DNA of 27,097 nucleotides, taken from a virus (taxonomy: Duplodnaviria; Heunggongvirae; Uroviricota; Caudoviricetes). The notes below the pieces were generated by a model. That model did not search any database and had not been told where the DNA came from. It saw only the letters and a program-made list of their open reading frames with translations. The translations under genes and the position numbers were made by a program. Shown piece by piece: positions 1 through 27,097 of the stretch (positions within the stretch are counted from its first letter, which is position 1; each line of letters starts with the position of its first letter). The stretch lies in the IMG/VR virus record IMGVR_UViG_3300021963_000024; one strand, written 5' to 3'.

Positions 1-651
1 AAACCAATCTTTAACTTGTTCATATAATTCGGTTCTTTTTAAAAAGTCGTGTTGATTTCCGGTCCAAGGAACTAATATTACTTTTATTTCGGGAAACAAC
101 TCCTGAAATTTAACTATTTTTGTAAATGTTTGTTCCCAAAATGATTTTTCATCATAATTGGAAATCCATCTAATTGCAGCCTCTACTACCAACTGATTTG
201 CATCTTTTAATTTTAAATAATTTTCAATTTCTATTGGTGTGTTCGGTAGATATTCACCATTTAATTTTCCATGTAAATTATCATCCCACCAACGAATGTA
301 TCCAATTTCTAAAACTACATATTTTGTTTTATCAATCAATTGTTTGATATCGGTTTCATTTCTTCTTTCGAATAAATGCCATAAAGTTTCGGCTGCACCA
401 CTACCTAAAACAGGTTTGTTTTCAAAATCATGTACATTAAATTCAGTATATCCTAAATCCTTACAAACCAAACTAGCCCATCTATATTTTTTCCAATATA
501 ATTTTTCATATGGACGTCTTGTTTCTACAGGTAAAGGTAAGTGAACACCTTTATTAAGGTATTCATCACTATTCAGTTCGGGATCGAGTTCCCACTCTAA
601 TCCCAAACCAAAAGTGTTAGATTGACCTGCAAAAATTATAGTATCTCTCAT
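1..651 (-). CDS. SGNH/GDSL-hydrolase-like protein, truncated by window edge (not in ORF track)
   Basis: ATG at 649-651 overlaps the upstream TAA; frame is open to position 1: MRDTIIFAGQSNTFGLGLEWELD...; GQSN resembles SGNH block I. Confidence 0.55.
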   Translation of the reverse strand, partial: MRDTIIFAGQSNTFGLGLEWELDPELNSDEYLNKGVHLPLPVETRRPYEKLYWKKYRWASLVCKDLGYTEFNVHDFENKPVLGSGAAETLWHLFERRNETDIKQLIDKTKYVVLEIGYIRWWDDNLHGKLNGEYLPNTPIEIENYLKLKDANQLVVEAAIRWISNYDEKSFWEQTFTKIVKFQELFPEIKVILVPWTGNQHDFLKRTELYEQVKDWF

Positions 652-1415
652 TAAAGAAAATTTAATTCTTTACTAATAAAATCATAATCAAAAGTAATAG
701 GTGAATTTAAAGCTTCATACCTTAAATTACAAGTACATCCGTTAAAGGAGTAACCACCCCAAGTAGTTTGCTTATATCCATATCCCTCATGAATGTGTCC
801 TGTAAAATGTAAAGGAGTTTTTAATTCATTCAATCTATGATATAAATCCGCACAACCTACATTTTCATTTGTATTTGCTGTTCTATCACCATATCCATAA
901 ACAGGTCCGTGAGTAATTACAATATCAGTATCTTCGGGTATAGTATTCCACAATTGTGCAGAATCATGTCCTCTATCCACATTGAATCCCCAACCATAAC
1001 CAAAAGTTGCTGAGTATGGTGAACCCCATATTTTTATTTGGTCTATTTCTATAAAAGAATTTTCCAAATAAAATACATTAGAATTAAGTCCTGTTTCTAA
1101 TAAAGTAATCAACCATTCAGGCTTACCTTCTGCACAAGGAGTATCCCAATTGTTTCTACCACCATCAAAATAATCTAATTTTCTTCTCATTAGAACTTCT
1201 TTATCAAAGGTCATATCGTGATTACCTGCAATAAAAACTTTAGTAGTATATCCTTCTATTCCATTGAACCATTTGATAAATTCTTCAATTTCGTGCTTTC
1301 TACCAATAGATGTAATATCTCCACTATGGATTAACAAATCTCCTCCTGGCAATTTACCATTTAGTTGTTTGTGTTTATTATGTGTATCGCTAATGTGTGT
1401 TATTCTAAATTTCAT
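651..1415 (-). CDS. Calcineurin-like metallophosphoesterase (MPPED/239FB-like)
   Basis: Motifs DTH, GDIT, GNHD, THGP, GHIHE. Confidence 0.9.
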   Translation of the reverse strand: MKFRITHISDTHNKHKQLNGKLPGGDLLIHSGDITSIGRKHEIEEFIKWFNGIEGYTTKVFIAGNHDMTFDKEVLMRRKLDYFDGGRNNWDTPCAEGKPEWLITLLETGLNSNVFYLENSFIEIDQIKIWGSPYSATFGYGWGFNVDRGHDSAQLWNTIPEDTDIVITHGPVYGYGDRTANTNENVGCADLYHRLNELKTPLHFTGHIHEGYGYKQTTWGGYSFNGCTCNLRYEALNSPITFDYDFISKELNFL

Positions 1416-1705
1416 TTTATTTTTTTTAAATATTTTACAATATCTTTTATCTTGTCTGCATCTTTTGGACTTACTAAAAATTCATCAAATGCACCATACA
1501 TACATTTATATCCAAATATGTATTTAATACCATACTTTAATCTTTGCCAAAAAGGTCTTTTATTTAAATGAACATGAGCATATACAATTGGACATTTTTG
1601 TCCAGATGGCATTTCATCTTCACTATAACAAATAACCATTTGATGTTCAGTTGAATGGCAATCACAAATTAAAATATCATGTGTTTTGTAAGGTATCTTT
1701 TTCAT
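1412..1705 (-). CDS. Hypothetical phage protein
   Basis: 97 aa ORF with 4-nt overlap to the next gene, directly after a promoter. Confidence 0.75.
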   Translation of the reverse strand: MKKIPYKTHDILICDCHSTEHQMVICYSEDEMPSGQKCPIVYAHVHLNKRPFWQRLKYGIKYIFGYKCMYGAFDEFLVSPKDADKIKDIVKYLKKIK

Positions 1706-1710
1706 AATTT

Positions 1711-1742
1711 TAAATATAATAAAAAAACCTCAAATTACCAAA
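1711..1742 (-). promoter_or_regulatory. Bacteroidetes-type -33/-7 promoter
   Basis: TTTG-N20-TATATTTA on - strand. Confidence 0.7.
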
Positions 1743-1757
1743 AGTAATTGAGGTTTT
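1721..1757 (-). terminator. Intrinsic terminator overlapping the promoter
   Basis: AAAACCTCAATTAC-TTTTG-GTAATTTGAGGTTTT plus T-tract, right after the tRNA-like RNA. Confidence 0.8.
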
Positions 1758-1758
1758 G

Positions 1759-1915
1759 CTGTAAGGGAAGGAATCGAACCTTCATGCTGTGATTCAGTAA
1801 AGAACAAAATAGCCGGCTTTGTGGTCAACCCATATTCATTTACCTATTTCATATTCAGCGCCCACGAGACGAGTGGGTGTGTCTGCCGATGTGTGCACAA
1901 TTTCACCACCTTACA
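1759..1915 (-). ncRNA. tRNA-like RNA (157 nt), GTC in anticodon position, D-loop insertion, ~75-nt variable arm
   Basis: Acceptor TGTAAGG/CCTTACA plus G73; T-loop TTCGATT; stem CCCAC/GTGGG with loop TCGTCTC; D region TGGTGAAA-[TTGTGCACACATCG]-GCAGACAC. Confidence 0.75.
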
Positions 1916-1920
1916 ATGTG

Positions 1921-2005
1921 CGGAGAGACAGGGATTCGAACCCCAGAACCTGTTACAGTTGCCGGTTTTCAAGACCGGTGCATTCAACCACTCTGCCATC
2001 TCTCC
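1921..2005 (-). tRNA. trnS: tRNA-Ser(TGA)
   Basis: CCGGT-CTTGAAA-ACCGG, long variable arm, G73. Confidence 0.97.
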
Positions 2006-2012
2006 TTAATAA

Positions 2013-2282
2013 TTAGAATACTTTTTCATCTCTGCTTTTACCGTCTAAACTATTATCAGTATCAGCGTGTTTTCTTCTTGCTTCTTCTGCTTCTTTATAC
2101 AATCGCATCCATGTTAAAAATATATCAATTGGTGCTAATATTGGAGCCATAATAATAATCATTATAGAGTCCAATCCAGGTGTTATACCTAAACCACCGG
2201 CCATTACATTTTTATTCCATTTTTTTATCAATTGATAAATGCAATAAACAAAGCAAAGTAAATAATAAGTTCCAAAACCCAT
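2013..2282 (-). CDS. Small membrane protein
   Basis: 89 aa with two hydrophobic stretches and a charged tail. Confidence 0.7.
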   Translation of the reverse strand: MGFGTYYLLCFVYCIYQLIKKWNKNVMAGGLGITPGLDSIMIIIMAPILAPIDIFLTWMRLYKEAEEARRKHADTDNSLDGKSRDEKVF

Positions 2283-2309
2283 AACATTTGTTTTTAATTT
2301 TTTAATAAT

Positions 2310-2513
2310 TTGAGTTTGTGAGGAATGAATCCAATTAAAAAGGTTATCCGAGTTTCAAAGAGGTTTGAGTGTTTTGAAATTACGCGACAAGTGACCCTAA
2401 TATTGTTGAAGTTTGTTAATTATTCATTATCTTATTCGTTCATCCGCTATTTGGTATCATAGTAGAATTGTAAGAATAAACTAATCAATCAGTTTCAAAC
2501 CCCACTCACTCAA
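2310..2513 (-). ncRNA. Candidate structured RNA downstream of the coiled-coil gene
   Basis: Nested helices close the region: TTGAGT/ACTCAA, GAGTG/CACTC, TTTGAAA/TTTCAAA. Confidence 0.45.
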
Positions 2514-2518
2514 TATTT

Positions 2519-2947
2519 TTAGATTTGTGTGTTTGCGTTGTGAATATCTAATTCGTTTTGCAACTCTTCAATTCTTTCACTTAACGCATCCACTTTGTTT
2601 TGAATATCCACCACATTCAATTCCACTTCTTTTACTGAAATAACGCTTCCGTATCTTTCAGCTATTTTACCTTCTTCGGTTGGAACTTTTTTTAATTCCT
2701 TTACCAATCCTTTCAACTCTGCTAATTCAAATATTTTAGCATATACCGGTTGGTTTGCTTTATGGATTTTTGCTTTCAATTCAACTAACTCAAATTGAAT
2801 TGTTTCAATTACCGTCAATGTAACGGACATTGAATATCTACGTGGGTTTCCTTCTTCAATTGAGTTATACTTTTTCAAAATCTCATATTGAGCTTTCAAA
2901 TCGGTAACCAATTTGTTTTTTTGTTTTAACGCTTGTTTTACATTCAT
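2519..2947 (-). CDS. Coiled-coil protein, DIP1984/septicolysin-like (DUF6847-like)
   Basis: MNVKQALKQKNKL N-terminus, heptad pattern, C-terminal LQNELDIHNANTQI; family recalled, not searched. Confidence 0.6.
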   Translation of the reverse strand: MNVKQALKQKNKLVTDLKAQYEILKKYNSIEEGNPRRYSMSVTLTVIETIQFELVELKAKIHKANQPVYAKIFELAELKGLVKELKKVPTEEGKIAERYGSVISVKEVELNVVDIQNKVDALSERIEELQNELDIHNANTQI

Positions 2948-2973
2948 TGTTTATGTTTTAAATTTTAACTATG

Positions 2974-3005
2974 TAAATATAAGAAAGTTTTTTCAAACTT
3001 CCAAA
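2974..3005 (-). promoter_or_regulatory. Bacteroidetes-type -33/-7 promoter
   Basis: TTTG-N20-TATATTTA upstream of the coiled-coil gene. Confidence 0.75.
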
Positions 3006-3012
3006 TTTATTT

Positions 3013-4140
3013 TTAGTGACTATCACCTACATTATGCTTTTCACTATAAATTAGATAATCTGGGTTGATAACTTTAGCTACCTTTTGTCTTTCCCCCGTA
3101 TGAATTTTAATCACAATTCCTTCTTCAGGTATTTTCGTTCCTTTGATAAAATTATTGAATGTGTATTTGTCTTGCACATCTTGCGACCATTCACCAAAAT
3201 ACAATTGTTCAACATATGGTAACTTTAGAAGTTCTTTGATAAGTAACTTTGAATTGATTGTATCTAAATACTCACCATTCTCTTTTACATCGAATCCTAC
3301 GAACTCAATCTCTTTCAATCCATAATCATATCCCTTTTGAATTCCAGCTCCGTAAATCTCACCATATAAGGTAATACCATCGCCTATGTTAGTAGGGCTG
3401 AACAATTTCACATACTCCCACAACTTCTTTTTAATATCATATTTCTTTTCAATATCATACCAAACATTAGTATCGTAGAAACCTTGTGATTCACTTCCTT
3501 TTTCCACATTGTGAGAGCCAACCACAAATTCGTAATCAATCCATCTATCTGCCACTCCAAAGAATTTCTTCACTTTATCCCACAATGATAATTTGTTTTT
3601 CTTAACAATACCATAACGAGCATTAGTTCCGTGAATCTTACGAGTGATTTCGACTGTGTCCTCTTCGGTAAACATTCCAGGTACATTCTTTAAGTTAGGG
3701 AACTTATAGTAAATGTGGAAATTCGGATTGTCTTGATAACGAATCTTTCTACCACTTGCTAATTGAACGGTCTTAACAGGTGGTTCATATTTGTAAATAT
3801 TCATTACATACATCATATCCTTACCCTCATAGTAATTTTCCATAAAAGGAATATAAGTAATTGGAATAATCAAACATTCCGAGTATACACCTCTTAATTT
3901 CACCGTCCTAACTCTACCACCTTTTCGTAAGTAATTAGTAACACTCATCTTTTCTGAAAGTTCTAAAGGAATAATAGCATCGGTTGTAGCAATCATTACT
4001 AAATCACCAACCTTTTGTTCTCCTTTTTTGGTAATACAATTCCACCCACCAACAACTGCTAATTCAATATTATCAGCACCTTCGATTGGTTTAATCTCAT
4101 TTATTGTTGCTATGTAGCAAACTGAATTTAAGTTTTCCAT
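3013..4140 (-). CDS. ATP-dependent RNA ligase, Rnl2/DRB0094 family
   Basis: N-terminal IKPIEGADNIELAVVGGW; motifs I KIHGTN, III GEIYG, IIIa FVGFDV, IV EGIVIK, V AKVIN. Confidence 0.92.
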   Translation of the reverse strand: MENLNSVCYIATINEIKPIEGADNIELAVVGGWNCITKKGEQKVGDLVMIATTDAIIPLELSEKMSVTNYLRKGGRVRTVKLRGVYSECLIIPITYIPFMENYYEGKDMMYVMNIYKYEPPVKTVQLASGRKIRYQDNPNFHIYYKFPNLKNVPGMFTEEDTVEITRKIHGTNARYGIVKKNKLSLWDKVKKFFGVADRWIDYEFVVGSHNVEKGSESQGFYDTNVWYDIEKKYDIKKKLWEYVKLFSPTNIGDGITLYGEIYGAGIQKGYDYGLKEIEFVGFDVKENGEYLDTINSKLLIKELLKLPYVEQLYFGEWSQDVQDKYTFNNFIKGTKIPEEGIVIKIHTGERQKVAKVINPDYLIYSEKHNVGDSH

Positions 4141-4141
4141 A

Positions 4142-4525
4142 TTATAACTTTACTTCAAATCTATTTTTCATTTGTTCTAATTTCTCTTCAGGTACATTGT
4201 GTATATTTTTAGAACCATGCCTATTCTCTACAATAACTGAATGAACTATATAACCCGCTTCCTTAGCCAATGTATAGTAATAATCCATTTCCCATTCTTG
4301 AGTAAATGTGTTTGATACTACAATTAGTTCTTCACCCTCATCCATCCAAGCTTCAACTACATTTTGGCACCATTCATGTGCGTATCTTAATTTAGTAGCA
4401 TCAAACTTATATTCTCCATCTTTCATAAAGAACATATCAGCCTCAATATGCATTCCACCAAATGATTTTGCCAATGAACTTTTACCACTACCTGGTAACC
4501 CTCTCAATAATATTAACTCTTTCAT
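4142..4525 (-). CDS. P-loop kinase (AAA_33, polynucleotide-kinase/N4BP2-like)
   Basis: Walker A LRGLPGSGKS, EAD, VSNTF, HNVP. Confidence 0.88.
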   Translation of the reverse strand: MKELILLRGLPGSGKSSLAKSFGGMHIEADMFFMKDGEYKFDATKLRYAHEWCQNVVEAWMDEGEELIVVSNTFTQEWEMDYYYTLAKEAGYIVHSVIVENRHGSKNIHNVPEEKLEQMKNRFEVKL

Positions 4526-5178
4526 TACTTATAATTTTCTACAATTTCGTGATGGTCAAAACTGAACATACTTTTAATTGGTTGGTTTCTCATCAAACTT
4601 AATACAGTCCTCATTTCAATTGGATACAATGCGTTACCATCACATCCTACATCCATCATCTTACCCAAACCAATTCTAGTTGCCGGCGGAAAATGAACAT
4701 GTCCGTGTAAATGAATCGCACCTCTTGCCATATTATCCCAACTTGCGATTGGAAAGTGCATTAGAGCAAATCGTTGTTCATCATTTCCAGCGTGTCCATT
4801 TGACCATTTCACATTTAAGTTTAGGTATTTGTTTACTGAACTAAAAAGTGATTGACAACCTTCTCTATCGTTTTCAATGTGATGATCGTGATTACCTGTG
4901 ATGATGTGAACATTCTTACATACGATTTGATTTCTGAATATCTCAATTTGTTCAAATCCACCAAATGACCAATCTCCCAAATGGAATAGAATATCATCTT
5001 GTCCTACAAACTCATTGATATTACCTACTAATGTTGCGTTCATATGTTCTAATGATTTAAACTCTCTACAAGTCACCGGTTCTATCCATCTAGTTGTAGC
5101 GGAACAAATGTTAGCATGGTTGTAATGCGTGTCACTTGTAAACCACAACCGCTGTCCTTTATTTAATGTTAATTTCAT
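4525..5178 (-). CDS. Calcineurin-like metallophosphoesterase
   Basis: SDTHYNH, LGDW, GNHD, MHFP, HGHVH. Confidence 0.9.
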   Translation of the reverse strand: MKLTLNKGQRLWFTSDTHYNHANICSATTRWIEPVTCREFKSLEHMNATLVGNINEFVGQDDILFHLGDWSFGGFEQIEIFRNQIVCKNVHIITGNHDHHIENDREGCQSLFSSVNKYLNLNVKWSNGHAGNDEQRFALMHFPIASWDNMARGAIHLHGHVHFPPATRIGLGKMMDVGCDGNALYPIEMRTVLSLMRNQPIKSMFSFDHHEIVENYK

Positions 5179-5196
5179 TTTTCCAATTTTAGTATG

Positions 5197-5267
5197 ATGC
5201 CCCTTTAGGATTCGAACCTAAACTAATTGGACCAAAACCAATTGTGCTACCGTTACACCAAAGGGCA
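5197..5267 (-). tRNA. trnQ: tRNA-Gln(TTG)
   Basis: ATTGG-TTTTGGT-CCAAT. Confidence 0.95.
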
Positions 5268-5272
5268 ATTTG

Positions 5273-5347
5273 TGGAGCGGGAAGCCGGAATCGAACCGGC
5301 ATATCCAACTTGGAAGGATGGCATAATAACCGTTATACTATTCCCGC
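5273..5347 (-). tRNA. trnG: tRNA-Gly(TCC), CCA encoded
   Basis: CCATC-CTTCCAA-GTTGG; acceptor GCGGGAA/TTCCCGC-TCCA. Confidence 0.95.
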
Positions 5348-5406
5348 AATTTGTAGGTGGGACTAACCTACTTCAGTTGTGTACATCAACCATTTAAGTC
5401 CTTTTG

Positions 5407-5479
5407 AGCGGAAGACCAGGCTCGAACTGGCCACCCCAACCTTGGCAAGGTTGTGCTCTACCGAATGAGCTACTTCCGC
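5407..5479 (-). tRNA. trnG: tRNA-Gly(GCC)
   Basis: CAACC-TTGCCAA-GGTTG. Confidence 0.97.
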
Positions 5480-5484
5480 AAGTG

Positions 5485-5558
5485 TGGACCAAACAGGACT
5501 CGAACCTGTGACCTTGGCATTATGAGTGCCCTGCTCTAACCAACTGAGCTATAGGTCC
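5485..5558 (-). tRNA. tRNA(CAT), probably Ile2 (lysidine type); elongator Met not excluded
   Basis: GGCA-CTCATAA-TGCC; paired G1-C72, so not an initiator. Confidence 0.85.
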
Positions 5559-5567
5559 AAATAAAGG

Positions 5568-5677
5568 TGCCGGAGGAGAGATTGGTTACTCACACGCAGG
5601 CCATTTCGGCTAATACTGCACCTTTCTAGAATTACGGGACGTCTCAAATGTGGCCACATTCTTTCCGCCACTCCGGC
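5568..5677 (-). ncRNA. tRNA-like RNA (110 nt) with palindromic D-loop insertion, degenerate anticodon arm, non-canonical T-loop
   Basis: Acceptor GCCGGAG/CTCCGGC-A; Leu-like TGGCGGAA...GAGACG with AATGTGGCCACATT inserted; GCAG...CTGC variable arm with GAAA loop; GAG-TAACCAAT-CTC instead of TTCGA. Confidence 0.7.
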
Positions 5678-5682
5678 ATATG

Positions 5683-5756
5683 TGGAGGATATCGGAGTCG
5701 AACCGATGACCCCCTGCGTGCAAAGCAGGTGCTCTAGCCAACTGAGCTAACCCCCC
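5683..5756 (-). tRNA. trnA: tRNA-Ala(TGC)
   Basis: CCTGC-TTTGCAC-GCAGG; G3:U70. Confidence 0.97.
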
Positions 5757-5760
5757 ATTA

Positions 5761-5862
5761 TGTAACGGCTGTGCTGTTAAACTGTCTTTTCACTACCTTT
5801 ATCGTAGTGTTACGTTTTCTTCATACATAGCGTCCGTCCAGCCATTCTTACGAATCGTTACA
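5761..5862 (-). ncRNA. Structured ~100-nt spacer RNA between tRNA-Leu and tRNA-Ala
   Basis: TGTAAC/GTTACA, ATTC-GTAA-GAAT, GGCTG/CAGCC, CACTAC/GTAGTG. Confidence 0.55.
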
Positions 5863-5865
5863 TTG

Positions 5866-5952
5866 TGCCCCAGGCCGGAATCGAACCGGCACTCACATTT
5901 ACGGTGAACAAGATTTTAAGTCTTGCGCGTCTACCAATTTCGCCACCAGGGC
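5866..5952 (-). tRNA. trnL: tRNA-Leu(TAA)
   Basis: CAAGA-CTTAAAA-TCTTG, long variable arm. Confidence 0.97.
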
Positions 5953-5958
5953 AGTTTG

Positions 5959-6032
5959 TGATTCGGAAAGGATTCGAACCTTTGACCCACAGCTTAGAAG
6001 GCTGTTGCTCTATCCAACTGAGCTACCGAACC
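5959..6032 (-). tRNA. trnR: tRNA-Arg(TCT)
   Basis: ACAGC-CTTCTAA-GCTGT. Confidence 0.97.
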
Positions 6033-6036
6033 ATTG

Positions 6037-6110
6037 CGGATTGGACGGGATTCGAACCCGCGACCTCTGCCGTGACAGGGCAGCATTCTAACCAACTGAA
6101 CTACCAATCC
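6037..6110 (-). tRNA. trnD: tRNA-Asp(GTC)
   Basis: CTGCC-CTGTCAC-GGCAG, G73. Confidence 0.97.
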
Positions 6111-6116
6111 TTTTTG

Positions 6117-6189
6117 AGCCTAGTGATGGAATCGAACCTCCGACCTACTGATTACAAATCAGTTGCTCTACCAGCTGAGCTAACCAGGC
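6117..6189 (-). tRNA. trnT: tRNA-Thr(TGT)
   Basis: ACTGA-TTTGTAA-TCAGT. Confidence 0.96.
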
Positions 6190-6196
6190 AATTTGC

Positions 6197-6280
6197 GATA
6201 AGAGAACGTCCCAGCCGCCTCATTCTCTTATCTAACATACACTAACAGCGAAATACGGCTTGACTGAGTGTGATGTATGT
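6197..6280 (-). ncRNA. Two-hairpin spacer RNA with complementary loops
   Basis: ACATAC/GTATGT hairpin (loop contains AGCCGT) and GATAAGAGAA/TTCTCTTATC hairpin (loop contains GCGGCT). Confidence 0.55.
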
Positions 6281-6284
6281 CTTG

Positions 6285-6356
6285 TACTCGGTACGGGATT
6301 CGAACCCGTGCTACATCCGTGAAAGGGATGTGACCTAACCCCTAGTCCAACCGAGC
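6285..6356 (-). tRNA. trnE: tRNA-Glu(TTC)
   Basis: CATCC-CTTTCAC-GGATG. Confidence 0.96.
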
Positions 6357-6371
6357 GTTTGTTTGATAAAT

Positions 6372-6403
6372 TAAATATACGAAAATATATCTAATCTACC
6401 AAA
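6372..6403 (-). promoter_or_regulatory. Bacteroidetes-type promoter internal to the tRNA array
   Basis: TTTG-N20-TATATTTA, 16 nt before tRNA-Glu. Confidence 0.75.
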
Positions 6404-6408
6404 ACATT

Positions 6409-6864
6409 TTATAATTTAACTAAATGGTCAGCCGCATAAGTTGCGATTGGACCAAGTGTTTTATATCTAACTTCATATCCCATTCCTTCTACTAAACCAA
6501 CTGCTTGTCTGAACACTTCATTTGATTTGTATTTTGGGTCAGGGTTAATATCAATATCAATCCATTTCACTTTTGGTAAACCAGCTTCTCTCATTTTTTC
6601 AGCAACTTCAACCGCATACCATACTTCACTCAACAATCTTACTGAACGTGTTGGTTCTCTTTGGGTTTTCCATTTACTATAAAGAACATGTGCTCCTTTA
6701 CCTTTATGATACAAAGCTACAACGATTGCGTAAATAGTTTTATCGGAAAAGTTTTGTGAATCACAACCAATTAGTATTTCTACATTTTCTTTTCCACTTA
6801 AATACTCTCTGACATATTCAATCATGTCAATTTTTACTCCATCATATAGCCGTTTGTATTCCAT
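6409..6864 (-). CDS. RNase H-like YkuK/DUF458 family protein
   Basis: IGCDSQ, LSEV, IDIDIN, AADH acidic motifs. Confidence 0.8.
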   Translation of the reverse strand: MEYKRLYDGVKIDMIEYVREYLSGKENVEILIGCDSQNFSDKTIYAIVVALYHKGKGAHVLYSKWKTQREPTRSVRLLSEVWYAVEVAEKMREAGLPKVKWIDIDINPDPKYKSNEVFRQAVGLVEGMGYEVRYKTLGPIATYAADHLVKL

Positions 6865-6893
6865 AATATTACATATTGATAATTTATTTTTTG

Positions 6894-6967
6894 TACCCGT
6901 AGAAAGACTCGAACTTTCACAAACTGGTTTCTAAGACCAGTGCGGTTGCCAATTACGCCATACGGGC
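6894..6967 (-). tRNA. trnL: tRNA-Leu(TAG) with short variable loop (74 nt)
   Basis: CTGGT-CTTAGAA-ACCAG; only TTTGT before the T-stem GAAAG/CTTTC. Confidence 0.9.
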
Positions 6968-6970
6968 ATT

Positions 6971-7111
6971 TTAACAGTTTGTTCTATATTTTTTCACTCC
7001 ACCATTCCATCTTCTCACACATATTAAACAAGCTCCATTTTCTCTAATAATTTTTCTTATTCTAACAATACGATTTACTCTTTTGTTAGTTTCAAATTTA
7101 TCATTTTTCAT
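6971..7111 (-). CDS. Small basic hypothetical protein (46 aa)
   Basis: MKNDKFETNKRVNRIVRIRKIIRENGACLICVRRWNGGVKKYRTNC fills the spacer between two tRNAs; the longer ORF-track call runs through tRNAs. Confidence 0.4.
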   Translation of the reverse strand: MKNDKFETNKRVNRIVRIRKIIRENGACLICVRRWNGGVKKYRTNC

Positions 7112-7112
7112 G

Positions 7113-7196
7113 CGGAAAGAGTGAGATTCGAACTCACGGACCTTTTGAATCGGCAGTTTAGTAAACTGCTGGTTTAAACCACTCACCCATCTTTCC
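7113..7196 (-). tRNA. trnS: tRNA-Ser(ACT), unusual A34
   Basis: GCAGT-TTACTAA-ACTGC; Ser-type body with GGAAAGA acceptor, long variable arm, G73. Confidence 0.92.
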
Positions 7197-7255
7197 TTTT
7201 TGGTAGTTTTTTCATTTATATCGGGAAAAAGAGATACCAGCTCCAAAACCCGGGG

Positions 7256-7330
7256 TGGTGTGACCGAAGAGAATCGAACTCTTACATAAAGTGCCACAAA
7301 CTTTCGCCCTACCATTAGGCTACGGCCACC
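7256..7330 (-). tRNA. trnH: tRNA-His(GTG), G-1 and CCA encoded, A73
   Basis: AAAGT-TTGTGGC-ACTTT; 3' end CGGTCAC-A-CCA. Confidence 0.93.
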
Positions 7331-7336
7331 ATGTTG

Positions 7337-7405
7337 TTGCGGGACCAGGAATCGAACCTGAATATCTGGCTTATGAGACCAAACGGGTTACCTAACCTTC
7401 CCACA
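7337..7405 (-). tRNA. trnM: tRNA-Met(CAT)-like with shrunken D-loop (69 nt)
   Basis: TTGGT-CTCATAA-GCCAG; acceptor TGTGGGA/TCCCGCA; D-arm only GGTT-AGGT-AACC. Confidence 0.75.
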
Positions 7406-7414
7406 ATATAGTTG

Positions 7415-7487
7415 AGGCGGATGTAGGATTCAAACCTACCTAAAAGCTTTTGCAGAGCTTCACCTCACTTCCCTCGGCCAATCCGCC
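7415..7487 (-). tRNA. trnC: tRNA-Cys(GCA)
   Basis: AAGCT-CTGCAAA-AGCTT, U73; T-loop TTTGAAT. Confidence 0.88.
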
Positions 7488-7496
7488 TCAACTATT

Positions 7497-8021
7497 TTAT
7501 CTATTTAGTTTGATGATACATTCATCAATCTTATCTCTTAATCTACCACCTACTCCAAAATCACCATCAACCTGAACATGTCTCCATTGTGGAACTTTCA
7601 TCCATTTGAATTGTTTATTCAACTGCATATCATCAATTGAAATCCAATTACTAATTTTATTATCCTTTACCCACTTTTTGATTTCAGCTGCTCTCTCCCA
7701 CTCAATTGCAGGTCTACTCAACTTCATCCATAGGTCCTGATGTGTAGTTATATCAATCAAATTGTGTCCTGCAATTCCGTAGTATTCAAATATTCTTTTC
7801 ATTTGTAAGAAACTAAAATGTTTTCTCCAATCTGAACTTAATACCATCTTTGCATTACTCTCATCCAAAATCTTTTTAAGAGCCTGACAATCTTCTTCAA
7901 CCCAAGCGTATGGTATTTTAAATGTTGATGATGAACCTAAACTCATTTCAACTCTACCATCACCCCACGTTCCCCACGCCAACGGGCCATCTACATCTAT
8001 GAATATTATCTTACGTCTCAT
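7497..8021 (-). CDS. HAD phosphatase (Swiss-Army-Knife RNA-repair HAD type)
   Basis: IFIDVDGPL, LSSDWR, ISIDD. Confidence 0.85.
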   Translation of the reverse strand: MRRKIIFIDVDGPLAWGTWGDGRVEMSLGSSSTFKIPYAWVEEDCQALKKILDESNAKMVLSSDWRKHFSFLQMKRIFEYYGIAGHNLIDITTHQDLWMKLSRPAIEWERAAEIKKWVKDNKISNWISIDDMQLNKQFKWMKVPQWRHVQVDGDFGVGGRLRDKIDECIIKLNR

Positions 8022-8281
8022 AACTTTAATTTTTTAACTATTTCATTCCACTCTTGTCTTTCAATCTTATCTGCGTTATATAATTCAAACTCATCTCTAT
8101 CTTTGTCATTACGAATTACAATTATATGATACTCATTATTCATATCGGATTTGTATATCGTTTCACAAGTTTGTCTCGCATCTTCATCACTCATTGAATT
8201 ACTAAACCTCATTACGAATATTGGTTTGGGTTTAATTTGTGTTACCGATGGAGTGGAATTATTTGGTATTAAATGTGCCAT
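8018..8281 (-). CDS. Hypothetical phage protein
   Basis: 87 aa with 4-nt overlap to the HAD gene. Confidence 0.7.
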   Translation of the reverse strand: MAHLIPNNSTPSVTQIKPKPIFVMRFSNSMSDEDARQTCETIYKSDMNNEYHIIVIRNDKDRDEFELYNADKIERQEWNEIVKKLKL

Positions 8282-8284
8282 ATC

Positions 8285-8620
8285 TTATTTTCCACTTTTA
8301 TTCCTAATCCAATTATACATAAAATCAGGATCATTTTTTATTTCATTTTCTTTTTCAAATTTCTGAATTATTAACATTGCATCGGTTACATCTTCTGGTC
8401 TTAAATAACCAACAACATCACCTTTAGCAATTGGATTATCATAATGAATATGACCATCTTTGAATACTGCTAATTCGTATAATCCTTTATCACCACCATA
8501 TGTATATGGACTTTTCACTACACTCACTCCATACCCATTATCAAAATCCATACGAGCTTGAACTCCACCCAACATATGAGTTGGATGTGCATTAAATTCC
8601 AAATCTTTAAATGTTTTCAT
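8285..8620 (-). CDS. Hypothetical phage protein
   Basis: 111 aa, FDNGYGVSVV...GLYELAV, tightly packed with neighbours. Confidence 0.75.
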   Translation of the reverse strand: MKTFKDLEFNAHPTHMLGGVQARMDFDNGYGVSVVKSPYTYGGDKGLYELAVFKDGHIHYDNPIAKGDVVGYLRPEDVTDAMLIIQKFEKENEIKNDPDFMYNWIRNKSGK

Positions 8621-8635
8621 ATCATTTTGTTTTAG

Positions 8636-8708
8636 TAGCTCCTAAAGGATTCGAACCCTTACTCTAACATCCGTAGTGTTATGTGCTAATCCATTACACC
8701 AAAGAGCC
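8636..8708 (-). tRNA. trnR: tRNA-Arg(ACG)
   Basis: TAACA-CTACGGA-TGTTA. Confidence 0.95.
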
Positions 8709-8713
8709 AATTG

Positions 8714-8784
8714 CACCCACACCAAGATTCGAACTCGGAACAGCGGTTTTGGAGACCGTTATGATACCATTTCACCATGCGGAT
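8714..8784 (-). tRNA. trnW: tRNA-Trp(CCA)
   Basis: CGGT-CTCCAAA-ACCG, G73. Confidence 0.92.
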
Positions 8785-8789
8785 GTATG

Positions 8790-8863
8790 TTGGAATAGTG
8801 GGACTCGAACCTACAACCTTTCGCGTATCAGGCGAATGCTCTAACCAATTGAGCTATATTCCA
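8790..8863 (-). tRNA. trnI: tRNA-Ile(GAT)
   Basis: TTCGC-CTGATAC-GCGAA. Confidence 0.96.
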
Positions 8864-8911
8864 ATTTTGCACTTCCTATTTTCACGCATTGTCTAGTGCG
8901 AACCATATCTG

Positions 8912-8987
8912 TCGGAATAGCAGGATTCGAACCTGCGTGCTCTTCGTCCCAAACGAAGCGAGATAGACCGGACTCCTCTATATTCCG
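8912..8987 (-). tRNA. trnP: tRNA-Pro(TGG)
   Basis: CTTCG-TTTGGGA-CGAAG; C1-G72. Confidence 0.96.
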
Positions 8988-8997
8988 TTATTCAAAG

Positions 8998-9071
8998 TGA
9001 CCCCTTTGAGACTCGAACTCAAAACCCCTACATTAAAAGTGTAGTGCTCTAACCAATTGAGCTAAGAAGTC
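8998..9071 (-). tRNA. trnK: tRNA-Lys(TTT)
   Basis: CTACA-CTTTTAA-TGTAG. Confidence 0.96.
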
Positions 9072-9077
9072 ATTTTG

Positions 9078-9150
9078 TGGTGATAAACAGACTTGAACTG
9101 CTGACACCCGCATCTTCAGTGCGGTGCTCTACCAACTGAGCTACATCACC
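9078..9150 (-). tRNA. trnF: tRNA-Phe(GAA)
   Basis: CCGCA-CTGAAGA-TGCGG. Confidence 0.95.
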
Positions 9151-9159
9151 TATTGTTTG

Positions 9160-9241
9160 TTGGGGTAGACGGACTCGAACCGCCGAACTCAAATGAGAGC
9201 TGATTTACAGTCAGCCGCAATTGCCACTATGCGATACCCCA
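9160..9241 (-). tRNA. trnY: tRNA-Tyr(GTA)
   Basis: GCTGA-CTGTAAA-TCAGC, variable arm. Confidence 0.96.
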
Positions 9242-9246
9242 GTTTG

Positions 9247-9321
9247 TGGGAAATACTGGATTCGAACCAATGACCCTCTCGGTGTAAACGAGATGCTCTA
9301 AACCAACTGAGCTAATTTCCC
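9247..9321 (-). tRNA. trnV: tRNA-Val(TAC)
   Basis: TCTCG-TTTACAC-CGAGA. Confidence 0.96.
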
Positions 9322-9325
9322 TATT

Positions 9326-9400
9326 TGGCGGGGATAAAAGGATTCGAACCTATGACCTAGTCATTAACAGTGACCCGCTCTACCGCTGAGCTATATCCCC
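9326..9400 (-). tRNA. trnN: tRNA-Asn(GTT), CCA encoded
   Basis: GGTCA-CTGTTAA-TGACT, G73-CCA. Confidence 0.96.
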
Positions 9401-9437
9401 AAAACAAAAAACCCCTAACTTTGTGAGTTAGAGGTTT
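9401..9437 (-). terminator. Intrinsic terminator (putative attenuator) abutting tRNA-Asn
   Basis: AAACCTCTAACT-CACAA-AGTTAGGGGTTT then TTTGTTTT and tRNA G1. Confidence 0.85.
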
Positions 9438-9464
9438 CAAATATTGTTCTAAAATTTTTACATT

Positions 9465-9623
9465 TTATCCTACATCAGTGTCCTCTAACATCTTGCTAAT
9501 ATAATCCACCTTGCCTAAATTAAGCGTTGCCGGATTTGATATAGCATTAAACATACTAATCCCCTGCCACTCATTTCTCAATGATTGGTTAGAACAATTT
9601 GTATGTAATGTTAAAGTTTTCAT
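9465..9623 (-). CDS. Putative 52-aa leader peptide of the tRNA-array attenuator
   Basis: MKTLTLHTNCSNQSLRNEWQGISMFNAISNPATLNLGKVDYISKMLEDTDVG after an AT-rich initiation region; contains GTTAGAGG complementary to the terminator 5' arm. Confidence 0.6.
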   Translation of the reverse strand: MKTLTLHTNCSNQSLRNEWQGISMFNAISNPATLNLGKVDYISKMLEDTDVG

Positions 9624-9739
9624 CTCTAATATATATAATATTTTTTTAAATAAAAGTAATTCGATTTCAAAATACGCCACGTCAAGTCATGCTCCGGTTA
9701 ATACTAGCCTCATCAAATTACCATTTAGCCTTTAATAAA

Positions 9740-9950
9740 GAGAGTAATAAGGGGAACGAATACTCTCAATGTAGCGGCCTACTACTTTTATTCGGTAATC
9801 ATATCGTGTTAGATTACGTTTGTTTATAGTAAAAAACTTCCCCCACAAAAACTGACAGTCTTACAACTTTTAGGTTTGATATTTAAAGTCCTAACCTACT
9901 TGTCCACTCACCTGCCAGAACAACATTGGAAAAAGACTACGAAAATCGTA
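9740..9950 (-). ncRNA. Cassette of small hairpins, unknown RNA(s)
   Basis: GAGAGTA/TACTCTC, GTAATC/GATTAC, TAGGTT/AACCTA, ATTACGA/TCGTAGT. Confidence 0.35.
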
Positions 9951-9952
9951 AT

Positions 9953-10048
9953 TGAGCGGGGCCATAGAATCGAACTACATCTTCCCCCCTGGAAGAGGGG
10001 TGTGCTAACCCGTGGGCGAACCCGCGTGGACCATTACACTAACTCCGC
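9953..10048 (-). tRNA. tRNA-Gly(TCC)-like with UUCG hairpin inserted in the D-loop
   Basis: Acceptor GCGGAGT/GCCCCGC with one A-C mismatch; CCCCT-CTTCCAG-GGGGG; D-loop AATGGT-[CCACGCGGG-TTCG-CCCACGGG]-TTA. Confidence 0.75.
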
Positions 10049-10054
10049 TTATAA

Positions 10055-10915
10055 AATGCTGAGATTACACATTTGGGAAGAACGTCCTTTAGAAAGATTA
10101 TTTTTTTCCTTTCTTATCCACACCCTTTTGAGATGTATCCGTTCAGTGTCGGTTAGTAATGCTAACCACTCATTGAGTTACTGACTACTCTCTCATTACT
10201 CTATTTCTTCTACCCTGCCGAGCAAATTCATTCTTGCGGAACTAGAAACTTTTCGTAAGAATCACAGACCACTTGCGGTGGTATCGTGGCAATGGACAAC
10301 CCATTACTATGTAGACACCTTTCGTCCGTAACTGGCAAGCACTTAAGCTTAAAATTGATTTATAGTTTGCACCTAAAGCAAATTTGAGTTTGGTTTGTAG
10401 ATTGTTCAGGTAGTGGCTTGCCAACCAGCTCCCCCATCTTTTGAACGAGAGAATACTAAACTACCCAATGTGTTATCGTCAACACCATTTTTTAAGTCAT
10501 CTTCATTAATAGGGATTGGTGTCCCACATTAAAGGTTAATAACAACACCACTTGTACATTAACATACCTTACGTCCTTTCGGATAGCTTGGTTTTAAGAC
10601 CACTTTGAAATTGAATACCGCAATGATATATAGTGATTAGCCACATACTTCTTACTGATATTCTATGGGTTATTCTTATTGTTCTTCCGAACTCAACTAG
10701 AGATTCTACATATCCCCAGTCACCCAAACCCTTCCGATATAGTGTTACCCTTTCGTACAAGGCTCAGATGATATCCCACTTGCCTACTCAAGCACCATTG
10801 CTGATGCCGCAAGAATACTAAACCAAGCATTCTCACTTTATCCTACTTTCGTAGTTTATTTAACCACCATAGGCGGCGGTTGTTTACTATGTAGGACGAG
10901 CCTACTATGTAAAAT
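10055..10915 (-). ncRNA. Giant structured RNA, probably GOLLD; ends approximate
   Basis: ~850 nt without credible ORF, GC above the flanks, many hairpins with GNRA loops (CTAC-GAAA-GTAG, GCATCA-GCAA-TGGTGC, TCC-GAAA-GGA), long-range complements; beside phage tRNAs as known for GOLLD. Confidence 0.65.
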
Positions 10916-10927
10916 ATTTTCAATCTT

Positions 10928-10937
10928 TTAAAGAACT
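10928..10937 (-). promoter_or_regulatory. boxA-like antitermination element
   Basis: AGTTCTTTAA just before the giant RNA, preceded by an ATTGGGG/CCCCGAT hairpin. Confidence 0.5.
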
Positions 10938-10994
10938 AATCGGGGAATCTTTACAACTTACATTAGTAAGAATATTTACAACCCCAATGTTTAA

Positions 10995-11026
10995 TAAATA
11001 TAGTAAAAAAAAATTAATCTACCAAA
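10995..11026 (-). promoter_or_regulatory. Bacteroidetes-type promoter for the giant RNA unit
   Basis: TTTG-N20-TATATTTA. Confidence 0.75.
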
Positions 11027-11103
11027 TTTATTTATTTTTTATTCAAAATCAACTACCCGAGTATCTTTCATCGCCTATAAGGTCATATATCATTTGAACA
11101 TTG

Positions 11104-11135
11104 TAAATATAAGGAAAGTTTTTTAAACTACCAAA
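11104..11135 (-). promoter_or_regulatory. Bacteroidetes-type promoter
   Basis: TTTG-N20-TATATTTA; near copy of 11353-11384. Confidence 0.75.
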
Positions 11136-11225
11136 TATTTTTTAAAATAAGTTATTAAGGTATCCGGCTTTATTTTTTTCACATAGTCGGTTTTATTACT
11201 ATTGGCTTCAACCTTAATTACTTTG

Positions 11226-11298
11226 TTGCGGGGGATGGATTCGAACCACCGACCTTTAGGTTATGAGCCTAACGAGCTACCGCTGCTACTACCCCACG
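11226..11298 (-). tRNA. trnM: Initiator tRNA-fMet(CAT)
   Basis: C1-A72 mismatch; TTAGG-CTCATAA-CCTAA (two rather than three G-C pairs). Confidence 0.9.
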
Positions 11299-11352
11299 AT
11301 ATAATAATATAAATAAAGAACTAAACTAAATATGTTTTTCACATTTGAATAT

Positions 11353-11384
11353 CAAATATACGAAAAGTTTTTTAAACTACCAAA
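11353..11384 (-). promoter_or_regulatory. Consensus Bacteroidetes promoter for tRNA-fMet
   Basis: TTTG-N20-TATATTTG; AGTTCTTT at 11315-11322 downstream. Confidence 0.85.
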
Positions 11385-11497
11385 TATTTTTTAAAAAATG
11401 TGGATAACTTTCTTAAGTCATTGAAAATCAATAAGTTATAACTCATTGATAATCAACGCCTTATTGACAATCAATACTTTACATATTAGCGTTTTTG

Positions 11498-11867
11498 TGG
11501 AGATGACGGGAGTCGAACCCGTGTCTTACCGAGTAATCATAATACCAACGTCTCACAAGTTTATTCAGTTATTCACAACTGACAAATATATGAGTTTTTA
11601 CATTTTATCATAATCAATGTTTTGACTCGATTTTGGGTTCAGTCAATTTTCCACCTTTATAGATACTTCTGTTCCTAGGTTATATGTATTCCGACCCGAG
11701 TAGGATTAGGCTGCTACAGCGTAATCCATACCTACGAATGCCATAAGGTCATCGTAAGTCATTGTTGACTTTTCGTCATTTATTGTTTCGATACGATATT
11801 AAGAGATAGTATCATTTCTCTACTTGTGATATTATCATTCGCATGGCAATCAATACCAAACATCCCC
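11498..11867 (-). ncRNA. ssrA: tmRNA; predicted tag (A)DEKSTMTYDDLMAFVGMDYAVAA at 11706-11777
   Basis: 5' GGGGATG pairs with 3' CATCTCC-A (G3:U70); T-arm GGTTCGACTCC; resume context ATAAAT-GAC; tag ends in AA-stop. Confidence 0.95.
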
Positions 11868-11908
11868 ATATTTTAAAGAACTAAAATCAGTATTACCGAT
11901 TTGAATAT

Positions 11909-11940
11909 CAAATATACGAAGAATTTTTGAAATCGCCAAA
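11909..11940 (-). promoter_or_regulatory. Consensus Bacteroidetes promoter for tmRNA
   Basis: TTTG-N20-TATATTTG; AGTTCTTTAA at 11873-11882 downstream. Confidence 0.85.
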
Positions 11941-11999
11941 TTTATTTATAACTCATTGATTATCAACAAATTATAAATAGAATAAATTTAGATGTGAAA

Positions 12000-12179
12000 T
12001 TATTCAGCCGTTAAAGGAACACGAATATATTTTGCAGTATCGCCTGACTCATTCGGTTCTTCGAAATATTCTTGATTTTCATTCAACCATGCAGTAGCTT
12101 GTTCATCTGTCATAGATTCGCAACCTTCTACAGGAGTTTCATTTCCAGAAAATGTTATTTTGTATAATATTTCTTCCAT
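12000..12179 (-). CDS. Small acidic hypothetical protein (59 aa, not in ORF track)
   Basis: MEEILYKITFSGNETPVEGCESMTDEQATAWLNENQEYFEEPNESGDTAKYIRVPLTAE; TATATTTATA upstream. Confidence 0.65.
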   Translation of the reverse strand: MEEILYKITFSGNETPVEGCESMTDEQATAWLNENQEYFEEPNESGDTAKYIRVPLTAE

Positions 12180-12220
12180 TTTAATTGTTTTAATTATTAC
12201 CTATATAAATATAAGTTTTT

Positions 12221-12880
12221 TTAAATAGACGTATCGTAGTTCCAATTTTCATCCGAAGGTCGCCATTTTCCGTAATCTTCACATGACCATATCTTTGTAG
12301 AATGTCTAAAATAAGGTATCTCATTTATATCAGCAGTTCTACTTGGTTGATAAAATTTAGTTCTATTATTTGGTTGTGCACAAAATTGACCGTTTTCTAA
12401 CTTCGATATATTATAACACTTATGTTCGTTTGGTGTTTCACTCCACCCACAATCTATTTCATTTGGGTCAGAATGTGTTGTATCAATTGTAAAGAGATAA
12501 TCACCACCGACAACGGTATGGTCTTTCATTGTGGTATAGGTTTTAACACCCCTTAAAACCCTTTTTTCGATAACCGATATATTGTATGATAAACAATCCC
12601 AAAGTTGTAGAAAATCCAAAGGAAACACCCTATCATTTGCGTCCAGAGGTCTCCAACGAAATGCATGAATAGGTAGTTTATCATATACCGCGCCGAATTT
12701 ATCAATGTGGGTTTCAAATAAGAGTGCACGATTAGGAATTGATTTAACACTTACCCAATGCCCTTTTTCCCATTCCCCTTCTCCCAATAGGTTTCCTTTC
12801 TCATCTTTTTGAAAATCGTATAGAAATCGTTTATCTATGAGCACTTCGATTGGTGGTATGTTCGCAACTAAATAACTCAT
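12221..12880 (-). CDS. Hypothetical phage protein; likely start MSYLVANIPP at 12880
   Basis: Start at 12880 removes the overlap with the upstream gene. Confidence 0.8.
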   Translation of the reverse strand: MSYLVANIPPIEVLIDKRFLYDFQKDEKGNLLGEGEWEKGHWVSVKSIPNRALLFETHIDKFGAVYDKLPIHAFRWRPLDANDRVFPLDFLQLWDCLSYNISVIEKRVLRGVKTYTTMKDHTVVGGDYLFTIDTTHSDPNEIDCGWSETPNEHKCYNISKLENGQFCAQPNNRTKFYQPSRTADINEIPYFRHSTKIWSCEDYGKWRPSDENWNYDTSI

Positions 12881-12900
12881 GCTATCAAAAATTTTTGGGT

Positions 12901-13314
12901 TTACGACGTGGTTACCCCAGCCCCTTCCCATTTTCCGGATACAATAGAATCAAAATCATCACCATTTCTATCTAACATTATCCAATTTGCTGATTCTAAT
13001 CCAAACCAATTATCTAATTCTTCTAATACTTCTTCTGCTGTAAATTCCGAACAACTATATAAATCAAATTGGAACATTGCAGGTCTTTCCGCATCCCAAA
13101 CGTGAATACTAGCATGCGATGTTGCTAATGTCACCGTTCCTGTTATTCCTTCATTACCCGGTTCATTAACATAAACGGATGTTGGTCCGGCAACTACTAC
13201 CATTCTTACTTTCTCTACTAATTTCTTAAAAAATTCATTCAAATGAGCTTCTTCTTTTGGTGGGGTGCTCATATATCCCTTCACTAATAAGTGTAAATGA
13301 TTTGGTTTAAACAC
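12901..13314 (-). CDS. speD: Pyruvoyl-dependent S-adenosylmethionine decarboxylase-like proenzyme
   Basis: HLHLLV N-terminus, GITGTVTLATSHASIHVW, FDLYSC; GTG start. Confidence 0.8.
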   Translation of the reverse strand: MFKPNHLHLLVKGYMSTPPKEEAHLNEFFKKLVEKVRMVVVAGPTSVYVNEPGNEGITGTVTLATSHASIHVWDAERPAMFQFDLYSCSEFTAEEVLEELDNWFGLESANWIMLDRNGDDFDSIVSGKWEGAGVTTS

Positions 13315-13330
13315 TACTTAAATTTTTGTT

Positions 13331-13933
13331 TTATTTATGGTCAGATGGTGGGCAAATCATTTCTAATTCTTCCCACTTATATTTAGGTCTTTCATTTAAA
13401 AATACATAACACTTCCATTTCTTTTGGTTTTCAAAATAAATATGCTTTTGTAAAACAATTGGTATTGCAGCATTTGTTGGTATTCTTTTAACAGGCTTAT
13501 CAAATAAAACTTTAATTACTACTGTTAAATTTTCAGTATCATCCCACTTTCTTTCTTGTTCCTCTAACAATCTCCACTCACCTCTATTAAGATATTGGTC
13601 TTGTAGAATACAATTCAAATACGAAAATGTTTGTTTAAGATTTTCGATATTATCAGAGAATGTTGCAGCGGGTGCACCATGTCCTTTATCATATATGTTT
13701 GCTTTGTAATCATCAGCATCGGATGTTTTGATATTTGGTTCTTTGTAAAAATCCATAGCACCTCTATTAACCTTTGTAGGTCTATTTGTTGAATGATATT
13801 TAATCATCAATGGTTGTTCCAATGATTGTGAATAAAGAACTTCGAATACATTGTTTTTAACTCTAACGGTATCTTGTGCGAATGTTATAACACCAATAAC
13901 TAAAAGTGTAAATAACGTAAATAATTTTTTCAT
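13331..13933 (-). CDS. Exported DNA/RNA non-specific endonuclease (beta-beta-alpha-Me, NucA/EndA-like)
   Basis: Signal peptide MKKLFTLF...TFA-Q; YDKGHGAPAA; LNRGEWRLLEE. Confidence 0.88.
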   Translation of the reverse strand: MKKLFTLFTLLVIGVITFAQDTVRVKNNVFEVLYSQSLEQPLMIKYHSTNRPTKVNRGAMDFYKEPNIKTSDADDYKANIYDKGHGAPAATFSDNIENLKQTFSYLNCILQDQYLNRGEWRLLEEQERKWDDTENLTVVIKVLFDKPVKRIPTNAAIPIVLQKHIYFENQKKWKCYVFLNERPKYKWEELEMICPPSDHK

Positions 13934-13957
13934 CTATAATTTTAAAATAAATATAAG

Positions 13958-15373
13958 TTATAATATTAATCTGCTTCCAATTAATACATTATGTAATATA
14001 GGAGATCCAGGCATAGTGTTTCCTGCTATCTTATAGTTTATGCTGAATCCAAATCTTTTACTGATTTTATAGTCAAATGAACTTCCTACTAAAAATCCCA
14101 TATGTCTATTTACCAATGTGTTTCCTGTTGTAGAATTATAACTAATTGGTGATAGTAAAATAAATGTTTGTGGTGATATTGTCAATTTTTTACTATATGC
14201 GTATGGTTTAGTCCAAAATGCTACACCCGATGAAATCATATTATATTCCCATCTATCTTTTTCTGGATTTTTAATAAATAAATTCACAACACCCAAATTA
14301 TAACCATATGTTCCGTGTTTTGGATGTGGTTTAATATAAGTGTAACTCATTAAATTCATATAGTTACCATCCAAATATGCGACAGTAGTTCCATATGAAT
14401 GGATTGCTTTTAATTGTCCTTCATCAAATTCCATTTTAGTATAACCACCACCTAATGCAAATTGTTTTAAATTACTCCATATCATTGCATTTGCAGAGAA
14501 TGATTCATCACCGGCCATACTTGCTCTACTCCAACCCAATCCCAAAATTGCATTCATTTTTTTATCAGGATTTTGTGCCGCTGTTAAATCTGATGCCAAT
14601 ATCATTGGGTTTAATCCACCTGATTTTTTCTTTTCTTCTTTTTTGGATTCTTTCTTCTCTTCCTTTTTTTCCTCTTTCTTTTCTTCTTTGGATTCGGATT
14701 TAGATTCTTCTTTCTTTTCTTCACTCTTACTTTCGGATTTTGATTCTTCCGATTTGCTTTCCGATTTACTCTCACTCTTTGACTCGGATGATGAAGAACT
14801 ACCCTCACTCTTTGTTTCAGTTTTACTTTCCGAAGATGATGAAGAAGATGAACTGCTTGAGCTAGATGAAGATGAGCTACTAGATGAACTACTACTTGCC
14901 GGCGGTGTTGATGAAGAAGCCGATGCCCCACTACTTGCTGCAGAACTACCTGCCGAACTTGCAGATGATGATGCCGCAGATGATGCTGAACTACTTGCTG
15001 CCGAACTTGCCGATGAAGATGCCGCTGAACTTGCAGCTGCACTTGCTGCAGAAGATGCGGCTTGTGAAGCAGCTTGTGTAACTGTATTTTGAACAGTCTG
15101 TGTTACTACCTGATTCGTTGGGCATGCCATCGAATTATATTGTGCATAAACTGAGTTTAACCACCCCTGAACTACACCGGTTGCAACTTCCGATGGTGTG
15201 AATATCTTTACTTGATTATAAAAAGAAACTATTGCATTACCATTTACATAGGATGTTGTAACTATCTTAATTTCTCCGGTACACTTATCAACATAAGTTT
15301 GGGTATAGGTTTGTCCATTGGCTTTTAAAGCAAATAATAAAACAACAATAAGACCTATTAACCACTTTTTCAT
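13958..15373 (-). CDS. Exported protein with Ser/Ala and Glu/Lys linkers and a probable C-terminal outer-membrane beta-barrel
   Basis: Signal peptide ending ANG-Q; last ~210 aa of alternating beta-strand-like segments. Confidence 0.65.
   Translation of the reverse strand: MKKWLIGLIVVLLFALKANGQTYTQTYVDKCTGEIKIVTTSYVNGNAIVSFYNQVKIFTPSEVATGVVQGWLNSVYAQYNSMACPTNQVVTQTVQNTVTQAASQAASSAASAAASSAASSSASSAASSSASSAASSSASSAGSSAASSGASASSSTPPASSSSSSSSSSSSSSSSSSSSSSESKTETKSEGSSSSSESKSESKSESKSEESKSESKSEEKKEESKSESKEEKKEEKKEEKKESKKEEKKKSGGLNPMILASDLTAAQNPDKKMNAILGLGWSRASMAGDESFSANAMIWSNLKQFALGGGYTKMEFDEGQLKAIHSYGTTVAYLDGNYMNLMSYTYIKPHPKHGTYGYNLGVVNLFIKNPEKDRWEYNMISSGVAFWTKPYAYSKKLTISPQTFILLSPISYNSTTGNTLVNRHMGFLVGSSFDYKISKRFGFSINYKIAGNTMPGSPILHNVLIGSRLIL
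14630..15075 (-). repeat. Low-complexity coding repeats (SSAASSA, poly-S, SKSE, EEKK)
   Basis: Within 13958-15373; explains the overlapping antisense and alternate-frame ORFs. Confidence 0.9.
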
Positions 15374-15666
15374 TATCTTTTACGTGGTTCAAATTTTCTT
15401 ATAGGTGCTGATTGTTTATATCTAACCGGTGGTTGAGGAACTCTAATTGGTTGTTGTATAATAATAGGTGTTCTATAATGTGGTGTTATCCAATAATTAT
15501 AAAACAATGGAGATTGCATATAATAATCATCATATACAATTCTCTTTCTAACCTCTACCAATTTTGTAGAATCTTTAGGGTCAATCATTACATATTTAAC
15601 CGGAGTGCAACTTGCTATTCCTAATAACAATATTGCTGCTAATAGTAAGTTTTTCATATTTGACAC
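15373..15666 (-). CDS. Lipoprotein with Pro/Arg-rich tail
   Basis: Lipobox LGIAS-C. Confidence 0.75.
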   Translation of the reverse strand: MSNMKNLLLAAILLLGIASCTPVKYVMIDPKDSTKLVEVRKRIVYDDYYMQSPLFYNYWITPHYRTPIIIQQPIRVPQPPVRYKQSAPIRKFEPRKR

Positions 15667-15857
15667 ATTTTTAAAAATTCATCTTTATCAAATATAACAT
15701 CTTCATTTCTGAATTTTGCCATCATTGAAACTGCTATATCTTTTCTATTGTCTAAATCTTTTACCATTTTAATTATTTCCGTAACTCCTACCACCATATC
15801 CCTATCGTTAGAATGGTCTGCACTTGTTTCTTTAATTAAATTACTTAATCTTATCAT
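15654..15857 (-). CDS. Hypothetical protein, MIRLSNLIKE N-terminus
   Basis: 67 aa, coupled to neighbours. Confidence 0.7.
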   Translation of the reverse strand: MIRLSNLIKETSADHSNDRDMVVGVTEIIKMVKDLDNRKDIAVSMMAKFRNEDVIFDKDEFLKMCQI

Positions 15858-16576
15858 TATTTAGTAAAGATTTGTTTTTTAATCATTCTATCTAAAATTC
15901 TAGCACAAGCAATATCCAATGCTTTCTTTGTTGCGATAGAAATAGTAGATTGGTTAAACTTAACAGGATCAATGGTTGCATCTGATAATAAAGTTAATTC
16001 TCTTGTAGTTTTGGCCTCACCCAAACCACTTGCTCCGAATACTACACCTGTTTCTGCATCGGTAAATCTAACCTGTAAACCGATACGAGTCACCATTAGG
16101 TTTTTAACACCATCTTTTAAATTCACTGTCTCATCTTCTGATACCGAATAATCATAACATTCGATTGTTACGAAGTATTTTGCTAAATTGATTTTACCTC
16201 TACCTTCAATTTTGTTTTCAGAAATACCAGCGTTTGATGCTTTGAATTGTTGCACCATTCTGTTTTTAATTTCAGTTTTATCTTCGGTAAATTTGAAACG
16301 ATTAAGGTTTTCCAAATATTCCATTGAAATATTTGCTACACCCAATCCTACTCTTTTCTCTTTTAGTTCAGGATACATTTCATACATCTCATCGGAAATA
16401 CCACACTTTAAGATTTGGATTGGAATTTGTGGTCCATCATAATCTAAAAAGTTAGAAATATCAATTGCGGTTTCAAATGATGCTTTATATTGTTCAGTTT
16501 TTGTGCTTCCCACAGTTTGGGCAACTACAACATTGCTTAACAAAAAGCCAACGAATAATACGAATAATTTTTTCAT
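15857..16576 (-). CDS. Exported CsgG/TolB-N-like protein
   Basis: Signal peptide ending VVA-Q; GLGVANISMEYLENLNRF, IGLQVRFTDAETG pattern. Confidence 0.6.
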   Translation of the reverse strand: MKKLFVLFVGFLLSNVVVAQTVGSTKTEQYKASFETAIDISNFLDYDGPQIPIQILKCGISDEMYEMYPELKEKRVGLGVANISMEYLENLNRFKFTEDKTEIKNRMVQQFKASNAGISENKIEGRGKINLAKYFVTIECYDYSVSEDETVNLKDGVKNLMVTRIGLQVRFTDAETGVVFGASGLGEAKTTRELTLLSDATIDPVKFNQSTISIATKKALDIACARILDRMIKKQIFTK

Positions 16577-16581
16577 ACATA

Positions 16582-17313
16582 CTATTTTTTATATAAATAT
16601 AGAGTTTCCTCTTTATCTATACAAATAGCAGTCATATTTTCAACCCAATCTCCTGAATTAAGATAATGATGTCCATTTATCATTCTATCTTCTGGTTGAT
16701 GAATATGTCCACACATAACCCCATCACATCTTTTTTTAGATGCCATTGATAGAGCAGTTGTTTCAAAATCGTTTATGTAATTTGTGGCAGCTTTTACTCC
16801 ACTTTTAATTTTTTGTGATATTGATTGGTATGGTAAGTTTCTCCATTTTCTATAACGATTATACCATCTATTTAACCAAAGTGCAAAATCATATCCTACT
16901 GAACCTATTTTTGCTAACCATTTATATTTTGTTATAAAAACATCAATAACATCTCCGTGGAAAATATAATAACTTTTGTTAGAATTAGGTAAGTCGATAA
17001 TATAATCTTCTCTAATTTCAATTCCGCCAAAATGGTTTCCCATAAATTCTTGTATAAATTCGTCATGGTTTCCTCTTATCCAAATGATTTGTGTTTTATT
17101 TGAAAGTTTAAGTAATTTACCTATTACTTTTGTGTGTTGTTTTTTCCACTTACTTCCTCTATTGATTGCCCAACCATCAATTATATCACCATTTAACACC
17201 AATAGTTCGGTTGGATGTTCTTCTAAAAATTCAATAAACTCTTCTGCTTTACTATCTTTTGTTCCTAAATGTAAGTCGGATACTATAATTGCTTTGTATT
17301 TTATAGAGTGCAT
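16582..17313 (-). CDS. LpxH/YbbF-family metallophosphoesterase, PlcP-like phospholipase C
   Basis: SDLHLGT, GDIIDGW, RGNHDEF, HFGGIE, HGD, GYDFALWLNRWYN, CGHIH, NSGDWVE. Confidence 0.8.
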   Translation of the reverse strand: MHSIKYKAIIVSDLHLGTKDSKAEEFIEFLEEHPTELLVLNGDIIDGWAINRGSKWKKQHTKVIGKLLKLSNKTQIIWIRGNHDEFIQEFMGNHFGGIEIREDYIIDLPNSNKSYYIFHGDVIDVFITKYKWLAKIGSVGYDFALWLNRWYNRYRKWRNLPYQSISQKIKSGVKAATNYINDFETTALSMASKKRCDGVMCGHIHQPEDRMINGHHYLNSGDWVENMTAICIDKEETLYLYKK

Positions 17314-17380
17314 AGTTTAATAAGGATTATCATTAAAATGGTTGTTCCAATTAAAATTTCTTTAAAATAAATCTTTTTTT

Positions 17381-18076
17381 TCATATCCAATAATTGTGAT
17401 GTTGTTTAAAAAATTCCGAATTATTTCTATTAAAATAACATTTTATACTCAACCAAAACATATAAAAGAAACCTTTATTTTTAAATCTTCTAGCCGATGT
17501 CCAAATACCTTTTGTATTGTGTATTTTCATCACTTCTGTTTTTTGTGAAACCCAATAATCTTCTGCAAATAAATGGGTTTCATCATATCCTCCAGTTTTC
17601 CAATATGATTCGGTTTTCCACAATTGAAACCCACCAATAGCAAATGGAGTTCCTAACCAATTACTCATTCTTTGTTGAATATCAAATAATCGGAATATCC
17701 AATTGAATCCTTTTTCGGTTTGAAATGGGACAGTTACTAAATCTGTATTATATGCTAAACATTCACCCAATACAAATTTATCTTGTAACATTATATCTGC
17801 ATCTAAGAATAGAATATAAGGTGTTTCTACTAATTTACTACCTTCCAATCTTGCTTTTGCTGGAAATCCACCTTGTATAAATTGAATATCTAAAGAATAT
17901 TTAAAATCTCTCTGAACATAATATAAAAAATCTAAACTATCACCTTCATCGGAATTATCTGCAATAATAATTTTAAGTCCTGTGCTTCCCACTTGTTTTG
18001 CAATAAATGAAATACACTCATATATGTTATCTTTTTCATTTTTACAAGGAATTACAATTGTTAATAAATCTTTCAT
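17381..18076 (-). CDS. GT2 glycosyltransferase; likely start MKDLLTIVIPCKNE
   Basis: IVIPCKNE, ADN, FLDAD (DxD), FAEDY, WTSARRF. Confidence 0.9.
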   Translation of the reverse strand: MKDLLTIVIPCKNEKDNIYECISFIAKQVGSTGLKIIIADNSDEGDSLDFLYYVQRDFKYSLDIQFIQGGFPAKARLEGSKLVETPYILFLDADIMLQDKFVLGECLAYNTDLVTVPFQTEKGFNWIFRLFDIQQRMSNWLGTPFAIGGFQLWKTESYWKTGGYDETHLFAEDYWVSQKTEVMKIHNTKGIWTSARRFKNKGFFYMFWLSIKCYFNRNNSEFFKQHHNYWI

Positions 18077-18084
18077 ACCTATAA

Positions 18085-18116
18085 ATAAAAAACCCCCACT
18101 AAAAGTGAGGGTTTTC
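18085..18116 (-). terminator. Intrinsic terminator
   Basis: AAACCCTCACT-TTT-AGTGGGGGTTT plus T-tract. Confidence 0.75.
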
Positions 18117-18131
18117 AATATTACCAAATTA

Positions 18132-18404
18132 TTATCCTTCTTCTACACCGGCGTCCAGTTTGTTTTTATCATGCTCCGCTTTTCTGTTGATGTATTTATC
18201 AACCGATGCGATACCAAATGCACCCAATGTGATTACTAAAAATCCGTTAAAAATATATTCGTTAATTAATAATTCTTTACCCATCCAACCTGTTACCAAG
18301 TCTACGAATAATGCAATTACCATACATGCGAATGATAAGAAACCAACTACTGATTTTTCGTTGATATCATTGTTGTCTTTAAATAATTCTTTCCAAAATC
18401 CCAT
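18132..18404 (-). CDS. Two-TM small membrane protein, holin candidate
   Basis: Two hydrophobic helices and a charged C-terminus. Confidence 0.55.
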   Translation of the reverse strand: MGFWKELFKDNNDINEKSVVGFLSFACMVIALFVDLVTGWMGKELLINEYIFNGFLVITLGAFGIASVDKYINRKAEHDKNKLDAGVEEG

Positions 18405-18443
18405 AGTTTTTGTTTTTAATTGTTATTAATTAAATAACCCATT

Positions 18444-19109
18444 TTATCCTGCCATTTCAGCATCTTCATCTTTTATCTTTCCACATTTCTGACATTCTTC
18501 TTCACCATTATGGTCAGTATCACCCCAAATGTGTTCACATTGTCTATGTGCGAAATACATATCAATCTTACCATCACCATCAAAATCAATACCATCCATT
18601 ACACCATCACCATCTTCATCAACTTCAACACCTGTTCTTGGTTGTGATTTTGGAGTTTCTACCGGTTTTGGTTGACTTGCTTCGATTTTAGCCAATTCAA
18701 AATTTTGTTTGTTTTCTACTACTGCTAATTCTCTTGCTGCAGCTGCTCCTGCTACAAATGCATCTGGAATGATTGGAGTTACTGGTTTATTAGTTTCTTT
18801 CATATCGTTTGTATGCGACATCGAAACACCATCTTCTTCATCCATTTTCTGAACTAACATCTTATCCTTATCGGTATCACTAAACCAGTAATCTATGATT
18901 TTACCATAGCTACCAATAAACGCACCTAATAACAATAATAGAAGTTCCTTCCACTCTGCTGCCATTTTTGTTCCTATACCGATAGCGGCGAACATTCCGG
19001 CCATTATAAACATAAATCCACCCAATACCAACGCAGTAATATACCATCTACGTTTCATCATTGCGTTTAATAAATCCCTAAATCCGCTTGGCGGTTGTTG
19101 ATTACTCAT
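18444..19109 (-). CDS. Two-TM membrane protein with DxDGDG repeats and a C/H cluster
   Basis: DEDGDGVMDGIDFDGDGKID, CEHIWGDTDHNG, CQKC. Confidence 0.7.
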   Translation of the reverse strand: MSNQQPPSGFRDLLNAMMKRRWYITALVLGGFMFIMAGMFAAIGIGTKMAAEWKELLLLLLGAFIGSYGKIIDYWFSDTDKDKMLVQKMDEEDGVSMSHTNDMKETNKPVTPIIPDAFVAGAAAARELAVVENKQNFELAKIEASQPKPVETPKSQPRTGVEVDEDGDGVMDGIDFDGDGKIDMYFAHRQCEHIWGDTDHNGEEECQKCGKIKDEDAEMAG

Positions 19110-19193
19110 CTTTTTTCTTTATTTTAAATGACCAATTAATTAATAACGAAAGTCCTACTATAAAAAATAGAACTGTCCCTATTTGATACCATA

Positions 19194-19499
19194 TTACCAT
19201 TCTGCCGGTTTCTCTTTGAACTCATCACCTTCTTTCTTCTTAACTGGAGCTGCCGGTTTTTCTACTGTTTTTTCTTTAACGATTACAGTTTTTCCACCAC
19301 CTGCCGCTTGAGATTGTTGATTGGTGTTTTGGATGTTAATTACAGGAGCTGCTTGTTGAACTGGAGCTGCTTCTTTTTCATCTCCACCTGTTAATTTAGT
19401 TGTGAACCAACCACCAACACCTAAAGTTATAGTCGATACCAATCCCAAAATAATGTTTTTCAATGAAGTTCCACCTGATTCTTTTTGTTCTTCTGACAT
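19194..19499 (-). CDS. Single-TM hypothetical protein
   Basis: IILGLVSTITLGVGGWF followed by a low-complexity tail. Confidence 0.7.
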   Translation of the reverse strand: MSEEQKESGGTSLKNIILGLVSTITLGVGGWFTTKLTGGDEKEAAPVQQAAPVINIQNTNQQSQAAGGGKTVIVKEKTVEKPAAPVKKKEGDEFKEKPAEW

Positions 19500-19511
19500 A
19501 AATTTTTGTTT

Positions 19512-19877
19512 TTATAGTTTGTTAAAATCTGTGATTCCTAATAAATTTCCGTTTTTATCATATAATCCTATTCTATATGCCGATGCTGGTAAAGCGGTGG
19601 TATATACTTTTAAGATGTTATCTCCGGAATTTAAATACATTTCTTCTTTTGATACTACTCTGTTTGCAATATCAATGATTTTTACAGTAACAGTTTGTGA
19701 GGTTTCTACTTTCACATTCATTGCAACTTCTGAAGTCACAAATGGTGATTGCAATTTGATACCTGCAACTTTTTCAATTTTTAAAGAATTGTCAACTTGT
19801 GGTGGCAATGGTGCTATTGGTGTTTTTGTACAACCAACCATTACAATTGTAAATAATACAAATAAAAGTTTTTTCAT
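19512..19877 (-). CDS. Lipoprotein with T9SS-CTD-like Ig domain
   Basis: Lipobox MVG-C; TVTVKIIDIANRVV...GDNILKV...LPASAYRI. Confidence 0.6.
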   Translation of the reverse strand: MKKLLFVLFTIVMVGCTKTPIAPLPPQVDNSLKIEKVAGIKLQSPFVTSEVAMNVKVETSQTVTVKIIDIANRVVSKEEMYLNSGDNILKVYTTALPASAYRIGLYDKNGNLLGITDFNKL

Positions 19878-19879
19878 TG

Positions 19880-20224
19880 TTACTGGATTTTAATTAAAGT
19901 TCTGCCTATTTCTTGGTTATTCTCATTAACTATGTATAAATATAAACTTTTTTGTGATAATGATTTAGTATATATTTTTTTTGTGTTATTACCTACAATT
20001 CCGTTAATTTTTTCTTTAGTTACAACCTGTTGGGTGGTTGAATCAAATAATGTAATTATATGAACTCCACCACTTTTTAAAGTAAAATTAAAATCTTGTC
20101 CGTTTGTAAGAGTTACTTCATTTACTGAAAAAATATCAATAGGTGTTGGTTCTGGTTGTGGTATAACTTCTACCTTTTTACAAGCTACCAACGATAAAAA
20201 TAATATAAATAATATCTTCTTCAT
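19880..20224 (-). CDS. Lipoprotein, probable paralog of 19512-19877
   Basis: Lipobox LVA-C; IITLFDSTTQQVV...GNNTKKIYTKSL. Confidence 0.6.
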   Translation of the reverse strand: MKKILFILFLSLVACKKVEVIPQPEPTPIDIFSVNEVTLTNGQDFNFTLKSGGVHIITLFDSTTQQVVTKEKINGIVGNNTKKIYTKSLSQKSLYLYIVNENNQEIGRTLIKIQ

Positions 20225-22515
20225 TATTGCATTCTAATTTTTAATGTTGTTCCTGCTTTATTTACCGCATCCATAAATCCAATTGAAATTAATCCTAATA
20301 CATTATTCAATTTTGATTTTGTTGTGAATGATACTTTATATTCCGTAGTATTATCCAAAGTTCCACCATCCGTAATTAAAGAACCCAAATTTACATATGT
20401 TGATTTATCGGTTCCATAGTTAGTTGGTGAACCTTTTGTTTTATAGGATACATTTCCAAATTTCAATAAAGTATTATCGTAATTTATTTGAAATTGTGTT
20501 CCTACTAATTCTTGTTGTAATGGGTCTATTGTGATATATGCATAAACACTATCACCAACCATTTCGGTTATAATTGATGCGTTTATTTGATTTGATGTAG
20601 GAATACTCATTGTTCTAATACTCATACCTGTAATTGAATTAGGTGTGGTATTAACTACAGGTATTGCCGAATGTGAAAGATTTACATCACCTTTCCAACT
20701 TACACTAACATTATATGTGTTGTTAAGTGTTCCGGTATTTAAACTGAATGGATATAAACTCCTCGTTGAGTTAAATTGTGTATTCCAATTTGATTTTGTA
20801 ATCCCATCATATTCCGATTTACCATATAACTTCATCAAATATGTTAATGTTTGATATTCGTTTATTGATTGTATACCTGTTAAATGTTGTAATAATTTGT
20901 AAGTATCTGCTTCATTAAATACACCATTACCATCTACATCAGCATTCATAAATTGTATACCATATCCAAATTCATTACCTGTTTCGTTTCCAAATATCCC
21001 ACCATTAGCCAATTCCTTAAATGCTAAATACACATCTGATACGGTCACAATACTATTATACAAAGTATTTAAATCAGTTTGGTTGATGTATGATAAATCT
21101 ACTCCATGTTGTTTGTATATTTGAATGGGCGTAAATGTAAATTCTGCACTTAATCCCCAAAAAAATCCAGCTCGTCTTATATTAGATGTAAATGATGAAC
21201 CTGCAAAATTAAATTCTGTTGGTGTATAAATCCAATAAGCAGCCCATGTTCCATCATCCCATTGATACGTCACGGGTCCATTCCACAAATCAAATAATTG
21301 TAAAGTTGTAACACCACTTGCTGAAATGCCTTGTGGAAATTCTCTTTTATCTATTAAAATTTGGTATCTTTGATTTGATGGTTCATAATCATATACTACA
21401 CACCATTCTACTTGTCCTCCCGTTGTTGTTGCTCTAACACCATTACCATTTACTTTTATCGTATCTAAATCATTTGTTAAATCTGCTTTACCCAACCCAC
21501 TTAATACTCTCGATGTGTTTGTTGTTACACCCCACACATTATTTACAAAAGTGTTTGCTTTTGCTGAAAATTTAGTTTCATCTACATTATTACCAAAATC
21601 AATATTGAATCTTGCGGTTAGAACTTCTCCGTTTGTATGTGTTACTGAATTGGTGTAAAACTCTGTAAATGTTGCATTATCAGGGTTAGTCCAAGTTCCA
21701 AATTCAATTACATAAGGATTTGAAAAATGGTTTGGTAAATCATTCCATTGAGAACCACCACCCCATTTAGTTACTGCATAATCTTCATTACCACTATTGT
21801 TTGGTTCACCGGGTGCCCAGTTGTTGTATTGACCTGGTATGTTTCCATTTAATTGTCCATTATTGATTTTAATTAAAGTTCCTGCTTCAGGTCCCGCATC
21901 AATTGTCCATCTTGCTTCACTTACTTCATCTGTTAATGCAAACCAAATATTACCTTGTGGTACATTATTAAAAATGAAAGCATCTTCATCGGCTGAAGTT
22001 ATTGTTACTAAATATCCTTGTTGTCCTTTGAATGTTTGTTGTGATGCTAATGTTCTAGCATTTATATAAGTTGCAGTTGTTGATATTGGTCTATAAAAAT
22101 GTCCGTTTACACCATTGTAATAGTATCCGGTTGGATTTACAGTTGCTGCTACGGATAATGCAACATTACCTCTTACCGAACCAGTATTTACTTTAAGAGA
22201 TGCTAATGCCGTATTGATATTAGCCATTGTACCCGTTACCACTAAACGAGTCTTATTACCTGCTAAAGTGAATCCACTTGCTGCGGTTAAACCTGCTGTT
22301 GTATTGAGATAAAAGGTTGTACCCGATGGTGGGTTTACTAAACTGATTGATGCTAAAAGGGTTGCTGTTGAACTAAAACCACTCAAACTAAATCCACTAG
22401 CATCCTGTCCTGCTGTAGATGGTAAAAATGATTTAGAGTCCGGAGCAGATACACTCTGTCCGAACCCTAAAAATGATGTTAATAAAAGTAATAAAGTAAC
22501 TAATAATCTTTTCAT
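20224..22515 (-). CDS. Exported multidomain protein: C-type lectin-like, dockerin-like, C-terminal cohesin-like
   Basis: Signal peptide; GYLVTITS...WFALTD...NWAPGEPNNSGNEDY...WNDL; ADVDGNGVFNEADTY; GTQFQINYDNTLL. Confidence 0.7.
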   Translation of the reverse strand: MKRLLVTLLLLLTSFLGFGQSVSAPDSKSFLPSTAGQDASGFSLSGFSSTATLLASISLVNPPSGTTFYLNTTAGLTAASGFTLAGNKTRLVVTGTMANINTALASLKVNTGSVRGNVALSVAATVNPTGYYYNGVNGHFYRPISTTATYINARTLASQQTFKGQQGYLVTITSADEDAFIFNNVPQGNIWFALTDEVSEARWTIDAGPEAGTLIKINNGQLNGNIPGQYNNWAPGEPNNSGNEDYAVTKWGGGSQWNDLPNHFSNPYVIEFGTWTNPDNATFTEFYTNSVTHTNGEVLTARFNIDFGNNVDETKFSAKANTFVNNVWGVTTNTSRVLSGLGKADLTNDLDTIKVNGNGVRATTTGGQVEWCVVYDYEPSNQRYQILIDKREFPQGISASGVTTLQLFDLWNGPVTYQWDDGTWAAYWIYTPTEFNFAGSSFTSNIRRAGFFWGLSAEFTFTPIQIYKQHGVDLSYINQTDLNTLYNSIVTVSDVYLAFKELANGGIFGNETGNEFGYGIQFMNADVDGNGVFNEADTYKLLQHLTGIQSINEYQTLTYLMKLYGKSEYDGITKSNWNTQFNSTRSLYPFSLNTGTLNNTYNVSVSWKGDVNLSHSAIPVVNTTPNSITGMSIRTMSIPTSNQINASIITEMVGDSVYAYITIDPLQQELVGTQFQINYDNTLLKFGNVSYKTKGSPTNYGTDKSTYVNLGSLITDGGTLDNTTEYKVSFTTKSKLNNVLGLISIGFMDAVNKAGTTLKIRMQ

Positions 22516-22516
22516 A

Positions 22517-24199
22517 TTATTCTATGGTTAATTCAACTTTTTTACCGGCACCATCTACTGCATCTGCCAATACAAAGAAGAATAAACCAGCCGTATTTGT
22601 TAATTCTCCCTTTGGTGCAAATACTAATTTATATGGTATACCCGTTTTGATTCTAGCCGTTTTTAATTGGTCAATTGAACCAAATGTCAATCTACCATTT
22701 TCTTTTGTTGAGAAGTTGGTAATTGTTGAACCCGCATCAAATATTACATTTTCTAATTCTAATTTCGTAGAATCATAATTCATTACAACCTGTAAACCCG
22801 CCAATCCTTCTTTTGTCAATGCACCGGTTAATACAACCTTACCACCCTCTAATTTAGAAACGATAGATAATTTTGCAGTCTCCGCTGTTTTATTTTCATA
22901 AACATTAGTAGAATATGAAGTCATTGCCATAGTTTTAATAGTAGCAACATCAGATGATCCAGGATTAGCTGCATTTGTGTAAATACCACTTGCTATTCTA
23001 GCTGCTACCGTATCAGGATGAGATGAATGTGACCAATCTAAATCACCACCCCATGCAAATACAGCATTTACAGTCTGTGCAGGTTGTGTTACATATACTC
23101 TATATTTAGAAGTTCCATCTAACCAACTCTGGTTTAACAAACCACTATGCCATCTCCACGAAGTTGCTGTTGATGTTGGAACAAATGCATTTGCCGATAC
23201 GTCTTGCCCCATCACATATGCAAATGAATAGTATGCATCTGCTTCGGTAAATGTCATATCATTTTTTGTAATATTACCTATTTTCTTTTCAAAATTTGGA
23301 CGAGTGAAAAATGTAGGAACACCACTTAAATCAGTTTGAGAAACACCCAAAAATGATTTATATGCATCCGATACGGTTATTACATTATTCATCCAAGTCT
23401 TTTGTGAAGCGGGTGATACAAATACACCCAACGAATCACCAACTTTAATACCCGAAGTGAATAGAGCTTCGCCACTTGCATCCAATGCTCTTTGTGCAAT
23501 CGGTTGTTGTGACCAATCAATATCACCGGTTCCATCATTTTTCAATCTCATTAATTGAACATTGTGGTCTGTAATTGTATATCCATTTGGAAATAAAACT
23601 CTCACCTTAAAGAAAGAAGTATTACCCGTAACCCCTGTAATGGATAATGGTCCAGATGTTGTTTTTACAAACGGAATGTTATTACCCGTTGCACTATCTA
23701 ATGCGTATGATAAATCTAATTTGTGAAAATTTTCATAAACATTTTGGTCTTTAAGAATATATTTTTGGGTTGCTATTACACCATTCACACTTTGGTCTGC
23801 TCTTTGAATTGCCAATTGGCCAACATTCCAATCTGCATTTACTGCATATCCCCAAGGAGTTGCACTATATTGTGCATATAATGAAGTATCTGATATGTTT
23901 GCAGCTGCAGTAAACTTATAGTTATTCCAACTTGTATAATATGTTTGAGATTGATTACCTTGTGAAAATGTGGTAGAAAGGTAAGTCAACGCCTTATTAT
24001 TATATTGATATCTCAACCAAAAATAACGTGGTTTAGTTGTTCCTTTATCTACATTATAAGTTACTGTGATGGTATCACCAACTTTATAAGGTCCAGTAGA
24101 AATTGATTGATTAACTATGATTTGTCCAAAAGACGAAAGGGATACCATCAATAATACCCCTAAAATACTTAATAATTTTTTCATATTATTTTTTTTCAA
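22517..24199 (-). CDS. Exported multidomain protein with cohesin-like ends and a dockerin-like middle; paralog of 20224-22515
   Basis: Signal peptide; LRYQYNNKAL, TVSDAY, FTEADAY, WGGDLDWSHS, GLQVVMNYDSTKL. Confidence 0.65.
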   Translation of the reverse strand: MKKNNMKKLLSILGVLLMVSLSSFGQIIVNQSISTGPYKVGDTITVTYNVDKGTTKPRYFWLRYQYNNKALTYLSTTFSQGNQSQTYYTSWNNYKFTAAANISDTSLYAQYSATPWGYAVNADWNVGQLAIQRADQSVNGVIATQKYILKDQNVYENFHKLDLSYALDSATGNNIPFVKTTSGPLSITGVTGNTSFFKVRVLFPNGYTITDHNVQLMRLKNDGTGDIDWSQQPIAQRALDASGEALFTSGIKVGDSLGVFVSPASQKTWMNNVITVSDAYKSFLGVSQTDLSGVPTFFTRPNFEKKIGNITKNDMTFTEADAYYSFAYVMGQDVSANAFVPTSTATSWRWHSGLLNQSWLDGTSKYRVYVTQPAQTVNAVFAWGGDLDWSHSSHPDTVAARIASGIYTNAANPGSSDVATIKTMAMTSYSTNVYENKTAETAKLSIVSKLEGGKVVLTGALTKEGLAGLQVVMNYDSTKLELENVIFDAGSTITNFSTKENGRLTFGSIDQLKTARIKTGIPYKLVFAPKGELTNTAGLFFFVLADAVDGAGKKVELTIE

Positions 24200-24839
24200 A
24201 AAGTTTTGTTATTAGTTTATCTGCTGCTTTTTTAAGTGCGTTTGATAACGAAGTTTGATTGAATTTACCACCCTGGTCAACAATAAGTGTAGACATGGAA
24301 ATTTCTGATGATGATTCTTCAACCATTACCTCTTTTTCTTTTTTGCCATCTTTATAAAGGATACCCTTCATTCTGATAACAACTTCTTCTTCCCCTTTAT
24401 GAAATACTGAAATGTTTGTCTTTGTAGTTAAGACATCTAAATATACAATTTCTACTTTAAGTTTTTGCGTAGCATCAGGAGATAAATTATAATTTTTATC
24501 CTGTAAATATTCTTCTAATACATTCTTAACACCAAATTCCAAATTACGGTTTCCCGCCAATTTACCAATCTTTACTTTGTTTTCTACACTTTCAACCCAA
24601 ATGTGTTCATCTGCGTTATACCAAATGTTTTCTGGTGAATTTTTAAATGTTCCATCAATTCTCCATGAAATTTCATTTGCAATATCTGTTGCAAGATTTT
24701 CATTTCCACTAAATTGAAGGATTACAAAAAAGACTTGGAATAAAAACGCAAGTCCAATGAATGCTAAAAATGGAGCTAGTATAAAATATATAGCTCTTTC
24801 CTTAAGGCCTAATGCCAGTGCTGTTACTTTTTGTCTCAT
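24186..24839 (-). CDS. Membrane-anchored protein, paralog of the CsgG-like gene
   Basis: N-terminal TM; KFNQTSLSNALKKA matches KFNQSTISIATKKA of 15857-16576. Confidence 0.65.
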   Translation of the reverse strand: MRQKVTALALGLKERAIYFILAPFLAFIGLAFLFQVFFVILQFSGNENLATDIANEISWRIDGTFKNSPENIWYNADEHIWVESVENKVKIGKLAGNRNLEFGVKNVLEEYLQDKNYNLSPDATQKLKVEIVYLDVLTTKTNISVFHKGEEEVVIRMKGILYKDGKKEKEVMVEESSSEISMSTLIVDQGGKFNQTSLSNALKKAADKLITKLFEKK

Positions 24840-24894
24840 AAATGGTTATTCTCTTACATAAATATAAGATTATAACCAAAACCTATGATTAAAG

Positions 24895-25071
24895 TTAGTT
24901 TTCTTTTCTAGTAAAAGTATGGTGTATAGGTGTCCACAAACAATAAACCCCAACTGCTTCTAAAAAATTCAGTTTAAATGGTAAGTTTATTAATTGTGTT
25001 ACATATGATATCGCCAATCCAACAATACAAGTAACTAATAAAATGTTTAATAATATTTTAAATTTTTCCAT
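24895..25071 (-). CDS. Small two-TM protein (58 aa, not in ORF track)
   Basis: MEKFKILLNILLVTCIVGLAISYVTQLINLPFKLNFLEAVGVYCLWTPIHHTFTRKEN. Confidence 0.6.
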   Translation of the reverse strand: MEKFKILLNILLVTCIVGLAISYVTQLINLPFKLNFLEAVGVYCLWTPIHHTFTRKEN

Positions 25072-25075
25072 AAAT

Positions 25076-25107
25076 CTAATATAAGAATATTTTTTGAATA
25101 AACCAAA
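25076..25107 (-). promoter_or_regulatory. Bacteroidetes-type promoter variant
   Basis: TTTG-N20-TATATTAG. Confidence 0.55.
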
Positions 25108-25134
25108 TAAAAAAGGGAGTATTTAACTCCCTTT
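25108..25134 (-). terminator. Intrinsic terminator after the endolysin
   Basis: AAAGGGAGT-TAAAT-ACTCCCTTT plus T-tract. Confidence 0.8.
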
Positions 25135-25137
25135 CTT

Positions 25138-25971
25138 TTATGCTAATAAATGATAGTATTCTTTAAAGTGTTTGATACGGTCTGCTAATCCAATAGTTCC
25201 ACCATTTACTCTCTTAGTAATAGATGTTACTACTACATCACTTGCACCACCATCAGCCATTTTGTTCAATCCATTTTTAGACCAGAACCATGCTGCCGAT
25301 AATAATGCGTGCTTTCCACTAACTATATCAGGGTTATTTGCAATATCTTCTCCGATTGCTTTACCAAATTCAGTATAGTTTGCTCTACCTGTTAATTGGA
25401 TATATCCTCTACCACGAAACTTAAAGCCATCCCCACTAGCCTCATCACCATTACTCATACGATTTGCATATACTTTGTTTGCAATCTTTTGTGGTTGTCT
25501 AGCGTAGGATGCTGCTGCAGCTTCAGTTGGGAAATATTTCTTAAATATACCATTCAAACCTTTTGCTGAATAGTTTAAATTCTCTTGTGTTACTCTAAAT
25601 CCACCACTTTCATGTCCACATTGTGCTAAGAAGTGTGCTAATCTTAATGGAGTGTTGATTTGGAATTTGGCCGCTGTATCGGGAATCATTTGGATAACTG
25701 CATCAGGAACATGTCCTTTTAATGCATCCAATTTCAAACCACCAACAGGTACAATCGGTGCAGGTGGTGGCGGTGGTGGAGTATTCTCTCCCATAATCAT
25801 CGCCCACGTTTTATCACCAACAATACCATCGGCAGTTAATCCGTGCTTTGCTTGAAATTCTTTTACTGCTGCTTCGGTTTTTGGACCAAAGTTAGTTACT
25901 GCAGGAGAAATTCCTAACTTCTCTTGCATTAATTTTACGTTCTCGTTGTTATCTCCTTTTTTAAGTAGCAT
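25138..25971 (-). CDS. Endolysin: peptidoglycan-binding domain plus GH19 lysozyme; likely start MLLKKGD
   Basis: LKKGD...FGPKTEAAVKEFQ...LTADGIVGDKTW; FLAQCGHESGGF, FRGRGYIQLTGRANY, VNGG. Confidence 0.93.
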   Translation of the reverse strand: MLLKKGDNNENVKLMQEKLGISPAVTNFGPKTEAAVKEFQAKHGLTADGIVGDKTWAMIMGENTPPPPPPAPIVPVGGLKLDALKGHVPDAVIQMIPDTAAKFQINTPLRLAHFLAQCGHESGGFRVTQENLNYSAKGLNGIFKKYFPTEAAAASYARQPQKIANKVYANRMSNGDEASGDGFKFRGRGYIQLTGRANYTEFGKAIGEDIANNPDIVSGKHALLSAAWFWSKNGLNKMADGGASDVVVTSITKRVNGGTIGLADRIKHFKEYYHLLA

Positions 25972-25999
25972 GATTATATAGTTTCTTATAAATATAAAA

Positions 26000-27004
26000 C
26001 TATTTAGTAATCGGTTGTGGTCCTCCACCTGCTCCAGTATCTGCTTTTTTAGCTCTAATACCGATTGCTTCTGCGAATGCATTTGAGCGTTTTACCAATG
26101 GTTCAATTGGTTCATCAATTACTCTAACATTCATTGGGATTTGATTATCTGGGTTTGCTGCATTATGTGCTACAACTGCCGCCCATCTGTGGTGACCATC
26201 TAATACATATCCATCATTGGAAACATATATAGGTGCTGTAATTTTTTCATATGCAGGATGATTAGGGTCTGCTAATACTTTACTCATTCCTGCTACCTTA
26301 ACGCCGACAAGCTCACTTTGTGTTGCTTTTAAACGGTCTGGTGGAACTGCTGCTGGTTCTGAAACTTTGATACCTTGTTTATTCAACATTTCTTTAAAAA
26401 ATTCTTCGGTATCTGCTTCACCATTTTCATCCTTTGGTAGTTTATCCGCAGGTGATCCTGGTTCAGGTGTTCCTTTGAATTGTGGCATATCCTCTCTTGG
26501 AATTCCTTTGTTTCCATCACAATATAGGTTAGTACCTGGAACAGTTACTTGACACAAATTAAAGTTAGGTGCTTTTTCACCTTTCTCTTTTGCTTGCTTA
26601 CCTAAATCGGCAAGTTTATCTATAATAGTGGAAATTTGTTGTCTTTCAATAGGTGCAACGGCTGATAATGGTTTTCTGTTAAAGTCTGCGTTTGGCATTA
26701 AATCCTTTAACATTGGAATATCGGTTTTTCCATTCGTAGGTTTTTCAGCTGCTGTTTTGAAATCCGATGCTGCTACCTTTTGCCCTTTTTGTGGTTGCCC
26801 TTGTGGTTGTTGTGGGGTAGGTTTTTGAGATGGTTGTTCACCTTTTGGAAGTTTTCCACCATTTGCTGCTTTGGCTTTATCAACTTCGGCAGGAGTAGGT
26901 TTGTCATGTTTAGATGGGTCAAAATTCTTAACCACATAAACATTACCTGTTTTTTTGTTTTTTACAACAACCTCTTCCTTTAAAAGGTCTCTTAACTTTA
27001 TCAT
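26000..27004 (-). CDS. ParB/Srx-like domain protein; likely start MIKLRDLLKE
   Basis: LKATQSEL...PIYVSNDGYVLDGHHRWAA; P/Q-rich linker. Confidence 0.75.
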   Translation of the reverse strand: MIKLRDLLKEEVVVKNKKTGNVYVVKNFDPSKHDKPTPAEVDKAKAANGGKLPKGEQPSQKPTPQQPQGQPQKGQKVAASDFKTAAEKPTNGKTDIPMLKDLMPNADFNRKPLSAVAPIERQQISTIIDKLADLGKQAKEKGEKAPNFNLCQVTVPGTNLYCDGNKGIPREDMPQFKGTPEPGSPADKLPKDENGEADTEEFFKEMLNKQGIKVSEPAAVPPDRLKATQSELVGVKVAGMSKVLADPNHPAYEKITAPIYVSNDGYVLDGHHRWAAVVAHNAANPDNQIPMNVRVIDEPIEPLVKRSNAFAEAIGIRAKKADTGAGGGPQPITK

Positions 27005-27005
27005 A

Positions 27006-27097
27006 TTATCTACCCTGTCCTCTATATTGTTTTGGTTTTGGAGTATGTTTGTTATAACTCTTTGTACCAGAACCTGGACCAGTTTTTCTCTTGCCAA
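27006..27097 (-). CDS. 3' end of a small basic protein (...KSYNKHTPKPKQYRGQGR)
   Basis: Open frame from the window edge to TAA at 27006, one nt before the next ATG. Confidence 0.6.
   Translation of the reverse strand, partial: GKRKTGPGSGTKSYNKHTPKPKQYRGQGR

Follow-up and report, generated by a model that had tools for sequence, protein, structure and literature searches.

A putative leader-peptide attenuator with an all-amino-acid reading frame ahead of the tRNA array of a large phage

Introduction

When, and in response to which signal, does a phage transcribe a tRNA array that begins immediately behind a terminator? The question is raised by a 238-kb IMG/VR phage record (IMGVR_UViG_3300021963_000024) with a G + C content of 31% and all genes on the minus strand. 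The stretch analyzed here (27,097 nt, referred to as the window) contains all 26 tRNAs of the phage. A first-pass annotation, made from the letters of the window, had interpreted a short ORF and a hairpin ahead of the array as a leader-peptide attenuator. The comparative evidence presented below supports this interpretation, and from it we infer the mechanism itself. It is fairly probable that the locus carries a ribosome-mediated, trp-style leader-peptide attenuator, in which an ORF containing all amino acids would sense decoding speed and gate the first tRNA blocks.

Genomic Context of the tRNA Array

The features of the locus are listed in Table 1 in their order on the minus strand. The whole regulatory element is compact (about 220 nt) and ends directly before tRNA-Asn(GTT), which starts at position 9400. 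The same arrangement of GOLLD, a spacer of 180–600 nt, the ORF, a hairpin with T-tract and the tRNA array was found in all seven related loci that were scanned with Rfam. In the comparison with GOLLD, the element was placed 180–430 nt downstream of this RNA throughout. The occurrence of GOLLD near tRNA islands is known (bioRxiv 10.1101/2024.12.08.627333), and the leader (9623-9401) lies outside the part of the sequence matched by the GOLLD covariance model. The region 9660-9945 was considered as a further structured RNA gene, which its folding does not support (z = -0.55).

RNA-repair genes are located within and behind the tRNA array. HAD_SAK_2, an RNA-repair phosphatase, is one of three ORFs that lie behind the first tRNA block, and genes for an RNA ligase, a kinase and a phosphoesterase are found behind the array. 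The presence of these genes around the array fits a setting in which damage to tRNAs is expected.

Table 1. Features of the tRNA locus and of the putative attenuator (positions refer to the window).
Feature	Position	Strand	Remarks
tmRNA	11867-11495	-	first in order on the minus strand
tRNA-Met	11298-11225	-	after the tmRNA
GOLLD RNA	10468-10056	-	Rfam RF02032, 278.6 bits; variable 5' half further upstream
tRNA-like element, followed by a spacer of ~330 nt	between GOLLD and leader ORF	-	
TATATAT box	9631..9637	-	7 nt upstream of the leader ATG
Leader ORF, 52 codons + TAA	9465..9623	-	ATG at 9623, stop codon TAA at 9467-9465
Segment 1, CTTTAAC	9610..9616	-	codons 3-5 (ORF nt 8-14); pairs with segment 2, putative anti-antiterminator
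Hairpin P1, ACAUAC (9606-9601) / GUAUGU (9556-9551), then U-rich	9551..9606	-	RNAalifold consensus
Segment 2, GTTAGAGG	9482..9489	-	codons 45-48; putative antiterminator strand
Segment 3, CCTCTAAC	9427..9434	-	terminator 5' arm, common to the antiterminator
Segment 4, GTTAGGGG	9419-9412	-	terminator 3' arm, pairs with segment 3
T-tract, TTTTTTGTTTT	9411-9401	-	ends at G1 of tRNA-Asn
tRNA array, 25 tRNA genes, few ORFs interspersed	9400 to 5196	-	
First tRNA block (putatively gated), 9 tRNA genes	8635..9400	-	Asn, Val, Tyr, Phe, Lys, Pro, Ile, Trp, Arg(ACG)
Last (third) tRNA block	6356-5196	-	own copy of the strong promoter repeat

Conservation of the Leader ORF

Relatives of the leader were collected by tblastn from 15 IMG/VR contigs and 80 metagenome contigs, most of which originate from freshwater, estuary and marine samples. 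From about 90 related loci on phage and metagenome contigs, 63 distinct intact leader ORFs of 31–53 codons were obtained, these being the distinct complete versions that were left after the removal of duplicates. No match was found by blastn of the region 9380-10100 against the INPHARED phage records.

The 52-codon ORF of the first-pass annotation was recovered at 9623-9465 on the minus strand, and the alignment of homologous loci that had been suggested as a check demonstrated its conservation in 63 versions. The frame is open in all of them (63/63) despite the AT-rich sequence, the ATG is invariant and the peptides share the common start MKTL... Indels are multiples of three or compensated frameshifts, substitutions in codons 1-8 occur at synonymous sites only and pN/pS is about 0.47. 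Neither the other forward frames nor the opposite strand nor an upstream GTG extension is conserved among the homologues, and for this reason a 71-codon version starting at GTG 9680 and an opposite-strand ORF (9511-9735) were rejected. Judged from this pattern of conservation, the leader ORF appears to be coding.

The leader peptide has no match among the Pfam and PHROG families, and AlphaFold2 predicted neither secondary structure nor a confident fold (pLDDT 50.7) on a shallow alignment of 13 sequences. Part of the peptide conservation is explained by the RNA helices described below and by the need to keep single-copy residues: a residue that occurs once cannot change without the loss of that amino acid, which accounts for much of the conservation. 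The pN/pS value and the invariant motifs of the long leader forms (MKTLTLH, W.G..MF, and LGKVDY) would also fit a functional peptide.

Alternative Helices of the Leader RNA

The hairpin ahead of the array (9438-9408) consists of 13 pairs, four of them G-C, with a loop of 5, and is the sole terminator-like site on the minus strand within 5000-13000. Together with its T-tract it abuts G1 of tRNA-Asn, just as the first-pass annotation had described. The distance of 27 nt given there between the stop codon and the terminator is close to the values determined here, which are 26 nt to the extended stem and 30 nt to the core 5' arm. The perfect complementarity between segment 2 (9489-9482) and segment 3 (9434-9427), which had led to the proposal of an antiterminator, was found as well. 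The complementary 8-mer occurs three times in the window, compared to 0.36 expected occurrences, and this number was reached in 0 of 100 shuffles.

Across the homologues segment 2 has a length of 7-8 nt, and segments 1-4 change together between lineages. Four lineage sets were observed, given here in the order of the segments: CTTTAAC / GTTAGAGG / CCTCTAAC / GTTAG[AG]GG, CTCTTAAC / GTTAAGGG / CCCCTTAAC / GTTAAGGGG, CTCTAAC / GTTAGGG / CCCTAAC / GTTAGGG, and C[CT]TTGAC / GTC[AG]GGG / CCCTGAC / GT[TC][AG]GGG. In the alignment of 61 sequences, 98.1% of the cells of the 2:3 antiterminator and 93% of those of the 3:4 terminator are paired. For the 1:2 helix 86.7% of the alignment cells are paired, a figure that is lowered by alignment shifts of 1 nt, and 14 cells show double changes. 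In the individual homologues this helix comprises 5-11 bp; it is short, closes a loop of about 120 nt and is present in the full-length MFE structure.

Changes on both sides were found in 4/8 pairs of the 2:3 helix, which none of 500 shuffles reached, with the restriction that shuffle controls overstate the support for covariation since the leader homologues are related. Covariation of both helices, a further check named by the first-pass annotation, was seen on the alignment and corresponds to few independent events: with a tree built from non-helix columns, about 2-3 independent changes were counted per covarying pair, too few for the sign test to become significant.

The pairing is conserved regardless of the encoded amino acids. 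Segment 2 encodes L-E, L-G or S-G depending on the lineage and its pairing is kept throughout, and a +1/-1 frameshift over codons 3-5 turns KTLTL into KNFNL in the peptide and leaves the segment 1 nucleotides as they are. As far as the alignment goes, it is the peptide that gives way and the pairing that is kept.

The 240-nt leader region folds more stably than shuffled sequences (z = -5.8). RNAalifold predicted the 2:3 helix without any hint, along with the invariant hairpin P1. No double-sided changes occur in P1, so covariation is neutral with respect to it; P1 may act as an RNA polymerase pause site or synchronising hairpin. For the full transcript, the fold with helices 1:2 and 3:4 was calculated at -57.8 kcal/mol compared to -53.5 kcal/mol for the 2:3 state, which is 4.3 kcal/mol higher. 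In the nascent transcript before segment 4, the predicted fold is 2:3, and segment 3 is released when the positions covered by a ribosome at the stop codon are blocked during folding.

Geometry of the Element and the Genes Behind It

Between the end of segment 2 and the stop codon there are 11-17 nt in 60 homologues (14 nt in the leader of the window), and in one short variant (L094) segment 2 starts 2 nt after the stop. By these distances, segment 2 is always located inside the footprint of a terminating ribosome, L094 included, and segment 1 within that of an initiating ribosome. Segment 3 follows the stop codon at a distance of 23-37 nt, which keeps the terminator out of reach of a terminating ribosome.

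The first gene past the terminator is tRNA-Asn(GTT) in 58/59 loci. The T-run ends 4-12 nt before its start in 57/59 loci, which leaves no room for a promoter and confirms the earlier observation that none is located between terminator and tRNA-Asn. Between the stop codon and the terminator, AATATTTG resembles a -7 box; as an internal promoter it was rejected due to its lack of conservation in the relatives.

By this arrangement, the element would directly gate the first block of nine tRNAs only. The three ORFs and the second tRNA block behind it are probably gated too, since no other terminator was detected. The third block possesses its own strong promoter, and the attenuator therefore does not control the whole array. 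Hence, the earlier statement that the element switches on the tRNA array holds for the first block and probably for the second, and does not apply to the last one (6356-5196).

Amino-Acid Content and Codon Usage of the Leader

The peptide encoded in the window contains all 20 amino acids, with C, W, H, Y, F, and P occurring once each, as had been noticed before. This composition is conserved: all 20 amino acids are present in 61 of the 63 distinct leaders, including forms of 38-41 residues. The short forms lack everything that corresponds to the C-terminal half of the long forms and keep all 20 amino acids nevertheless. As a null, all-20 windows make up 0.11-0.25% of the windows of 38-41 residues and 1.8% of those of 52 residues in the proteins of this phage, and 2 of 537 small ORFs of the phage genome are complete in this sense. 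When alignment columns were shuffled, the fraction of all-20 leaders dropped from 96.7% to 43% (maximum 62% in 2000 shuffles), which demonstrates that completeness depends on compensation between positions.

Such compensation can be followed for single residues that have moved. Cys, which accounts for 0.8% of the phage proteome, occurs exactly once in 47 of 60 leader peptides, is distributed over four different columns and is absent in none. In short forms that lack the VDY motif, Tyr is found at position 11 instead and Val at position 17, both in the N-terminal half. All 20 amino acids are already encountered upstream of segment 2 in 53/60 leaders. According to these comparisons, the composition of the leader is under selection for complete amino-acid content.

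The leader of the window uses 36 distinct codons, the number given by the first-pass annotation, compared to a mean of 26.3 (P(>=36) = 0.001) in 52-codon windows taken from 205 genes of this phage. Its GC3 is 0.35 vs. 0.20 for the phage genes, in line with the G/C-ending codons that had been pointed out in this AT-rich genome. The assertion that the leader samples all codons went too far, as 36 of 61 codons are used; what it does cover are all amino acids and codons read by 23-24 of the 25 tRNA species of the phage (P = 0.006-0.009). For Leu, Arg, Ser, Gly, and Ile, each of the two isoacceptor classes occurs in the leaders more often than in the null. Leu CTN codons are found in 97% of the leaders (null 42-51%), Arg CGN codons in 60% (null 17-21%) and Ser AGY codons in 100% (null 49-59%), and 22 of 63 leaders contain all ten isoacceptor classes (null 0.2-1.5%). 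Tandem regulatory codons were not found in any of the leaders. Taken alone, the features of the window (P of about 0.001 to 0.03 each) are suggestive, and it is their conservation in the relatives that places them beyond chance.

Proposed Mechanism

The mechanism outlined in the following builds on the conserved ORF, the selection on its composition, the conserved 2:3 and 3:4 helices, the putative 1:2 helix and the geometry of the element, as seen by sequence comparison. Translation of the ORF, stalling of the ribosome, readthrough and the identity of the sensed signal enter as deductions from it.

Transcription would start either at the local TATA-like box or further upstream at the strong GOLLD promoters. 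If the ORF were not translated, segments 1 and 2 would pair, the 3:4 terminator would form and transcription would stop at the T-tract just before tRNA-Asn. During fast translation the lead ribosome, positioned at segment 2 or at the stop codon, would mask segment 2 and the terminator would form likewise. If the ribosome were delayed within the first ~40 codons (~27 in the short forms), segment 2 would be free and segment 1 would be covered by initiating or queued ribosomes. With segment 4 still to be transcribed, the free segment 2 could then capture segment 3, and the polymerase would proceed into the tRNA block. A stall on or after codon ~41 would favour termination. The notion of the first-pass annotation that a stall anywhere frees the antiterminator is thus retained for positions upstream of about codon 41 and has to be given up for those on or after segment 2.

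As the sensor contains all 20 amino acids and codons for nearly every tRNA of the phage, a shortage of any charged tRNA would raise tRNA synthesis, which would make the circuit a negative feedback on tRNA supply. Shortages might arise when anticodon nucleases act, when the tRNA pool of the host decays or when codon usage is mismatched, and a sufficient tRNA supply would shut the array off. With about even chances, the element is a universal controller of tRNA supply, which would switch on the replacement tRNAs and the embedded RNA-repair genes whenever any host tRNA is depleted.

Weighing of Other Explanations

An architecture identical to that of an attenuator responding to tRNA supply would also be expected of a generic sensor of translation capacity, reacting to any slowing of ribosomes (host shut-off, ribosome toxins or antibiotics, ribosome shortage), for which the all-20 content would be secondary. 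Leaders that sense general ribosome stalling are known, e.g., bmrB (PMC4191407) and mef/mel (PMC4335068). However, a sensor of this kind has no need for every amino acid, for relocated single-copy Cys and Tyr residues or for both isoacceptor classes, and selection on all of these is evident. That tRNA genes lie behind the terminator speaks for tRNA supply as the signal. We therefore regard the generic sensor as unlikely, bearing in mind that the two readings overlap and are not mutually exclusive.

It is very unlikely that the ORF is an ordinary small protein gene whose own terminator ends its mRNA and the upstream GOLLD transcript, with the tRNAs being transcribed by constitutive readthrough. 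Conservation of the ORF, a pN/pS below 1 and invariant residues would agree with this view, as would the fact that the hairpin is the sole terminator-like site on the minus strand in the block of non-coding RNAs. A protein under selection for its own function would not explain why short forms without the whole C-terminal half still hold all 20 amino acids, why the nucleotides of segments 1 and 2 are retained where the encoded amino acids differ, or why the complement inside the ORF tracks the 5' arm of the terminator better than the 3' arm does (98.1% vs. 93%). The missing match to Pfam and PHROG families and the missing confident fold of the peptide (pLDDT 50.7) also speak against it. Strong folding (z = -5.8), the invariant internal hairpin and the constant position downstream of GOLLD could be accounted for by an RNA-only element as well, i.e., a structured 3' part of a GOLLD-tRNA precursor with a riboswitch-like or processing function, in which the open frame is incidental. 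An incidental frame is at odds with 63 of 63 open variants in an AT-rich sequence, an invariant start codon, a stop codon that is fixed relative to segment 2, codons 1-8 that vary at synonymous sites only and a selected amino-acid diversity. Moreover, no Rfam family matched the element, T-box included, and over 430 nt separate the leader from the end of the GOLLD model at 10056. The RNA-only explanation is hence hardly probable at all. The attenuator with a translated leader is the reading that is followed below.

Comparison With Known Attenuators

Leaders of the trp/his class (trpL, hisL, leuL, thrL, pheL, and the multivalent leader of ilvGMEDA) are translated and form mutually exclusive 1:2, 2:3 and 3:4 helices. 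The phage element resembles this class in having a short leader ORF and four segments, with 3:4 being an intrinsic terminator with T-tract. By its geometry, it would also share the masking of segment 2 by a ribosome at the stop codon and the release of the antiterminator by stalling upstream. It differs from the class in several respects. Leaders of the trpL/hisL class contain tandem runs of one or a few regulatory codons and regulate biosynthetic enzymes, whereas the phage leader contains every amino acid, mostly once or twice, and precedes tRNA genes. Segment 1 is located at codons 3-5 in the phage element and the roughly 40 codons between segments 1 and 2 would serve as the sensor, unlike in the trpL/hisL class. 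Segment 2 lies inside the ORF in all but one variant, again unlike in this class, and there is no sequence homology to its leaders. In terms of sequence and predicted structure, the element has the leader ORF, the terminator, the antiterminator and the stop-codon placement of the trp/his type, along with a candidate 1:2 helix, and lacks both tandem regulatory codons and an amino-acid operon behind it.

For the bmrB-bmrCD system of Bacillus subtilis, translation of the leader is required and rare codons affect the decision (PMC4191407). The bmrB and mef/mel leaders react to drugs that target the ribosome and have efflux or protection genes under their control (PMC4191407, PMC4335068). The phage element is similar to this type with regard to its leader of about 50 codons, its alternative stem-loops and the presumed readthrough upon general stalling. 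It is distinguished by being phage-borne and by having tRNAs as output, and selection for complete amino-acid content has not been described for bmrB or mef/mel.

A T-box riboswitch binds one uncharged tRNA directly, needs no translation and controls the genes of one amino acid. The phage element would resemble it in coupling the charging status of tRNAs to terminator readthrough via an antiterminator. A search of 9300-11400 against Rfam at E <= 1 returned no T-box and no match beyond GOLLD, the tRNAs and a chance match to SmY. A T-box-like pairing with tRNA-Asn through GUU in segment 2 and AAC in segment 3 was also considered and rejected, as the segments become GUC and GAC in other lineages and the tRNA stays Asn.

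No leader peptide or attenuator controlling tRNA genes was found by full-text searches of the literature, neither for phages nor elsewhere, including beside GOLLD. Leader-peptide attenuation belongs to the textbook mechanisms; to our knowledge, it is known from operons for amino acids, from resistance genes and from some genes of aminoacyl-tRNA synthetases, with sensors that are always tuned to one or a few amino acids or drugs. If the proposed mechanism is true, it would be the first example of decoding speed exerting feedback control on the transcription of tRNA genes and would explain how large phages time the expression of their tRNA arrays, an open question in the work on phage tRNAs and anticodon nucleases. 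The element could furthermore be of use as a natural biosensor for translation capacity. Being always located behind GOLLD, it provides a new handle on the function of this RNA and might link GOLLD to tRNA supply. The word "terminator" does not occur in the paper on GOLLD cited above (bioRxiv 10.1101/2024.12.08.627333).

Promoters and Host Hints

A strong promoter repeat of the Bacteroidota type, composed of TTTGGTAG, about 18 nt and TATATTT, precedes the tmRNA (as a variant copy), tRNA-Met, GOLLD (twice) and the last tRNA block (6418-6372). Ahead of the leader ORF this strong repeat (TTTGGTAG-N-TATATTT) is absent. Of 55 distinct upstream regions, 54 have a box resembling TATA[CT][TA]T at a distance of 7-21 nt from the ATG. 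From its sequence and position, the TATATAT box of the window may represent either a -10-like promoter element, giving rise to a nearly leaderless mRNA, or an A/T-rich initiation region. Entry of transcription at this local box and readthrough from the GOLLD promoters are equally possible. In metatranscriptome contigs from four runs, GOLLD and 9689-9915 were covered at high depth and 9436-9669 was uncovered, keeping in mind that contigs cannot show transcript ends or absence.

One 1.6-kb contig was found in a Cyanobium-labelled MAG; it probably represents phage DNA that was binned along and hence gives no host assignment. A weak protein match to Flavobacterium phages and the Bacteroidota-type promoter repeats were noted as host hints only.

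Locus organization and RNA features upstream of the tRNA array

In all seven related loci that were scanned, the order is GOLLD RNA, spacer, leader (the short ORF of the proposed attenuator, 52 codons in the window), terminator and tRNA array. The GOLLD RNA was identified via Rfam (Table), its 5′ extent probably reaches about position 10950, and the region 9964-10956 is present at high depth in metatranscriptome contigs. The tRNA-like element following GOLLD is called neither by ARAGORN nor by Rfam, and relatives carry a callable tRNA at its position (L008, 2611-2681; L011, 2415-2485).

Between this element and the leader, a 228-nt RNA-library contig (9689-9915) was recovered with the same ends from four lake metatranscriptomes at a depth of 140-450. 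This region is not markedly structured (z = -0.55) and no Rfam family matches it. The end of the contig is spanned by a conserved block, AACC[AG]GAGCATGACTTG..GGCGTATTTTGAA.

A promoter-like repeat, in which about 18 nt separate TTTGGTAG from TATATTT[G/A], agrees with the -33/-7 pattern of Bacteroidota. Its only copies across the entire 238-kb genome precede the tmRNA (in variant form), tRNA-Met, the tRNA-Glu block and GOLLD, the last of which has two. Genes of the RNA-repair type are located within the tRNA array and just behind it.

Features of the locus (window positions)
Feature	Position	Strand	Remarks
Promoter-like repeat	11947-11905	-	
Promoter-like repeat	11391-11350	-	
Promoter-like repeat	11142-11100	-	
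Promoter-like repeat	11033-10995	-	
Promoter-like repeat	6418-6372	-	
GOLLD RNA	10056-10468	-	RF02032, 278.6 bits; upstream of leader
tRNA-like element	9944-10048	-	Immediately 3′ of GOLLD; acceptor- and T-arm-like sequence, inserted hairpin
HAD_SAK_2 phosphatase	7500-8021	-	RNA-repair-type
RNaseH-like protein	6412-6864	-	RNA-repair-type
Metallophosphoesterase	4528-5178	-	RNA-repair-type
AAA_33 kinase	4145-4525	-	RNA-repair-type
RNA ligase with OB domain	3016-4140	-	RNA-repair-type

Variant leader and further observations

The related leader ORF L094 (metagenome contig Ga0129333_10029833, 1201-1296) is shortened to 31 codons and contains 18 of the 20 amino acids. In this variant, segment 2, the proposed antiterminator strand, is GTTAGGGG and lies 2 nt 3′ of the leader stop codon, a placement shared with the classical trp layout.

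The motif GTTC[TA]TTGACAT[AT][TG]TGG, which is similar to the boxA-like AGTTCTTT, recurs 3′ of tRNA-Asn in several relatives (L002, e.g., at about 3310-3330, L005 and L011); in L013, it comes after the terminator.

Within the array, a tRNA-Ser with the anticodon ACT (A34) was called at 7112-7196 (-), and a Ser(GCT) tRNA is absent from the phage. The tmRNA is located at 11495-11867 (-) and its predicted tag, DEKSTMTYDDLMAFVGMDYAVAA, is unusual.

Follow-up and report, generated by a model that had tools for sequence, protein, structure and literature searches.

A GOLLD RNA, most probably of the env-38 type, in the tRNA island of an uncultured lake phage

The window analysed here, a stretch of 27,097 nucleotides, carries on its minus strand, from 10881 to 10056, what is very probably a complete GOLLD RNA of the env-38 type, encoded by a 238-kb uncultured lake phage with a probably Flavobacteriia-like host. 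The molecule is a further member of a known family, belonging to a subtype with a solved structure, and does not represent a new kind of molecule. To our knowledge, GOLLD RNAs are among the largest non-coding RNAs of bacteria and phages, and their function is still unknown 17 years after their discovery. In 2009, Weinberg et al. reportedly found them in a Lake Gatun metagenome, in Lactobacillales prophages and in mycobacteriophages.

Identity and extent of the RNA

The scan of the entire window against Rfam 15 returned GOLLD as the sole strong match other than tRNAs. The RF02032 model aligned end to end (positions 1-416 of 416) with 10468-10056 on the minus strand, scoring 278.6 bits against a gathering score of 150 (E = 8e-79). 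A preliminary description of this DNA had read the region as GOLLD, to be checked with the GOLLD, ROOL and OLE models, and had kept a new giant RNA as a fallback. A permissive rescan of 9380-11500 recovered the GOLLD match again, with neither ROOL, OLE nor any other large-RNA family at E <= 1, and rescanning the full 238,219-bp virus record that holds the window yielded a single GOLLD copy. The RNA belongs to the GOLLD family, as documented by the covariance-model match, by covariation in both domains and by the match of its 5' domain to the env-38 construct; the first two of these exclude the fallback. The RNA is read from high to low coordinates, as every RNA gene annotated in this region is on the minus strand.

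Of the whole RNA, RF02032 spans just the 3' domain, the linker and, from the 5' half, the final hairpin. In the window, the 3' domain, delimited by the cmscan alignment with model positions 1-416 (10056..10468, minus strand), includes the first hairpin of the RF02032 region (10468 to ~10405) and an A/U-rich variable linker (~10404-10333). The 5' domain (10469..10881, minus strand; 413 nt), recognised by its pairing and by an env-38 order of motifs, is of the type that makes the "cap" of the env-38 cage. The conserved folded core, supported by Rfam for its 3' half, by nhmmer and by RNAalifold, is assigned 826 nt (10056..10881, minus strand) because nhmmer homology runs from 10881 to ~10056. The span put forward earlier, 10055-10990, does hold a structured RNA, on the minus strand, but its core occupies only 10881-10056, and the homology limits leave 10882 to ~10990 as a leader outside it.

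As a single sequence, the region folds with a z-score of -4.4 and beats 20 of 20 shuffles. That it could be a giant RNA of another family, or that it codes for protein, is extremely improbable: short mechanical ORFs of 60-102 aa, and only such ORFs, overlap it, but there is no coding signal, the longest in the sense direction (10760..10569) being open in just 1 of 48 relatives, and the GOLLD model matches at E = 8e-79.

Homologues and conserved base pairing

The DNA search of public phages found no cultured relative of the phage, returning an uncultured 635-kb phage that matches 79% of the query, its 5' part included, and Acinetobacter phages in which BLAST matched the 3' domain alone. A 20-base pattern, GGAAGNNCAATAAGAATAAC, taken from a strand conserved between the window and the 635-kb phage, recovered 115 loci when searched in IMG/VR contigs. 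With nhmmer, nearly all of the 115 align from about position 130 to about 957 of the query, that is, from 10881 to ~10056 of the window, and in closer relatives the leader aligns as well.

Alignment A2 comprises 48 non-redundant sequences with less than 92% mutual identity. RNAalifold predicted 186 pairs in it, 147 of which keep pairing via changes on both sides. In the 5' domain (10881-10469), 96.8% of the cells at 100 pairs are paired and 80 pairs are compensated; the corresponding values for the 3' domain are 96.3%, 83 and 67. Sliding the 3' partner by 1-3 columns as a control left 37-45% of cells paired and 30-40 pairs compensated in the 5' domain, and 23-41 pairs compensated in the 3' domain, a contrast that is inflated because the pairs were predicted from the very alignment on which they were scored, though the margin is nonetheless large. 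A long-range pseudoknot within the 3' domain also covaries (A2 columns 707-716 with 876-895). Both GOLLD domains are under selection for base pairing.

These data bear on whether the copy might be a decayed, non-functional relic of GOLLD, which we regard as very unlikely. No specific point favours decay, whereas the Rfam match is full-length, every helix is intact, the closest relatives maintain their pairs by compensatory change, and the sequence occurs in RNA libraries.

The six local helices listed in the preliminary description all fall within a helix predicted from A2 (n = 48) or present in the Rfam model. Compensatory changes are clear for AACCGCC/GGTGGTT, AGAATGCT/AGTATTCT, GCATCA-GCAA-TGGTGC, CTAC-GAAA-GTAG and AGAAAG/CTTTCT, and sparser for GGTTAG/CTAACC (10 of 48 sequences at most, at its best pair), which matches a helix of the Rfam model. 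The first hairpin, AACCGCC...GGTGGTT (10862..10881, minus strand), has a covarying core of five pairs, with CG, GC or UA at one pair and GC or CG at the next. In the CTAC-GAAA-GTAG hairpin (10843..10854, minus strand), the GAAA loop is invariant across A2 (48/48).

The three long-range complements proposed in the same description are present as strings but unsupported as pairs. Two were rejected because both of their sides sit in covarying helices: in AACCCAT/ATGGGTT, the former pairs locally with GTGGGATAT and the latter is an arm of a 3'-domain hairpin, while both sides of GTTGAGTT/AACTCAAT use bases of other helices, AACTCAAT being part of the covarying pseudoknot, where column 893 changes together with 709 and not with 272. 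The third, ATGTAGA/TCTACAT, is 50-96% compatible per position, lacks clean covariation and is broken in 11 of 48 sequences at one position; inspection by eye of the env-38 sequence found no counterpart.

Relationship to env-38 and other large RNAs

The env-38 RNA (JCVI_SCAF_1096627009515/1239-410) was resolved by cryo-EM as a 14-mer cage (Kretsch et al. 2025, PMC12286853). The closed 14-mer has D7 symmetry, its caps being formed by the 5' domains and its rings by the 3' domains (PMC12286853). The construct sequence, taken from the supplement of that paper, was compared with the window by eye. It contains the GGAAGNNCAATAAGAATAAC search pattern and shows the same succession of motifs as the window, namely AAATAAA..ACGAAAGTAGGATAAAGTG, TGCGG, GAGTAGGCAAGTGAGATATC, GAGGGTAACAC and GTTGAGTTCGGAAGAGCAATAAGAATAACTCATAGAAT; because these 5'-domain motifs match in order, the window RNA is assigned to the env-38 type. 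The construct likewise starts with a hairpin equivalent to 10881-10862, and the two RNAs further share a two-domain layout, a similar length (826 nt in the window, 833 nt in env-38), GAAA hairpins, the ...CAATAAGAATAAC... strand and a tRNA-Met gene just upstream. They differ in the sequences of the variable stems and of the linker. The window copy, for its part, belongs to a freshwater 238-kb phage and has a defined promoter, a boxA-like leader and a tRNA-Gly-like element behind it.

Two smaller features invite a comparison with the solved structure. An extra GAAA-capped hairpin (10570..10586, minus strand; A2 columns 381-400) is restricted to the clade of the window, and env-38 has a GAAA-capped hairpin at the same position. 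We take it to be loop L11a of env-38, the stem numbering being our own reading. The second is a hairpin loop at 10213..10222 (minus strand) with a self-complementary GC dinucleotide: it reads GGCA in 42, GCGA in 4 and CGCA in 2 of the 48 sequences of A2, so that the middle dinucleotide is GC or CG in all 48. Alternation of the inner dinucleotide between GC and CG is the signature of an inter-subunit contact, the L21a kissing loop of bridge B8 (PMC12286853). From this behaviour we infer that the loop is L21a, again in our own numbering.

By homology with env-38, to which it is some 70-80% alike as judged by eye, the window RNA would probably self-assemble into a closed cage of 14 copies.

With regard to the GOLLD family as a whole (RF02032), the window copy shares the conserved 3' domain with its pseudoknot and the location in a phage beside tRNAs. 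The difference concerns the 5' half, which the literature terms variable and where the RF02032 model stops at the linker, whereas a single 5'-domain type is common to all 115 IMG/VR loci. ROOL similarly is large, occurs in phages close to tRNAs and assembles into a cage made solely of RNA. ROOL and OLE have a different fold, and neither Rfam model matched, as noted above.

Genomic context and host

ARAGORN and Rfam identified 26 tRNAs and a tmRNA in the window, all on the same strand. In the sense of the RNA, the order is tmRNA (11867-11495), tRNA-Met (11298-11225), GOLLD, a 650-nt spacer and a tRNA array starting at 9400; GOLLD is hence flanked by tRNA-Met upstream and 25 tRNAs downstream, and its relatives likewise lie beside tRNAs. 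The upstream neighbour, tRNA-Met(CAT) (11225..11298, minus strand), carries a C1-A72 mismatch and is of the initiator type, a mismatch at pair 1-72 being the hallmark of bacterial initiator tRNAs. Most loci have a tRNA-Met(CAT) either 130-500 nt upstream or 6-22 nt downstream of GOLLD, and it is often the only tRNA beside GOLLD on the locus examined (loci L004-L118). Among 36 distinct sequences of GOLLD-linked tRNA-Met, 23 have the 1-72 mismatch and six have G-C there.

The phage tmRNA (11495-11867, minus strand) encodes, according to ARAGORN, an unusually long tag peptide of 23 residues ending in AVAA; in the central part of the tmRNA, the posterior quality of the Rfam alignment is low.

The protein-coding neighbours include an RNA ligase, a P-loop kinase (AAA_33), metallophosphoesterases, an RNA-repair HAD domain and an RNase H-like protein, and this set forms a heal-and-seal tRNA repair kit. 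GOLLD thus stands in a translation-support and RNA-repair island. The repair genes are found at 3013-5178, 6409-6864 and 7497-8021 (minus strand), interleaved with the tRNA array. Against cultured phages, the RNA ligase reaches at most 31% identity.

The Bacteroidota host proposed in the preliminary description receives indirect support from promoters of the -33 TTG / -7 TAnnTTTG type and from a leader motif like that before Flavobacteriaceae 16S genes, both described below. The scan of MAG and genome contigs with the 5'-domain pattern is uninformative on the host, because about 17 of its 23 matches are expected by chance (18 fixed bases, 596 Gb) and only one is a genuine GOLLD, located on a 1.6-kb contig (L127) within a Cyanobium MAG.

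Promoter and leader

Upstream of the leader lies a promoter-like site (10995..11025, minus strand) composed of TTG, 20 nt and TATATTTA, which fits what we take to be the Bacteroidota type (-33 TTG / -7 TAnnTTTG). As a motif, the promoter that the preliminary description had assigned to the RNA is real: TTGG..N..TATATTTR has six copies on this strand, where 0 are expected, one of them at 11025-10995, and the copies precede the tmRNA, tRNA-Met, GOLLD and two protein genes. A looser version gives 15 sites against 3.7 in shuffles. Transcription would start near 10990 from this host-type promoter. An extra copy of the motif (11104-11134, minus strand) separates tRNA-Met from the GOLLD promoter; no obvious gene follows it before the next promoter.

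The leader contains a GGGG...CCCC hairpin read from the sequence (10940..10987, minus strand), directly followed by the boxA-like motif AGTTCTTTAAA (10927..10937, minus strand). The closest relative, L026, has a shorter leader hairpin, and a stable hairpin occupies the equivalent place, a few bases before the motif, in 22 of 56 leaders. The boxA-like site had also been noticed previously, and both counts and conservation uphold it. AGTTCTTTAAA occurs in two copies against 0.09 expected, the second of them before the tmRNA (11872-11882, minus strand), where a promoter of the same type lies at 11909-11939 (minus strand); in the whole 238-kb phage, the succession of promoter and AGTTCTTTAAA is found at GOLLD and the tmRNA only. 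Of 72 distinct flanks from relatives, 68 carry GTTCTTT in the 160 nt preceding the core, compared with 7 of 69 for a control region; the consensus of the motif is GTTCTTTGAAAATATT.

The motif resembles sequences in front of rRNA genes. The test on 81 sampled Flavobacteriaceae genomes counted GTTCWTTRR matches 120-150 nt before the 16S gene: 18 of the 81 have there a near-identical string, GTTCATTGAAAATATTGA, GTTCATTAACATATTGAA or similar, and the reversed motif gave 0 matches in the same genomes. The Flavobacteriaceae form is GTTCATTRA..ATATTGA, and some phage leaders differ from such strings by a single base. rRNA boxA elements lie approximately where these strings sit, before the 16S gene, and from this position and general knowledge we take the Flavobacteriaceae motif to be boxA. 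A sequence like the boxA of a host-type rRNA leader is thus placed between promoter and structured RNA. Close to the GOLLD leader string, too, is GTTCTTTGAAAA, a conserved site of mollicute rRNA spacers that serves as a universal mycoplasma primer. A literature search on GOLLD and boxA returned nothing relevant.

We interpret the GOLLD leader motif as copied from the rRNA boxA of the host and as a candidate Nus site. Like the rrn and nut boxA of E. coli and lambda, it is a short U-rich motif after a promoter, often following a small hairpin, and like rrn boxA it stands ahead of a long structured non-coding RNA; the difference is that this RNA is a phage non-coding RNA and not rRNA, and that the Nus role is putative. 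Together with the hairpin, the motif might recruit the host Nus antitermination complex and so help RNA polymerase to complete and fold a long structured RNA, a proposal that we hold to be close to an even call.

Only slightly less probable is that GTTCTTT constitutes another kind of signal, for instance a site where an RNase trims the 5' end, a site for a phage protein or a promoter-proximal element. Such a role would suit the position of the motif very near the -7 box in many relatives and its absence from the one Acinetobacter-phage GOLLD locus inspected, binding of Nus factors to GTTCTTT being itself putative; it would account less readily for the presence of GTTCATTGAAAATATTGA/GTTCATTAACATATTGAA 120-150 nt before 16S in 18 of 81 Flavobacteriaceae against none in the reversed control, or for the identical motif before the phage tmRNA.

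Presence in RNA libraries

Twenty public runs of lake, river, estuary and marine water contain sampled words from the stretch, and six of these runs are recorded as RNA libraries. Contigs of four RNA libraries from different studies (three lake runs and one river run) lie along 10045-10880, and one contig bridges 9964-10292, from the 3' end of GOLLD into the tRNA-like element. The GOLLD sequence is present in RNA libraries; as these may carry DNA, the contigs indicate presence in the library rather than transcription, strand, starts or ends. The contig edge at 10871-10880 reflects relatives and not the 5' end of the RNA, because the contigs continue as unlike sequence. The four RNA runs cover the bins 10929-11201 and 9382-9654 hardly or not at all, an absence that is not evidential.

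The 3' end and downstream transcription

A tRNA-Gly(UCC)-like element (9953..10048, minus strand) starts 7 nt after the 3' end of GOLLD and is a probable RNase P handle. A 26-nt hairpin with a UUCG loop (10033-10008) is inserted in its D-loop. Intact, the element (10048-9953) was called neither by ARAGORN nor by the Rfam tRNA model, but after in silico removal of the insert ARAGORN recognises it as tRNA-Gly(tcc), and the homologue in L026 is called as a tRNA unmodified. The element represents a second tRNA-Gly(UCC) gene at 9953-10048.

Among 65 distinct flanks, 25 have a tRNA that starts within 30 nt of the GOLLD 3' end, 19 of these being tRNA-Met. In at least nine others a T-loop-like motif is found no more than 110 nt away, in most cases as part of a tRNA-like element or an acceptor/T-arm minihelix. 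Other insert-bearing tRNAs occupy the same place in L115, L002 and L060, and an acceptor/T-arm minihelix does so in L075, L054 and L110. Processing of the tRNA type is not universal, since about 18 of the 65 relatives have an ordinary intrinsic terminator right after GOLLD.

From the tRNA-Gly-like element, and from the tRNAs and tRNA-like elements behind GOLLD in relatives, we infer that RNase P cleavage is the likeliest mode of 3'-end formation in the window. Transcription, meeting no terminator behind GOLLD, would continue into the element, and RNase P would cut at its 5' end and thereby set the 3' end of GOLLD; we rather favour this course of events. The arrangement recalls MALAT1-mascRNA and the t-elements of plant mitochondria, where a tRNA-shaped element behind a long non-coding RNA lets RNase P define the 3' end. 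The parallel is one of analogy: the window element derives from a tRNA-Gly with an insert in its D-loop, and in GOLLD relatives its place may be taken by a genuine tRNA, a minihelix or simply a terminator.

The preliminary description had GOLLD heading the tRNA operon, co-transcribed with an attenuator and the tRNAs. The consensus scan of 9300-12100 shows the "attenuator" (9408..9438, minus strand) to be the sole terminator-like hairpin between GOLLD and the tRNA array, with no such site between 10056 and this hairpin, and no promoter of the phage's own type occurs between 10995 and the next copy at 6402-6372. Alternatively, GOLLD might be a self-contained transcription unit, most of its transcripts ending or being cut at the tRNA-like element while the array is fed from elsewhere, in which case GOLLD would not functionally head the tRNA operon. 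The terminators directly behind GOLLD in about 18 of 65 relatives agree with such a unit, as does the strength of the terminator-like hairpin at 9438-9408, ahead of the first tRNA. We nevertheless consider it rather unlikely, as the stretch from 10056 to 9438 is free of terminator-like sites in the window, that from 10995 to 6402 is free of own-type promoters, and an RNA-library contig crosses the 3' end of GOLLD. Co-transcription of GOLLD with the downstream attenuator and tRNAs is therefore the preferred reading, polymerase presumably proceeding toward both after passing the tRNA-like element.

The non-coding spacer at 9640-9950 (minus strand), between the tRNA-like element and a leader ORF, is conserved in the eight closest loci only. 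An RNA-library contig lies at 9689-9915 and Rfam gave no match; the spacer could represent an additional small RNA or else a long 5' untranslated region.

Possible function

What GOLLD does is not known from the literature (PMC12286853). In infection, the RNA would form part of the phage translation-support kit, and the cage may hold or shield either ribosomes or tRNAs, the initiator tRNA in particular, while the phage takes over the cell or when host defences cut RNA. This action on tRNAs or ribosomes in translation takeover is our best guess, drawn from genomic company alone, and should be regarded as more doubtful than the assembly and processing steps proposed above.

Three features of the comparison set may be new, namely, the GTTCTTT leader motif in 68 of 72 flanks and its resemblance to the Flavobacteriaceae 16S leader, the tRNA or tRNA-like element abutting the 3' end in more than half of the loci, and the mostly initiator type of the linked tRNA-Met. 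The 115 loci place GOLLD firmly within phage translation-takeover islands and, through the leader motif, the tRNA-punctuated 3' ends and the link to initiator tRNA-Met, offer testable handles on how GOLLD is made. Tentatively, and with more doubt than confidence, we suggest that the env-38-type GOLLD genes in phages of Bacteroidota-like hosts are built as miniature rRNA operons, comprising a host-type promoter, a hairpin with a boxA copy, a tRNA or crippled tRNA serving as RNase P handle and a closely linked initiator-type tRNA-Met. If true, such a build would link production of the cage RNA, and perhaps also its task, with translation initiation, and the boxA-copy leader would recruit a Nus antitermination and RNA-chaperone complex.

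A cultured phage, Acinetobacter phage vB_AciJM_313 (L003), holds a GOLLD at 960-1750, in an unannotated gap of its tRNA array. Judged by eye at this one Acinetobacter phage locus, the 5' domain shares env-38-type motifs, and the phage could serve as a tractable laboratory system for GOLLD.
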